64,000 bases of DNA, from contig JAWBQF010000004.1 in the NCBI GenBank assembly GCA_038845975.1, positions 32,001 through 96,000 of the forward strand, given 5' to 3'. The translations under genes and the position numbers were made by a program. The notes under the pieces are model-generated. The model had not been told where the DNA came from. It saw only the letters and a program-made list of their open reading frames with translations, and searched no databases. The stretch comes from Candidatus Methanomethylicia archaeon (GTDB lineage: Archaea > Thermoproteota > Methanomethylicia > CALHIW01). Within the stretch, counting starts at the first letter, position 1. Every line of letters begins with the position of its first letter. Shown in pieces: positions 1 through 64,000 of this stretch.

Positions 1-223
1 GGGTTTAACTGTAGAGGATGATCTAAATGTTTCTCCTAGAATAACAGATCCAGCTCCAGCTGATGCTGGCCCCGCAGCTGGAAAGAGTATTAAGCCATAT
101 TTAGAGGGATGGGTAAGAGACTACTATAGACTTATGGGATGGGATCCAAAAACAGGTAAGCCTCTAAGATCAACTCTTAGAAAGCTAGGATTAGAGGAAT
201 ATATATCTTTCATATGGCCGTAA
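1..223 (+). CDS. Aldehyde:ferredoxin oxidoreductase family, C-terminal fragment (5'-truncated by the window)
   Basis: Frame 2 reads ...DDLNVSPRITDP...YYRLMGWDPKTGKPLRSTLRKLGLEE...WP* (TAA at 221-223). This matches the typical AOR-family C-terminus YYxxxGWDxxTGxPxxxTLxxLGL. Confidence 0.85.
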   Translation, partial: GLTVEDDLNVSPRITDPAPADAGPAAGKSIKPYLEGWVRDYYRLMGWDPKTGKPLRSTLRKLGLEEYISFIWP

Positions 224-260
224 AATAACAACTTCATTTTTATAAACTCTTTTTTATATT

Positions 261-1541
261 ATGGAGATAAGAAACATAAAGGTAGTTAATAGTGAAACTG
301 GTAGTAGATCTCTTAATCCACCAAGTACTTTAAAGAGGGTAAACAATATACTTCCAAAAGTAGGTATAGAGAAGATTGAGCTTATAGATTTAAAATATAC
401 TGATAACATTCCAGTATTTAGAGTAAATGAATCAGAGAGGAAATGGTATTGTCATCGAGCTTTATACTACTGGTCAAAGCCTCCATCCCCCCTCAATAAG
501 CCTCCTAGAGAGGCTTACGGTAAAGGTATAACTATTCATCAATCAAGAGCAAGTGCTATAATGGAGGCTATAGAGAGATATTGTGCACAAATTTTCCCTC
601 ATAGTAGGATTATTCATGCAGATTATGATGAGGTAAAGGAATATGCTATTCCACCCTCCAAATTTTCATTTCCTAAATTTATTCCTCCTAAATGCTGGTA
701 TTGTATGGAGAGAGAGTTTAGATGTTTCTCTAATCTTAGCAATGTATGTTATGAATGGACTTGGGGGTTTTCATTAATAAGGAGGAAACAAGTTCTAGTT
801 CCATCTCCTCTGGTTTACTATCCATACATGTCAAAGAATGGCTACTCATTCATATTTAACGATACGGGCGGTCTTGCCTCAGGAAATACTCTAGAGGAAG
901 CAATACTAAGCGGATTAGCCGAGGTAATAGAGAGGGATGCATTATATAATACATTTAATACTGAAAGTATAGATAATATAAAACTTCTTGAAACTAATGA
1001 CTTAGATAATAAGTATCTTACAGAGTTCTTCAACAATATTCCTCAAGATAGGGTTTTCATTTTCCTTATTGAGAATAAGGTAAAAATAAATATTCCCACA
1101 ATAGCTGCCTTCATATGCTATGTAGCTGGGAAAACAGGCTTTATTTTTGGAGGTTCAGGAACTCACCTTAACCTAGAAGTAGCTTTATTAAGAGCAATAA
1201 CTGAAATGGAGCAACAAAAAGTTAGGAAAAAGATCTTAATAGAGTTTAATAAAAATGATTTATTGTCCTCAAGCAAAACTCTAATTAACAATACTGTTTC
1301 CACTATGCAAGTACATAGTAGATCTACAGAAGATTTAAAGATGGATATAGATCTATATTTAGAAGAGCTATCTAGAAGTAATATGGATGTTATTGTAGTC
1401 GACCTAACACATCCCAATATAGGAATACCTACCGTTAGAATTATAGTACCGGAACTTATATCCTATAGTGGAATACCTATCAGGCAAAGCTTCCTAATTA
1501 ATATCATGAGGGCGGAGGAAAAACTATATAGACTAATTTAG
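261..1541 (+). CDS. YcaO-like ATP-dependent cyclodehydratase/thioamide synthetase family protein
   Basis: YcaO motifs YGKG..QSRASAIMEAIERY, TGGLASGNTLEEAILSGLAEVIERDA, ALLRAITE and VVDLTHPNIGIPTVRIIVPEL. Confidence 0.9.
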   Translation: MEIRNIKVVNSETGSRSLNPPSTLKRVNNILPKVGIEKIELIDLKYTDNIPVFRVNESERKWYCHRALYYWSKPPSPLNKPPREAYGKGITIHQSRASAIMEAIERYCAQIFPHSRIIHADYDEVKEYAIPPSKFSFPKFIPPKCWYCMEREFRCFSNLSNVCYEWTWGFSLIRRKQVLVPSPLVYYPYMSKNGYSFIFNDTGGLASGNTLEEAILSGLAEVIERDALYNTFNTESIDNIKLLETNDLDNKYLTEFFNNIPQDRVFIFLIENKVKINIPTIAAFICYVAGKTGFIFGGSGTHLNLEVALLRAITEMEQQKVRKKILIEFNKNDLLSSSKTLINNTVSTMQVHSRSTEDLKMDIDLYLEELSRSNMDVIVVDLTHPNIGIPTVRIIVPELISYSGIPIRQSFLINIMRAEEKLYRLI

Positions 1542-2309
1542 CCTTGACTTACAGAAGTGAAGTAGCTAATATACCATTAGGATTTTGCTCTTGCTTCCTT
1601 AGTTAACAGTTATTTATCTGCTTCCTTATTTTACGTATGCTAGGAACAGTTTAACGACCTGAGCAGAATGATATTCGCTAAGAACATCTTAAACCTAGCG
1701 TATAGCTTACCTATACTATAAGCTCGGCTTAAACGTCTAGCCATATTGAGATTAATGGAAGACTGTTGAAAAGTGTTAAAGTCCTTGGAGAGTCTTCGAG
1801 ACATACTTTCTGAGTCCTTGAGGTTAAGCTGTTGATTAATAAGGATATTGAGTCTTATATTTACAGTTAAGCCTAAACGTGGAAGGGTTAAGAGTAGATT
1901 CATTCAGGATAAACTCTCATTATCATTAAAAAAGAAGCTCTTCAGAAAAGCATTGTTCAAGATGTTGAGAATGTAAGCACAATTCGTAGGACTTGCTAAT
2001 ACCGACCGTAAATAGGTCGATGATTACAACATTGATGAATTTAAAAGTTACAATGTCATCGATGCTTGTTATGAACAAAGGGTAAACTATTTGAGAAGTT
2101 ACATACTAGGTAAATAATGTGAATGCTATAATTAACATCTAAGAAAGCTCTTAACATCAAAGAGGAATTTAAGTGGAAAGCATCATTCCACGCTAATGGA
2201 GCCTCGTCTTACACAAGAACATGTATGAAAAACTAAATCAGCATGTAATTAGCTAATAGCAATAATTATTTATTAGGAAAACGGATCTAGCAACTTAGGA
2301 AGTTATATA

Positions 2310-2720
2310 GATTCTGTTGTTTATGTTAGTATTAGAAGTTTGGTTGGAGATCTTGGAGTATTCGAGAGGAATAAGGTTCCATTAGATGTCAAGGTTCTGG
2401 TATAGTATTCATATTAAATATTTAGTTTGAGGAGTTAGAGCATTATCTGTGGTTTAAGTCTAATAGTAAAATTATTGAGTTTATGTGGCTGTAGATGCTG
2501 GTAGGAATGAAATAATAGCTATGAAAGCCTATAAGAAATATCATGATATCAGAATTCTCAATGAGGTTTTAAGATAGTGTGATGGGAACAATATTCTTTA
2601 TTGATATATATCATGACTTACCTTTAATGAACTTAAATTATTATAAACTATTATACGTTAAAAACATCTTTCGGTAATAGAAGTATAGTAGAATCAGTAT
2701 ATTCATCATTCAGCAGATAA
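2310..2720 (+). mobile_element. Highly decayed IS6-family transposase remnant
   Basis: Fragments read DLGVFERNKVPLDVKVL and VAVDAGRNEIIAMKAY, broken by stops and frameshifts. Boundaries are approximate. Confidence 0.45.
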
Positions 2721-2759
2721 CAAGAGTAAAAGATTTAAGTACTTAAATATCTAATCTAT

Positions 2760-3974
2760 ATGGTTTTAGAGGATTTGTATTTACCGTTTCTAAATGGGAA
2801 GCATTTATTGATTAGATCTACTTTAAGGGATTTCGCCAGTAGAAGGCTTATAGCTACTGATGTTATGAGGAGGGAGAGGGAGGGGGATATTAATGGTACT
2901 GTTGAGGTTTTTAGGGAGCTAGCTAAGCTAGGCTATACTGGTATTAGGATTCCTGAGGATTATGGCGGTATGGGGGAGGATATATATTCATGGATAATAT
3001 TAATGGAGGAGCTTGGATATTTTGATCCTAATATTGCAGGTATGATGCTTATACATACGGGCGCTGCTTCACAATGTATTGTCCACTTCGCTTCTGAGGA
3101 TCTTAAGAGAAAGTATCTTCCACTAATAGCTAGAGGGGAAAGAATCTTAGCGTTCGCTATGACTGAGGATGAAATTCCTGGAAGCTGGTCCTCATACATG
3201 AAGACTAAAGCTGAGATTAAAGGAGATAAATATCTCCTTAACGGTAGGAAAACCTTTATTACAAATGCTGGTGTTGCTGATATATTCATAGTATTCGCTA
3301 GATTAGACCCTATGGAGAAGGGGGCTAGAGGTATAGGTATGTTTATAGTTGAGAAGAATTTTCCAGGATTCCATTTTGATGGTGAAATACCTGGATTAGG
3401 AACTAGAGCATTATCATGGGGTACAATAACTCTAGAAGACTGCGAGGTTCCGAGAGAAAACCTAATTGTAGGTCCACCTAAAGCATTCTCACTAGCCATG
3501 GATATGTTTAATACTGAAAGAATAGGGAATCCATCAATATGTAACGGTATTGCTCAAAGAGCATTTGATGAAGCTTTAGAATTCTTAATACAGAGAAGAG
3601 ATCCTAGAACAAGTAAATCCTTCCTAGAAAGCTATCAAGGCCTACAGTTTAAAATAGCTGAAATGGCCTCTCTAATTAGATCGTCAAGACTTAACGTATG
3701 GTATTGTGCATATCTAATTCAAAACGAGAAACCATATGTAAAGGAAGTTCAGCTAGCTAAACTATTTGCAAACGAAATGGTTAGAAGAGTATGTATAGAT
3801 TCAATGCAGCTTCAAGGTGGATACGGATACTCAGCAGAACTACTTACCGAAAAGCTAGTAAGAGGAGGAATGTTCGGAGGTATTGGTGGAGGAACATTAG
3901 AAATCCTAAAGCTAAGATACATATCTGAATTAATGAAGGAGAAGGGACTTAAACATCATGAAACCTCTAAATAA
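2760..3974 (+). CDS. Acyl-CoA dehydrogenase family protein
   Basis: Motifs IPEDYGGMG, AFAMTE..GS, YLLNGRKTFITNAG, ERIG and QLQGGYGY. Confidence 0.92.
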   Translation: MVLEDLYLPFLNGKHLLIRSTLRDFASRRLIATDVMRREREGDINGTVEVFRELAKLGYTGIRIPEDYGGMGEDIYSWIILMEELGYFDPNIAGMMLIHTGAASQCIVHFASEDLKRKYLPLIARGERILAFAMTEDEIPGSWSSYMKTKAEIKGDKYLLNGRKTFITNAGVADIFIVFARLDPMEKGARGIGMFIVEKNFPGFHFDGEIPGLGTRALSWGTITLEDCEVPRENLIVGPPKAFSLAMDMFNTERIGNPSICNGIAQRAFDEALEFLIQRRDPRTSKSFLESYQGLQFKIAEMASLIRSSRLNVWYCAYLIQNEKPYVKEVQLAKLFANEMVRRVCIDSMQLQGGYGYSAELLTEKLVRGGMFGGIGGGTLEILKLRYISELMKEKGLKHHETSK

Positions 3975-5145
3975 CATAACCGTACTAGAGTGTGGTACAG
4001 GTTTAACAGCTCCATATACATCATCCCTACTTGGAGATCTAGGAGCTAATGTAATAAAAATAGAAGGACCTGAAAAAGATGCTTCAAGATCCTGGCCACC
4101 AGTAAAAGAAGGATTTAGTTACTACTATGCAGCTATAAATAGGAATAAGAGAAATATCACTATAAATCTTAAAATAGATAAGGGAAAGGAGGTTTTTTAT
4201 AAGTTAGCTGAAAGAGCAGATATAATCATAGAGAACTTTACTCCAGGAACTGTTAATAAGTTGGGAATAGGATATAATGATATTAAGAAAATAAATCCTA
4301 AAGTAATCTATTGTCACATTTCAGGTTTTGGATGGGATAGTCCATACAGGAATAGAGCTGCCTTCGACTATATAATGCAGGGTGAAACAGGATGGATGAG
4401 CTTTACTGGAACTTCCGAAACTCCATGTAGAATAGGAATACCAATAACAGACTTCATAACATCCATATACACTCTATCAGCTATACTTTCAGCATTAATA
4501 TACAGGGATAAATATGGTGAGGGAATGGAGATAGATATGTCAATGTGGGATTGTCAATTAACCTCATTCTTCGCTTTAGCATCCATATACTGGGTGGAAA
4601 ATAGAGTTCCCGAAAGAATGGGGATGAAATATATTTTTGGTCCAGTATACCAGCCCTATAAAGCTAGGGATGGTAGATGGATAATACTGGGAATAGCAAC
4701 AACACCACACTGGAGGAAATTCTGTGAAAAGTATGGATTAATAGATCTTCTAGAAAAGTATCCTACAATAATAGATGTTCAGATGAGAAAGGATAAATAC
4801 AGTGAAATAGAAGTGAAAATAGGGAGGGTGATTGCTGAGAGAAATTCAGATGAATGGATTAAACTATTAACAGAGGATGGAATACCTTCAGGTACTATAA
4901 ATAGTGTAGCTGAAGTACTAAATCATCCACAGACGTTAAGTAGAGAAATAATAGCTAAAACCATACATAAAAAACTAGGTGAAATAAAAGTAATAAAATC
5001 CCCATTTAAAACATCAAAGTTTAACGTAGAGATAAAAATCCCTCCATCCCTACCTGGAGAACATACAGATGAGGTAATGAGAGAGCTAGGCTACTCAGAA
5101 AAACAGATAGAAGAACTTAAAAACATAGGAGCAATAGGAATCTAA
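3958..5145 (+). CDS. Family III (CaiB/BaiF) CoA-transferase
   Basis: LGDLGANVIKIE, NRNKRNITINLK..GKE, ENFTPG, ISGFG, and C-terminal PSLPGEHTDEVMRELGYS. Overlaps the end of the acyl-CoA dehydrogenase gene. Confidence 0.93.
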   Translation: MKPLNNITVLECGTGLTAPYTSSLLGDLGANVIKIEGPEKDASRSWPPVKEGFSYYYAAINRNKRNITINLKIDKGKEVFYKLAERADIIIENFTPGTVNKLGIGYNDIKKINPKVIYCHISGFGWDSPYRNRAAFDYIMQGETGWMSFTGTSETPCRIGIPITDFITSIYTLSAILSALIYRDKYGEGMEIDMSMWDCQLTSFFALASIYWVENRVPERMGMKYIFGPVYQPYKARDGRWIILGIATTPHWRKFCEKYGLIDLLEKYPTIIDVQMRKDKYSEIEVKIGRVIAERNSDEWIKLLTEDGIPSGTINSVAEVLNHPQTLSREIIAKTIHKKLGEIKVIKSPFKTSKFNVEIKIPPSLPGEHTDEVMRELGYSEKQIEELKNIGAIGI

Positions 5146-5449
5146 GTCAATGAATATATAAGATTACGCCCATTATTTCTCTCACTTTGAGTCACTGAAA
5201 GTTTAGGTAAATTTAACTCTTAACATTTCGAATATGTTCATGTATATATGAAGTATTTATCTATTTAATATTGTGCTATTACTATACTTTACTATGGAGC
5301 TTAGATATGAAATAGTAATTAATAACTTAAGTTCATGGAGATGATTGCTAGCTAGGAAATCTTAATCTACAATTAACAATCAATTCTATACTTCAAATTG
5401 AAACCTAATTGAAATTTAGAGATGATATACATACTAATTTTATAAAGAT

Positions 5450-6382
5450 TTATTCAATGATTAAGCTTAAAACTTCTCTAGCTATTCTTATCCTATCTTC
5501 AAGGTTTTTCATTAGAGTATTTGTTGCATATACTGTAATACCTAGCTTCTCTATTTTATCTTTTAGATTTATATCTACTTTATCTATTACAAATACGTCA
5601 AGGAAATCTCTATATAGCTCCGCAACGCTATAAGCTGATGGTTCAAGTCCAAGTCCTTTAAGCATTTTATCAGCAGGTCCCTTAACAGCAGTTCCACTTA
5701 TTATCGGGCTTACTCCAATGATTTTAGCTTTTGTCTCTCTTAAGGCCTTCCTAACTCCTTTAATAGATACTATTGTACCAATACTTACAATAGGATTGCT
5801 TGGACATATTATAACTCCATCAGCATTCATTATGGCCTCAATAACTCCATTAGCGGGCTCCGCCTTCTCTATTCCCCTATAGATTATATCTTTAACTTCA
5901 TCTTGAAATCCCCTCTTAACAAAATAGTCTTGGAAGGACATGAATCCCTTATCTGTTAAAACCATGGTTTCAATTCTATCATTAGTTGCAGGTATTACTT
6001 TTACTTTAACATTAAGTCTTCTTCTAATAATGTCTATAACCTCTTGAAGTTTTAGTCCTCTTCTCAGCAGCATGGTTCTAAAAATATGTGTTGCTAAGTC
6101 CTTATCACCAATTCTAAACCATGTTTCAAAACCATATCTTGAAAGCATTTCAAGACAGTTAAATGTATCCCCCCTAATGCCCCATCCCTTAACATCATCA
6201 GCAATACCGGCTAAAGTATATATAATAGTATCAATATCTGGTGAAATGTAAAGTCCATATATTTCAACATCATCTCCAACATTAACAATAACAGTAATAC
6301 TGCTTGGATCGGTGATTCTTACAAGTCCATCTAGGAATCGAGCAGCCCCAACACCACCTGCTAAAGCAGTAATTTTACTCAT
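5450..6382 (-). CDS. cofD: 2-phospho-L-lactate transferase (F420 biosynthesis)
   Basis: LAGGVGAARFLDGL, VNVGDD, ISPDIDT..YTLAG, FRIGDKDLATH, FQDYFV, PSNPIVSIGTI, GPADKML. Confidence 0.93.
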   Translation of the reverse strand: MSKITALAGGVGAARFLDGLVRITDPSSITVIVNVGDDVEIYGLYISPDIDTIIYTLAGIADDVKGWGIRGDTFNCLEMLSRYGFETWFRIGDKDLATHIFRTMLLRRGLKLQEVIDIIRRRLNVKVKVIPATNDRIETMVLTDKGFMSFQDYFVKRGFQDEVKDIIYRGIEKAEPANGVIEAIMNADGVIICPSNPIVSIGTIVSIKGVRKALRETKAKIIGVSPIISGTAVKGPADKMLKGLGLEPSAYSVAELYRDFLDVFVIDKVDINLKDKIEKLGITVYATNTLMKNLEDRIRIAREVLSLIIE

Positions 6383-6473
6383 ATTAAGTAAGTTATTCTA
6401 CTGCTTTTAAAGTTGGCTGCTAAGCTTAGCATATTTTCTCATATAAGTTTACTTAAGCTTTTCTAAAAGCTGG

Positions 6474-6790
6474 CAGCTTTATAAATCTAAGCATGCTTAA
6501 CTACTTCTATTTTGGTGTTGTTTACTATAAAAGTGATTTTAAAGCTTCATTTTATTCTTTTCTAATAATCTTTGATTGCTAACTGTTTCTACGAATTCTT
6601 AGTTATATTTCATTAATTCATATTGTAGCATGAATCTATTGATCTTATAAGCATGAATACACCTCACTCATCCTTCATGATGATGTATAGCTATCAAAGA
6701 GCTTAATTCTATTTTTAACTATTTTCTCTATAAGTAAAATTCCAAACCATATACTTAATTAGTATTTTTAGGCTCTATGATAACTCATCA
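6474..6790 (-). mobile_element. Partial decayed copy of the IS6-type element at 18218-18905
   Basis: Shares taagcatg..ttctattttggt..gaattcttag with 18229-18280. Boundaries are approximate. Confidence 0.55.
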
Positions 6791-6948
6791 ATATAGAGTT
6801 ATCTAGATCCATAGGATCTAACAACTTAAGAAGGAAGTTATAATATGCTAAGCTGTCACATTTGATCTATAAATAGCAATAATTTTAAGGAATGATGGAA
6901 TCTAAATGTATTTGTAGTTCCATATTAAGCATTTCCAAGCAAGAACTC

Positions 6949-7006
6949 GCCTTGTGAACTTAAGCTATTAACTACATGTACTTTTCATATCTAAGTTCAC
7001 AGAGCC
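6949..7006. repeat. ~57-bp MITE-like repeat with IS6-type terminal inverted repeats (family A)
   Basis: gccttgtgaacttaagc...tctaagttcacagagcc. Related copies at 5291-5340, 18915-18972, 19313-19367, 44772-44830, 49478-49531 and 61819-61872. Confidence 0.7.
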
Positions 7007-7138
7007 CAAGAACTTAAAGCAAAATACATAACCCACCATAGAAATCCATGCTAATAATATCGTAATCTATAAATTCTAATCCTCCTAAAAATTTAAATAG
7101 CTTAAGATCTAAATTGTGATTATATGGACACATAACTT

Positions 7139-8176
7139 CTATTTAATCCATCCAGGTACTCCACATAAATATAGAATTGTAAAGAGCGGTATTGCAAGTA
7201 GTTTTCTTGAAGTTGTTAGTTGGGAGATATCGTCTAGTGGTCCTGGATGAGGATATAGTGAAAATAGAAGCATTATTATAGCCATTAGTGGATATCCTAT
7301 AATATATGTTATCCATGCAATAATTATGGAGATTACTTGATGTTTTCTACCTCCAAACAATGCTCTTGCAACATGTCCTCCATCTAGTGAACCTGCCGGC
7401 ATTAGGTTAAGCATAGTTATAATCATTCCAACCCATGATGCGAAGGCTACAGGATGCATTATTAGTATATGATCTTTAGGAATTCTTAACATAATACTTG
7501 TAATAAGCTCGAATAGTATTGGTGTTGGGTAAAATACAATTCTTTCCATTGGTGCTTCAGTTCTAGGTATAGGATATGATATTGATATTCCTATAAATGC
7601 AAACAATATTGAAATTATAAATCCTAGAATTGGTCCTGTAGCTCCAAGATCATAAAGTGCATCACGATTAGGCGGTGTCTCCTTATTAACTATTACAGCC
7701 CCAAGTGTTCCTAGAAAGAATGGTACTGGTATAAAATATGGTAGTGATGTTTGTATATTCCATTTTCTTGCAGCTAGCTTATGTCCAAGCTCATGAAGCC
7801 CTATTATCATCATTATAGCTACTGAGAATGATGAAGCACCTATGAAAGGATTACTCATTAATCCTGTTTCGAAAAGAGGTATAGAGAGATTGTAACCTAC
7901 GAAGGTTGTTGTTGCTATCGTTAAGATAAGTAAAATTATGTTTACATATGTTTTACTTGGCTTAACTTTAGGTTTAGGTATTATAACAAGCCTAATTCTA
8001 CCTTTAAAACTTCTAAGATAAGCTGTAAGTCCATACTGTTTTAAATGTTCATATACTTTAAGAAATGAATTCTTAATATCTCCTAAAGGTTGAACGTAAA
8101 ATGTAGCTGTATCCCCATGTACTTCAAATTCCTCAACAGTAAAATAGTTAGTAATAATTCCCCATGTACTTTCCAC
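7139..8176 (-). CDS. Site-2 protease (M50 family membrane metalloprotease)
   Basis: HELGH zinc motif, GTLGAVI, and NLMPAGSLDGGH motif; multiple hydrophobic segments. Confidence 0.92.
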   Translation of the reverse strand: MESTWGIITNYFTVEEFEVHGDTATFYVQPLGDIKNSFLKVYEHLKQYGLTAYLRSFKGRIRLVIIPKPKVKPSKTYVNIILLILTIATTTFVGYNLSIPLFETGLMSNPFIGASSFSVAIMMIIGLHELGHKLAARKWNIQTSLPYFIPVPFFLGTLGAVIVNKETPPNRDALYDLGATGPILGFIISILFAFIGISISYPIPRTEAPMERIVFYPTPILFELITSIMLRIPKDHILIMHPVAFASWVGMIITMLNLMPAGSLDGGHVARALFGGRKHQVISIIIAWITYIIGYPLMAIIMLLFSLYPHPGPLDDISQLTTSRKLLAIPLFTILYLCGVPGWIK

Positions 8177-8315
8177 TTTTATTCACTAATTAGTATTGTA
8201 GTAATTAAATAAAAATTTAACTCTGAAGCATAGTTTCATGACCTTAAATATAAAGACATACTTAAATGAAATAGTTCTATGCTAAAAATTAATAGTATAG
8301 TTTATTAGGTGTATT

Positions 8316-8744
8316 ATGTATAGATCTGGACATATAATTACATCATTACTTGTATACATTACCATAATTCAGTACTGTTACTTTAACCTGTTTGGTGATT
8401 ATTTACTTCCAATATATTTAATTGTAAATGTTTTTGGAGCTTTAACTCCTGATATTGATATTTATCTTAGAAGAATTGTTAAAGTTAATCATAGAAGTCT
8501 CTTAACCCATTCAGCTCTAATACCATTGGTTCTTAGTTTAATAGTAACTATTTATAGTAGCTATTTTCAACTATATCTCGCATTTAGTTTAGGTATATCT
8601 GCCCATTTGATTTCAGATATACCAAGCCGTAAAACCATTAATAGATTAAGTATTGGTTGGAGTAGGGTTTGGCTACTATTAAATAGTATAGTTTCCCTCC
8701 CAATATTCTCCTATAATTGGCTAAACATAATATTACCTAGATAA
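8316..8744 (+). CDS. Membrane-bound metal-dependent hydrolase (YdjM-like)
   Basis: N-terminal His, GALTPDID, HRSLLTHS, and SAHLISD. Confidence 0.8.
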   Translation: MYRSGHIITSLLVYITIIQYCYFNLFGDYLLPIYLIVNVFGALTPDIDIYLRRIVKVNHRSLLTHSALIPLVLSLIVTIYSSYFQLYLAFSLGISAHLISDIPSRKTINRLSIGWSRVWLLLNSIVSLPIFSYNWLNIILPR

Positions 8745-8906
8745 GTTTACTGTTTAATATTGTCTTCTAATATTAATTAACTATATGGTTGCTATGTAAT
8801 TATTTCAGTTATTCTTGAGGAGTAGATAATTTTAAATCATCAATTTAACTATAGAATACATGTTCAGTTAATAAGATAATTTCAGTTGTAGAATTTATAT
8901 TAGCTA

Positions 8907-9227
8907 CTATGGTATTGCTCCAAGATTTTTTAAAGCTGTTATAATCATTTTTCTTGGAGGATATCCATAGGGTTTTCCATTATAGAAGTATATTCTATAT
9001 CCTAATCCAATACCTCCCTTATATTTTGGATCTATATCAACTCCATTAATTCTAATTGTTGGTGAGCCTGGAAAACTGTATTTTTCAGCTTTTCTTATTC
9101 CTCCTATAGTGATAGCTTTCAATTCAGCATCTATTTTGTACTCATTTATTATTTCAATTATTGTTTTTAATGCTTCTTTCCAATATGGGCAATCTTTAGT
9201 ATGTAGCAGTTCAATTTTAATCTTCAA
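8907..9227 (-). CDS. Thioredoxin-fold small protein (DUF2703/alkylmercury-lyase N-domain-like)
   Basis: KIELLHTKDCPYW ... FPGSPTIRINGVDI. Confidence 0.7.
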   Translation of the reverse strand: MKIKIELLHTKDCPYWKEALKTIIEIINEYKIDAELKAITIGGIRKAEKYSFPGSPTIRINGVDIDPKYKGGIGLGYRIYFYNGKPYGYPPRKMIITALKNLGAIP

Positions 9228-9420
9228 TAACTATCCCTCCATAATCGTACTGTGTTTCTTAGTCTTACTACCTTAATAAATTTCTATTTCAAATTGCTCA
9301 ATCTACTTATCCTATGTTCTATTTGATACTGAATAATATTGGCTTTTAAAAACTTGATTATGCTTATTATTTTTCGGTTTTATTATTTATATATTGTATT
9401 CTGTATTAAGTTTTTGCTCT

Positions 9421-9500
9421 TTAATAAGTTCTGTGTGGCTACCATTGACGAGAACGGTGAACCGATGTGGCTCCTATTATTAGCCACAAAATCTTATTGA
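9421..9500. repeat. ~80-bp MITE-like repeat with IS1595-type ends (family B, copy 1)
   Basis: TTAATAAGTTCTGTGTGGCT...AGCCACAAAATCTTATTGA forms an imperfect TIR. A second copy lies at 10877-10955, and the TIR matches the end of the IS1595 remnant at 43305. Confidence 0.65.
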
Positions 9501-9659
9501 ATAGCGTAAGTTATTATTCAACTCCATAGCAAGCTAATTGCTTGAACAGAGTAAACACATCAATATGCTAATGTATGAATTATTTAGCTTCTATGCTTAA
9601 ACACTATGTTGCTATTAAATATGTAGAAAGGTTTTTGAGGGTTTAGGTTACTATGATCT

Positions 9660-10556
9660 ATGCTTGAAGATCTTGAAAGCTATATTAGAGCTGGCCGTAT
9701 AGCTTCAGCTGTTAGGAGGAATATTAAGGATATTGTTAGAGAGGGGGGATCTATTCTTAAGTTATGTGAGGATGTGGAGAACATTATTCGAGGTCTTGGT
9801 GGCGAACCTGCCTTCCCATGTAATGTAGGGGTAAACTATGTAGCTGCTCATTATACCTCCTCTATAAATGATGAAAGCATTATACCTCCAAAATCTATTG
9901 TTAAGGTAGATTTTGGAGTACATGTCAATGGATGTATTGCGGATACTGCTATAACTATTAATTTTAATCCTGAACTTGATTTTCTAATTAAGGCTGTTGA
10001 AGAAGCTTTAGAGAAAGCTATTGAGTCTATTAAGCCTGGAGTAAAGTATTCGGATATTGGATCTATTGTTGAGGATACTGTGAAGAGGTATGGATGTAAA
10101 CCTATTAGGAATCTATGTGGTCATTCAATGAATAAATATCAGATACATGCCGGAGTAAGTATACCTAATATCCGATCCATTAATCTTGGAAGGTTTAAAG
10201 CTGACGGTGTATATGCTATTGAACCATTCACAACAGTTCAAAACGCAGATGGTGAAGTTATAGATGGTCCCCCTGGAAACATTTATCGTCTCCTAAAGCT
10301 TAAACCACCTAAAAATGGTTTAGCTAGAAATCTATTTGAACTCATAAAATCTAAATATTACACTCTACCATTTACTCCAAGATGGTTTATAAAAGCATTT
10401 AATAATAAGGATCTTAATGAAGCTTTCAAATCCTTAATTAAGTCAAAACATGTACTATCATATCCAATACTTATAGAAAAATCGAAAATGCCTATAGCTC
10501 AGGCTGAACATACAGTTATAATATCTAATGGTAATGTAATTGTAACAACTGAATAG
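9660..10556 (+). CDS. map: Methionine aminopeptidase type II
   Basis: AFPCNV, AAHYT, KVDFGVHVNGCIADTA, NLCGHS, AIEPF, AQAEHTV. Confidence 0.95.
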   Translation: MLEDLESYIRAGRIASAVRRNIKDIVREGGSILKLCEDVENIIRGLGGEPAFPCNVGVNYVAAHYTSSINDESIIPPKSIVKVDFGVHVNGCIADTAITINFNPELDFLIKAVEEALEKAIESIKPGVKYSDIGSIVEDTVKRYGCKPIRNLCGHSMNKYQIHAGVSIPNIRSINLGRFKADGVYAIEPFTTVQNADGEVIDGPPGNIYRLLKLKPPKNGLARNLFELIKSKYYTLPFTPRWFIKAFNNKDLNEAFKSLIKSKHVLSYPILIEKSKMPIAQAEHTVIISNGNVIVTTE

Positions 10557-10876
10557 CTCTTTATGCTCTAAACCTACCTGGTAATAGGTATTATCAACTC
10601 TAAAAGTTTTCTTTAATGTTAACTCCATTAAACTGTAAATATATGTATAGCAAAATTCAAATAATACTCTACATCTTCTTTAGCGATTTTAGCATTATTA
10701 AATGTTGTAATTCAATGTAGAGTAATCCTATAAGTCGTAGACTTACTTCAGCACTATAATGTTTTAAATGTTTACTAAAGCTCTGTGGCTTAATATTCGC
10801 TTTCTCATGTTTTTCGTTAAATACTATGATTATAGAAATCTCTACTATAATTTCCCATATTTTATATAAATGCTCT

Positions 10877-10955
10877 TTAGTAATTTCTATGTGGCTACTA
10901 TTGGCGAGAACGGTGAATTGATGGGAATCTAATGTCAGCTACAAAACCTTATTAA
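10877..10955. repeat. ~80-bp MITE-like repeat (family B, copy 2)
   Basis: Shares tgtggctac.att..cgagaacggtgaa..gatg...agc.acaaaa.cttatt with 9421-9500. Confidence 0.65.
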
Positions 10956-11141
10956 GAGTATATAAATTTGATTTACAATTTCAAAATTAAGCTGTAATAT
11001 CGTCCATTCTAATTCTCAACTATTAATGATTCTCTTTGCTGTTTTAATTTTTAAATGTAGATTAAGCTAAGTGGATGTTTAATTTTGATGATGTTTTGTT
11101 GTTAAGATTATTTATAAGTCTCCTCCTCAATTAAATTAGCT

Positions 11142-11516
11142 ATGGCCACTATTAGGTTGAATAAATATAATGAGGATTTTATTCGTTTTCTAAAATCTAT
11201 TGGTGCAAAATTTGATCCTAAGAGTAAGGAGTGGCATGTATCTCCAGATAGGATAGAGGAAGTTAAAAGTAAAATTAGGGAGTATAAAGTTGAGGCTGAG
11301 GTTAAATCTTATACTGCAAAACCTATTGAGGCTATCAAGCTAAGGGTTGGGAGTATTAGAATGAATCTTTCTAAAGATGGTAGATTTGCACTTATAAGAA
11401 TGAATTTAATAGCAAATGTAAATGATATTATAGAACTGCTTGAAGGAACTAGGAAGACTGTAAAGTTTCGGATATTACCTCCTAGAAGATCAAAATTAGA
11501 AGCGAAGTCTAATTAA
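11142..11516 (+). CDS. Hypothetical protein (N-terminal GAxFDxxxKxW motif)
   Basis: Clean ORF with host-like codon usage and a TATA-like tttataag about 30 nt upstream. Confidence 0.7.
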   Translation: MATIRLNKYNEDFIRFLKSIGAKFDPKSKEWHVSPDRIEEVKSKIREYKVEAEVKSYTAKPIEAIKLRVGSIRMNLSKDGRFALIRMNLIANVNDIIELLEGTRKTVKFRILPPRRSKLEAKSN

Positions 11517-11578
11517 TATTGATGGATTGCTAAGCTTAAATATGTTTAAGCTTTAACTTCAATGTTTAGATTAAAAAG

Positions 11579-12640
11579 TTATTTTCTACATATCTTAACA
11601 TCGAAAACAGTTATTAATTCGTAAGGTGCAACTTCTAGAACTCTTCTAGCTTCTAGGATTTCAGCCTCAACATCGTTTCTCCTAAGCTCCATTAATAATT
11701 TATCTCTTTCTAAAGTTATTCCCTCATGGCTTGCTACATAAGTATAGTAATGTATAATTCCCTTCATATCTCTTAATGCTTTAATAGCTACATCTATAAA
11801 TTCTATAGCATTATGGGGGAGGTTCATTATAATCCTGTTAGCAGTATTTTGTAGTTTGGAATTTATGATTTCTCTAGCATCACCATAAATCGGTATTATT
11901 TCACCTTTAAGTTTATTAAGTTTTAGGTTTTCATTAAGATACTTAATTGCTTCAGGATTTATATCTATAGCATATACTCTAGCTTTAGTTCTTAAAGCTA
12001 TATGGAGAGCGAAGGAGCCAACACCGGTAAACATATCTATAACTGTCTCCCCATCCACTACCTTAGATGCAACCCTAACATGCTCATATGATAGGCTTGG
12101 ATTAAAGTATACTTTCGAGATGTCTACCTTCATTCTACATCCATATTCTACATGTATTGTTTCAGTTCTTCTCTCACCAGCTATATGTTCAATAGGTCTA
12201 ATCCTATATATTCCTTCAGTTCCTCCAGTTTTCATGTATACAGCTTTAACTGAGGAGTTAACAGCCATTATTCCCTCACCTATAATACTCCTATAGCTAT
12301 ATAGTTGATCAGGAATCTCTATGATTGCAATATCACCCACTATACTGAACGATCTTGGTAGAATTGCAAGCATCCATGGTTCAAGTTTACCGGATAATGC
12401 CTCAATAAGACTGCGCGGCTTCCTCAATTTAGGTTCAAATTCAAAACCTACAATGCATGCATTAGACTCAATCTTAAGAACCTCATCAACTTCTTCAGCT
12501 TTAAGCTCCCTAGTAATTGGAAATATAACTTTATCATTAACTTTAGCTACTTTAAATTTCTCATCTAATACGCCCATTAACTTTAATAGTTTCCGAACTT
12601 CCTCAGCTTTAATCCTAGAAACTCTAATTCCTATTCCCAT
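11579..12640 (-). CDS. trm5: tRNA (guanine-37-N1)-methyltransferase Trm5/Taw22 family
   Basis: SFSIVGDIAIIEIP, TIHVEYG, KVYFNPSL..EH, DMFTGVGSF, DINPEA, RIIMNLP. Confidence 0.88.
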   Translation of the reverse strand: MGIGIRVSRIKAEEVRKLLKLMGVLDEKFKVAKVNDKVIFPITRELKAEEVDEVLKIESNACIVGFEFEPKLRKPRSLIEALSGKLEPWMLAILPRSFSIVGDIAIIEIPDQLYSYRSIIGEGIMAVNSSVKAVYMKTGGTEGIYRIRPIEHIAGERRTETIHVEYGCRMKVDISKVYFNPSLSYEHVRVASKVVDGETVIDMFTGVGSFALHIALRTKARVYAIDINPEAIKYLNENLKLNKLKGEIIPIYGDAREIINSKLQNTANRIIMNLPHNAIEFIDVAIKALRDMKGIIHYYTYVASHEGITLERDKLLMELRRNDVEAEILEARRVLEVAPYELITVFDVKICRK

Positions 12641-13078
12641 ATACGCCTCTACTCCAATGACTATAATTCAATACTATTATTATGTAGAACTAATTTATAA
12701 AGGTGAATGTCTAAGAACTCATAGTTTAAACTCTGGAATGAATGGGCGAAGTTTAAGAGGTAAGGAAGATATTAGGTACAGCTTAAACTATACTTTAAGG
12801 ATGAACATGGATTAGCATTAGGATTGTAAGAAAGGTTTCAGCTCCTGAAGGATTAAAGCCGTTATTAGGGTTCAGCATTAGGTTTAATCATGCTATCTAC
12901 TCATAAGCTGTAAACTCCGTTAACAGCAAGGTTTAGGAATATAAGGATAACCCTAGTTCTCATTAATCGGATTATGCTGAATGTTAATATTAAGAAGATT
13001 CATTAAAGTTTAATGTTACAAATATGATTCCTTTGGAATATTTTTGGCAGCAATATATATTGGTTTTTCTATTATTTA

Positions 13079-13717
13079 TTGGTGTTTATGGGTTTTGTTG
13101 TTTTTGATGATGTATGTTTATGGTGTAGGTGTTTAGCCTCATTTATTCGTAGGGTTTTCGGTATTGAAATAGTTCCCTTAGGAAGGGTTGTTGAGGATTT
13201 TGGTGTTAAGCTTAATAAGGGTAGAATATATGTTTTTGATAATGGAGTTAATGAGGGATTTAAACCACTAATAAAACTAATAGTAAATAAGGGTAGGCTG
13301 AAATCCCTAAGAATTATACCATCATATATAGCGTATAGAGTAGCTAGGAGTGTAAATGTTAGGTGTGGATGTAACTATAGTAGGAGGACATATATTAGAA
13401 GAGTATTACTAGGTATTATATTTTTAGTATTTTTCATTCTTTTAAGCATTATATGGCATGATGTTTTAATAGGGATATTTATTCTTTTTTCTCTCCTTTT
13501 CACTATTATTCTCAACCTCATAATATACCTTATAAAACCCTCTAAAAGTAAGCAGAGATTACTCTTACTAATTTACGGATATGTTTACTTTTTTACAGCG
13601 AGAATATTAGGAGATATGCTAGGTGTAAGTATACATCCATTTTCTCGTCTTGATGGACTTCTCTTCATGATAATGATGTGGACAATAATATATGGAATAC
13701 TATGTATAGTTAATTAA
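13079..13717 (+). CDS. DCC1-like (DxxCxxC) domain fused to a multi-TM membrane region
   Basis: VFDDVCLWCR at the N-terminus, followed by about 4 hydrophobic helices. Confidence 0.6.
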   Translation: MVFMGFVVFDDVCLWCRCLASFIRRVFGIEIVPLGRVVEDFGVKLNKGRIYVFDNGVNEGFKPLIKLIVNKGRLKSLRIIPSYIAYRVARSVNVRCGCNYSRRTYIRRVLLGIIFLVFFILLSIIWHDVLIGIFILFSLLFTIILNLIIYLIKPSKSKQRLLLLIYGYVYFFTARILGDMLGVSIHPFSRLDGLLFMIMMWTIIYGILCIVN

Positions 13718-13739
13718 AGGGGATAATTAAAGGGGAGCG

Positions 13740-14386
13740 ATAATGTTATTATTGGTTACTGTTGGATGAATATGCTGCTAGGTATAGGCACTGCTAAAAG
13801 CTTAAAGGATTAGAGGTAGATGGAGCTTGATGTAAGAGCGAGTAATTAATGCTAATATCTAAAGGATGATCTATTAGTAAGCCTTGTAAGGCTGCTATTG
13901 ACAGCGCAACTATTAAAGCTAGGAAAGAAAGCTAGTTAGCTATGCATGGATATAAGAATATCGTAGACATGAAAATACATGTAGTTTTACCATCTAAAGC
14001 CCTGCCATTAAGCATTAAAATAGGTAGACAACAAGTCCAACTCTAACTACTTCATACCCTCCTAAGGAATGTGAGAATTGAGTATAGTAGGGTAAATCTA
14101 TAAGTAGGATTACGGCAGATTCATAGATGCTAGGAGATGAAGGAATATTTCAAGCATAAAGGAATAAAGAAGCATAAATATTAATTCAAGGAATAAACTA
14201 AACATGGAAGACTATATAGACTTAATGGAAAAGTATACAAGAGTATGAGAATATGTTGAAGATTCTTCACATAGCTAACAGCATTTAGAGAATAACCATA
14301 AAATTTGAAAGACTGGCATCAACATTCCTAAGCTTTATACAAATAATATGCATAACAGTATACCCAAGGGTTTCGCGATGAGTTTT
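13740..14386 (+). mobile_element. Heavily decayed IS5-family (IS427-like) copy
   Basis: Colinear similarity to 14830-15490 (gacagcgcaactattaaagctagga; gaaagactggcatcaacattccta; right end gatgagtt). Many stops. Confidence 0.7.
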
Positions 14387-14649
14387 AAGGCAAAGACGTA
14401 TTGAGTGGAAAATGAAAACATGTATAAGGTTATCATTAGTGGTATGATTCCTATTAATCTCTTACTTGGAGGTAATGTAATAATTAGAAAAGAGAAAAAT
14501 ATTATTTGTAAATATTCCAATTAGGTAAATATTCTTTAAACGACCTTATTAAAAGCCATCCTTATCCATAACTATGGATCTGAATACCAAACACCAATAG
14601 TAGTATTCATGATCTGTTCAATAAGGTTGCTGTACCTATCATTTTGTAT

Positions 14650-15491
14650 TGAACTCATTGCAAAACTATTTAAGCCTTCTTCTTTTATACTTTCTTCATG
14701 GAGCTTCGTGAGCTTAGTGATTGTGAGTGGGAGCTTATTAGACCTTTGCTTCCTCCTATGGCTAGGGTTGGTAGACCTAGGATAGATGATAGGCTTGTTG
14801 AACGGTATTTTATATGTGCTTGTTACCGGCTGTAGATGGATGGATATGCCTTCTAGGTATGGGCATTACTCAACAGCCTTTAGGAGGCTTAAGAGATGGA
14901 GCTAGGTGTTTGGAGCAGATACTTAATGCCCTGATATCTAAGGTTTATTCTACGGGTAAGCCTTGATAGGGTTACCGTTGATAGCACGACTATAAAGGCT
15001 AGGAAAGGGGGAGCTTGTAGGCTATGATGGATATAAGCATATTAAGGGTACGAAGATTCATGCTGTTGTATCGCCTGAATCCCTACCCCTAAGCGTTCAG
15101 GTTGGGTCAGGTAATGAGCATGACTCAAAACGCTTCATAAAGCTCCTTGAAGATGTAAGGGTTAAGCATGGTAGGGGTAGGCCTAGGAGTAGACCTAAAG
15201 AGGTTATAGGAGACTCAGCATATGATGCTAGGAGATTAGAGAATACCTCAAGCGTAGAGGAGTGAAAGCAAACATAGATGTCAACCCGAGGCGTAAGCCC
15301 AAGCATGGAAGACCATACAGGCTCGATGGGAAGGCATATAAGAGCATGAGGAGCGCTGTTGAAAGATTCTTCTCATGGATAACATCATTCAGAAGATTAT
15401 CCATAAGATACGAAAGACTAGCATCAACATTCCTAGGATTCATACAAATAGCATGCATAATAATATTGCTGAGGGTTTTCAGATGAGTTCA
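14650..15491 (+). mobile_element. IS5-family (IS427-like) element with pseudogenised transposase
   Basis: TIR TGAACTCAT..AAAAC / GTTTT..ATGAGTTCA. ATG at 14698 gives MELRELSDCEWELIRPLLPP..GRPR, then GILYVLVTGCRW, VDSTTIKA, GDSAYD, RSAVERFFSW..FRRL, with frameshifts and stops. Confidence 0.88.
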
Positions 15492-15516
15492 TTAAAAAAT
15501 AAAATTAGGTTATTGA

Positions 15517-18162
15517 TTATTTTTTCCTAGCTATAATAGCTATTGCTACCAATACTACTAGGTTTATAACTAGTAGAATGATAGCTATTGTTAGTAGATT
15601 GTTTAATGATGATATTGCTGAGGCTAGCTGGCTTGTTGATGTCTCTAGACTTGTAGCAAGCGTAGTAAGCTGACCTGATAATACTCCTATCTGACCTGAT
15701 AGCCCACTAATTTTGTCCTCAATGCCTTTACCAACTTTCTCAAACCCCATCTCTATAGGCTTTATGTTAAGTACATCAAAGAAATGCTTCTCAGCACTTA
15801 CAAATGATACAACTCCACTATATCCTGCTATTGTTAGCTCGTAAAGTCCAGCCTTCAGCTTAGCCGTAAATTCTGCTGGTAGTATTATTGCAAATCTTGT
15901 TGGAGTAATTTTTTCCCCATCACCTATCCTAATAATTTCTCCTGTTATTGGATCCTTAATTAGATATTTAAGTCCTAATGGTGATGGACCTTTAAGCTCA
16001 ATTACAAATGTAGATTCACCACCAGGTACTACTGTTGGAATTCCTATACTAACTATTTCTATCTGTTCAGGTTTTCCAAAATACCATTTACCTGCGCTAA
16101 ATGGATATGTTGGATCTCTAAAAGCTCTTAACTCAACATACTGTGCAGCTGGATCAAACTTATAAAGATAGAATGGACCATTACTTATCACTATATTCCC
16201 ATAGCTACTAAACCACTGTGATGCGGCATCATAACGTGCTTTAGCATCATCCCTTACAGCGTAAGATTTACCAAGAACCGTGAAAACATTTTCAGGGAAG
16301 AATTCTGTGGTTTTCATTTCATTAATAGTATTCGTAACCATCATTGCATGATCCTTCAATACTAGGGATAGCCATGGAACCTTAAACTTATTAGCAGCAG
16401 TCTCGGAATATGCTGCTTGCTTCTTTTCAAAGACAACTTTATCCATTGCTGCAAGAACTTCCCAAGGCATTGCTGTTATTGCACCTGTAGAAGCCGATGT
16501 AGAGAATGAAGTTAAAGCATAGTCTGCAATATAGTTAATATCAAAATGCCAGTAATCAATATAAACCTCAATGCTATTACCTATAATTCTAAATCCCTTA
16601 AATGTAGGAAGAACTTCTCCAAAAGTAGCTGCTACGGTAGACTCTAACGCAGACTTATTAGGATCATAGGTCATATCCCATATCTGATATATTGCAAACA
16701 ATATATCTGCCCATGTTATTGATTGACCATGATGCCATTTAGAGCCTAAATACTTCGATAAATCAAATACAACCTTACTCTTTGCAGTAATACCTTTACC
16801 TACAGCAGTCCATGATTTCGATTTAGCATCCCATATGAAAGCATCTTCAGGTACCGTTAACACTCCATCAGGTCCCTTAGTTTCAACAGTATAGCTTGCT
16901 CTAAATGGTATTGGTAATCCACTAAATGGATTTCTCCAAACTGCAGGATCATATACTGCTCTCCAAATATCAACACTATAAACATCATCATGTCCTCCAA
17001 TAGGATTCCAAACTGATCTTTCAGTCCAAACCCATAAGTGTCCTACGGTAACCGTAGTCTTACCAGGAATGTATACCTCCCTAGGGTTAAGGGGAGATCT
17101 TAATCCTGTACCAAGATCTAAAGTTAACCCCTTAACATCTTTTCTTGCAGGATTTATATCAAGTCTTGTAGCAACCCAGATTCTAACTGCTTCTTGAATA
17201 ATCATTTCAGAGCATTTTCTATATAGCTCATTTCTTTCATTTTCACTCTTAAATTCACCCTTAAAAATCCTTTTACCTAAATTGTCAATTGTTGAGTTCT
17301 CATATTGCCACCATCCAGCCTCCTGGTAGCCTGGCATCCACCCATACCATGGAGCACCAAACTGATTAATAGTTGTATAATCATATTTTTCAGGCGCACC
17401 TTTACCCCAACCTTCAGTATATATATGCCATTCAAGATCCTTAGGATCTGTTGCATAAATAATTCCTATTGCCTGACCAAACGGCATATATAGTCTCTCA
17501 ACAGTAAATCCTATTTTCTCTAGTTCTGATGCTAAAGCATCACCTATTTCTCTTCTCTCATCCTCTATTCTTATTATGAACTTTACAGTTATGGGTTTAC
17601 CTTTATAGTACCACTTACCAGCCTCTTTAACAGCACCAGCCTTAGTTAATGCTTGAGTAATTATAGTATTAGCAAGTACTGGATCATATTTAAACTCATA
17701 TCTTGATATAATATCATATATAGTAACATAGTCAGGATCATAGCTTGATAGGAAGGCATACATAGGAGATGCGAAACCTTTATAGATTGTTGATACAACA
17801 TATTCACGATTAATTAGATAGTTAAGCGCAAATCTTACCTCTCTTATTGAAAAGGGATTTAGTTGACCTTCGGGAGCTGGTGCTGGATTTAAACCGAAGT
17901 CAACAATTCCTGCAGGAGCATAATACATATCTATTTCAGGTATACCTCTTAATTCTTCTGCCTGAGCTGGCCTTAATCCAAAAATATAGTAGTCTACCTC
18001 TCCAGCTTTAACTGCTTGAGCTGCAAGTTCAAGTGGAACTCTTTTGAACATAATAATATCACTAGCTGGCCCTATTTTTTGAGCTGAAACAATATTAACT
18101 AGTACCGTAGGTACTAGAAGCAGAATTAGAACTAATAGTGCTAATCTATGTGTGTTGTTCAC
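15517..18162 (-). CDS. ABC transporter substrate-binding protein (family 5, peptide/oligosaccharide) with signal peptide and C-terminal membrane anchor
   Basis: NPFSIREVRFALNYLINR, KWHHGQSITWADI, ISNGPFYL; hydrophobic N- and C-termini. Confidence 0.88.
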   Translation of the reverse strand: MNNTHRLALLVLILLLVPTVLVNIVSAQKIGPASDIIMFKRVPLELAAQAVKAGEVDYYIFGLRPAQAEELRGIPEIDMYYAPAGIVDFGLNPAPAPEGQLNPFSIREVRFALNYLINREYVVSTIYKGFASPMYAFLSSYDPDYVTIYDIISRYEFKYDPVLANTIITQALTKAGAVKEAGKWYYKGKPITVKFIIRIEDERREIGDALASELEKIGFTVERLYMPFGQAIGIIYATDPKDLEWHIYTEGWGKGAPEKYDYTTINQFGAPWYGWMPGYQEAGWWQYENSTIDNLGKRIFKGEFKSENERNELYRKCSEMIIQEAVRIWVATRLDINPARKDVKGLTLDLGTGLRSPLNPREVYIPGKTTVTVGHLWVWTERSVWNPIGGHDDVYSVDIWRAVYDPAVWRNPFSGLPIPFRASYTVETKGPDGVLTVPEDAFIWDAKSKSWTAVGKGITAKSKVVFDLSKYLGSKWHHGQSITWADILFAIYQIWDMTYDPNKSALESTVAATFGEVLPTFKGFRIIGNSIEVYIDYWHFDINYIADYALTSFSTSASTGAITAMPWEVLAAMDKVVFEKKQAAYSETAANKFKVPWLSLVLKDHAMMVTNTINEMKTTEFFPENVFTVLGKSYAVRDDAKARYDAASQWFSSYGNIVISNGPFYLYKFDPAAQYVELRAFRDPTYPFSAGKWYFGKPEQIEIVSIGIPTVVPGGESTFVIELKGPSPLGLKYLIKDPITGEIIRIGDGEKITPTRFAIILPAEFTAKLKAGLYELTIAGYSGVVSFVSAEKHFFDVLNIKPIEMGFEKVGKGIEDKISGLSGQIGVLSGQLTTLATSLETSTSQLASAISSLNNLLTIAIILLVINLVVLVAIAIIARKK

Positions 18163-18217
18163 GGAATCACCACATCTACTATAAAAACATATATTTAAGC
18201 GTTTCTAATAGAAATTT

Positions 18218-18905
18218 GGCTTTGTTAACTTAAGCATGTTGATTATTCTATTTTGGTATTGTGTTTCTATGAATTCTTAGCTTTATCTTTTCATCAATCC
18301 ATGTTTCATTTATCATGTATACTATTGATTTCTAGGCATTAATCCATTTTTATTATCGCATTTATTCTTCATACATGGTATGCAGTTATCGAATAGTTTG
18401 GTCTTATCCTTACTATATGATTCTCTCCATTTAGGTTTTTAACTTCTAAACAGTATCTTCATGTTTTAAACTCATAGTACATGATATAGTAATGAGTATC
18501 GCTTAATACAACTATATTAAAACCATAGATAGCCTTAATCTTTTAATGTTAGTAATGTAAGTATATTTGAAACATCAAATTCATATATACAAAATTCTCC
18601 TTAATAACGGCTCAAAAGCAACATACATAATCCTATTCTTATACTACATTTATAATAGTATCATCAACCATAATCCTAACATCCCCCTATCAAAATCAAT
18701 AGAAGATTAAGATAAACCATAATATGGATACATAACCTAAAACAATAAAAATTAAAATATCCGAAACCATCCTAGATGAACGAAAATATAAGCAATAAAC
18801 AACTAAAGTAAATGGAGTTCTCTCCCAACAAATCTAATAACCTTAGACATAAACACACCATAAATAAAGGAGAAAAACCCAAATAAAGCTAAAGTTAACA
18901 AAGCC
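18218..18905 (-). mobile_element. Full-length but decayed IS6-family element (688 bp)
   Basis: Perfect 14-bp TIR GGCTTTGTTAACTT / AAGTTAACAAAGCC. Flanks AGAAATTT / AGAAAATT match 7 of 8, consistent with a TSD. Minus-strand remnants IMVDDTII, YVAFEP and KTKLFDN. Confidence 0.8.
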
Positions 18906-19506
18906 AGAAAATTAACTTTGTGAACTTAAATCATCAACTGTACATACTTACCGTATCTAAAGCTCACAGATCAAAGCTTGCCTACTAACTTAAGTAGAAT
19001 ATCCTAGGATAGATATTGATTTTAAAAAGATATAATTAGATTTAACCATACTGCTATAGCAATCCATAGCATACTGGAAGATACTATTATCAGCAAAATG
19101 AGTAAAGAATAATCTTAAAGCTAAGTTGGCAGAATACTACGAGTTATCCGAAACCTTAATTAAGTTAATAGCTAAATCCCTTAATTAATGATTTCAGAAG
19201 AGTTCCTAGAAATTTTAAGAAAACATGAATTCAATATAACAGCAGATATACTTAAACTACATTAGACATAAATATGTGGAAATTTCATGAGTTACTAAAA
19301 GCGGGAAAAGAAACTCTATGAGCTTAGATGTAAGATATATGTAGTTGATGGTTTAAGTTAGCAAGATATAATTATCTTATGAACTTAACATATTATCTTA
19401 GAGTTTATGATAAGCTTTTACTACCCTGATAGATTAGTATTATCTAGTAGTAGATTCTATGTGATTATGATATTTATTACAGGTAATAGTAACTTATTGG
19501 TATGGT

Positions 19507-20853
19507 TTATTGGCTGTTTAACACTTCTCTTAATGTTTCCTCTAGTATATCTATGGCTTTCATAAGCAGTTCTTCTGTAATTACTAGCGGCGGAGATATT
19601 CTTATTGTTGATTTTCCAGCACCTATTAATGCTATACCTTTCTTGAAGCATTTAATTATTATTTCCTCCATTTCCTTTATTGCTGGCTTCTTTGATTTCT
19701 TATCTTTTACGAGTTCAATACCTATCATTAATCCTTTCCCTCTTACGTCACCTATTATTTCGTAATTCTCCATTAGCTCGTTAAGTCTCTTCATTGTTTT
19801 CTCTCCTAGCTTTAATGAGTTTTCAAGTAGTTTCTCATCCCTTATTACGTTTATAACTGTTAATGCTGCCATACATGAGATAGGGTTTCCACCAAATGTT
19901 GAGGCATGTGCTCCCCTAGGTAGATTCATAACATCCTCTCTACCTACTGTTACCCCTAATGGTAGTCCACTAGCTACCCCCTTAGCTATAGCTATTATAT
20001 CTGGAGTTACATTCCAATGTTCTATTGAAAACCATTTACCTGTTCTACCCATACCTGCTTGAACTTCATCATCTATGAATAGGATACCGTATTTTTCACA
20101 TAGTCTCTTAGCTTTAATCCAGTATTCCGGTGGTGGAACTATGTATCCACCTTCTCCCTGTATTGGCTCTGCAACTATTGCGCATACTTCATCGGGGGGA
20201 ATATATTTCTGTAAATAATACTCATCTATGAAGTCTATACAGTAGTAGTTACATGATGGATATTCCTGTTTCCAGGGACATCGATAACAATAAGGATATG
20301 GTATATGTTCAATGCAAGGAACAAATGGATGAAACCATTTTCTCTGGATTGGTTTACTTGAAGTTAGAGATAAAGCTCCAAGGGTTCTACCGTGAAATGA
20401 GCCTATATATGCTATTATGTATGGTCTTAACCCATTAAAGTATCCACGTGCAATCTTTATGGATGCCTCAATAGCTTCAGCTCCACTATTACTGTAAAAA
20501 ATCTTCTTATTAAAGTTACCTGGAGTTATTTTAATAATTTCCTTCGCAAGAGTTACAGCAGGTTCATATAGAAAATCCGTTATTGAGTAGTGTTGGAACT
20601 TTTTAGATTGCTTTTCAATAGCTTCGATAAGTCTTGGATGACAATGGCCAATAGAGCATACAGCAATGCCTGCATTTAAATCTATGTATTCATTACCATC
20701 AACATCAACAACAATAGCTCCATAGCCTCTCTCAATAACAAGAGGATACCATCTAACAAATGACTGCATTAAGAAATTTGAATCTTCATTAATAATTCTT
20801 AAAGCTTTAGGTCCAGGAGGCTCAACAATAATTTTAGGATAATACGTAGACAT
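19507..20853 (-). CDS. Class III PLP-dependent aminotransferase (4-aminobutyrate/acetylornithine aminotransferase family)
   Basis: PPGPKA, NSGAEAIEA, SFHGRT, EPIQGEGG, DEVQAGMGRTGK, AKGVASGLP, HASTFGGNP. The likely start is MSTYYPK at 20853. Confidence 0.92.
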   Translation of the reverse strand: MSTYYPKIIVEPPGPKALRIINEDSNFLMQSFVRWYPLVIERGYGAIVVDVDGNEYIDLNAGIAVCSIGHCHPRLIEAIEKQSKKFQHYSITDFLYEPAVTLAKEIIKITPGNFNKKIFYSNSGAEAIEASIKIARGYFNGLRPYIIAYIGSFHGRTLGALSLTSSKPIQRKWFHPFVPCIEHIPYPYCYRCPWKQEYPSCNYYCIDFIDEYYLQKYIPPDEVCAIVAEPIQGEGGYIVPPPEYWIKAKRLCEKYGILFIDDEVQAGMGRTGKWFSIEHWNVTPDIIAIAKGVASGLPLGVTVGREDVMNLPRGAHASTFGGNPISCMAALTVINVIRDEKLLENSLKLGEKTMKRLNELMENYEIIGDVRGKGLMIGIELVKDKKSKKPAIKEMEEIIIKCFKKGIALIGAGKSTIRISPPLVITEELLMKAIDILEETLREVLNSQ

Positions 20854-21332
20854 TTTACTCAATACTAGAAACGTACAAAGATATATAAATGTTTTCGAAA
20901 TATAATGCATATACTCCCATAAATAGTACGGAATTAATACTATTTACAAGGTATAGCATCAAACATCGTACTAGAACATTAACATATCAAGCCTTACAGA
21001 TCTAAATATAGGAAGTTTTCACATTACTTCTATAATTCTCCTACGCTATTTTAAGTTATAAGTGAAGTTAGACATTTAAAGAAGGGTATATTTAAGCATT
21101 TAAATTCTATACGTTCTTGTATTTCTGATAATTGATTTATTACTGTTCTAGCCTACATGGTATATAATGGTATTGGTAGCTAGCATTATAGTAGAATTTA
21201 ACCAGCTTAAATGGAAGCTACTATTTAAGGTAACGTGTTACTGTAACTTAGCGACGATCTATTGTTAAACTTAGATTTTACTGGTTTCATATAGGTTTTT
21301 AAGAGAGTTTGCTACATTACATATGGGTTATT

Positions 21333-22235
21333 ATGTTGAAGCTACTTCCTAATGAGAGTTTAAGATTGGAGTTAAAGCCACATCCATTAGTGTTTTGGAA
21401 GTTTTATTGTTTAAGCTTTTATTTCTTATTTCTAGCTTTTGAATCTGTGTATTGGAAAGCACTACCTATATATATGTATGAGTGGATTAGTAGATTTATT
21501 CCTAGTAGTTATAATATTACTGCTATTGTTTTATTTCTTGGAAGCTTTATTGCAGTAGCTGTTATTATTGGATTACTGGAAATCTCCTTAAAGCTTGTAA
21601 TTCTCCTTACTGTAATGGGGGTTTTAGGTGTAGTTATTGTTGAATACTTTAATCTTGGATTTAATGGCTATACATTCATATATGTTATTTACAGTATACT
21701 TATTATTGGATTAACAGATATCTATAGGAAAGCACATAAATACTACATTACAAATTTTAGAATCGTATCAGCTAAGGAATTTATTACTCATGAATTTCGT
21801 GAAGTAACATTTGATAAAATTAGTGATATTGTTCTTAAGCAGGGGGTTTTAGGAAGAGTTTTTGGTTTTGGGTCATTAATTCCTATAACGACTTCAGGTT
21901 TTGGACTTGGATCAGATTTCAGCATAGCTGGAGGGGGAATATTAAGTAGAGGGGTAGGAGTGGGAATTGGAGGTGGTAAAAGTGTTAATATTCCACGTGG
22001 ACGAAGCTACTTTATACTATATGGTGTTAGAAAACCTAGAGAAGTTTTAAATTTAATATCTCAAATAAGGTATGAGTATATAGAAGCTCCTTATCTTAGA
22101 AAGATATCACAAGATCTGGAAAGAGTTATGATGCAAGTTGCAGGAACTAAGCTATTAAAATGCCCTAAATGCGGAGTAGATATTATTGGAGATTCTAACT
22201 ACTGCAGTAATTGCGGATTTAAATTAAAGAGTTAA
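21333..22235 (+). CDS. Membrane protein with bacterial PH domain and C-terminal zinc ribbon
   Basis: Four TM segments; YYITNFRIV..QGVLGRVFGFGSL (bPH-like); CPKCG..CSNCG. Confidence 0.75.
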   Translation: MLKLLPNESLRLELKPHPLVFWKFYCLSFYFLFLAFESVYWKALPIYMYEWISRFIPSSYNITAIVLFLGSFIAVAVIIGLLEISLKLVILLTVMGVLGVVIVEYFNLGFNGYTFIYVIYSILIIGLTDIYRKAHKYYITNFRIVSAKEFITHEFREVTFDKISDIVLKQGVLGRVFGFGSLIPITTSGFGLGSDFSIAGGGILSRGVGVGIGGGKSVNIPRGRSYFILYGVRKPREVLNLISQIRYEYIEAPYLRKISQDLERVMMQVAGTKLLKCPKCGVDIIGDSNYCSNCGFKLKS

Positions 22236-22990
22236 AGCTTTAGGAATTCCTGAACTGATATTTTCCTAATTTTAGGAATGTTTATAGCTATTGGTGTTAA
22301 TGTATAGAGCTCAATTTCTGATGCAGCCCACTCTAATAATTTTGCAGCAATTTCTAGTTTTGCTATTTTCACTCTTCTATCTATCTTTACTCCATACTTA
22401 GAGTATTTACCGATTCTCTGCCCTAAATCCATTCCAATCATACCTACGACTCTAAGCCCTAAAGCCTTAACTATAAATACTCCACGGTCACCATCAGTAA
22501 ATCCACCGAAATTATATACATATGGTCTAGGTTCTACTTGAGTTGATCCTAATGGATTCTTTAGCATTGGAACATATTTTAATAGCTTCTCAATATTATC
22601 ACCGTGAGCATGAACAATAATCATAGATCCATTTCTATTTGCCTTTATAATATCTTTCAATAAACCATCTAGATCCGTAACTATAATATTGGGTATTATT
22701 CTACTTTTTAATAGAAAGGATGTTGCACCATTAGCTGATACTATGAGGCAATTCTTAATCTGTTTTAGAATTGAGTGGGATTCCTCAAGTGATGGCCCAG
22801 CACCTACAACAATAGCTTTACTATAGTTTTTACCTAAATCATATAGAGTCTCTATGAAGCCATGATTTTTCGAAAGAAGATTACTTAGGATATCTGTTGC
22901 TTTTTGATCAAACTCAAAGCTTAAGTTAAGTTTAAGCCTTATGTAATCATACCATTGATACCATTTGAACTTATCAGTAAACCAAGCCAA
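22232..22990 (-). CDS. mptE: 6-hydroxymethyl-7,8-dihydropterin pyrophosphokinase MptE-like (DUF115)
   Basis: VVGAGPSL, IIVTDLDG, VHAHGDN, NFGGFTDGDR, and KIAKLEIA. Confidence 0.85.
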   Translation of the reverse strand: MAWFTDKFKWYQWYDYIRLKLNLSFEFDQKATDILSNLLSKNHGFIETLYDLGKNYSKAIVVGAGPSLEESHSILKQIKNCLIVSANGATSFLLKSRIIPNIIVTDLDGLLKDIIKANRNGSMIIVHAHGDNIEKLLKYVPMLKNPLGSTQVEPRPYVYNFGGFTDGDRGVFIVKALGLRVVGMIGMDLGQRIGKYSKYGVKIDRRVKIAKLEIAAKLLEWAASEIELYTLTPIAINIPKIRKISVQEFLKL

Positions 22991-23039
22991 TACATCACCA
23001 ACATAGAGTGAAACTAGTAAATTTACTATTACTAATGAT

Positions 23040-23327
23040 TTAAATCTCTAATCCAAGCTTCTCTAAAACATTCTTAAACCTCTCTATTTCATTTAAGAGT
23101 TTATTACCTTTTTCAGTTATGATGTAATATTTTCTCCCATTATTCTCTATTCTCTTAAGTATGTTTTTACTTATCAATTCATTTAGTAGAGGCTCCAAAC
23201 GATCATAAGGTATTCTTGAGCCATACATTATCCTAGTTATTGGAGCTTTACCCTCATCTTTCACACATTTTAATACATCTCTAATAATACTTAGCCTACT
23301 TCTTACTTGTCTACGCAAACTATTCAC
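23040..23327 (-). CDS. Winged helix-turn-helix transcriptional regulator
   Basis: RSRLSIIRDVL..TRIMYG..YIITEKG pattern typical of small archaeal wHTH proteins. Confidence 0.85.
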   Translation of the reverse strand: MNSLRRQVRSRLSIIRDVLKCVKDEGKAPITRIMYGSRIPYDRLEPLLNELISKNILKRIENNGRKYYIITEKGNKLLNEIERFKNVLEKLGLEI

Positions 23328-23872
23328 CTAACTCTTAAACCAAGAAATAATGTTAGAAGACCTATAGGCCTAAGTGCTTCTGATAAAAGCATTATTTCAG
23401 GTAATGCATGATATATACTATTAATTTCTACAATATGATGTAGTGCTAAAATAATGAATCCGAGACTAACTAGAAATGATTTACGTTTAAAGCTTTTATA
23501 TGCGAGAAAAGAGAGTAAAATGAGAGAGAAGACATGAATACTGAATGTGAATAAAGCTACTTGATGGCTTTCTTCTCTATGAGGTATGTAAGAGAAAAGA
23601 ATCATTAAACATCCAAAAGCATCCATAAGAGATGCGCTTAGATATAGATAAGTTAATACTGTAGGTGTTTCTACTAGAGGTAGGAATGCAAGCATGATGG
23701 AAGCTAGTGAAATCATAGCAAAGCCAAAGCCAAGAAATCCAAGCATATCATCAAGTGTACTCCAATATATTCTTAATAGCCTATAGGATATGGAGAAGGC
23801 AAAAATAAAGGATAAGACCTCAAGTATAAGCGTTAACATTCCAAATACATCAATCATAAATACTAGCTTCAA
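23324..23872 (-). CDS. Multi-pass membrane protein, co-transcribed with the wHTH gene
   Basis: About 6 hydrophobic segments; 4-nt overlap with the wHTH gene. Confidence 0.7.
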   Translation of the reverse strand: MKLVFMIDVFGMLTLILEVLSFIFAFSISYRLLRIYWSTLDDMLGFLGFGFAMISLASIMLAFLPLVETPTVLTYLYLSASLMDAFGCLMILFSYIPHREESHQVALFTFSIHVFSLILLSFLAYKSFKRKSFLVSLGFIILALHHIVEINSIYHALPEIMLLSEALRPIGLLTLFLGLRVR

Positions 23873-23899
23873 ACATATATAAAAACATTATCTAACCAT

Positions 23900-24888
23900 G
23901 GTTTTGGCGTAAAATTTTGGAAAGGCTTATTTTTGTGAGTTGTGGTTGTTTTGGGTATGGGAAGGCGTAGGAAACGTTTTAATTGGGCTTTGTACGAGAA
24001 TCTCTGTAGAATTGAGCGTGAAGAGGCTTTTGGCTTGTTGAGGTGGGCTGTGTATTCGCTAGATCCACCTTGGGACTGCAGGTGGAAGGGAATTGGACGT
24101 AAACCTTACGATGCTAGGGCCTTAACTGTGCTTACTGTATGGCAGGAGATTGAAGGTAAGCCTGAAAGGGCTTACACGGCTGACCTTGAAAGAAATAAGG
24201 AGCGACTGCACATGCTTGGTTTGGAGCATGCGCCTCACAGGACAGCCCTATACCGGACAAGGAAGAGGCTTTCTGATGAGTATATGGAGAAGCTGAACAG
24301 GAGAATCCTTGAAAGGCTTAAGCATGCCGGAAAGGTGAGTGCAGATGCCACTGGAATGCGCATGTCAAAACGAGACTGCGCATGGTCTTCAGCCAGCCTA
24401 AACGGCAGAAGGGAATACACTAAACTCCACAGCTTATTCAACCTTGAAACGGGAACAGTTAAAGCTTTCAAGGCAACAGGGGAAATGAACATGAATGTAA
24501 ACACTTGCCAGACCTCCTAAAACGCTTAGATGATATGGAATGCTTTGTGGCGGATCCAGGCTACCTTTCCAGAAGAAATTGCATGCTAGTCGCTGAAAAG
24601 GGAGGTAAGCCATACATTAAACCAAAAAAGAACAGCCTAATGAAGGCTAAGGGATGCTGGATATGGAAGAGCATGGTAACCCTCTACAGGATGCACCCAC
24701 GCATATTCAACCACTCCTACAAGCTACACCAACGCATAGAAGCCGGATGGCATTCGCTAAAAAGCATTGTAGGCGACCTAATAAGAAACAAAACAATAAA
24801 AACCATAAAAACGGAAATATGGGCAAAAATCATCTGCTACAACCTCATCTGGACAATCAGAGGAAGACACAAATTTTGAGCCAAAACC
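23900..24888 (+). mobile_element. IS5-like DDE insertion sequence (989 bp), recent insertion; transposase split by one frameshift (23942-24520 and 24505-24879)
   Basis: TIR GGTTTTGGC..AAAATTT at both ends. Perfect 8-bp TSD CTAACCAT at 23892-23899 and 24889-24896. DDE motifs ADATG, ADPGY and RIEAGW..LK. GC content is higher than the host's. Confidence 0.9.
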
Positions 24889-24901
24889 CTAACCATTCCT
24901 C

Positions 24902-25670
24902 GTCTTGCGAACTTTAGCTTTATTTAGAGCCTACTTCCTTATTTATGGTTAAAGTTATTAGGTTTATTGAAAAGAGCTTCATTTACTCTAGTTTTATAGT
25001 GCTTATATTTATTCATTATAAGACGGTTTTGGATATTAGGTTTATTATTGTAGAGTTTTCATATTATGGTTAGATATTTAATTAATAGAAATATTAGAAT
25101 TGTTATTTGATGATGTAAGTTAGGCTTTAAGGAGAATTGTTATGTTTCTTCATTATTAGGATACACTTACATATGGATTACAATACCGTAAACATTACAT
25201 CTCTTCATTCCTTAAAATATTAGGCTATTAACTCTAAACAACTATATCAACTGATAAAGCACTTTAGAGCCATGTAAAATACTAATTAAACATAAAGCAT
25301 ATAGTTTGAAATTAAAAACTTAATGGATAGAGCTAAACTATTCAATAATTATATGCCATAATACGAGGTAAAGCATTATTGTGGATATGTATACATTCTA
25401 TGGATCAATAGTATTATTATTGTTTTCTTGCTGTTGCTATTGATGTTAGTATTGATAAGCTTTTGAATGCTTATAGGCGTGGAGAAAATATACAGTACAT
25501 TTAGGATAAAGCTAAGCCATTGATAATTGTATTCCATAGCGAAGAATAAGTATGATAGGTGAATATGTAAACATACTAAACGAAACATGGGTTGATAAAA
25601 AGATAAAAGCTAAGAATTCATAGAAGAACATACCAAAATAGAGATGATAAAACATGCTTAAGCTCAAGGT
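24902..25670 (+). mobile_element. Decayed IS6-family copy, inverted relative to 18218-18905
   Basis: Left end gaactttagctttattt; right end gctaagaattcataga..taccaaaatag..aacatgcttaag is the reverse complement of 18229-18300. Confidence 0.75.
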
Positions 25671-25755
25671 GAGAGAAAGTCTATTTCTAATGGTCTAAGC
25701 ATGTTAAGGATTATAGGATTTGCTAAATCTTAGTTTAAGCTATTATGGCCTATAG

Positions 25756-25799
25756 TATGTACAGACTGTACATATTGACTGTGAACAAGCTTTTTATAA
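25756..25799 (+). promoter_or_regulatory. Putative operator (palindrome plus GTAyATAyTGwCTGTGAAC box) and TATA box
   Basis: Palindrome TATGTACAG-A-CTGTACATA at 25756-25774. The box at 25768-25786 recurs at 26390-26408, and each copy is followed by TTTATAA about 35 nt before an ATG. Confidence 0.55.
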
Positions 25800-25827
25800 T
25801 TTGAGATTTAAACTATTCTGGACAAAT

Positions 25828-26298
25828 ATGAGAAGAACAGTACTGGTAGCTACACTATCTGTACTAGTGGTAATGGCAGTAATAGGCTCATGGGCTTTAC
25901 TAGCAGCTCAATCTAACATAACAAGTACTACAAGTTCCAATGAATTAAACATAACAACTCCTCCAATATGCTGTAGGGGGATACCCTTAGGTAAGATACG
26001 GAACTGGTGGGGAGGTATACGTGTTGAGCTTAGTGAAGAATTTAAGAGTAAGGTTACCAACATAGTAAAAAATGACCCTGATGTTCAGAAGCTACTTGAT
26101 GATGGGTACAACATAGTATCTATTAGGCCAATATTTAAGGTAATTATAGATGCTAATGGAAATGTAGTAATTAAAGCGGTAAGTGCTAACGTACTACTTC
26201 AAAAGAATAAAGTAGGATGCGTATTAGTTCAAGTAGACTTAGAGCAAAACAAAGTAGTAAATATAATTATCTCAACTAAAACAATAATTCAAAAATAG
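25828..26298 (+). CDS. Exported hypothetical protein
   Basis: Signal-peptide-like MRRTVLVATLSVLVVMAV followed by a Ser/Thr-rich linker. The ATG at 25828 fits the TATA spacing. Confidence 0.7.
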   Translation: MRRTVLVATLSVLVVMAVIGSWALLAAQSNITSTTSSNELNITTPPICCRGIPLGKIRNWWGGIRVELSEEFKSKVTNIVKNDPDVQKLLDDGYNIVSIRPIFKVIIDANGNVVIKAVSANVLLQKNKVGCVLVQVDLEQNKVVNIIISTKTIIQK

Positions 26299-26389
26299 AA
26301 TCTAAAATTCATATATTTTTTATAATAATATTCAATTGTAGAAACTAGGTAAGGCAAAAGTTATACCTAAATTGTATAGCAGCCATTAA

Positions 26390-26419
26390 GTATATACTGT
26401 CTGTGAACTAGATTTATAA
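26390..26419 (+). promoter_or_regulatory. Second copy of the operator-like box plus TATA
   Basis: GTATATACTGTCTGTGAAC-tag-aTTTATAA upstream of the ATG at 26449. Confidence 0.5.
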
Positions 26420-26448
26420 GTTACTATTAATCGTTATGTAGGATTACT

Positions 26449-27141
26449 ATGGAGTATACTATAGAAACAGTAGATTTATTGAAAACTTATGTTTCAGGTA
26501 CTGTGGAATATCCAGCTCTTAGAAATGTTAATTTAAAGGTTGCAAGAAGTGAATATGTAGCTATTGTTGGGCCTTCAGGTAGTGGTAAAACAACACTTCT
26601 TAATCTTATAGGAGCACTGGATAAACCAACTAAGGGCGAGGTATATATTGATGGTATACCGATATCTAAGCTAAATCATAATCAACTTGCAGAGCTGAGA
26701 AGTAGAAAGATAGGGTTTGTTTTCCAAACATATAATTTAATACCTTACTTAAACGTTCTAGGTAATGTTGAGTTACCTATGATGTCGTTAAATACTCCTC
26801 CAAAGCTAAGAAGAAAAAAAGCATTGGAAATTCTTGAAACACTCGGATTAGCTGATAAAGCATACAAAAAGCCTAATGAGCTTAGTGGCGGTGAACAGCA
26901 ACGTGTAGCTATAGCTAGAGCATTAGTAAATGATCCTGCTATAGTATTAGCTGATGAACCTACCGGAAACCTAGATTCTAAAACCGCCTTAAACGTTGTT
27001 GAAACCTTTAATAGGCTAAACACTGAAAGAGAGGTTACAGTAATACTTGTAACTCACAATCTTGAAATAACAAAATTCTGTCATAGAATAGTTTATTTAA
27101 GAGATGGAAGCATAGTTAGGGAGGTGATTCAGAGAAAATGA
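26449..27141 (+). CDS. ABC transporter ATP-binding protein (LolD/MacB type)
   Basis: GPSGSGKT, IGFVFQTYNL, LSGGEQQRVAIARAL, LADEPTGNLDS. Confidence 0.95.
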   Translation: MEYTIETVDLLKTYVSGTVEYPALRNVNLKVARSEYVAIVGPSGSGKTTLLNLIGALDKPTKGEVYIDGIPISKLNHNQLAELRSRKIGFVFQTYNLIPYLNVLGNVELPMMSLNTPPKLRRKKALEILETLGLADKAYKKPNELSGGEQQRVAIARALVNDPAIVLADEPTGNLDSKTALNVVETFNRLNTEREVTVILVTHNLEITKFCHRIVYLRDGSIVREVIQRK

Positions 27142-29123
27142 AAAGAACAATTTTCCTACTAGCTATACTAATTCTAGCTCAAGTAGTAGTGTTGAATGCT
27201 AATGGGAATTTATTTAAGGTAGTTAATGTAGTATGGGGATCATTAGATTCGCCCATAGAGGTAGCTCCAGGAGATTTAAACGTACCAGTAACCATAACCT
27301 TACAGTATACTGGAACAAATCCATTAACAGCCATTGAAGCATACATATTTCTCCCAGGGGGATTTACTTCAACTAATGGTGAAAAAGTTATAAAAGTGTT
27401 CTCTACAGTTCCAGGAGGAAGAATAATTCAGTTACAATTTAGCTTAAATTTAGATTCTAAAATTAAGCTTGGAGATTACGCTATAGCTATGATTATTAAT
27501 GGTATTAGCGGCTCCTCAATAATACATACTGAATCCTTAACCTTTACTCTTCCAGTTAAGGGAAAAGTATCAATAGACTTTATACCGAATCCATACAATA
27601 TTAAACCAGGACAAATAAATACCGTAAACATAACATTAAGAAATAGTGGTGCGTGTAAAGCATTAAAGCTCTCAATATCTTTCTCTTCATCTCAAGCATC
27701 AATAATAAACCAGACAGTCTTTGATTTTGAAGAACTTAACCCTAACTCCACAAAAAACTTAGTAGTCCACCTATATGTTTCATCAACATTCTCCTCAACA
27801 CCAATATATTTAACAGCAAGTATAAAATACGTAAATGAATACTCATACACTATGATGTTAATTAAGCAAATTCAAATGTACGTTGTAAGACCCTTAATAC
27901 CATTACTAACCATTAATACTTCGAGAGGAGAACTTCAATCAGGTACTATAAACATTATTGATTTAAGCGTTAAAAATAATGGGGCTGAAGCTGTTTATGA
28001 TATTATTTTAACAGTAAGTACTCCGGGAGGAATTGGATTAATAGGATCAGATGGAAAGTGGAGTCTTGGAACTATTGAGCCGGGAAGATTCAAGACTTTA
28101 AATCTTACACTGTATATCCCACCATATCAGTCCTCATCTACTATGCAGATTACATTCTCTCTAAGTTACTACGATTCTACAAATAACTTTAAAACTGAAT
28201 CTAGAACATTAAGCTTCCTCATAGCTCCATTAATCCAGAAATCTCCATTAACTATTCAAGTAACCCCATCTGAAATATATACTGGAATAACTAATAATGT
28301 AACGTTAAGAATTACTAATAATGCTCTATACGATCTTAAAAACCTAAAGATTACATTATCATCTTCTCAAGCTATTTTACTTGATACTGATAATATATGG
28401 AGTATTGAAAAGCTTCCATCAGGAAAATATCTTGATATATCCTTGAAACTATATCCTCAATCAGCAACAATAACCTCTATACAATTAGCATTATCCATAT
28501 CATACTATGATGAGCTTAACATCCTAAATCAAGAAGCTAGAAGCATAAACTTACTGGCTAGGGGATTAGTTGACCTTAAAGTTACCAATATAGCAATAGC
28601 TCCTGAAACAGTTGTTTTAGGACAACCATTCTCAGTTTCAGTTACTATAACTAATACCGGGACAATAACAGCCTCTGGAGTTTCAGCTACTATTGAGCAG
28701 GAGCCATGGTTTAGAATTGTAGGACGTCAAACAGTATTTATTGGAGATATACAGGTTAATGTGCCGACCTCTTTTACAATGTCATTTATAGCTTTAAATA
28801 TAACACAGCCTACAGCAGCACGTACTATAAGTATTACTCAGAGACCTATTAATATGACAAGACCATTCAACATAACAGGTTCTTCGAGAAGTATTCAGCC
28901 TACAATTAAGGTAACTCTATCCTACATGGATAATCTTAGAACACGTCATACACAAACACTAGAAATACCTATAACATACTCCACCACTACGATGCAAACA
29001 TATACTACAAGACAACAAACCCAAACTACAGGCTTCCCCATAAGTAACGTTTTAGTATTAGCAGTAGCTGTAGGAATATCATTTATGGTAGGATATTTAA
29101 TAGCTAGGAGGAGAGTTAAATGA
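27138..29123 (+). CDS. COG1361-like S-layer/Ig-fold repeat cell-surface protein
   Basis: Signal peptide, repeated beta-rich units (ITLRNSG, LSVKNNG, ITNTG), Thr-rich linker and C-terminal TM. Lies between the ABC ATPase and the permease. Confidence 0.8.
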   Translation: MKRTIFLLAILILAQVVVLNANGNLFKVVNVVWGSLDSPIEVAPGDLNVPVTITLQYTGTNPLTAIEAYIFLPGGFTSTNGEKVIKVFSTVPGGRIIQLQFSLNLDSKIKLGDYAIAMIINGISGSSIIHTESLTFTLPVKGKVSIDFIPNPYNIKPGQINTVNITLRNSGACKALKLSISFSSSQASIINQTVFDFEELNPNSTKNLVVHLYVSSTFSSTPIYLTASIKYVNEYSYTMMLIKQIQMYVVRPLIPLLTINTSRGELQSGTINIIDLSVKNNGAEAVYDIILTVSTPGGIGLIGSDGKWSLGTIEPGRFKTLNLTLYIPPYQSSSTMQITFSLSYYDSTNNFKTESRTLSFLIAPLIQKSPLTIQVTPSEIYTGITNNVTLRITNNALYDLKNLKITLSSSQAILLDTDNIWSIEKLPSGKYLDISLKLYPQSATITSIQLALSISYYDELNILNQEARSINLLARGLVDLKVTNIAIAPETVVLGQPFSVSVTITNTGTITASGVSATIEQEPWFRIVGRQTVFIGDIQVNVPTSFTMSFIALNITQPTAARTISITQRPINMTRPFNITGSSRSIQPTIKVTLSYMDNLRTRHTQTLEIPITYSTTTMQTYTTRQQTQTTGFPISNVLVLAVAVGISFMVGYLIARRRVK

Positions 29124-30388
29124 GACTAACAGATACCTTACTTATCAGCTTTACACATCTAAAGGAGAGAAAACTTAGAACATCCTTAACCATTCTAGGC
29201 ATTACTATCGGCATAGCAGCCATTATTGCTTTAGTTTCACAAACAGCAGGTATTAGTGCTAGTATTACGGGAACATTGGAGAAGCTAGGTCCAACAACAA
29301 TAATGGTTTCATCCGCTAATCCCCGTATTTTAAGGCTTACAGATGTAGAAACATTTAGAATTAGAGAGATTCCAGGTGTGGCTGAGGTTATACCTGTAAC
29401 TTTTGATAGAGTATTTATACAGGTTTCAGGTGAAACTCAGCAAGTAACCTTAATAGGTATTAACGCAATAGGTTTAAATAATCTTGTAGGTGAAGTGAAG
29501 CTTAATGAGGGAATAATGTATTCCGACTCTATAGTTCCACAAGCAGTTATAGGTATTAATATAGCTAAAAATACAGGAGTAACTATAGGCCAACCCTTAG
29601 TGGTTCAGAGAGGAAATAACTTCATATCGATTCAAGTTGTAGGTATATTATCTAGCTATGGAGCCTCAGCATTTTTATCGGTTGATGATGGAATATTTAT
29701 ACCTCTTGAAGCTACATCAAGCATGTTTAATAAGCTAGCATACGATATGGTCTTTGTTAAGGCAGAATCAGTAGAGTTAATAGATGGAGTATTAGAGTAT
29801 TTACAGGTAATTTATGGTAATGATATTAGAACCATAAGTGTTGCACAGCTTAGTCAAACAGTTAGTTCAATCATATCCTCCTTAAGTCTATTTCTAGGAG
29901 GAATTGCTGCAATATCTTTAAGCGTAGCCGGTGTTGGCATTATGAATATTATGTTTGTTTCAGTCTTAGAGAGAACTAGAGAAATAGGAGTACTCAAAGC
30001 TATAGGATTTAAGAATAGGGATGTATTACTCATGTTCCTCTCCGAAGTAGTAATAATAGGAATTCTAGGAGGAATTTTAGGAGTAGTATCGGGAAGTACA
30101 TTATCATATTTTGTACCAAGCATTTTATCCAGTATGGCACGTGGAGCCATGGGTGGAACTCAAGTTAGAACTACTCAAATTAGAGCTGTAGGTCCATCAG
30201 CAGCTCCAGGAGCCATGCCGGGAACTATGACTACACAATCACCATCTTTATCGTATACTCCAATTGTAAGTATAGATATAGTAACTATATCAATATTTCT
30301 AGCTGTAACGGTAAGTGTGGTTTCCGGCTTACTTCCGGCCTGGAGGGCTTCAAGAATAGATCCTATAAAAGCATTAAGATATGAGTAG
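29120..30388 (+). CDS. ABC transporter permease (MacB/FtsX family)
   Basis: RTSLTILGITIGIAAI, GIMNIMFVSVLERTREIGVLKAIG, PAWRASRIDPIKALRYE. Confidence 0.93.
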   Translation: MRLTDTLLISFTHLKERKLRTSLTILGITIGIAAIIALVSQTAGISASITGTLEKLGPTTIMVSSANPRILRLTDVETFRIREIPGVAEVIPVTFDRVFIQVSGETQQVTLIGINAIGLNNLVGEVKLNEGIMYSDSIVPQAVIGINIAKNTGVTIGQPLVVQRGNNFISIQVVGILSSYGASAFLSVDDGIFIPLEATSSMFNKLAYDMVFVKAESVELIDGVLEYLQVIYGNDIRTISVAQLSQTVSSIISSLSLFLGGIAAISLSVAGVGIMNIMFVSVLERTREIGVLKAIGFKNRDVLLMFLSEVVIIGILGGILGVVSGSTLSYFVPSILSSMARGAMGGTQVRTTQIRAVGPSAAPGAMPGTMTTQSPSLSYTPIVSIDIVTISIFLAVTVSVVSGLLPAWRASRIDPIKALRYE

Positions 30389-30394
30389 GAGAAA

Positions 30395-31081
30395 ATGTTG
30401 AGAATACCATTGCTTATCGGATTCGCCTTTATGTTTGTAGCGTTTCTAGTACCTATAGTAATGGTACTACCTCTAAATGAGTATTCATCTAAGATTATAG
30501 GTAATGAAGTCTTTCAAAACATTATATATGGTAAAAGCTATAGTAGATCTTGGGGTATTCTATGGAGTATATGTGAAAGGGAGGGGTATGTGATAGATAG
30601 TAATGGATTAGGAAACCTTAAGAAGACTCCAAGAAACATTGTTTTAATTAAGGGTGAAAACATGGTAGTGGTTAATGCAAGTTATGCTGAAATCCCAGTT
30701 TTCATGAATTCTGAGAATGGAAAATACTTATTTACAATCTATGATCTTAAAAATCCAACAATAATTGTGAAGAAAAATACACGTTTAAGAATGATTGTAG
30801 TTAATATTGATAAAGATACACCGCATAGCTTAGCAATAGTATCAAATCCACCACCATACCCATACTTAATACATATTATACATTATAACATAGCCTTTCC
30901 AGGAGCATCAACACCTAAACCAATGATTGGATTACCGCCAGTAAGAGGTAATAATTATCCAATATGGCTAATGGAGTTTACAGCTTCATCACCAGGAACC
31001 TACTACTATGTAAGCTTAGTTCCTGGACATGCAGCACGGGGAATGTATGGCAAATTAATAGTACAGAATGGAAACCAGTAA
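30395..31081 (+). CDS. Rusticyanin/sulfocyanin-like cupredoxin, membrane-anchored; the copper-ligand Cys appears as Ser
   Basis: FTIYDLKNPTIIV, VNIDKDTPHS, PPPYPY, PGTYYYVSLVPGHAARGMYGKLIV. Confidence 0.75.
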   Translation: MLRIPLLIGFAFMFVAFLVPIVMVLPLNEYSSKIIGNEVFQNIIYGKSYSRSWGILWSICEREGYVIDSNGLGNLKKTPRNIVLIKGENMVVVNASYAEIPVFMNSENGKYLFTIYDLKNPTIIVKKNTRLRMIVVNIDKDTPHSLAIVSNPPPYPYLIHIIHYNIAFPGASTPKPMIGLPPVRGNNYPIWLMEFTASSPGTYYYVSLVPGHAARGMYGKLIVQNGNQ

Positions 31082-31216
31082 ATCCTTTTAAAGCTATTTT
31101 ATAATAGGAAAACTTGTAAGCTAAACGCATATCTTATCCCATAACATACTACGTATTAGCTATATTGAATTGTAAGGCTTATAAGGATGTTGTTTTTACA
31201 TTAATATGTGATTTAA

Positions 31217-31795
31217 ATGAAGATTGGAATTACATCGCTAAGTGCACTGATAATTGTTGATGTACAGAATGATTTTTGTCCAGGTGGAGCATTACCAGTT
31301 CCAGAAGGAGATGAGATTATTCCTATCTTAAACAGATACATTGAGGTTTTCAATTCTAGAAAACTACCTATCTATGCCACAAGAGATTGGCATCCGGAGA
31401 ATCATATATCATTTAAAACAAGAGGGGGGCCATGGCCACCACACTGCATTCAAAATACATGGGGAGCTGAGTTTCATCCAAACCTAAATATTCCACCACA
31501 CAGCATAATAATTCCTAAAGCTACAGAGCCTGATAGAGAAGCATATTCAGGATTTGAGGGAACAAATTTAGAAAATGATTTAAAAAATAGAAAGATAAAG
31601 AGGGTTTTTATAGGTGGATTAGCTTTAGATTACTGTGTTAAGGAAACGGTAATGGATGCTTTAAATATAGGGTTTGAAACAATACTTCTTGAAGATGCTT
31701 CAAGGGGTGTAAATATTGATGATAGTGAAAGAGCAGTTACTGAAATGATTTTAAACGGGGCAATAGCAGTAAAGCTTGAAGATATAAGGCTATAA
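31217..31795 (+). CDS. pncA: Nicotinamidase/pyrazinamidase
   Basis: VDVQNDFCPGGAL, TRDWHP..H.SF, WPPHC, AYSGF, GLALDYCV. Confidence 0.92.
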   Translation: MKIGITSLSALIIVDVQNDFCPGGALPVPEGDEIIPILNRYIEVFNSRKLPIYATRDWHPENHISFKTRGGPWPPHCIQNTWGAEFHPNLNIPPHSIIIPKATEPDREAYSGFEGTNLENDLKNRKIKRVFIGGLALDYCVKETVMDALNIGFETILLEDASRGVNIDDSERAVTEMILNGAIAVKLEDIRL

Positions 31796-31823
31796 TATTT
31801 AAACTACTATTTACGGGATAGTT

Positions 31824-32540
31824 ATGCCTAAAGTCTATGCTACTAATAGGTTAAACTTAAAATATTTTAAGGAAGAATATATATCTATTGTTGTTGATGT
31901 ACTTAGATGTAGTACAACAATTATTACAGCAATTGAAAACGGTGCTGAGGGAGTTATACCTGCAGCTACCATTAAGGAGGCTAGAGCATTAAGAAAAGTG
32001 TATGTAAATGCTGTTCTAGCTGGTGAACGAGACGGCATACCACCAAAGAGGTTTAATCTAGGTAACTCACCACATGAGTTTAAGCCAGAAGCTATTAATG
32101 GTAGACTAGTGATTTTAACAACAACTAGTGGTACAAGAACAATAAAAAGTGCTAGTAGATTAGGCCCTACCCTCATAGGTGGAATTATCAATATAAAAGC
32201 TGTTAGTGAAGCTGCATATAAGCTTGCAGTTGAAAGGGGGAGGGATATAGTTATAGTTATGGCTGGAAGAATAGGATTATTCTTCCTTGAGGATTTTATA
32301 GGGGCTGGCTTAATAGCTAATGAGTTGGAGAAGTATAATGTTGTATTAGATGATGTAGCTACAGCATCTTTAAACCTAGTTAAGAATAGTGATTGGAGAA
32401 GTTTAGCTGAAAAATCCGAGCATGCCAACTATCTTGCTAGTATAGGTTTCGGAAGAGATGTAGTATATGCTCTAACACCTAACATTTCAAGTACAGTACC
32501 AATATTGATTAATAACATCATCACTAAGCTCGGAAAATAA
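31824..32540 (+). CDS. comB: 2-phosphosulfolactate phosphatase family
   Basis: VVDVLRCSTTI, LAGERDG, FNLGNSP, LTTTSGT, LEDFIGAG. Confidence 0.85.
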   Translation: MPKVYATNRLNLKYFKEEYISIVVDVLRCSTTIITAIENGAEGVIPAATIKEARALRKVYVNAVLAGERDGIPPKRFNLGNSPHEFKPEAINGRLVILTTTSGTRTIKSASRLGPTLIGGIINIKAVSEAAYKLAVERGRDIVIVMAGRIGLFFLEDFIGAGLIANELEKYNVVLDDVATASLNLVKNSDWRSLAEKSEHANYLASIGFGRDVVYALTPNISSTVPILINNIITKLGK

Positions 32541-32621
32541 CTGGAGCAGCTTAGATTAGTCTTATAAAGCTTCTGTGCAAAAATTTTTATACAACATTAC
32601 TTTACATTAGGCGGTGTTTTA

Positions 32622-33188
32622 ATGTTTGAATTACGTCTCCATGGTAGAGGAGGACAAGGTATTGTTACTGCTGCTGAACTTCTTGTTAAGGCCGCATCTA
32701 TAGAAGGAAAGTGGGGTCAAAGCATTCCTATGTTTGGAGCTGAACGTAGAGGAGCTCCTGTTATTGCCTATGCTAGAGTATCTAATAGACCTATTAGAAT
32801 TCATAGTCAAATTTATGAGCCTGATGCTGTTGCCGTATTCGACTCTAGAATTATTGAAATTGTTAATGTTACAAGCGGATTGAAAAATGGTGGAGTTATA
32901 ATTCTTAATACAAGTAGGGGGGTTGAGGGGCTGAAGCTAAATGGTTATAAAGTTGTTACTGTTGATGCTACCAGAATCGCTGTTAATCTTAAACTTGTTA
33001 CTGCTGGTTTCCCTATTGTTAATACAGCTATGATTGGAGCTATAGTTAAAGCTACAGGCTTAGTAAAGCTTGAATCAGTAATTACAGCTATTAGAAATAC
33101 GTGGAGTGGAGGTTTTGCTAATGGAAACATTAAGGCTGTAGAAAAAGCATATGAGGAGACCGTAGGGGTTGATTATGGAGACCCTTGA
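32622..33188 (+). CDS. 2-oxoacid:ferredoxin oxidoreductase gamma subunit (vor-like operon), uninterrupted
   Basis: ELRLHGRGGQG, FGAERRGAPV, NTAMIGA. Confidence 0.93.
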   Translation: MFELRLHGRGGQGIVTAAELLVKAASIEGKWGQSIPMFGAERRGAPVIAYARVSNRPIRIHSQIYEPDAVAVFDSRIIEIVNVTSGLKNGGVIILNTSRGVEGLKLNGYKVVTVDATRIAVNLKLVTAGFPIVNTAMIGAIVKATGLVKLESVITAIRNTWSGGFANGNIKAVEKAYEETVGVDYGDP

Positions 33189-33435
33189 AACACCATTATC
33201 AAAGCCTTCAGAAGGATCAGCTGGAATTACAGGCTACTGGAGAACATTCAAACCAGTAATTAATAAGTCTAAGTGTATAAAATGCTTACTATGCTGGATC
33301 TACTGTCCTGAGGGAACCATAATTAGAGTGGATGATGGTGTAGAGGTTAATTACATGTATTGTAAGGGATGTGGTATATGTGCAAATGAATGTCCAGCTA
33401 AAGCAATAGAGATGGTTTTAGAGGGAGAAATATGA
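33175..33435 (+). CDS. vorD: 2-oxoacid:ferredoxin oxidoreductase delta subunit (2x[4Fe-4S])
   Basis: WRTFKPV, CIKCLLCWIYCP, CKGCGICANECP. Confidence 0.88.
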   Translation: METLETPLSKPSEGSAGITGYWRTFKPVINKSKCIKCLLCWIYCPEGTIIRVDDGVEVNYMYCKGCGICANECPAKAIEMVLEGEI

Positions 33436-34628
33436 GAGTTGTTTTAACAGGTAATCATGCTGCTGCTTACGCTGCATTACTATCAAGAGTTGAAGTTGTA
33501 GCGGCATATCCTATAACACCACAAACCCAAATTGTTGAGAAGCTAGCTGAGTTTATTGAGGGGGGAAGGCTTAAAGCTAAATATATAAGAGTTGAGTCTG
33601 AACATAGTGCGATGGCTGCCATAATTGGTGCTAGTGCTGCTGGTGCAAGAACTTTTACTGCTACAGCTTCACATGGACTTGTATATATGAATGAAATGGT
33701 TTTCTGGGCTGGAAATGCAAGACTACCTATAGTTATGGCTATAGTATGTAGAGCCTTAGCCCCGCCATGGAATATTTGGACTGAACATACAGATATACTT
33801 GCTCAAAGAGATACTGGATGGATTCAGTTTTTCTGTGAAGATAATCAGGAAGTTTTAGATACTGTTATTCAAGCCTTTAAAATAGCTGAAGATGATAGAG
33901 TTTTACTTCCAGTAATGGTTGGTCTTGATGCATTCATACTCTCACATACAGCTACTCCTGTAGATGTTCCAGAACAGGAGGATATTGATGGATTTCTACC
34001 TCCAAGAAAGCCTTTACCATTCATACTTGATGTTAATAATCCGTTAACCCATTCAAACATGGCATATCCTAATCAAACAATGGAGTTTAGATATAGACTT
34101 CAGAAAGCAATGGAGAGAGCTATGAGGGTTATAATGGAAGTAGATGAAGAATATGGAAGATTAACCGGTAGAAAATATGGTGGATTACTAGACTGTTATA
34201 GATGTGAAGATGCTGATTTAGGGGTTATAGTTATGGGATCTTCTGCAGGTGATGCTAAGGAGGCTATAGATAAACTACGTGATGAAGGATATAAGCCTGG
34301 AGTCATTAGGATTAGAGTTTTCAGACCATTTCCAAGGGAAGAACTTAGGGAAATATGTAGAAGATTTAAGGCTATAGCTGTTATTGATAGGGATCTATCC
34401 CCAGGTTTAGGTGGAATACTCTATACTGAAACACTTACAAGTCTATATGATTTAAAGAATAGACCAATAGTTCAAAACTATATAGCTGGATTAGGTGGAA
34501 GAGATATTAGTGTAAATGATTTTAAATTAATTGTTAGGGAATTATATAGAAATATTGAGGAGGGAGTTGAAATAACTCCTATAAGATGGATTGGAATAGA
34601 GGGAGTTAACTATGAGTTTAAAAATTAA
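33432..34628 (+). CDS. vorA: 2-oxoacid (probably ketoisovalerate):ferredoxin oxidoreductase alpha subunit
   Basis: AAYPITPQT, VESEHSAM, TATASHGL, RALAPPWNIW. Confidence 0.85.
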   Translation: MRVVLTGNHAAAYAALLSRVEVVAAYPITPQTQIVEKLAEFIEGGRLKAKYIRVESEHSAMAAIIGASAAGARTFTATASHGLVYMNEMVFWAGNARLPIVMAIVCRALAPPWNIWTEHTDILAQRDTGWIQFFCEDNQEVLDTVIQAFKIAEDDRVLLPVMVGLDAFILSHTATPVDVPEQEDIDGFLPPRKPLPFILDVNNPLTHSNMAYPNQTMEFRYRLQKAMERAMRVIMEVDEEYGRLTGRKYGGLLDCYRCEDADLGVIVMGSSAGDAKEAIDKLRDEGYKPGVIRIRVFRPFPREELREICRRFKAIAVIDRDLSPGLGGILYTETLTSLYDLKNRPIVQNYIAGLGGRDISVNDFKLIVRELYRNIEEGVEITPIRWIGIEGVNYEFKN

Positions 34629-35520
34629 AGATCTTCCTATTGAGGATTATTGGCTACCTGGCAACCCATCATGTCCCGGATGCCCAGCCTCACTTGGATT
34701 AAGATTACTTATGAAAGCCCTTGGACCTAAAACAATAACCATTATACCTGCATGCTGTTCAACAATAATTCAGGGAACATATCCTAAAACCTCAGCAAAC
34801 TTTCCAATACTTAACATAGCGTTTGCAGCTTCAGCAGCTGCTGCTTCAGGCATTGTTGAAGCATTAGAGCTTAAAGGTAAAAATAACGTTAATGTTGTTG
34901 TCTGGGCAGGTGATGGTGGAACTGTAGATATAGGACTGCAAGCGCTTAGTGGTGCTGCAGAGAGAAATGAAAATATTATTTACATATGTTATGATAATGA
35001 AGCGTATATGAATACGGGAATACAGCGTTCAGGCGCAACTCCCTACGGTGCATGGACAACAACAACCATTACAGGTAAAAAGGAACACAAGAAGAATTTA
35101 CCGCTAATAATGATTGCTCATGGAATACCATATGTAGCAACAGCATCAGTATCCTATCCTATAGACTTTATAACTAAATTGAGAAAGGCATCTAAAATTT
35201 ATGGAATGAAGTATATACACTTACATTCTCCATGTCCAACAGGGTGGAGGTTCCCATCAGACAAAACAATAGAAATCGGTAGATTAGCTGTTCTTACAGG
35301 TACATGGATATTATATGAAGTTGAAAATGGAACATTTAAACTAAATCCTCCAAGTAATATCTTAATAGATAAGAGTAAAAGAAAGCCGATAAGAAACTAC
35401 ATAAAGATTCAGGGAAGATTCTCTCATTTAAATGATGAGGATATAGATGAGCTGCAAAAATATGTAGATAGACAGTGGGAAACCTGCTTAAAGCTTCTAT
35501 CTATAGGTAAAGTCTATTAG
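34612..35520 (+). CDS. vorB: 2-oxoacid (probably ketoisovalerate):ferredoxin oxidoreductase beta subunit
   Basis: CPGCPASLGLR, IPACCSTII (Thermococcales VorB-like), GDGGT, DNEAYMNTGIQRS, PCPTGW. Confidence 0.85.
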   Translation: MSLKIKDLPIEDYWLPGNPSCPGCPASLGLRLLMKALGPKTITIIPACCSTIIQGTYPKTSANFPILNIAFAASAAAASGIVEALELKGKNNVNVVVWAGDGGTVDIGLQALSGAAERNENIIYICYDNEAYMNTGIQRSGATPYGAWTTTTITGKKEHKKNLPLIMIAHGIPYVATASVSYPIDFITKLRKASKIYGMKYIHLHSPCPTGWRFPSDKTIEIGRLAVLTGTWILYEVENGTFKLNPPSNILIDKSKRKPIRNYIKIQGRFSHLNDEDIDELQKYVDRQWETCLKLLSIGKVY

Positions 35521-35522
35521 AC

Positions 35523-35771
35523 TATTGTAGAGCATCATGTAAAATATTGAATTTAAGCATGATATAGTTTAGAAGTTAGGAATCTAATGAAGAGAATACA
35601 ACATATTGGGTTAGAATTAAACTATTCGACAATTATATACCGTGCATGAAAGATAGGTGTGATAGTGAATGTGTATCCATGCTTATGGAGTCAGTAGTAT
35701 AGCCACCATTTAATTCATAGAATATACAATACCAAAATAGAGGTGATAAAACATCTTAAGTTAACAAATCC
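35523..35771 (+). mobile_element. Right-hand fragment of the IS6-type element
   Basis: aaactattcga..., aataccaaaatagaggtgataaaacatcttaagttaacaaatcc (right TIR). Confidence 0.65.
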
Positions 35772-35827
35772 CATAAAAATAACTTAATATTTAAATATTT
35801 TTATTCTATTTATTAAATGGTGCTTAT

Positions 35828-37528
35828 GTGACTTGGGAAAAACCTTGGTTTAAATTTTATCCTGTAGGTATTTCAAAAGAAGCTAAGATTCCTGAAGTAA
35901 GATTAGATGAGCTTTTAAAGAAAACCGCACAAGAGTTTCCTGGTAGAGTTTTTCTAAGATTTATGGGGGTTAAGTTTACATTTAGATATGTTGATGAGTT
36001 AGTAGATAGATTTACAACTGCTTTAGCTGATCTTGGTGTTAAAAAGGGAAGTGTTATTGCTATAATGCTTCCAAATTGTCCTCAGTTTGCTATAGCATAT
36101 TATGGAGCCTTAAGAGCCGGGGCAATAGTTACGACTTTAAACCCACTATATACTGCTAGAGAAGTAGAGTTTCAGCTGAATGATAGTGAATCAGAGATAC
36201 TTATAGTTTTAGATGTACTTTATACTAGCATCATTAGAGATATTAAAAATAAGACTTTCATTAAAAAGATAATCATTACAAATATTGCTGATTTCCTACC
36301 GCCATTAAAGAGGATGCTAGGCAAGTTTTTAAAGAAAATTCCTCAAGCTAAAGTTGAAGCAGCACCAGATATATATCTACTAATGAATTTAATTAAAAAA
36401 TATAGGCCAAATCCACCTAAAGTGGATATTAATGTAAAGGATGATGTTGCAGTACTCCTATATACAGGTGGAACAACAGGTACTCCAAAAGGAGCTATGC
36501 TAACACATTACAATATGGTTGCAAATGCTATACAATGTAATCTATGGTCTGGAACCAGAACCGGAGCAGAGGTTCTTATTGGCGTTCTTCCATGGTATCA
36601 TGTTTACGGTCAAACAGTAGTATTGAATAGTGCTGCAGCCATGGGTGGAACGGTAATAGTGTATCCAAGATTTGATGTTGAGGAGATAATGAGAGGTATA
36701 CAGGAAAATAAAGCTACATTATTTCCAGCTGTTGCAACAATATATAATGCTATTAATAATCATCCAAGCGTTAAGAAGTATAGTTTAAGTAGTTTAAGAG
36801 CAGGTATAAGTGGAGCAGGCCCGTTACCACTATCAATACAGGAAACATTTGAGAAGCTTACAGGAGCTTTAATATGTGAGGGATATGGATTAACAGAAGC
36901 AGCACCAGTAACTCATTGTAACCCTCTTAACCCAGAACTTAGAAAGGTGGGAAGTATAGGTATTCCACTACCAAGTACGGATGCTGGTATTATGCATATT
37001 GAGAAAAACGAATTTCTAAAACCTGGAGAAGAAGGGGAAATCGTGGTTTCAGGACCACAGGTTATGAAGGGATACTGGAGGAAACCTGAAGAAACTAGAA
37101 AGACATTAATTGTTATGAATGGGAAAATATGGCTACGTACAGGAGATATTGGGAAGATGGATGAAGATGGATTCTTCTACGTTATTGATCGGAAGAAGGA
37201 GTTAATAAAGTATAAGGGATGGTCTATATATCCGAGAGAAGTAGAGGAAGTACTGTTTAGTCACGAAGCTGTAAAAGATGCAGCAGTAGTAGGAATACCT
37301 GATCCTTCGGTTGGTGAGTGGATTAAAGCATATGTTGTATTAAAAGATGAGTATAAGGGAAAGGTAACAGTAAATGATTTAATAGAATGGTGTAAGAAAA
37401 ATCTTGCTCCATACAAGATACCTAAAGAAATAGAGTTTAGAGATCAATTACCAAGAACAATTGTAGGGAAGCTATTGAGAAGACTATTAAGAGATGAAGA
37501 AATAGCAAAACGTAGAACTACAACATAA
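35828..37528 (+). CDS. Long-chain-fatty-acid--CoA ligase (AMP-forming)
   Basis: YTGGTTGTPKGAML, EGYGLTEA, GPQVMKGYW, WLRTGDIG, LPRTIVGKLLRR. Confidence 0.93.
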   Translation: MTWEKPWFKFYPVGISKEAKIPEVRLDELLKKTAQEFPGRVFLRFMGVKFTFRYVDELVDRFTTALADLGVKKGSVIAIMLPNCPQFAIAYYGALRAGAIVTTLNPLYTAREVEFQLNDSESEILIVLDVLYTSIIRDIKNKTFIKKIIITNIADFLPPLKRMLGKFLKKIPQAKVEAAPDIYLLMNLIKKYRPNPPKVDINVKDDVAVLLYTGGTTGTPKGAMLTHYNMVANAIQCNLWSGTRTGAEVLIGVLPWYHVYGQTVVLNSAAAMGGTVIVYPRFDVEEIMRGIQENKATLFPAVATIYNAINNHPSVKKYSLSSLRAGISGAGPLPLSIQETFEKLTGALICEGYGLTEAAPVTHCNPLNPELRKVGSIGIPLPSTDAGIMHIEKNEFLKPGEEGEIVVSGPQVMKGYWRKPEETRKTLIVMNGKIWLRTGDIGKMDEDGFFYVIDRKKELIKYKGWSIYPREVEEVLFSHEAVKDAAVVGIPDPSVGEWIKAYVVLKDEYKGKVTVNDLIEWCKKNLAPYKIPKEIEFRDQLPRTIVGKLLRRLLRDEEIAKRRTTT

Positions 37529-38132
37529 CCATTATAAAATATACTTAAATAATAAACCTTCTTTATGATAGAATCTCAAGACGCTTGACTACTTAGAGTA
37601 AATTAAAGAAGACGTTAAACCATATAATTCCACCTATTTAAAATCTAGTTAGAATTTAAGAAGTCAAAGTATCACATGCTATTTTATTGCATTCTTCCAT
37701 TCAATTTGCCCTATTATATAGGGTTGTTTACTGTATTGAGCTAAGAATACTTAGTTTTCTATTAAAGATAAATATACTGATTCTACTATGTTTCTCTTAC
37801 TAAAAGATGTTTCTGACATGGTTTAAATTTAGTACTTACATGCTACTCTATAATTGTCCTGCCAACCTAGATTTCATATTTATGTGCTGATAAGTAATGA
37901 ATGTAAAGTATGTAAGCTTAATAATATTTAAAGTAGATGTATACAGATAAGTCAAAATAATTTATTAGTTTTTAAAAGTATTGAGTAACATAATAAATGT
38001 ATAATTTAGATGCTGGAATTATAGGAATGTGTTAGAAAGATGAAAATAATAAAACTTCTAAAGATCACAAAGCCCTCTAGTTTTAACGATAGGCTTATAT
38101 ACTATTACTAAAAATACTTTTTGGTGTTCTAT

Positions 38133-38732
38133 ATGTCTTGGAATGAGGATTTTCCATCATGGTGGCGTAGAAGAAGAAAAAGCATACTTCCATCTTTTGA
38201 GGATATATTTGCAGAGTTTGATAGAATATTTGAGGAAATGTTACGTGGAATAGGTGAGGAAATTCCTAGAGGTTTAATTAGAGAAAGAAGACTTCCAGAT
38301 GGTAGGATAGTCCGTGAAACTGGACCAATAGTATGGGGATATTCAGTAACTATAGGCCCTGATGGAAAGCCACAAATAAGAGAATTCGGAAATGTTAAGC
38401 CTAGAATTAAGGAAACACCGTTCGGCGCTAAACCATCAGTAGAGGTTTTGGAAGAAAGAGAGCCGCTAGTTGATGTCATTGAGACAGAAGACCAAGTTAA
38501 GATTATAGCAGAGCTACCAGGTGTAGAGAAAGATGATATAAAGCTTAATGCAACAGAGAAAACACTTACAATATCTGTTGATACTGAGAGAAGAAGATAC
38601 TATAAGGAGCTTCAACTACCAGTAGAAGTTGATCCTGAAAGTGCTAAGGCATCATATAAAAATGGAGTATTAGAAGTGCAATTAGTAAAGAAAATTAAGA
38701 GTAAACCAGGAAAACATATTAAAATAGAGTAA
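38133..38732 (+). CDS. hsp20: Archaeal small heat-shock protein Hsp20
   Basis: GPIVWGYSVTIGPDGKPQIREFGN, EPLVDV, AELPGVEK, ASYKNGVLEV. Confidence 0.93.
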   Translation: MSWNEDFPSWWRRRRKSILPSFEDIFAEFDRIFEEMLRGIGEEIPRGLIRERRLPDGRIVRETGPIVWGYSVTIGPDGKPQIREFGNVKPRIKETPFGAKPSVEVLEEREPLVDVIETEDQVKIIAELPGVEKDDIKLNATEKTLTISVDTERRRYYKELQLPVEVDPESAKASYKNGVLEVQLVKKIKSKPGKHIKIE

Positions 38733-39114
38733 CATCTAAACTAATCTTAGTGACCATCTTTTTCATCCTAACTATTACTAGGATAGAGTCTATCTCGATA
38801 TTGTATTCATCAACTATACTTCCTAATCAATATGAATTACAGATGATAGCTCACAGAATCTATGAATCCTACATAGAGTTTCATAGCTTAATAGGTAAAA
38901 TCCTACTCATACATCTTAAGCTACATCCAAGAATAAGTTAATAAACTGTAATCAAATATAAATGATGTCCTCATCCCCTGAAGAAACTATAATTGCTAAC
39001 CATACTCAATATCAGAATGGGAATATACCCAAATAAAACTTCCAAAGTTGATGGGGCAATTATTTAAAATGGAAACATTTAAGTGTATGTAATAAATTAG
39101 GGCATGGTGAGGCT

Positions 39115-39720
39115 ATGAAGTTTATTGAAATTAGATGGCATGGTAGAGGTGGTATGGGAATAGTTACTGTTGCAAGAATACTTGCAGAAGCAGCGCTTCT
39201 GGAGGGAAGATATTCACAGGCATTTCCTCATTTCGGCCCAGAATGTAGTATCTAGGCCTATAGGCCTAGATACTACCTGGAGCGTTCAGGAGCTCCTGTA
39301 GATGGATTTACTAGAATTGCAGATTTTCCTATTGAAATTCATAGTCAAATTTATAATCCTGATGTTGTTGTAGTAGTAGATCCAACATTGATTGGAGTTA
39401 TTGATGTTACACATGGACTTAAAAAGGATGGGAAATTAGTAATTAACTTTAGAGGGAAACCAATCGATATTAGGAATAAACTTAATATTGATAAAAGTAT
39501 AAAGGTTTTTGTTGTTGATGCTAAAAGAATAGCTTTAGATATTTTAGGTAGACCTATCTATAATACACCTATGCTTGGTGCTACTATTAAAGCTATTGAA
39601 GGACTTGTTTCATTAAAATCAGTAGTTGAAGCTACTATGAGTAGGTTTAAGGGAGAGTTAGGATTAAAAAACGTTGAAGCTATTAAAAGAGCTTATGAAG
39701 AGGTGATTTCCGATGAGTAA
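39115..39720 (+). CDS. porC: Pyruvate:ferredoxin oxidoreductase gamma subunit, split by an intron: join(39115..39243, 39283..39720)
   Basis: Exon 1 reads [15 protein letters not shown]...AFPHFGPE and exon 2 reads [12 protein letters not shown]...NTPMLGA..KRAYEEV. Both are in the same frame, separated by 39 nt containing TAG. RBS-like GGTGA at 39106. Confidence 0.9.
39244..39282 (+). other. 39-nt archaeal bulge-helix-bulge (BHB) intron in mRNA
   Basis: Central helix CCAG(39238-41)/CTGG(39277-80). The 3-nt bulges are AAT(39242-44) and AGC(39281-83). The inner stem is a perfect 32-nt palindrome (39245-39276) and the outer stem is GGC/GTT. Canonical cuts restore FGPERSGAPV. Confidence 0.88.
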
Positions 39721-39991
39721 AACTGGATGGCGTAGCTTACCAGTTGCAGGTATTATTCCTAAAGCTGGCTCCAGTTTAGAATATAAGACAGGTACATGGA
39801 GAGCTTTTAAACCAGTAGTTGATGAGAGTAAATGTACGTTCTGCTTATTATGCTGGATCTATTGTCCTGATGGAGCTGTTAAACGTTTTGATAGTAATAG
39901 AAAGATTTCTATTGATTACGATTACTGTAAAGGATGTGGTATATGTGCTTCAGAATGCCCTGTTAAGGCTATAAGTATGGTGGAGGAGTGA
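39713..39991 (+). CDS. porD: Pyruvate:ferredoxin oxidoreductase delta subunit
   Basis: KTGTWRAFKPV, CTFCLLCWIYCP, CKGCGICASECP. Confidence 0.92.
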   Translation: MSKTGWRSLPVAGIIPKAGSSLEYKTGTWRAFKPVVDESKCTFCLLCWIYCPDGAVKRFDSNRKISIDYDYCKGCGICASECPVKAISMVEE

Positions 39992-41169
39992 GTACTATGA
40001 GGATTATTGGTTTAACAGGTGATGAGGCTGTAGCTTATGCTGTTAAGCAGTGTGACGTTGATGTTATTGCTGCATATCCCATTACACCACAGACAATCAT
40101 TGTTGAGAGAATTAGTGATTTTGTTGCTAACGGTGAAATAGATGCTGAATATGTATGTGTTGAATCAGAACATTCAGCTCTCTCCGCATGTATTGGTGCA
40201 AGTGTAATGGGTGCTAGAGTATTTACTGCTACAGCTAGTCAGGGTCTAGCTTTAATGCATGAAATACTCTATATAGCTTCCTCTCTTAGGCTACCTATTG
40301 TTATGGCTGTTGTAAATAGAGCCTTATCTGCACCTATTAATATTCATGGAGACCATTCTGATATGATGGGGTCTAGAGATTGTGGATGGATTCAAATTTA
40401 TACTGAAAACGCTCAGGAAGCATATGACACTACAATTCAAGCATTTAAAATTGCTGAAGACCCCAATGCATCTCTACCTGTAACTGTTAATCTTGACGGT
40501 TTTATAATTTCACATTCAATGGAGAGAGTTGAAATCCTAAATGATGAAGATGTTAAAAGATTTCTCCCACCTAGAAAACCTTTATATAGACTTGATGTAG
40601 AAAACCCAATAACTATTGGGTCACTATGCTTTACCGATTACTACTTCGAGTTTAAAAGACAGCAAGCCGAAGCCATAGAGGAATCATACAAGACAATAAT
40701 GAGTGTTATGAATGAATATAGTAAAGCATCAGGTAGAAGCTATAAGTTTATAGATACATATGGTATTGAAGATGCTGAGGTACTGATTGTCTGCATGGGA
40801 AGTACATGTGGAACTGCTAGATTTACAGCTAAAAGACTAAGAGAAAGAGGAGAGAAAGTAGGAATTGTTAAGGTATCACTATATAGACCGTTTCCAAGTA
40901 AAGAAATAATTGAAGCTATCAAAAATGCTGAAGCCCTGGTTGTTATGGATAGAGCTGTAAGCTTTGGGGCTCCCTCAGGACCGCTATGCTCAGACATTAA
41001 AAATACACTATATGATGCTGGATTAAGAATAAAGATTTTAAATATAATCTATGGTCTTGGAGGAAGAGATGTCTCACAAAGTGATGTAGAGCAAGCGTTT
41101 AAGCTAGGCTTTAAATTAAAATCAGGAGATGTAAAAGATAAAGTCTTATGGCTAGGGGTGAGAGAATAA
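39988..41169 (+). CDS. porA: Pyruvate:ferredoxin oxidoreductase alpha subunit
   Basis: AAYPITPQT, ESEHSA, TATASQGLALMHE, NRALSAPINIHGDHSD. Confidence 0.93.
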   Translation: MSTMRIIGLTGDEAVAYAVKQCDVDVIAAYPITPQTIIVERISDFVANGEIDAEYVCVESEHSALSACIGASVMGARVFTATASQGLALMHEILYIASSLRLPIVMAVVNRALSAPINIHGDHSDMMGSRDCGWIQIYTENAQEAYDTTIQAFKIAEDPNASLPVTVNLDGFIISHSMERVEILNDEDVKRFLPPRKPLYRLDVENPITIGSLCFTDYYFEFKRQQAEAIEESYKTIMSVMNEYSKASGRSYKFIDTYGIEDAEVLIVCMGSTCGTARFTAKRLRERGEKVGIVKVSLYRPFPSKEIIEAIKNAEALVVMDRAVSFGAPSGPLCSDIKNTLYDAGLRIKILNIIYGLGGRDVSQSDVEQAFKLGFKLKSGDVKDKVLWLGVRE

Positions 41170-42089
41170 TGGTTACCCTTAGGGAATTACCAATTGAGGA
41201 CTATATCGTATCTGGACATAGAATGTGTGCTGGATGCGGATCAGCTATTGCTGCAAGAATGGCTTTAAAAGCTGCAGGACCAAATACAATTGTTGTAAAT
41301 GCTACTGGATGCCTTGAAGTAGCAACAACAATTTATCCATATACTTCTTGGAGGATTCCATGGATACATGTAGCCTTTGAAAATGCAGCTGCTGTTGCAA
41401 GCGGTATTGAAGCAGCCATAAGAGTATTAACTAGGAAAAACTTGATGAAACAGAAGCCCAACATCATAGCTTTTGGAGGAGATGGAGGAACCTTTGATAT
41501 AGGAATTCAAGCATTATCTGGAGCATTAGAGAGAGGACATAGATTCCTATACATATGCTATGATAATGAAGCCTATATGAATACTGGAATACAACGTAGT
41601 GGAGCAACTCCACTTGGTGCTGCTACAACTACAAGTCCCTCAGGCAGAGTTATACCTGGTAAGAAAGAGTGGAAAAAGGACTTAATAGGTATCGCTGTTG
41701 CACATAATATTCCATATGCAGCTACAGCATGCATATCATATTGGAGTGACTATATTAATAAGGTTAAAAAGGCCTTAAGCTTTAATGGACCTACAGTTAT
41801 CCATGTTCTTTCACCATGCCAGCTTGGATGGCGTTTTGATCCTAGTGAAACAATAAAATTAGGTAGGTTAGCAGTACAAACCAGGATATTCCCAATATAT
41901 GAGGTTGAATATGGTAAATATAAATTAAATATTAATGTAACAAAGCCTTTACCAGTTATAGAGTATATAAGGATACAGGGTAGATTTAGGCATTTACTTG
42001 AACCACAAAACAGCCATATTATTGAAGACATACAGAAAAACATTAATTTACAGTGGAATCGTTTACTTAAACTTTGCAGTATAGAGTAA
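41169..42089 (+). CDS. porB: Pyruvate:ferredoxin oxidoreductase beta subunit
   Basis: GHRMCAGCG, TGCLEV..YPYTSW, FENAAAVASG, GGDGGTFDIG, DNEAYMNTGIQRS. TAATG coupling at 41167-41171. Confidence 0.93.
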   Translation: MVTLRELPIEDYIVSGHRMCAGCGSAIAARMALKAAGPNTIVVNATGCLEVATTIYPYTSWRIPWIHVAFENAAAVASGIEAAIRVLTRKNLMKQKPNIIAFGGDGGTFDIGIQALSGALERGHRFLYICYDNEAYMNTGIQRSGATPLGAATTTSPSGRVIPGKKEWKKDLIGIAVAHNIPYAATACISYWSDYINKVKKALSFNGPTVIHVLSPCQLGWRFDPSETIKLGRLAVQTRIFPIYEVEYGKYKLNINVTKPLPVIEYIRIQGRFRHLLEPQNSHIIEDIQKNINLQWNRLLKLCSIE

Positions 42090-42300
42090 TCACATCTAAA
42101 TTCAATACCTATTTTAATATCTTCATTTATACAAATAACTTATAATTTTTACTTGAAGTTTTGTATGATAGACTGGTTTAGATACTACTTCTAATGTTAT
42201 TAGAAATTTAACCTTCAACTACTGTTAATATTATAGTAACATGGTTATCAAGCTTAATAATTAGCTAAAATTTAATATTTATATGTAGTTTAGTGATGTT

Positions 42301-42924
42301 ATGCTTGAAAGACTTTCATGCAGTATTTTAGCTGGTGGAGATTCAAGTAGATTTGGATCTTATAAGGCTTTAGCAATAATTAATAACAAGTTTTTAATAA
42401 CACATATTATAGCTAAGCTTATATCTCTAATACCAGACATAGTAATTACTGTAAGTAATGACAAACAGGAGAGAATGTTAAGAGATGCTATTAAAGAATT
42501 TAATGTTAGAATAGTTATTGATAAGCCTTTAGGAATTAAAGCTCCTATTGTTGGCTTCTATACAGGACTTATTGAATCAAGAAATGATTATGTTCTACAA
42601 GTTGCTTGCGATATGCCAAACATATCAATAAAATGTATTAAGTATATGTATGAGGAAGTAATAAATCATAAGTATGATGCAGCTATACCAAAATGGAATA
42701 ACCATATTGAGCCATTGCATGCTATATACAATAGAAAAAAAACTATTAAAGTAGTTGAAGAAGTATTGTATTTAGATAAAAGACTAGATTTTAGAGCAGT
42801 AATAGATAAAATTAGTAATAAAATATTCATTCCAATTGGTGGAAAATGTCCTGAAGAAACATTCTATAATATTAACTACAAATATGAATTACTAAAACTG
42901 AATCTTCACTGTGATGATTACTAA
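42301..42924 (+). CDS. mobA: Molybdenum/tungsten cofactor guanylyltransferase
   Basis: ILAGGDSSRFGSYKA, ACDMP, EPLHAIY, FYNIN. Confidence 0.88.
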   Translation: MLERLSCSILAGGDSSRFGSYKALAIINNKFLITHIIAKLISLIPDIVITVSNDKQERMLRDAIKEFNVRIVIDKPLGIKAPIVGFYTGLIESRNDYVLQVACDMPNISIKCIKYMYEEVINHKYDAAIPKWNNHIEPLHAIYNRKKTIKVVEEVLYLDKRLDFRAVIDKISNKIFIPIGGKCPEETFYNINYKYELLKLNLHCDDY

Positions 42925-43303
42925 TAGTAGGCTCTAGATTTCTTTAAACTTAAGCATTCTTAATTATTTCATCGTAGGAAAATTCACGAATCCATTATTT
43001 CTAGTCATTTTCATAGCATTAAACCATTAACTTAGAAGCATTGAATCACATAGATGAGACTATAGTAAAGTAAGATACTGCTATATTTTCTATTTTATGT
43101 TGAAGCAGTTCTTCAATAGAAGGCTCTTATTCATATCCAAAGTTCACTACTATCTTTAAGATAAATTCTCAATAGAACTATATTATGAAATAGAATAAAA
43201 AGATTATATTTGATTTAATGTTATTAACCTAAAGAAAGATTAAAGATAGAGAATGAAGAACATCTATAATTAAGTGAGAAATGAAATTATATACTTTTAC
43301 GTT

Positions 43304-44090
43304 CCTTAATAAGATTTTGTGGTTGCTAGTATGCAGATTATTTCTAGGATTTCCATTACTGCTTTTATTGAGTTTATGTTTCTTGATCTTCTACATGTTT
43401 TGAAGGCTGTTAAATATAGGCTTACATTATCCTTACATATTTCTCTATGTATTGTTAGCTATTGTCTTAGTATTGATGCCTTATTCTTATAATTATTTAC
43501 ATGGCATTTATCTTTAATCCATTCACCATCTGAATGGTCTACGTATTCATGAATATATCCTAGCTTGCTTAAGCCCATGTACAAGTTGAAGCTATCCATG
43601 TATATCGTTGAGCTCTTCTCAACCCGTCTACCTAAGATCTTAAGAGCTGCTTGGATTCAACATTGCTTAATGGAACATAATCCCCTGCTCCTACCAGCGA
43701 TTATGAATACGTTGGCTTATCGTAACTCCATAACCCACGTCTTCTCATACTCCAGTCTTGATGGTGTTTACTATTCTAGGTTTGGTCTTATAAGATATGC
43801 ACCATTAAACTCAATCTTACCAGTCCGTACTTTTAAAGAGAGAATTATAGTAAATATATGGTTCTATGGAATTGCTTGGAGTTTTGCTTAAACATGATTA
43901 AATCTACTAAGAGTAAGTAATGGATTCTTCTTTCTTAAGAAGTTTCTAGCTTCTACTCTATTAGGTTTTATCAGCTGTTTCCCAGTTGCCTTGAAGATAT
44001 ACTACATGTCATAAAGCTCCAACATTTACACATTTTAACTTCATTTGCTGGTTCAGATGTTACAGTTTCCCATTTTTAGGGCTTATTAAT
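43304..44090 (-). mobile_element. Decayed IS1595-family element
   Basis: Minus strand reads RRVEKSSTIYMDSFNLYMGLSKLGYIHEYVDHSDGEWIKDKCHVNN, an IS1595-type pattern. Ends TTAATAAG / CTTATTAA; stops and frameshifts present. Confidence 0.75.
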
Positions 44091-44098
44091 CTTGAAAC

Positions 44099-44762
44099 GT
44101 GTTTGTCACACTGTTATTGGTATGTTTGTGTTGGTTTATATGGGGTTTCAATCCTTATAGTTTATGTGTAGAGTTACTTGTAGGGTTTGTTTAGGGTTGA
44201 ACCTCTTATTAATTCATGTTTAAGGGTTATTAAGCCCTTTACAGTTTAAGTTGAAGTTAGCTGGCGGCTTAATAGATTATTATCTTGACTTAATCTTTAG
44301 AGTTTCTTAACTGCTCATGGATTCACATAAAAGCCTATGGAGATATTGACATATGCTTTCAGAATTAGAATAGATTTAAGGTTATAGCGTGGATGAGGAT
44401 GGAGCTTATGGGTAGTAGAGTATTCATGTTTTATAGTTGGTGTTGAACGTGAATTAATATTTGTAACAGTCTACGTAGTCGTACAGTCTTAGAAGTATTG
44501 ATGATTGTTGGAAAATTAGGTTTGATGTTAAATACGTAAATGATGAAGGGTCCTAGTATAGATGTTTGAATGGATTAAGCAAAATAACATGAAAACCTTA
44601 GAATATACTTGAACAAGTATTCAAATCATTAAACATAGAATTAAAAAATTCAATAATTTCAAAGGAAAATAACAAGAACAATAAGCTAGCTACATAGCTT
44701 CACATACATACACAACCTAACAACAAGCATAAAACAAGGAGTGATGATAGTGTGGCAAACAT
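44099..44762 (+). mobile_element. Decayed IS6-family element, second subfamily (664 bp)
   Basis: 14-bp TIR GTGTTTGTCACACT / AGTGTGGCAAACAT. Perfect 8-bp TSD CTTGAAAC at 44091-44098 and 44763-44770. Remnant EQVFKSL..RIKKFNNF. Confidence 0.8.
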
Positions 44763-44990
44763 CTTGAAACTACCTTGTGAGCTCAAGCAATCAATTACAT
44801 GTACTTCTCACATCTAAAGTTCACAAAGCCCTTAAGGCTATTTAATCTCAGATATTCATTCAACATTGTAAACATTGTCTAAATAACAATTTCAAAAATA
44901 TCTTATCCTTTCAATACTATTTAGACTTGTTCATTCATTTCATAACTAAAGTTAGGATTTCTAAGCAGAATTTTATAACGGCCACCATGA

Positions 44991-45908
44991 CTATTTAGTA
45001 GCACGACCACATCGAGTACAGAAAACAGAGCCTTCAGGTATTTCAGCTCCACAATAGCTACATTTTACATATTTTACTGATGGAAGTAATGTAAATCTCC
45101 TCTCTCTAATACCTTCATATTTCTTAGCTACTAGAACTGCTACTTCAAGCAGTATAATCATAGGTATGAATAGTGCTAAATCAGCTAATGGACCGCCATT
45201 AGGTGTTATAATCGCTGTAAGTATAAACAATACTGCATATATGTATCGTCTTCTTTTAGTTACAATGGTAGTATCTATAAAGCCAAGCTTTACAAGAATA
45301 ACAAAGATAACTGGTATCGTAAATGATAGTCCAGTCATTAAAACTGTAAAGAATATTACATTGTAGAAATCAATTACAGAAATGAATGCTTGAGCACCAA
45401 CTATATAATAGAATGGAAGCATAGCCCATATTAAGAATGGACATAAAATGAAAAAGCCGAAAAGCCCACCAACAATGAACAGTATTGTGAATGAGGTTAT
45501 GAATGGATATATCATTTTTCTTTCATGTGGATATAGAGCAGGATCTATAAACTTGTAAGCCTCATACGCTATAACAGGCATAGATACAATTACACCGAAT
45601 AATATTGATGTTAAAACATAAAGTTCAAGAGGAGCAGTAATCTCTACAGCTATAAGCTCTATTCGAGTTGAGTTTAAGGAATGGAATAGAAATGAGGATT
45701 CTAAAATATATGATCTAATATTTCTAAGAATTAAGCCTATTAAAGGCTCATAGAAGCCTAAAGGATCCTTTATAAAGTCGATGTTTGCCGGAAGAACCAT
45801 CATTGCAATGGATGACATTAATAAACAGTATACTACGACTTTTAATCTAGCCTTAAGTTCTTCAATATGCTCTGAGAAAGCCATTTCATTAGACAATATA
45901 GACCACAT
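44991..45908 (-). CDS. tatC: Twin-arginine translocase TatC with C-terminal zinc ribbon
   Basis: EHIEELKARL, FIDPALYPHE, RRRYIY..AIITP..D..LF.PM..L.E, then CSYCG..CTRCG. Confidence 0.9.
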   Translation of the reverse strand: MWSILSNEMAFSEHIEELKARLKVVVYCLLMSSIAMMVLPANIDFIKDPLGFYEPLIGLILRNIRSYILESSFLFHSLNSTRIELIAVEITAPLELYVLTSILFGVIVSMPVIAYEAYKFIDPALYPHERKMIYPFITSFTILFIVGGLFGFFILCPFLIWAMLPFYYIVGAQAFISVIDFYNVIFFTVLMTGLSFTIPVIFVILVKLGFIDTTIVTKRRRYIYAVLFILTAIITPNGGPLADLALFIPMIILLEVAVLVAKKYEGIRERRFTLLPSVKYVKCSYCGAEIPEGSVFCTRCGRATK

Positions 45909-46033
45909 TAAATGCTATCTACACTAAGGTTTTAAACTTTTAGGCCTAGCTTAAACATGACTTATTTTCAATAATATTAATAAAGCTGTTTAAGCTAAGC
46001 TTAAGATTAGTTAAATTGCGGTAAACTACTAAA

Positions 46034-46318
46034 CTACCTAGCACGTGTCTTCTCAAGTATTTCTTGTACTATTTGTTCACGTGTTTTACCTTCAGTTTTT
46101 ATACCGAGATTTTTAGCAATTTCTATTATTCTTTCATCTGTTGTTGAAGATTTTTTAATTTCATCCTCAATACCTTTAGAAGCCTTTTCAAACTCCTTCT
46201 TCGCTAGTCCTATTGATCTAGCAAGCTCCGGAAGCTTCTGAGGACCCCATAGGAATATAACTACTATTAACACAATCACGATAATCCATTCCCAATTCAT
46301 TATCGCTAACGGTATCAC
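46034..46318 (-). CDS. tatA: Twin-arginine translocase TatA
   Basis: EWIIV..LWGPQKLPELARSIGLAKKEFEKA. Confidence 0.92.
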   Translation of the reverse strand: MIPLAIMNWEWIIVIVLIVVIFLWGPQKLPELARSIGLAKKEFEKASKGIEDEIKKSSTTDERIIEIAKNLGIKTEGKTREQIVQEILEKTRAR

Positions 46319-46487
46319 AATTCCACCTAAATATAACTTTAGAAAGATGAATTTAAACTTATCTATCTTAATAGTTAATTACTTATCATACTAGACTTAA
46401 ATTAGAAGTTGTAAAGCAAATTAAACTATTTAAACTTACATATTGGGTGTTTTAAATTGTTTCATGCTAGATATGATTATTAGTGAT

Positions 46488-46739
46488 ATGATGTTACTGG
46501 ACTTATCAGATTTAATTAATAAAATTGATGAGTTCTTTAACGCTCTTGAACAGATAGCATCAGAATTTTTCACTCGTGCAAATCTACTTATCTTAGCAAT
46601 TGCAAGAATATCCTATATTACGTTAGCTACAGCCGGCTTTCTATTGTACTTTTCAGGTATTGATAGGTATAGAGGGAAAAATCTGATGATAGGTGGACTA
46701 ATCTTAGCATTAATAACAGAGTTTATGGGGGCAGCATAA
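46488..46739 (+). CDS. Small two-TM membrane protein, VirB2/CedA1 pilin-like
   Basis: Amphipathic N-terminal helix, then TM-(SGIDRYRGK)-TM. The start codon is uncertain. Confidence 0.5.
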   Translation: MMLLDLSDLINKIDEFFNALEQIASEFFTRANLLILAIARISYITLATAGFLLYFSGIDRYRGKNLMIGGLILALITEFMGAA

Positions 46740-47338
46740 TTATACATCTAAAGTCACTATGGTGTTACATCTAACCTATATCTTATCCTTAAAAGCTAAC
46801 CATTTTTAGCTTATTGGAAATATTCTTGTACTCTTAACTTTAGCCTTCTCCTCATAGCTTAGATTCCTGCACTTCTAAGGTCTTCTACAAATTATTCCAG
46901 TATCTTTAAGTATATTTCATACATGACCCTTATCTCTTAAAGTCTTTTACTAAGTGCTATAATGGAATCCTAACATCTCGGTTATTTCTAGGTATAAGAC
47001 TGAATCTTTAGAATTAACCATACTCTTTCTACTCTACTTGCTTATCTTTACTTTCATCTTAATTTTAAACTTATTCTTGGGAAATTATACACTTTATAAT
47101 GCTCATCCTATTTGTATATGCCTTCTAAATATAAGCTTTGATAAGATTCCTGTATGAGAATCCCATCAGATCTCACTATATGTCCCTTCTATACTCATGA
47201 AATCTTGGTTTTACTTAGAAAGTCTTTTAACACTACTTTACTAATCTCAGAAAACATAAGCCTCTAGATCCCTAAAATATAGTATTCTAGCAAATATGTA
47301 AGCATCATATTAAAATGGACTTAACTGATTACACTAAT

Positions 47339-47791
47339 TTAAATGCTAGAGTGATTAAGCTGCATTAATGTCTCTACTCTACTTACTACTCTATACATAT
47401 TCCAGTATACAGTTTTAGTTAGTTTAACAATTGCTGATGCCAATAATTCAGCTGTAGTTCTATCAAGGATTTCACTCACGCTTAAACCATTAATTTTACA
47501 GATAGATAGTAATTCCTCACATACTCTAAATATTAACCAAGACCTTAATAGTATAACTTTAACATACTTTCCCTCATACTCTTTAAATAACCTAACAGTA
47601 CTAGCCAGTAATTTTCTAAAAATTTCTTCATTTATATGATTACCATCTATGTTTAGGAGGTGTTGAAGATGTTGAAAACATAGCTTAATACATTCATTAG
47701 AGTTTATAACAGCATCTACAAATTGTAGCTTATTTAATTTTCTCTCAGCAATGATTAATACTTCATAAGCTTGGTCAAAAGCAGCAGTCAT
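47339..47791 (-). CDS. Divergent HEPN-like all-helical protein
   Basis: AYEVL.IAER.L....F.DAV..S.ECIKL resembles a HEPN N-terminus; no clear RxxxxH motif. Confidence 0.45.
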   Translation of the reverse strand: MTAAFDQAYEVLIIAERKLNKLQFVDAVINSNECIKLCFQHLQHLLNIDGNHINEEIFRKLLASTVRLFKEYEGKYVKVILLRSWLIFRVCEELLSICKINGLSVSEILDRTTAELLASAIVKLTKTVYWNMYRVVSRVETLMQLNHSSI

Positions 47792-48169
47792 CTTAACTCT
47801 ACTGAAGTTCTCATTAGAGTTTATATAATTACATCAAACTAAGCATAATTATAAGTTAACATATTATCACGCATGAAAGTTACTATCATACCATAATGTA
47901 ATTATATTAACTTTACTTGGAGATGCTTCTTCATTCTTAGAGAGGATGTTTATGATTATCCAAGTTCTGAATGTTTACCTCATATAATAGGAAATTCTAG
48001 TAATTGCTTATATACAATATAGCTAGATAAGATTATCCGGTAAAAAGCATTGTAAATTAAATAAATGGTCTTGTAAATAGTTAGTAAGCTTTTTAATCAT
48101 TAAAGAATATTATAGTAGAATTATAGATACATAGTGATAATTATATAGTATAAGTTAAGTATACTGATT

Positions 48170-48673
48170 ATGAGGAAATGGAAGGCAAATATACCGGAAT
48201 CAGAAGGAACATACATATTAGTTATGGAGGTAGCTAGTGATTTTAATATTAAGATAGGATGTCTTGGAAAACATGAATTAAAAGAAGGAATATACATGTA
48301 CGTAGGTAGTGCTAGAGGACCTGGTGGATTGAAAGCTAGGATTTATAGACATTTAAGATTAAATAAAAGAATAAGATGGCATATAGATTATTTAACGGTA
48401 AATCCAAAGGTTAAGATTAAAGCTGTATTTTACCTTAAATCCAAGACTTTACTTGAAACCATAGTAGCTAGGAGATTGCTTAGCAGTAATTTTTTTGAAG
48501 GAGTAATAAAGGGATTTGGATGTACTGATAGGAAAAATAGCTATACACATCTGTATAAGTTGAAGAATATAAATTCAATTGAAGAATTAATGAAAGAATT
48601 AATGAGAATAGTTGGAGATATATGTCGTGGAGAACAAGGATTCATAATTATTAACGACACTACGTTGGTGTAA
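48170..48673 (+). CDS. GIY-YIG (Uri superfamily, DUF123) nuclease
   Basis: GTYILV, GIYMYVGSARGPGGLKARIYRH, RWHIDYL, GFGCTD. Confidence 0.88.
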   Translation: MRKWKANIPESEGTYILVMEVASDFNIKIGCLGKHELKEGIYMYVGSARGPGGLKARIYRHLRLNKRIRWHIDYLTVNPKVKIKAVFYLKSKTLLETIVARRLLSSNFFEGVIKGFGCTDRKNSYTHLYKLKNINSIEELMKELMRIVGDICRGEQGFIIINDTTLV

Positions 48674-48686
48674 GATGAGATAAGTA

Positions 48687-49427
48687 TTAGCTTTCACTCA
48701 TCCTAATTCTTTTTACCTCGTTTATTATCATTAAAAACGGTGAAGCATATATATGTACTAGTGGGCTAAATGGAACATACATTACTAGAGTCTGTACAAG
48801 TATTGAATGAAATAATAGTAGGTTAATGTCAGGTATATGTTCTAATCTTAATGTGAATCCTGGAGGTATTACAATTACTTTTTCCTCAGTAATAAATGGA
48901 GAAAACCTCATCAAATTCCCAGTTACAATCACTAAAATTAACAAAAGAAGAACAATATAATTACCTAAACTTGAAACTGATCTTAAATAAATTAACCTAT
49001 ACATTACTAGGATTATTAGTGCTGTCATGACTACAATTCCAAGTATTGTTGGAAGAGTATATTTAAGAAATTCCTTAGGCGCTATCCATGTAAACCATTC
49101 TAGGGACCATACTCCAAAACCGCGAAGATGCCCAAATATTATGAAAAGCACAGGTATATGAAAAGCTATCCAAGACACTATCCAAAGCTTATATGAGCCT
49201 CTTAATAGCTTAAACTGCAATACATATCTTGAAATAGTTGATATTAAAGATTGTAAAACAATGGATAATGTTAACTCTTTAAGTGGTAATACATTATCCC
49301 TAACAAAAACGCTATATGTATGCTTAATCCATGAAGATATTTTAAGAGTTACACCTAAAGTAAAAACTATATAAGTAATTAATGGGAGAATTCTAAACGT
49401 AACTATTTCCAGATACTGAGAAAGCAT
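48687..49427 (-). CDS. NarI/DsrM/HmeC-like diheme cytochrome b membrane protein
   Basis: FH..LFIIFGHLRG, LLILVIVTGNLMRF, FHS..Y.PFS.L.H; 5-6 TM segments with four His. Confidence 0.8.
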   Translation of the reverse strand: MLSQYLEIVTFRILPLITYIVFTLGVTLKISSWIKHTYSVFVRDNVLPLKELTLSIVLQSLISTISRYVLQFKLLRGSYKLWIVSWIAFHIPVLFIIFGHLRGFGVWSLEWFTWIAPKEFLKYTLPTILGIVVMTALIILVMYRLIYLRSVSSLGNYIVLLLLILVIVTGNLMRFSPFITEEKVIVIPPGFTLRLEHIPDINLLLFHSILVQTLVMYVPFSPLVHIYASPFLMIINEVKRIRMSES

Positions 49428-49541
49428 AACTACACAACTAGAAGTAGCTTATAAAGTTACTTCTTTCACACCTATCTCATTAACTTAAGCTATCAACTAC
49501 ACATATACTATACATGTGAAACTCAAGAGTCTTCATATTTA

Positions 49542-49950
49542 CCTTATGAACTTTAGCTTTATTTTAGTTTCTCTCTCTTATTTATGGTGTCAGTATGGTT
49601 AAAGTTGTTAGGTCTGTTAGCGAGAACTCCATTTACTATAGCTTTATGATGCTTACATATTTCCATTCATGTTCATCTAGAATGGCTTCGAATATTTTAA
49701 ACTTCATTACTACAGGAGTTGTACATCTATATTATGTCTTACTTTAATCTCTCTATTTGAATTTAATAATAATGTTAGGTAATTACAGTTAATGATACAG
49801 GTTTAGGGAATAGTAGCTTAATGGAGAGAATAATATATTAGAATTGATAAAAATGTATAAGTAACTATTTGATTTCACAATTCATGTATTCGTCATAAAG
49901 AATCCTTCCTTATAATAGTTTTAGATATTAATAGTTTAGTTTCCATATTC
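49542..49950 (+). mobile_element. Left-hand fragment of the IS6-type element
   Basis: gaactttagctttatt...ttatttatggt...gagaactccatttact, matching the reverse complement of 18770-18900. The right boundary is approximate. Confidence 0.65.
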
Positions 49951-50111
49951 TGAATTCATATCTTCACCTAATAATTTTAAGTATATTAGCACATATCCAG
50001 GATGAAGTGGAGAAATCTACATAGAAATTATTGACTCATAAATACTTATATTTTAATGATGGATGGAAATGATGATTTTGGATAGTAAAGTTGTGGAGTT
50101 AAAAAATTCAG

Positions 50112-51605
50112 TTACTCCTTAAAAGATAGTACATATGCTAGTGGAATTGATAATAAAGTTATTATTCCTAGAAGCCATGCTGCCGGTGCCCAAGGTACTT
50201 CAGGATATGAGTATGGATACTTTACATAGGACATTCCCAATACTCCGGATATTAATGTTAAAACACCAATGATTGCTAGAGCTACTAGAGGATTCTTATT
50301 AACTTTTAGCTGTAATTCTGAGTTTTCTAAGGTTTCATGAGACCCTATAATGGCTAGTTCAACTATTGGAAATAGTTTAATAAACACGGTATAAATTAAT
50401 GCTGCTATAGCATATCCTCCAATTATAAGTGAGAATTCAACCCATGTTGGTATATATATACCTAGTGGATACGGTAGCTCCGGTCTTAAAAGTACAGGAA
50501 TAACTATTATAATCCTCTTAATCCATAATCCAATATTAATTAGAGTAGCAGCTAAAACAATAAGCTTTATACTGAAAAATTTAGGTATAAATGTATAAAT
50601 TGAAAGCATAATAAATGGAATAGCTAATGTTATGATTACTACAAACCAATATAAGGCTGCATAATCTCCGAAAAAGAGAATGTTTGAAACCTCTTTTTCA
50701 CGTGCTGGACCCAAATATCTTATTGTAACCTGCTCACATATCATGAAGTATATGTATATTGCTAAAACAACTCTAAGAAAATTGGATAAAATCCTAAATA
50801 TTTGAGGAGTTATAAGAAATTCCCACTGGAAAATTTTTCTGAAAACAGCAGCAACCATTATAATTGTTGCAACACCTGAAGCAATAGCTCCGGTTACGAA
50901 ATAAGGCCCGAAAAATGGATTATACCATCCAGGCCTAACCATTAAGCCGAAAACCCAAGATACAACAGTATGAACACTTACCATTATTGGAAGTATTACT
51001 AGAGCAAGCCACCATGCTGCTTTCTCATGAGCTTTCCTGGATAATACATCATACTTATATCTTAATGAAGCTATTTTATACAACCATGATCTCTTTATAA
51101 GATGTTTAGCACATAATGCTATATCCTCCCTCATCGTTACATAAAGATATATTATTGTTGCTACTAGATATGTTGTTATTGAGGTCATATCCCACACTAG
51201 AACTGAAAGCCATCTTCCATAAGCAAACATATTAAGAACTCTTTCAGGCCTACCTAAATCAAAAAGTACATTCATAAAAGCTATAATTAGGCTAACAGCT
51301 GTTAATAATTCAGCCATTCTAACAATAGGCTTAAGAACTACAACTCTTAACAGTCTGACACCAGCAGAAATAGCTATACCAGCATGACTAACACCTATTA
51401 GAAAAACGAAATTAGCTATATATAATCCATAAATAACATAGTCTCTCATACCTGTAACTCCAAGTCCATAATATAACTGAATATACCAGGCATATAGAAA
51501 CCACACAATAGTTACCGCTAATACCGAGATAAATATGTAAAATTTCCTTGATGTATATGTAAGAGGTCTTAATACTTTACTAAGTTCATTTCCACTATAA
51601 CTCAT
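50112..51605 (-). CDS. NrfD/DsrP/ActC-family quinone-interacting membrane subunit
   Basis: GLGVTGM, YIANFVFLIGVSHAG, DLGRPER, SVLVWD, VHTVVSW, PYFVTGAIASG, KLFPIV. Confidence 0.9.
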   Translation of the reverse strand: MSYSGNELSKVLRPLTYTSRKFYIFISVLAVTIVWFLYAWYIQLYYGLGVTGMRDYVIYGLYIANFVFLIGVSHAGIAISAGVRLLRVVVLKPIVRMAELLTAVSLIIAFMNVLFDLGRPERVLNMFAYGRWLSVLVWDMTSITTYLVATIIYLYVTMREDIALCAKHLIKRSWLYKIASLRYKYDVLSRKAHEKAAWWLALVILPIMVSVHTVVSWVFGLMVRPGWYNPFFGPYFVTGAIASGVATIIMVAAVFRKIFQWEFLITPQIFRILSNFLRVVLAIYIYFMICEQVTIRYLGPAREKEVSNILFFGDYAALYWFVVIITLAIPFIMLSIYTFIPKFFSIKLIVLAATLINIGLWIKRIIIVIPVLLRPELPYPLGIYIPTWVEFSLIIGGYAIAALIYTVFIKLFPIVELAIIGSHETLENSELQLKVNKNPLVALAIIGVLTLISGVLGMSYVKYPYSYPEVPWAPAAWLLGIITLLSIPLAYVLSFKE

Positions 51606-52381
51606 TTAGATCCCCTATTAATATAGTAAATACGTGGCTTATATCCAAGATCTTCCCTAAGTCTGAATGATACGTTTTCCCTTATGAGCTTTGATACTTC
51701 GCTTTCAGGATCGTTTAAATCACCGAAATATCTAGCACCTGTTGGACATTCAACAACACATCTAGGTTTTAACCCACGTGTAACTCGATGAGGACAGAAA
51801 ATACACTTTTCTACAACTCCAGCAGGTCTAGGTGGGAGAGCATTAGGATTTAGCTCACCTTCAGGTACTTGAGGCCAAACCCAATTAAAACGTCTAGCAT
51901 TATATGGGCAGGCAGCCATACATAATCTGCATCCAATACATCTCCTATGATCTATCCAAACAACCCCAGTTTCAAGTTTAAAGGTTGCACCTACAGGACA
52001 TACTTTAACACATGGTGGGTCATCGCATTGCATACATTGAACAGGTATATACCATTTACCCTCTTCGGTTTCGCTATAGCATTCATCACCAACATCTATA
52101 TCAAGTATACCACGAGGTAAAGCGTAGACCTTAATATAGCTGAATCCAGAATTTCTACCTATATTATTCTCCTTAATACACGCATACATGCATATCCTAC
52201 ATCCAATACATTTAGATAGATCTATTACCATAGCGTACTTGGGAAATACGTTATTTTTAGAATCTATACCACTAGCTTCACTGCCAATCTTAATGGATTC
52301 TGTAAAAATTTTTGATGTAAGTAGGAGAATGGGAGCTGTACATAGTATTTTTAGGAAGCCCCTCCTACTTACATTACCCAT
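51602..52381 (-). CDS. Tat-exported 4x[4Fe-4S] electron-transfer subunit (NrfC/DsrO type)
   Basis: SRRGFLK Tat signal; CIGCRIC..AC, CMQCDDPPCVKVCP, CIGCRLCMAACP, EKCIFC..PRCVVECP. Confidence 0.92.
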   Translation of the reverse strand: MGNVSRRGFLKILCTAPILLLTSKIFTESIKIGSEASGIDSKNNVFPKYAMVIDLSKCIGCRICMYACIKENNIGRNSGFSYIKVYALPRGILDIDVGDECYSETEEGKWYIPVQCMQCDDPPCVKVCPVGATFKLETGVVWIDHRRCIGCRLCMAACPYNARRFNWVWPQVPEGELNPNALPPRPAGVVEKCIFCPHRVTRGLKPRCVVECPTGARYFGDLNDPESEVSKLIRENVSFRLREDLGYKPRIYYINRGSK

Positions 52382-52385
52382 TGCA

Positions 52386-52904
52386 TCACCCTAAGTTAGG
52401 TTTAGCTAAAAAAAATATTAGAATAGCTATTAGTGCTAATAATAGAATGATATATTGGTATTTTGGAGGAATTGGGCTTGGAGTAGTTAATGGTGGCTGG
52501 AGAGTAACATCTTCCAGTCGTGATGGACGTACTATCCATGAGGATTCCCATGTATAATTAATTGTAGTGTGAACAGTTTCACTCCATAGATTAGGCTCTT
52601 TAGCATGGCATTGACTACACTGTATTGCTTTATCTTTAATTATTGTACCGTTTAGTAGGCATAGTGCTCCATGGTTTGGTTCAATGGGCCAGCTAACAAT
52701 ATGGCAGAGAGAGCATACCTTCGGTTCATCTCCAAGTTTACTATGATTACCTAAATATATGTATCTATGACATCCATAGCAATAAGGCTCTTGTGGTGAA
52801 ACATATGGTGGAATGCTTAATGCTAGTATTAGTACAATACATAATCCTAGAAGTAGAACTATAATAAGACGTGGGTAATCAGTAAGTACTTTAACAATAC
52901 TCAT
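52386..52904 (-). CDS. Membrane-anchored triheme cytochrome c
   Basis: Three CxxCH motifs (CYGCH, CSLCH, CSQCH); TM helices at both termini. Confidence 0.82.
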   Translation of the reverse strand: MSIVKVLTDYPRLIIVLLLGLCIVLILALSIPPYVSPQEPYCYGCHRYIYLGNHSKLGDEPKVCSLCHIVSWPIEPNHGALCLLNGTIIKDKAIQCSQCHAKEPNLWSETVHTTINYTWESSWIVRPSRLEDVTLQPPLTTPSPIPPKYQYIILLLALIAILIFFLAKPNLG

Positions 52905-52938
52905 AAAATCACCTCCTATAATAGTTTAATAATCATAA

Positions 52939-54918
52939 TTACACCCCATCTAAAGATTTAGAAATAAGCTCAGTTAAATCACATATAGATACTTTCTCAT
53001 CAATACCCTTAATTCTTGCAGCATCCTCAAGCATTGCTAGACAAAATGGACACTCGGTAATTACTCCTTCCACATTTAAATCTGTAAGCTCCTCAAGTCT
53101 TACAACACTAATTCTCTTCTCCTCAAGTATTTCATACCAATAATTCGCACCACCACCTCCACAGCAAAATGTTTTCTTTCCTCTATTTCCAGCTTCCTTA
53201 ACCTTTAATCTTGGAATGTGTTTTAGAATAGTTCTAGGCTGATTATATATGTTGTTGTATCGTGCCAGATAACATGGATCATGAAGTACTACTACAGTAT
53301 CTATTGGTTTGCCTATCTTGATAGCTCCCTTCCTCATAAGGTTTTCAATAAGCTCAGAGTAATGATAAACCTCAATATCTAGTAATCCAAATTTTGGGTA
53401 TTCGTTTTTAAATGTATTATAGCAGTGTGGGCAAAGAGTTAGTATTTTCCTGACGCTATACTTCTTAAATAGTTCAATATTATTTAATGCTATTTCTTGA
53501 AATCTACTTTCTTCTCCTAGTCTCCTTGCAGGATCACCGCAGCATGTTTCCTCAGCTCCAAGTACTGTAAAGCTTATATTAGCAGTTCTAAGAATCTTTA
53601 TGAGAGATTCTGAAATTTTAATAGCTCTACTATCATATGAAGCTAAACATCCAATCCAAAGTAAATATTCAACATTAGGATTTTCCTGAATAGTCTTAAC
53701 GTTTAATTTAGCTGCTAATTCCTGTCTATCCCACTGCGACATTCCTAAGCTATTTGAGGAATGAGCTAGATTACTTAGTAGATCGCTTTTCTTCTTATCA
53801 AGTCTGGAATTTCCTACAAGCCATCTTCTAAGGTCAACTATAAAGTCTACATGACTTATCCATGCAGGACATGTGATCATGCATTTTCCACATGTTGTGC
53901 AGGACCAGACCTCATCTTCGGATATTATTGAGCCAGTTAATGTCTCAACATCTCCAGTTATGAGTTGTTTTTTAAGTTTTTGAATTATCATTCTAGGCTT
54001 TAAAGCTCTTTTTGAAGCTACAGCAGGACAAACTTCGTCACATCTTCCACAATTAGTACAGGAATCAACCATAAACTTTCTAGGCCAATCAAGATCCCAA
54101 ACATTACCTACACCAAATCGAATATTCTCCATCGCTTCAGGATTGCTTAATAACTCAGACAGTAGGAATGGAGTTGTTATTGAGCCTAATGGTTTATCAG
54201 ATTGAATAGCAATATTTCCTGGTACAGCTAAAATATGCCATAACTTAGAGTATGGAATAGCTGCTATAATAATACATGCTGCAATAACATGTGACCACCA
54301 AAACAATATATGAAGAGTTTCCGCAGTATTAACTGGTATACTAGTTAAAAATAGTGAGATTATAGAGCCTACAGGAGACCATGCAGAGGATAATGAGGAA
54401 AATATAAGTTTAAAACTTTCAGTTAATAATCCTGATAGCCCTAGATATAGTAAAGCTACTAGAGCTAGAAGATCTTCCATTCCAGTTTCAAGCTTCCAAG
54501 GTCTAATAACCACTCTTCTAATTAATGCTAGGCAAACACCTACAATGAATAGAATACCGGAAATATCCATAATTAAGCTTAAATATTGAAAATAGGAGCT
54601 GCCGAAAATTAACACTAATGGAAGGTTTAAATTAAATAGAAAAGGAAAACCGAGAATAACCTTTCCAAATAGGAGTATTAGGAAGCCGTACATAATTAGA
54701 AAATGTGAAATACCAATATAGGGATCATTTAATACCCTACCTTGAAGAAGAACATCCCTTAAAAACTTAATATAATTTCTAGAAAAATACTTAAACTGAT
54801 TAATAAACCCAGTAATACCATAAATCTTAACTCTAATGTAGAAACCATAAGTAAACATCACCAACGATCCAATAGCTAAAGCATACATTAACGTTGGTGA
54901 TGGGGGGGTTAAATTCAT
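52939..54918 (-). CDS. Heterodisulfide-reductase-related membrane Fe-S protein (FadF/HdrF type: cytochrome b + 2x[4Fe-4S] + 2 CCG domains)
   Basis: N-terminal TMs with WWSH..PYSKLWH; CTNCGRCDEVCP, CTTCGKCMITCP; ETCCGDPARRLG, CPHCY, HDPCYL, CCGGGG, CPFC. Confidence 0.9.
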   Translation of the reverse strand: MNLTPPSPTLMYALAIGSLVMFTYGFYIRVKIYGITGFINQFKYFSRNYIKFLRDVLLQGRVLNDPYIGISHFLIMYGFLILLFGKVILGFPFLFNLNLPLVLIFGSSYFQYLSLIMDISGILFIVGVCLALIRRVVIRPWKLETGMEDLLALVALLYLGLSGLLTESFKLIFSSLSSAWSPVGSIISLFLTSIPVNTAETLHILFWWSHVIAACIIIAAIPYSKLWHILAVPGNIAIQSDKPLGSITTPFLLSELLSNPEAMENIRFGVGNVWDLDWPRKFMVDSCTNCGRCDEVCPAVASKRALKPRMIIQKLKKQLITGDVETLTGSIISEDEVWSCTTCGKCMITCPAWISHVDFIVDLRRWLVGNSRLDKKKSDLLSNLAHSSNSLGMSQWDRQELAAKLNVKTIQENPNVEYLLWIGCLASYDSRAIKISESLIKILRTANISFTVLGAEETCCGDPARRLGEESRFQEIALNNIELFKKYSVRKILTLCPHCYNTFKNEYPKFGLLDIEVYHYSELIENLMRKGAIKIGKPIDTVVVLHDPCYLARYNNIYNQPRTILKHIPRLKVKEAGNRGKKTFCCGGGGANYWYEILEEKRISVVRLEELTDLNVEGVITECPFCLAMLEDAARIKGIDEKVSICDLTELISKSLDGV

Positions 54919-55061
54919 AGTGAAGTTAGTTGAATCAACATTTATATAAATTTTTCCTAGATTTTACTAAGAATTCCATGATACTGTATTAATTATTAAC
55001 GCATAAAATATTTTAAGATAATTCTGTAAATGTTTAAATACTAATATATTCAAGTTTATTC

Positions 55062-55406
55062 ATGGTTGAGCTAGCAACTACCGATTTAGCGCTTAAAATC
55101 TTATCTAGATATAAGCTATGTAATAAATGTCTTGGTAAACTATACTACGATCCCGGATATGTTAAGGATGAAGAGAGAGGGGAATCGGTAAAGATTGTCT
55201 TATATATAGAGGCATTTAAATACATTCAAGAAGACAACTACAATCATGGAATAGAAATTCTTAAAACATTAGCTGAAAATGGTGATTTTCACCCAGCATA
55301 TTTAAGCCTAAAAGAGCTTAATATAAATATGGAAAGGGGAGAGTTTCAATGCGATTCATGTACTGGAAAAATAGATTTAAACAGTCTTAAAGACAAGAAT
55401 GAATAG
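55062..55406 (+). CDS. Stand-alone homolog of the Pus10 N-terminal Zn-binding domain
   Basis: ALKILSRYKLCNKCLGK..ERGESVK..L..EA..LKTLAENG..CDSC resembles the archaeal Pus10 N-terminus; no catalytic domain follows. Confidence 0.6.
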   Translation: MVELATTDLALKILSRYKLCNKCLGKLYYDPGYVKDEERGESVKIVLYIEAFKYIQEDNYNHGIEILKTLAENGDFHPAYLSLKELNINMERGEFQCDSCTGKIDLNSLKDKNE

Positions 55407-55906
55407 GTATTATATGAGGTAATTTTACGATAAAATTTAACAATAAACTAATTACATGTTACTAACTATTATTGTTTAAGCTAGGAATACTGGATTATAT
55501 TAAGAGTTTATGAATTATATATTATAATCCAATTATATAAACAATATTTAAAGTCAGCAATGAATAGCATATAATTATTATGTCTCTAGTATATCATGTC
55601 TATGAAGTATAGTTCATATAGTCTTTATACATGCTAAAGCTTTAAACTATTCAACAAGAATTTGATTATAAATTTCAATTTATACGCTATACAAGCAAAT
55701 CTTCAAGATGTGGAGCTGGTTTACTATTTATGTATTGATGAATAGTAAATTACACGTAAGTTTAACTAAGTTTACGTGTATGGCTGTAAGTATTAGAATA
55801 TAATTTCATGATGCTTGATATGGGATATAATCATGCTGTTCCAGAAATGCTACCAGATGCTTTATTTAGTTTCTAATTGCTTCTAGCAGTATATAGCTGG
55901 AAAACT

Positions 55907-56653
55907 TTACGTAAATTCTTCCTGAATCAATTGGATAAGATTTTTCCTAATGTCAAGAAATACATCACTAAATATGCTTCTAGGTTTCGGTAATATTGCT
56001 GAAAGATCTATTTCCTTCTTTACTGTTGCCGGTCTTTTTGTTAAAACAATTACAGTATCAGCTAGAAAAACTATTTCCTCAACATTATGACTTACAAATA
56101 CTGTAGTTTTCCTATATTTTTGATGAATTTTAAGAACTTCAAGCTGAAGATAATATCTTGTTTGAGCATCAATATTTGCAAATGGTTCATCCATTAGTAG
56201 GACATCAGGGTCTATAGCTAAAGCCCTTGCAAGACATGCTCTAGCTTTCATACCTCCTGATATTTCATGAGGGTAATAATCTTTAAATTCATATAATCCT
56301 ACAGCTTTAAGGAGATTATAAACAAGCTCCCTACTAGATTTTTTATTAATACCTCTAATTTCCAATCCAAAGAAAATGTTTTCCTCAACAGTTCTCCAAG
56401 GATATAGTGTAAGGCTCTGAGGAACATAGCCTATTTTATGTCTATATGTATTAGGGGCTTCATTATTAATAAGTACTTTACCAGTATCTACCTTCTCGAT
56501 ACCGCTTAAAATTCTTAGAAGAGTTGTTTTACCACAGCCTGAAGGACCTAAAACTCCAATAAGCATTCCAGGTTTAGCAGTGAATGATATATTATTAAGC
56601 ACTTTAAGATTATTAAAGGATTTACTAACACCCACAATATTTAGCTCAGCCAT
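55907..56653 (-). CDS. NitT/TauT (sulfonate/nitrate) ABC transporter ATP-binding protein
   Basis: GPSGCGKT, LYPWRTVEEN, YPHEISGGMK, LMDEPF. Confidence 0.92.
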   Translation of the reverse strand: MAELNIVGVSKSFNNLKVLNNISFTAKPGMLIGVLGPSGCGKTTLLRILSGIEKVDTGKVLINNEAPNTYRHKIGYVPQSLTLYPWRTVEENIFFGLEIRGINKKSSRELVYNLLKAVGLYEFKDYYPHEISGGMKARACLARALAIDPDVLLMDEPFANIDAQTRYYLQLEVLKIHQKYRKTTVFVSHNVEEIVFLADTVIVLTKRPATVKKEIDLSAILPKPRSIFSDVFLDIRKNLIQLIQEEFT

Positions 56654-56661
56654 ATGACCAC

Positions 56662-57417
56662 TTAAACCTGTCTAACAAAGCCTTTCTGCCACTTTAAAGT
56701 CTTAATCTCAATAACTCTAACAATTCTCTCAAGAATAAAACCTATTACACCAATAACTAACATGTATGCTGTTACTGCAGATATATCATGTAAATACCTC
56801 ATATTCATTATTTGAAGACCAAGACCTGGAGGACCAAACATTTCGGCTGCGACAACACACATCCATCCAACACCTACACCAGTTCTAATACCGCTTAGCA
56901 TGGATGGAAGAGAAGACGGAAGAGCAACCTTAACTAGAATGTCTAGATCACCAGCTCCTAATGTTCTAGCTATCTCTACATATTCTAACGGTACATTACT
57001 AAATCCTAGAAAGGTATTTGTAAATATTGGAAAGAAGGAGCCTATAAATATTATTAGGGAGGATGCTTCAAAATCACTTCTAAAAGATATGAGAGCGAAT
57101 GGAATCCATGCTATTGGTGGAATAGGTCTAATAATTTCTACTATAGGTTTAATAAGGGCTCTTACTGAACGATACCATCCAGACAACGCACCAATAGGAA
57201 TAGCAACTACTAGAGCCATGGCAAATCCAGCAATGAAGTGGACGATGCTATGATATGCATATATTGGGATTTTATCTATTAATGCATAGATGGAGAAAAC
57301 AACATCAACAGGTCTAGGTAGAATAGCAGGAAGAATCCGGATTTCTGATGCTAACTCCCATAGTGAAATAAATACGGCAATAGATGTTAACGATATTAGG
57401 CTATCTCTAAACTTCAT
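56662..57417 (-). CDS. NitT/TauT ABC transporter permease
   Basis: RPIPPIAWIP, ARTLGA, GVGWMCVVAAEM. Confidence 0.92.
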   Translation of the reverse strand: MKFRDSLISLTSIAVFISLWELASEIRILPAILPRPVDVVFSIYALIDKIPIYAYHSIVHFIAGFAMALVVAIPIGALSGWYRSVRALIKPIVEIIRPIPPIAWIPFALISFRSDFEASSLIIFIGSFFPIFTNTFLGFSNVPLEYVEIARTLGAGDLDILVKVALPSSLPSMLSGIRTGVGVGWMCVVAAEMFGPPGLGLQIMNMRYLHDISAVTAYMLVIGVIGFILERIVRVIEIKTLKWQKGFVRQV

Positions 57418-57446
57418 ATACTGTCAACTATCAAATAGAAGTTAAC

Positions 57447-58547
57447 TTATAAGGTTTCCTTAACAGCTTCTTCATATATTGACTTGTTAAGCAGATCATT
57501 AATTTCTGGTTTAACCTTTATTGATCCTATATTATACATTGCATTAACAAACATAATCAACCCTTCCTCAGCTTTACTTGGATCCGGATTAAATATAATT
57601 TTTGTTTTATTATCTGTAAATGTCTTCATCAATACGTATCTAGTAAAAGTTATATTATAGCCCCAAAGCTCAGAAAGCTTTAAAGCACCAATTTCAATAG
57701 CTTCAACGGTATTCTCAGCAATATATTTCTCAGCCTTTACATGTAGTTTAACCAGTAATCTAGCTAAATCCGGATACTTCTCGTAGAATTCTCTACTTAT
57801 AGCAAGTACACAGCATGGATGATCCAATACCATATCACCGCTTGAAGTAACTATTTTACCAATATTTTTAATTTCACAAATTTCGGGAGTTGGTGAGGGG
57901 GCAAATATAGCATCTACCTTTCTAGTTGATAATAATTCAATTTGTTCCTGAGGGCCAGAAACCGGCTTAATATAGACGTTTACATTAGGATCACCTAAAT
58001 CTCCAGGTTTTAATCCATTATTTTTAAGCCAGCTAATCATGATTGTATGTTGAATACTACCTGGAGGATATGTTGCAATTACTTTTCCAATCAGGCTTTT
58101 TGGACTAGTATAGTTTAATTCAGGATTTACTACAAGCGCTGAGCCATGATATTGAGCTATAGCAACTATAATAGCCCGTGGTACAGATCGGCTAGATTGC
58201 TTAGCTTCAAGATATTTAGCTACAGCACTAATAGCCGGAGTTGCACCAACATACATGACATCAATATCACCAGCTAAAAATCTCTCAACTTGCGGTGGAC
58301 CACTAGGAAACGACTTCTCAATAATAGTTACATTATATCCAAGCTTAGCAGCTTCAGACTCAATCCATTTCTTACTTAGCATAATGAAAGCCGGTAAATG
58401 ATGATCTGAAGGCTGATATGAAAATTTAATAGTAACATATCTAGACTCTACCGGCTTATTGAATGTTATAAGAAATATTGCTATTGAAGCTATAAGAATA
58501 ACTGCTACGATCATAATAGCTTTACCTATGTTCTTCAATGCAGTCAC
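57447..58547 (-). CDS. NitT/TauT ABC transporter substrate-binding protein
   Basis: YQPSDHH, FPSGPPQ..GDIDVMYVGATP, PPGSIQH, DHPCCVL. Confidence 0.9.
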   Translation of the reverse strand: MTALKNIGKAIMIVAVILIASIAIFLITFNKPVESRYVTIKFSYQPSDHHLPAFIMLSKKWIESEAAKLGYNVTIIEKSFPSGPPQVERFLAGDIDVMYVGATPAISAVAKYLEAKQSSRSVPRAIIVAIAQYHGSALVVNPELNYTSPKSLIGKVIATYPPGSIQHTIMISWLKNNGLKPGDLGDPNVNVYIKPVSGPQEQIELLSTRKVDAIFAPSPTPEICEIKNIGKIVTSSGDMVLDHPCCVLAISREFYEKYPDLARLLVKLHVKAEKYIAENTVEAIEIGALKLSELWGYNITFTRYVLMKTFTDNKTKIIFNPDPSKAEEGLIMFVNAMYNIGSIKVKPEINDLLNKSIYEEAVKETL

Positions 58548-58784
58548 CTAAACCCTAAAAGGGATGAGGTATATAAAAATTTCTAAATAGTATATAAATA
58601 GAGCCTTTTCAAATACAAATGGATAGAAAAATATCCTTACAGTATTACTATTTGATTTCCTACAACTTTAAATATGTTTATTTCATTGTTTTGAAATGTT
58701 TAATATGAATTAAGTATTGAAATAAGGAATTATATGTGGAGCATAATTAAGCAATAACGTTTCCAGAAGCGCTACTAGATAATA

Positions 58785-59321
58785 CTAGCTGATAGTGTTA
58801 AACTGTGATGCTGCTCTTTTTATTGATTGAACAATATCGTTTTCGCATACATTAACTGAAACAAGAGGTATATCTATAAAATCCTGTAGCATCTGGATGA
58901 CTATTGGTGCTGCAACTATAGCTTTGGCTCCATCTTTAACTGCTTTTATAGCAACCCTATATACATCATCAAGCGTATTTACAGAGTATCCTTTAACCTT
59001 TATATTTAGCTCTGTAAGCTCTCTTGAAGATAAAATTCTTTCAACAACTTGTCTAGTAGCTAGAAGAGCTATAAAATCCTTCTCATAACTTTCCCTATTA
59101 TGAATACTTTTAAAACCATTTATGATTGCTCTTAAAGTATAAATTCTAATACCGCCTTTCCCACTTACAATCTTCTTTAAAGTACTTAATGGAACACCTG
59201 ATATATTTGAAAAATCACGAAGCTTAACTCCTGAAATTATTAGAGCTCTTCTAAACTCTTTTCCAAACTCAGCATCTGACATTAAAGCAGCATTAACCAA
59301 TCTCTGAATTATAGAACTCAT
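58785..59321 (-). CDS. XRE-type HTH transcriptional regulator (COG4800-like), upstream of the ABC operon
   Basis: HTH SGVPLSTLKKIVSG..IYTLRAII; C-terminal domain IALLATR..A.KDGAKAIVAAPI. Confidence 0.75.
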   Translation of the reverse strand: MSSIIQRLVNAALMSDAEFGKEFRRALIISGVKLRDFSNISGVPLSTLKKIVSGKGGIRIYTLRAIINGFKSIHNRESYEKDFIALLATRQVVERILSSRELTELNIKVKGYSVNTLDDVYRVAIKAVKDGAKAIVAAPIVIQMLQDFIDIPLVSVNVCENDIVQSIKRAASQFNTIS

Positions 59322-59400
59322 ATAAACTATTAACTATAGCTTTCTTATATTTCTTCATAACAATAGCTTTACTACTTGCCGATTTAAAACCTAAAATAAT

Positions 59401-59433
59401 TATTGATTAGAATTGTTATGATTCTAATCAATA
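59401..59433. promoter_or_regulatory. 13-bp perfect inverted repeat (operator or hairpin)
   Basis: TATTGATTAGAAT-tgttatg-ATTCTAATCAATA, about 80 nt upstream of the regulator start. Confidence 0.4.
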
Positions 59434-59691
59434 TAATGGTAGTATGGATTTTACAGATATGTCTTGAATGTAATAGTTTATTTTAATACATCTACACGAT
59501 AAACTCACTACAAAACCTCAGTAGTATTATTATGTATACTGTTTGGATGAGTGTTGATACTAGCCTTTCATACCCATAGTTACTCTTCTGAATGATGTTA
59601 TCAATGCGAAAAGCCTTTCAACAATGCTTCTCATGCTTTTATATACCTTCTTAATGAAAGCTTGTAGTCAAAGTTATTAGTTAATGTTTAT

Positions 59692-60762
59692 CTACAGTAT
59701 AAACCATTTCCCATCCTTCATTACTAGCTCATTATCGAAGTATATTTCTCCATTTACTCTTAAATCTTTAATCATATCCCAATGTATTGCTGATTCATTC
59801 CTGCTTAAAGTTTCACTATAGCCTCTTCCTAATGCTAAGTGTATTGTACCCCCAATTTTTTCATCAAACAATATTTCCTTAACACTTCTAGTAATGTTGT
59901 AGTTAAGACCTATACCAAACTCACCTATTCTTCTAGCTCCTTCATCTGTATTTAGCATTTTTTTAAGAAATACTTCATTAAATCGGGCTTTACACTCAGT
60001 AACGACACCATCTTTAAATTTTAAATGGATGTCTTCAACTATGTTTCCGTAAAAAACTGCTGGTATGTCAAATTCTATTACTCCATTAACGCTGTCTTCA
60101 ATTACTGATGTGAAAACTTCTCCATCAGGCATGTTTCTCTTACCATCAGCAACTACAGCGCTTCTATTTTTAACGCTGAACTCTATATCAGTATTTGAGC
60201 CTATAATTCTAACTTTATCTGTTCTATTAAGCCTATCTTTAATTTTATGTAGTTCCATAGATGTTTTTCTCCAATCAATAAGGCAGGCATTAAATACAAA
60301 GTCTTCAAACTCTTGAAGAGACATACCTGCTTCCTGCGCTAATCCTTCAGTTGGGCAGTAAAAGATAACCCATCTCGTTTTTTCAACACGCCAATCAAAT
60401 ATAGGTTTTAAAACTTTCATTCGCATACTGATTTTTGATGGATCAATAGATGAAAGCTCCTTTACATTTAATGGAGCTCTTAAAGCAATATATACATCAG
60501 TATTTTTAATCTCAAACATATCGATTTCAGGGAAGAATTGAATATGCTTGTCTTGAGCATACTTATAAAACATGTACTGTCTTCCAGGAATTTCAACTCT
60601 AATCCATGGATAAGCTCCTTTAATAAGAGCATTCTTATAAATTTCCAATGCTAAATCTTTAGCAGCTAAATCAGCATATATTAATACTTTATCATCACTT
60701 CTAACCTCCGTTGAATATTCAAGAAGTAAATTAGCTATTTTAACTATTCTCCCATCAACCAT
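59692..60762 (-). CDS. Aminopeptidase, M29 (AmpS/PepS) family
   Basis: NMPDGEVFT, DEGARRIGEFGIG, ILFDEKIGGTIHLALGRGY, SAIHWDMI. Confidence 0.92.
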   Translation of the reverse strand: MVDGRIVKIANLLLEYSTEVRSDDKVLIYADLAAKDLALEIYKNALIKGAYPWIRVEIPGRQYMFYKYAQDKHIQFFPEIDMFEIKNTDVYIALRAPLNVKELSSIDPSKISMRMKVLKPIFDWRVEKTRWVIFYCPTEGLAQEAGMSLQEFEDFVFNACLIDWRKTSMELHKIKDRLNRTDKVRIIGSNTDIEFSVKNRSAVVADGKRNMPDGEVFTSVIEDSVNGVIEFDIPAVFYGNIVEDIHLKFKDGVVTECKARFNEVFLKKMLNTDEGARRIGEFGIGLNYNITRSVKEILFDEKIGGTIHLALGRGYSETLSRNESAIHWDMIKDLRVNGEIYFDNELVMKDGKWFIL

Positions 60763-60895
60763 TCAAACCACCAAATAGCTAAGCTATTAGAATTTTCAAT
60801 CTTATATATCTTCTTAATTAATGATGGATGCTGAAGCTTAACAGCTACTAATTCCTTACTAAATGCGTTAATTATATATTTAATAGCTAATTAGC

Positions 60896-61561
60896 ATGAA
60901 TATGGTTGGATCTATATTTAAAATAAGGAAAGTAACTGTTGGACCTCTTGAAACAAACTGTTACTTATTAATTAATGAGAATACAAATAACGCTGTAGTT
61001 GTCGATCCTGGATGGGATTCAGATAAAATAATTAGGGTTCTCAGGGATACCCATATTAAGTACATTATTGCTACTCATGGACATTTCGATCATGTTTCAG
61101 CCGTTAAGAAGCTAAGAGAAAGTAAGGGAGGAGCATTTATGATTCATAAGTTAGACCTAGAAATACTTAGCCACGCTAGGATTAGCTCATATCTTTTCCT
61201 AGGAGCTAATATTGATGAGCCGCCAAGCCCAGATATAATTCTTGAGGATGAAGTAGAAGTAGAATTTGAAGAACTTAAACTTAAAATAATCCATACACCA
61301 GGTCATTCTCCAGGTAGTATAAGTATATACATTAAGGAATTAAATAGCCTGCTAAGTGGAGATACATTATTTAGGGATAGTGTAGGTAGAACTGATATTC
61401 CAGGTGGATCATGGGAAGAATTAAAGAACTCACTAAGAAAACTACTTCAAAACCTTCCGGATACAACGGTAATATATCCTGGTCATGGTCCTGAAACAAC
61501 AGTAGGTAGGGAGAAAAGTATTAATCCATTTGTTAATGAGATACTATTCAGCAAACATTGA
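60896..61561 (+). CDS. MBL-fold metallo-hydrolase (glyoxalase II-like)
   Basis: THGHFDHV, HTPGHSPGS, SGDTLF..SVGRTD, YPGHGPET. Confidence 0.92.
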   Translation: MNMVGSIFKIRKVTVGPLETNCYLLINENTNNAVVVDPGWDSDKIIRVLRDTHIKYIIATHGHFDHVSAVKKLRESKGGAFMIHKLDLEILSHARISSYLFLGANIDEPPSPDIILEDEVEVEFEELKLKIIHTPGHSPGSISIYIKELNSLLSGDTLFRDSVGRTDIPGGSWEELKNSLRKLLQNLPDTTVIYPGHGPETTVGREKSINPFVNEILFSKH

Positions 61562-61928
61562 ATTTATATCTTCATAGTTCTAAATTGCTCTTTATATTGC
61601 TTTTTATAATGTTACTAATTTATTGATAGTGTTGTTTATATTAGGGCTCTCATCAGTCTCACATGTCAAGTTTAGCGTTTCACTAAGCTTCTTAGGAATT
61701 ATTGGAAACCAATATCTGAAAACTATAGACCTAATTCGTCTCCATATAGTAATACTACTAAATCATGGTAATAACATAATAAATCTTAAATCACTAATTT
61801 GATATTTTAGACATTAGTACTCTATAAACTTTAATGTGGAAGTATATGTTTGATTGGTTAAGTTCACAAGGTGGAAAGCGTATTAGAAAAGTTTAATAGT
61901 ACTAGAACGATTAGGCTTTAGGCAATAT

Positions 61929-64000
61929 ATGAGAGCACTGTTTCTAAATGCTTGTCCAAATTGTGGAGGAGATATACTGGATGAGAGGCTTTCACTGGGA
62001 GTACCTTGCGAGAAATGTCTTCCAATATCAATTAAAGAAATAACCGAGATATCATCAGTAGTAGGTAGTGAGAATTTTAAATTTAAAGTTTATGAACTCC
62101 TAAAAAGCCATAATACACTAAGCGGACTTTCCAGTCTGTTTAGTGTTGATGTTAAGCTTAAGGAGTTAGATGAGTTGTTTCATAAAGCTACGGGAAGTAG
62201 GCTTTGGAGTGCTCAAAGAGCATGGGCTAGAAGGGCGCTAGCTGGTAGAAGTTTCGCTATAATAGCTCCCACCGGTATGGGTAAGACAGTTTTTGGAATT
62301 GCATTATCAGTATATAATGCTTTAAATGAGAAACGTAGCTACATTATTGTTCCAACAGCAATTTTAGCTGAACAGGTTTACAGTAAAATCAATATATTTA
62401 TTGAAAAGCTTAATCTAAACATTAAAGTTTCACGTTACCACTCAGTTTTAGATGGAAACCAAAGAAAAAAGGAGCTTAACAAGATTATTAACGGTGAATT
62501 CGATATATTAGTCACTACTTCAAGCTTCCTCACTAACAATTTTAATATAGTTTCAAAATACTTATTTAACCTAGTTTTTGTAGATGATGTTGATTCTCTA
62601 TTAAAATCTTCGAAAAATGTAGATAAAGTACTTATGCTTTTAGGTTTAACTCCTGAAATTATATCTAATGGTTTAAAAATTGTAGATCTGAAAGCTAAAC
62701 TTTCAAAACTTCAAAAACGAAAAACAACCTCTAAAGAAGTAGACAGTATAGAATCTGAAATTGAACATACTAAAGAGGCAATTAGCGACTTCATAAATAA
62801 GGTAAAGACAGGAATTCTCATAGTTTCAGGAGCTTCAACTAAAGCTAGAAGAACCAAGAGAGTTAAGTTATTCAATGAGTTATTGGGATTTGAAATAGGA
62901 TCAAGAATAGAGTTTATTAGAAACATAGAGGATATATATGTTCATGATGTACATGTAGTTGAGGATAAGGTTATTGAGCTTATAAGGAAGTTAGGATCTG
63001 GAGGCATTGTATTTATTCCAATGGATAAAGGGGTAGAATATGCTGAAAAGCTTTACGGAAAGCTTATAGAGAGCGGTATTAATGCTGGTATCTACACTAA
63101 ATCTAAAAGGAAGCTTATAGAGGATTTCACTAATGGTAAATATGATGTCCTAATTGGTATGGCTTCCTATAGAAGCCCATTAACTAGAGGTATTGATATT
63201 CCACATAGAATTAGGTATGCTATATTTGCTGGAGTTCCAAAGTTTAGAATTAGCCTTGATATTGAAGAGGAGTTTAAACCTTCACGTGCATTAATATTAC
63301 TTGCAAATTTAAGAGATTTATTGGAGCAGAAGGAGCAGGATTTAGTGGACAAGTATATAATGGATCTTAGAAACTTAATAGCAATTATTGGAAGAGATGA
63401 CATGAAGAAAATAGTTGATGCTGTGAAACAGAATGTTAAGCTTACAGGCTTCCTTGAAAGAGTTAGAAGGAAGTTTATTGAAATAATTTCGTTTTTAACA
63501 AATCTAATAGGAAGAGAAGATATTAAGGAGAAAATTAAGCTAGCACCTCACCTGTCAATAAGCTCCGAGTTAGGTAAGCCGTATCTCGTAGTTCCAGACG
63601 CTGTCGCATATATTCAAGCATCAGGTAGAACTTCAAGATTGTATCTTGGAGGAGTATCAAAGGGTATTTCCATAGTTATTATTGATGATGATAAAGCATT
63701 TAATGGATTAGTAAAGGATGTTAAATGGTATGTTGAAGAAATAAATTGGAAAGATATCAAGGATGTTAATATTACTAAGTTATTGGAAGCTGTAGATAGC
63801 GATAGAGCTACAATAAGAAAGCTAATGGATGGAGTGATAAGTCCAGAATTTCAGGATATAGTTAAAACAGCACTTCTAGTTGTCGAGTCGCCTACTAAGG
63901 CAAGAACTATAGCGAAATTCTTCGGTAAACCTAGTAAAAGAACTATTCATGAACTAACTATTTACGAAGTAAGTACTGGGGACTTAGTTCTTAACATAGC
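61929..64000 (+). CDS. rgy: Reverse gyrase (3'-truncated by the window; absent from the ORF track)
   Basis: From the ATG at 61929: CPNCGG..RL..G.PCEKC zinc finger, LWSAQRAWARR, APTGMGKT, DDVD, RGIDIP, YIQASGRTSRL, then TOPRIM VVESPTKARTIA. Confidence 0.95.
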   Translation, partial: MRALFLNACPNCGGDILDERLSLGVPCEKCLPISIKEITEISSVVGSENFKFKVYELLKSHNTLSGLSSLFSVDVKLKELDELFHKATGSRLWSAQRAWARRALAGRSFAIIAPTGMGKTVFGIALSVYNALNEKRSYIIVPTAILAEQVYSKINIFIEKLNLNIKVSRYHSVLDGNQRKKELNKIINGEFDILVTTSSFLTNNFNIVSKYLFNLVFVDDVDSLLKSSKNVDKVLMLLGLTPEIISNGLKIVDLKAKLSKLQKRKTTSKEVDSIESEIEHTKEAISDFINKVKTGILIVSGASTKARRTKRVKLFNELLGFEIGSRIEFIRNIEDIYVHDVHVVEDKVIELIRKLGSGGIVFIPMDKGVEYAEKLYGKLIESGINAGIYTKSKRKLIEDFTNGKYDVLIGMASYRSPLTRGIDIPHRIRYAIFAGVPKFRISLDIEEEFKPSRALILLANLRDLLEQKEQDLVDKYIMDLRNLIAIIGRDDMKKIVDAVKQNVKLTGFLERVRRKFIEIISFLTNLIGREDIKEKIKLAPHLSISSELGKPYLVVPDAVAYIQASGRTSRLYLGGVSKGISIVIIDDDKAFNGLVKDVKWYVEEINWKDIKDVNITKLLEAVDSDRATIRKLMDGVISPEFQDIVKTALLVVESPTKARTIAKFFGKPSKRTIHELTIYEVSTGDLVLNI

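Follow-up and report, generated by a model that had tools for sequence, protein, structure and literature searches.

A predicted bulge-helix-bulge intron in the porC reading frame of a hot-spring archaeon, with inserts at the same codon boundary in related lineages

The stretch of DNA analysed here, hereafter the window, comprises 64,000 nucleotides from the genome of a hot-spring archaeon of the class Methanomethylicia (2.77 Mb in 76 contigs, 93% complete; G000 below). It carries a porC-porD-porA-porB operon for pyruvate:ferredoxin oxidoreductase (POR), the opening gene of which, porC (39115-39720, plus strand), encodes the gamma subunit and is split by an insert. Pfam and NCBIfam models assign both halves of porC to a single family, for which the TIGR02175 profile (177 positions) provides the coordinates used throughout. 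The genes and features at the locus are as follows.

39115-39243, plus strand: porC exon 1, 43 codons ending in AFPHFGPE; TIGR02175 (PorC_KorC) positions 2-41, PF01558 positions 1-32
39244-39282, plus strand: predicted bulge-helix-bulge (BHB) intron of 39 nt, with a TAG at 39253-39255; same site occupied in genome G001 and in metagenome loci L040, L041 and L042
39283-39720, plus strand: porC exon 2, 145 codons and a stop, beginning RSGAP; TIGR02175 positions 42-175; dN/dS 0.05-0.21
39713-39991, plus strand: porD (delta subunit, two 4Fe-4S clusters); NF040684 PorD_Arch, 121.2 bits (cut-off 120); its ATG overlaps the end of porC
39988-41169, plus strand: porA (alpha subunit); POR_N and PFOR_II (Pfam); NF040682, 511.6 bits, below the cut-off of 550
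41148-42089, plus strand: porB (beta subunit, thiamine diphosphate binding); NF008819 PorB, 411.7 bits (cut-off 405)
32622-35520, plus strand: paralogous gamma-delta-alpha-beta operon, intact and without an intron; gamma gene at 32622-33188, with MFGAERRGAPV

The insert adds 13 codons, including the in-frame TAG, and interrupts the FG.ER.GAP motif of PorC, just as an earlier note on this DNA had read it. Removal of 39244-39282 leaves CCA GAA joined to CGT TCA GGA, and the frame after the insert runs on to a stop at 39718-39720. Because the profile matches end at TIGR02175 position 41 and resume at position 42, the two exons abut exactly, with nothing missing or extra; three further PorC-type models give the same 41/42 junction. 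Downstream, porD, porA and porB are all intact. The genome contains two other gamma-subunit genes, one on another contig and the other the paralogue in the window, whose motif the earlier note had rightly described as intact and which heads a four-gene operon of its own.

Folded as RNA, positions 39225-39296 reach a minimum free energy of -35.2 kcal/mol, compared with a shuffle mean of -18.7 (z = -5.21), and none of 200 shuffles was as stable. The elements of the proposed BHB are listed here.

39235-39237, plus strand: 5' strand (GGC) of a weak outer helix with 39284-39286 (GUU), made of two G-U pairs and one C-G pair; invariant, and absent from the minimum-free-energy fold
39238-39241, plus strand: 5' strand (CCAG, exon) of the central 4-bp helix, pairing with 39277-39280; invariant and paired in 5 of 5 sequences
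39242-39244, plus strand: 5' three-base bulge AAU, unpaired in the minimum-free-energy fold; predicted cut at 39243/39244
39245-39276, plus strand: inner helix, a perfect 14-bp hairpin of 39245-58 with 39263-76 and a loop at 39259-39262; 69 of 70 cells paired
39277-39280, plus strand: 3' strand (CUGG, intron) of the central helix, as in the minimum-free-energy fold
39281-39283, plus strand: 3' bulge AGC, conditional on formation of the outer helix GGC/GUU; predicted cut at 39282/39283

This fold had been described as a canonical BHB, a description that holds for the CCAG/CUGG helix, the AAU bulge and the hairpin but not fully for the 3' side, where the AGC bulge requires the weak GGC/GUU helix and the minimum-free-energy fold instead has a 2x2 internal loop closed by CG/CG and containing 39281-82. 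As modelled, the 5' half of the motif is a canonical BHB half and the 3' half is weak or relaxed, its canonical form depending on the weak outer helix. The archaeal splicing endonuclease EndA cuts a BHB after the second base of each bulge. Applied to the window, this rule predicts the excision of exactly 39244-39282, in agreement with the earlier claim, and restores the TIGR02175 junction at 41/42.

The insert is genomic. Two DNA runs from two studies (X6 and X7), neither flagged as a possible source of the assembly, yield contigs over 38900-39274 (0 differences) and 39247-41591 (5 differences), and so cover both junctions and the whole insert; in neither run did we find a joint that skips the insert. 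An assembly artefact at the palindrome might be suspected, since Logan contigs stop within the 32-nt palindrome, as expected of a k = 31 graph, and assemblers evidently struggle there. The presence of both junctions in contigs from separate studies speaks against an artefact, as does the same insert, with substitutions, in the independent assemblies of G001, L040, L041 and L042, and we regard such an error as exceedingly improbable. The insert is also single-copy: the window contains a single instance of the 32-nt palindrome, where chance would give 0, and the whole 2.77-Mb genome likewise has just one with up to 3 mismatches allowed. A covariance model (R1) matched only the porC site and its opposite-strand palindrome in this genome, and among 62 genomes of the class it matched only the sites in G000 and G001, the remaining matches having E values of about 0.3 or worse.

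The earlier note had also proposed a search for BHB motifs in other genes of the same genome, and here a genome-wide scan gave no second convincing candidate. A strict motif produced 77,665 candidates, 2,526 of which would fuse open frames 40 codons or longer; 647 of these span no more than 160 nt, and 6 keep the BHB in the minimum-free-energy fold. A relaxed motif produced 142,595 candidates, with 1,556 that would fuse open frames and 6 that keep the BHB. The porC intron stands out at -0.52 kcal/mol per nt, as against -0.27 for the next best. One rejected candidate, on contig C15, overlaps an intact dehydrogenase-like gene that is read in a different frame, and another, on C12, marks where an ABC ATPase gene meets a permease gene; those on C23, C14, C62, C2, C24, C1 and C10 are weak. 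As a control we used the tRNA introns called by aragorn (15 among 26 tRNAs), none of which was matched by the strict scan and 5 of which were matched by the relaxed motif. Because these intron calls themselves look unreliable, the sensitivity of the scan is doubtful, and we make no claim that other mRNA introns are absent from this genome.

We then turn to relatives. Among 40 searched, only G001 shares the genus and family of the window's genome, and it carries the same 39-nt insert at the same site. A metagenome scan returned 13 loci, one of them identical to the window, and three others (L040-L042, 84-86% protein identity) that likewise have the insert. Across the five distinct sequences of this 39-nt clade, 104 of the 105 cells of the proposed structure are paired, including all 35 in the outer and central helices. 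In the hairpin, 4 of 14 pairs have changed on both sides (C-G to U-A; G-C to U-A or A-U), and G001 contains two U-G wobbles that pair only as sense-strand RNA. Variation is confined to 9 columns, all of them in the upper stem or the loop; neither the BHB core nor its participating exon bases vary, and the in-frame TAG is present in every sequence (5/5). The 'codons' of the insert vary non-synonymously, following base pairing and not codon sense. Among the exon codons, the five that contribute to the BHB do not vary within the clade (5/5), against a background of 84 of 145 codons (product about 0.07), a difference that is no more than suggestive.

Shorter inserts occupy the same position in more distant lineages. 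Scanning 401 genomes of the phylum with TIGR02175 revealed one porC with an internal TGA, in G332, where a 24-nt insert lies at the same Glu/Arg boundary. An exon-2 search of the same 401 genomes gave close matches in 68, and in five of them (G000, G001, G332, G312 and G352) the open frame was shorter than 170 aa. A search of 61 relatives of G332 added G403, in which a 23-nt insert by chance leaves a frame of 188 aa that the 170-aa screen had missed. The inserts outside the 39-nt clade are these.

L094, 1477-1500: insert of 24 nt (G332)
L098, 1921-1943, minus strand: insert of 23 nt (G403)
L096, 1479-1500: insert of 22 nt (G312)
L093, 1481-1500: insert of 20 nt (G352)

These four genomes represent families f49 and f54, in the same phylum and outside the class Methanomethylicia, to which the 39-nt clade belongs. 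Intron-bearing porC genes are thus found in three families and at least two classes of one phylum, with insert lengths of 39, 24, 23, 22 and 20 nt. We read the junction in 92 locus rows, a set that takes in ten of the 13 metagenome loci and three of 11 genome contig loci, the rest (L049-L051 and L055-L062, respectively) being too distant. Thirteen of the 92 rows have an insert, amounting to nine distinct sequences, and the other 79 have an uninterrupted FG(P/A/V)E-R. The comparison of orthologues proposed in the earlier note therefore places the intron well beyond the window's own genome.

All four short inserts follow one plan, with a CCCG/CGGG helix, a 3-base 5' bulge, a hairpin of 5-6 bp and three bases before exon 2. 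Every cell of the structure is paired in this group (44/44), and one hairpin pair is compensatory, being C-G in two sequences and U-A in two. The third central-helix pair also distinguishes the two groups, being A-U in the 39-nt clade and C-G in the short introns. A 4-bp helix and a 3-base 5' bulge adjoining the inner helix are common to all nine distinct sequences. The minimum-free-energy fold keeps the central helix and 5' bulge in the window and in three of the four short introns, that of G312 having no central helix, and the short introns are barely more stable than their shuffles (z = -0.9 to -2.2). To draw a strict second 3-base bulge one needs GGC/GUU in the 39-nt clade and, among the short introns, one lone C-G or U-G pair; at minimum free energy the region is instead predicted to be an internal loop.

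In a quick maximum-likelihood tree of the exon-2 proteins (83 rows, 140 columns), the intron-bearing rows fall into three groups; nine of the 92 rows had been dropped, four as duplicates (L039, L052, L097 and L099) and five as distant (L046, L047, L048, L053 and L054). A tree constrained to a single intron clade lies 4.46 lnL above the free tree in the AU test and is not rejected (p-AU 0.581). Because a tree uniting all nine sequences survives this test, a single ancient gain is possible, with the intron either vertically inherited or transferred along with the operon; it may instead have been gained repeatedly at a favoured position.

If the insert had simply inactivated porC, whether as a MITE-like or another hairpin element, the intact paralogues might do the work of the enzyme. 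Such a dead gene would account for the in-frame stop or frameshift in every intron-bearing copy, in a genome with two other gamma-subunit genes. We estimated dN/dS by the Nei-Gojobori method for the ten pairs formed by the five sequences of the 39-nt clade, among which dS reaches 0.6, and obtained 0.05-0.34 for exon 1 and 0.05-0.21 for exon 2. The first 35 codons of exon 2, a stretch that precedes any in-frame ATG, GTG or TTG, gave 0.05-0.12, apart from a single pair at 0.46. Purifying selection thus acts on both exons in this clade (dN/dS mostly 0.05-0.2), a pattern not expected of a gene that had been dead since the common ancestor or was translated only from an internal start. The selection data thus already contradict an inactivated gene, and to them can be added the retention of the insert at one site over three families with compensatory changes, its single copy in the genome, where a MITE would be expected to repeat, and the intact state of porD, porA and porB. 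We consider a dead porC highly improbable.

The varied lengths bear on whether the insert might be translated, either by read-through of the TAG with insertion of 13 residues or with PorC made as two polypeptides. Although 39 and 24 nt are multiples of three, the 23-, 22- and 20-nt inserts shift the frame, and with three lengths out of five indivisible by three the insert cannot be a translated insertion. Its substitutions moreover track base pairing and not codon sense, and the added residues would split the most conserved motif of the family. As for read-through, no PylS match reached the cut-off (best 34.1 bits, against 178.15), and a second polypeptide would have to begin where the window has no in-frame ATG, GTG or TTG between the TAG and exon 2. 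Translation of the insert in either form is scarcely credible.

Removal of the insert under the EndA rule, on the other hand, restores the frame for all five lengths. In each of the five lineages tested (the window, G332, G312, G403 and G352), the predicted exon 1 then extends up to TIGR02175 position 41, with exon 2 taking up the profile at 42; for the four short-intron genomes the match of exon 1 spans positions 1-41. Because Glu is encoded by GAA or GAG, exon homology alone permits four registers in the 39-, 24- and 20-nt cases. In G312 and G403 the 3' bulge is AUA, and the invariant Glu is kept only in the BHB register, the neighbouring registers giving Asp.

These two genomes also inform on programmed translational bypassing, in which the ribosome would leave the message at the Glu codon before the hairpin and resume at a second Glu codon that closes the insert, making the same protein without splicing. 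Bypassing is known in phage T4 gene 60 and in the mitochondrial 'byp' elements. The window has suitable ingredients, with GAA (39241-43) and GAG (39280-82), both Glu, 39 nt apart and a stable hairpin and an in-frame stop between them. In G312 and G403, however, the would-be take-off codon is GAG and the triplet before exon 2 is GAU, which leaves no matching landing codon. Nor does bypassing require an exact 4-bp helix with 3-base bulges, features that are nevertheless invariant in 9 of 9 sequences, and a BHB in any archaeal transcript would be expected to be a substrate of EndA. We know of no archaeal precedent for programmed bypassing, and think it very unlikely here.

The machinery for splicing is encoded in every genome concerned. 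G000 has two loci above the cut-off for the EndA catalytic domain, in the regions G000:C1:60193-60450 and G000:C30:24213-24473, a two-subunit arrangement, and one RtcB at G000:C28:13960-15267. Two EndA loci were likewise found in each of G332, G312, G403 and G352, and one in G001, which is 62% complete; RtcB was found in all five. All six intron-bearing genomes thus encode EndA and RtcB, five of the six with two EndA loci. Two-subunit EndAs have been reported to accept relaxed forms of the BHB (PMC5829648), forms that the weak 3' half of the porC motif fits.

EndA might nevertheless cleave the BHB without productive rejoining of the exons, so that the site would be destabilising or regulatory and no true intron. 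BHB cutting without exon joining is known in rRNA processing stems, and a BHB intron has been described in the 5' UTR of Haloferax HVO_1309 (PMC7714728). Exon 2, though, has no conserved start codon and yet shows strong purifying selection from its first codon, and in five lineages cutting at the predicted sites brings the frame back exactly. Since neither property would matter without ligation, both count against cleavage alone, which we rate as quite unlikely.

Taken together, site, register, covariation, selection and machinery support the earlier proposal that a BHB intron is spliced from porC mRNA, and we put the probability that 39244-39282 is such an intron at roughly 85%. On sequence comparison, the predicted intron is a member of a conserved group that occupies one and the same codon boundary in no fewer than three families of the phylum. 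Exon CCAG and intron CUGG would form the 4-bp central helix and the 14-bp hairpin the inner helix, with the splice sites in 3-base bulges on opposite strands. The two-subunit EndA would cut at 39243/39244 and 39282/39283; RtcB would then join the exons, and the 39-nt intron would probably be circularised. Only the spliced mRNA would encode a full PorC with FGPE-RSGAP, translation of the unspliced mRNA being expected to end at the TAG after 46 codons.

In the metatranscriptome runs X16 and X19 (shares 0.12 and 0.06) no contig covers 39221-39327, and hence neither a spliced nor an unspliced transcript was seen in them. Near-identical contigs from these RNA runs lie only on porA and porB (40052-40319 and 41232-41439 in X16; 40311-40571 in X19), and because RNA libraries can contain DNA, they merely hint at transcription of the operon.

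A more speculative proposal is that an ancient, selected intron places the whole porCDAB operon under EndA/RtcB splicing, as a post-transcriptional gate on a central enzyme of carbon and redox metabolism. Unspliced mRNA would in that case halt translation upstream of the overlapping porD start. We hold this to be doubtful. The excised circle of 20-39 nt might also have a role of its own.

Standard annotation will label these porC genes as pseudogenes or frameshifted, and the metabolism of uncultured hot-spring lineages is understated as a result. The predicted intron sits in a core enzyme of energy metabolism and is conserved over at least two classes in five length variants, and its nine natural variants offer a ready test panel for the substrate rules of EndA. 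A pre-mRNA intron in cbf5 of Crenarchaeota was reportedly described by Watanabe and colleagues in 2002. In the window's own genome cbf5 is uninterrupted (G000:C28:34018-34962), with TIGR00425 positions 8-321 in a 330-aa open frame free of stops.

The earlier note had named cbf5 as the documented archaeal mRNA with a BHB intron and knew of none in a POR gene, and the literature searched agrees (PMC7714728). According to the accessible part of Yokobori et al. (2009; PMC2738675), cbf5 is the confirmed case of archaeal pre-mRNA splicing, and other genes are only unconfirmed predictions. Schwarz et al. (2020; PMC7714728), likewise in the accessible part, describe the BHB intron of HVO_1309, a 5' UTR intron in Haloferax volcanii, and name cbf5 as the one other example. 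We found no intron in a POR gene in the literature searched, which took in few subscription journals and, in their accessible parts, included Danan et al. 2012, papers on sRNA (2021), ligase (2022) and EndA structure (2025), and an Asgard preprint (2026); the accessible text of the Culexarchaeia paper contains the word 'intron' zero times.

Among known systems, archaeal tRNA introns of the hBHBh' and relaxed forms share with the predicted porC intron the 4-bp helix, the placing of a 3-base bulge on each of the opposite strands and the predicted cut positions, and its lengths of 20-39 nt are in their usual range. The porC intron differs from them in that it lacks a tRNA body, and codons for Gly-Pro-Glu and Arg, on either side of the junction, supply the exon portion of its helix. 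HAC1/XBP1 splicing in eukaryotes is, by general account, a comparable case of a non-spliceosomal intron in a coding mRNA, removed by an endonuclease and RtcB-type ligation so as to change the protein that is read. It is unlike the porC system in its endonuclease, IRE1, in its RNA motif and in being a stress-regulated switch, any regulation of porC being hypothetical; if the gating proposal were true, porC would be an archaeal counterpart of this type of unconventional splicing. RtcB is reported to act in XBP-1 splicing (PMC8718801).

The HVO_1309 intron resembles the predicted porC intron as an mRNA substrate of EndA outside tRNA and rRNA (PMC7714728), although it lies in an untranslated leader and leaves its frame uninterrupted, whereas porC is interrupted inside a motif of the catalytic domain. 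The cbf5 intron is also a short BHB-type intron in a coding frame, in hosts with a hetero-oligomeric EndA and patchy among related lineages, and is described as removed by the tRNA splicing machinery (PMC2738675). The two differ in host gene, cbf5 specifying an RNA pseudouridine synthase and porC a subunit of a central carbon-metabolism enzyme, and in distribution, Crenarchaeota as opposed to Methanomethylicia and two other families; splicing of cbf5 has been shown experimentally, whereas that of porC is predicted from sequence. The porC intron would be a rare second case of BHB splicing in an archaeal reading frame, beside cbf5 in the literature searched, and a second family of this kind, if true, would mean that the tRNA splicing machinery edits mRNAs more widely than has been thought.

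In a junction reading of 92 locus rows, FGPE|R(S/R/M)GAP was present in every intron-bearing porC, and proline occupied the same place in many intronless homologues as well. Those homologues therefore already have CCNG, the part of the central helix that the exon supplies, and introns may preferentially land at this position.

The Logan contigs of X6 and X7, DNA sequencing runs from two studies, start or stop within a 32-nt palindrome (39245-39276); in X7 exactly this stretch also forms a 32-nt record of its own. These breaks are an effect of the assembly graph, one that could mask such introns in short-contig data.

Translation of porD begins within the final codons of porC (39713-39720), so it may be coupled to full translation of spliced porC. 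The two paralogous four-gene 2-oxoacid:ferredoxin oxidoreductase operons (32622-35520 and 39115-42089) are spaced 3.6 kb apart, with two genes between them:

35828-37528, AMP-forming acyl-CoA synthetase-like gene
38121-38732, Hsp20-like gene

Both operons are retained on one contig in G001, the same-genus relative.

Using aragorn on the whole genome from which the window derives (G000), we obtained only 26 tRNA genes, with introns predicted in 15. Several of these predicted introns were odd in position and length (for example, a 179-nt "intron" in a tRNA-Ile(aat)). Many of the tRNA genes probably do contain introns, of a kind that aragorn handles poorly. Three weak BHB-like candidates, whose excision would join long open frames, were also seen:

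G000:C23:25799-25869
G000:C14:16775-16896
G000:C62:4259-4312

All three had poor folding energies (-0.1 to -0.2 kcal/mol per nt) and most likely represent gene boundaries or chance.

In three of the genomes with short porC introns, one EndA gene shares a contig with the intron-bearing porC, at a distance of 33-45 kb (G332:C3, G312:C38 and G352:C1), which is probably conserved synteny without meaning. In G000, cbf5, the classic intron-bearing gene in Crenarchaeota, is uninterrupted (G000:C28:34018-34962).
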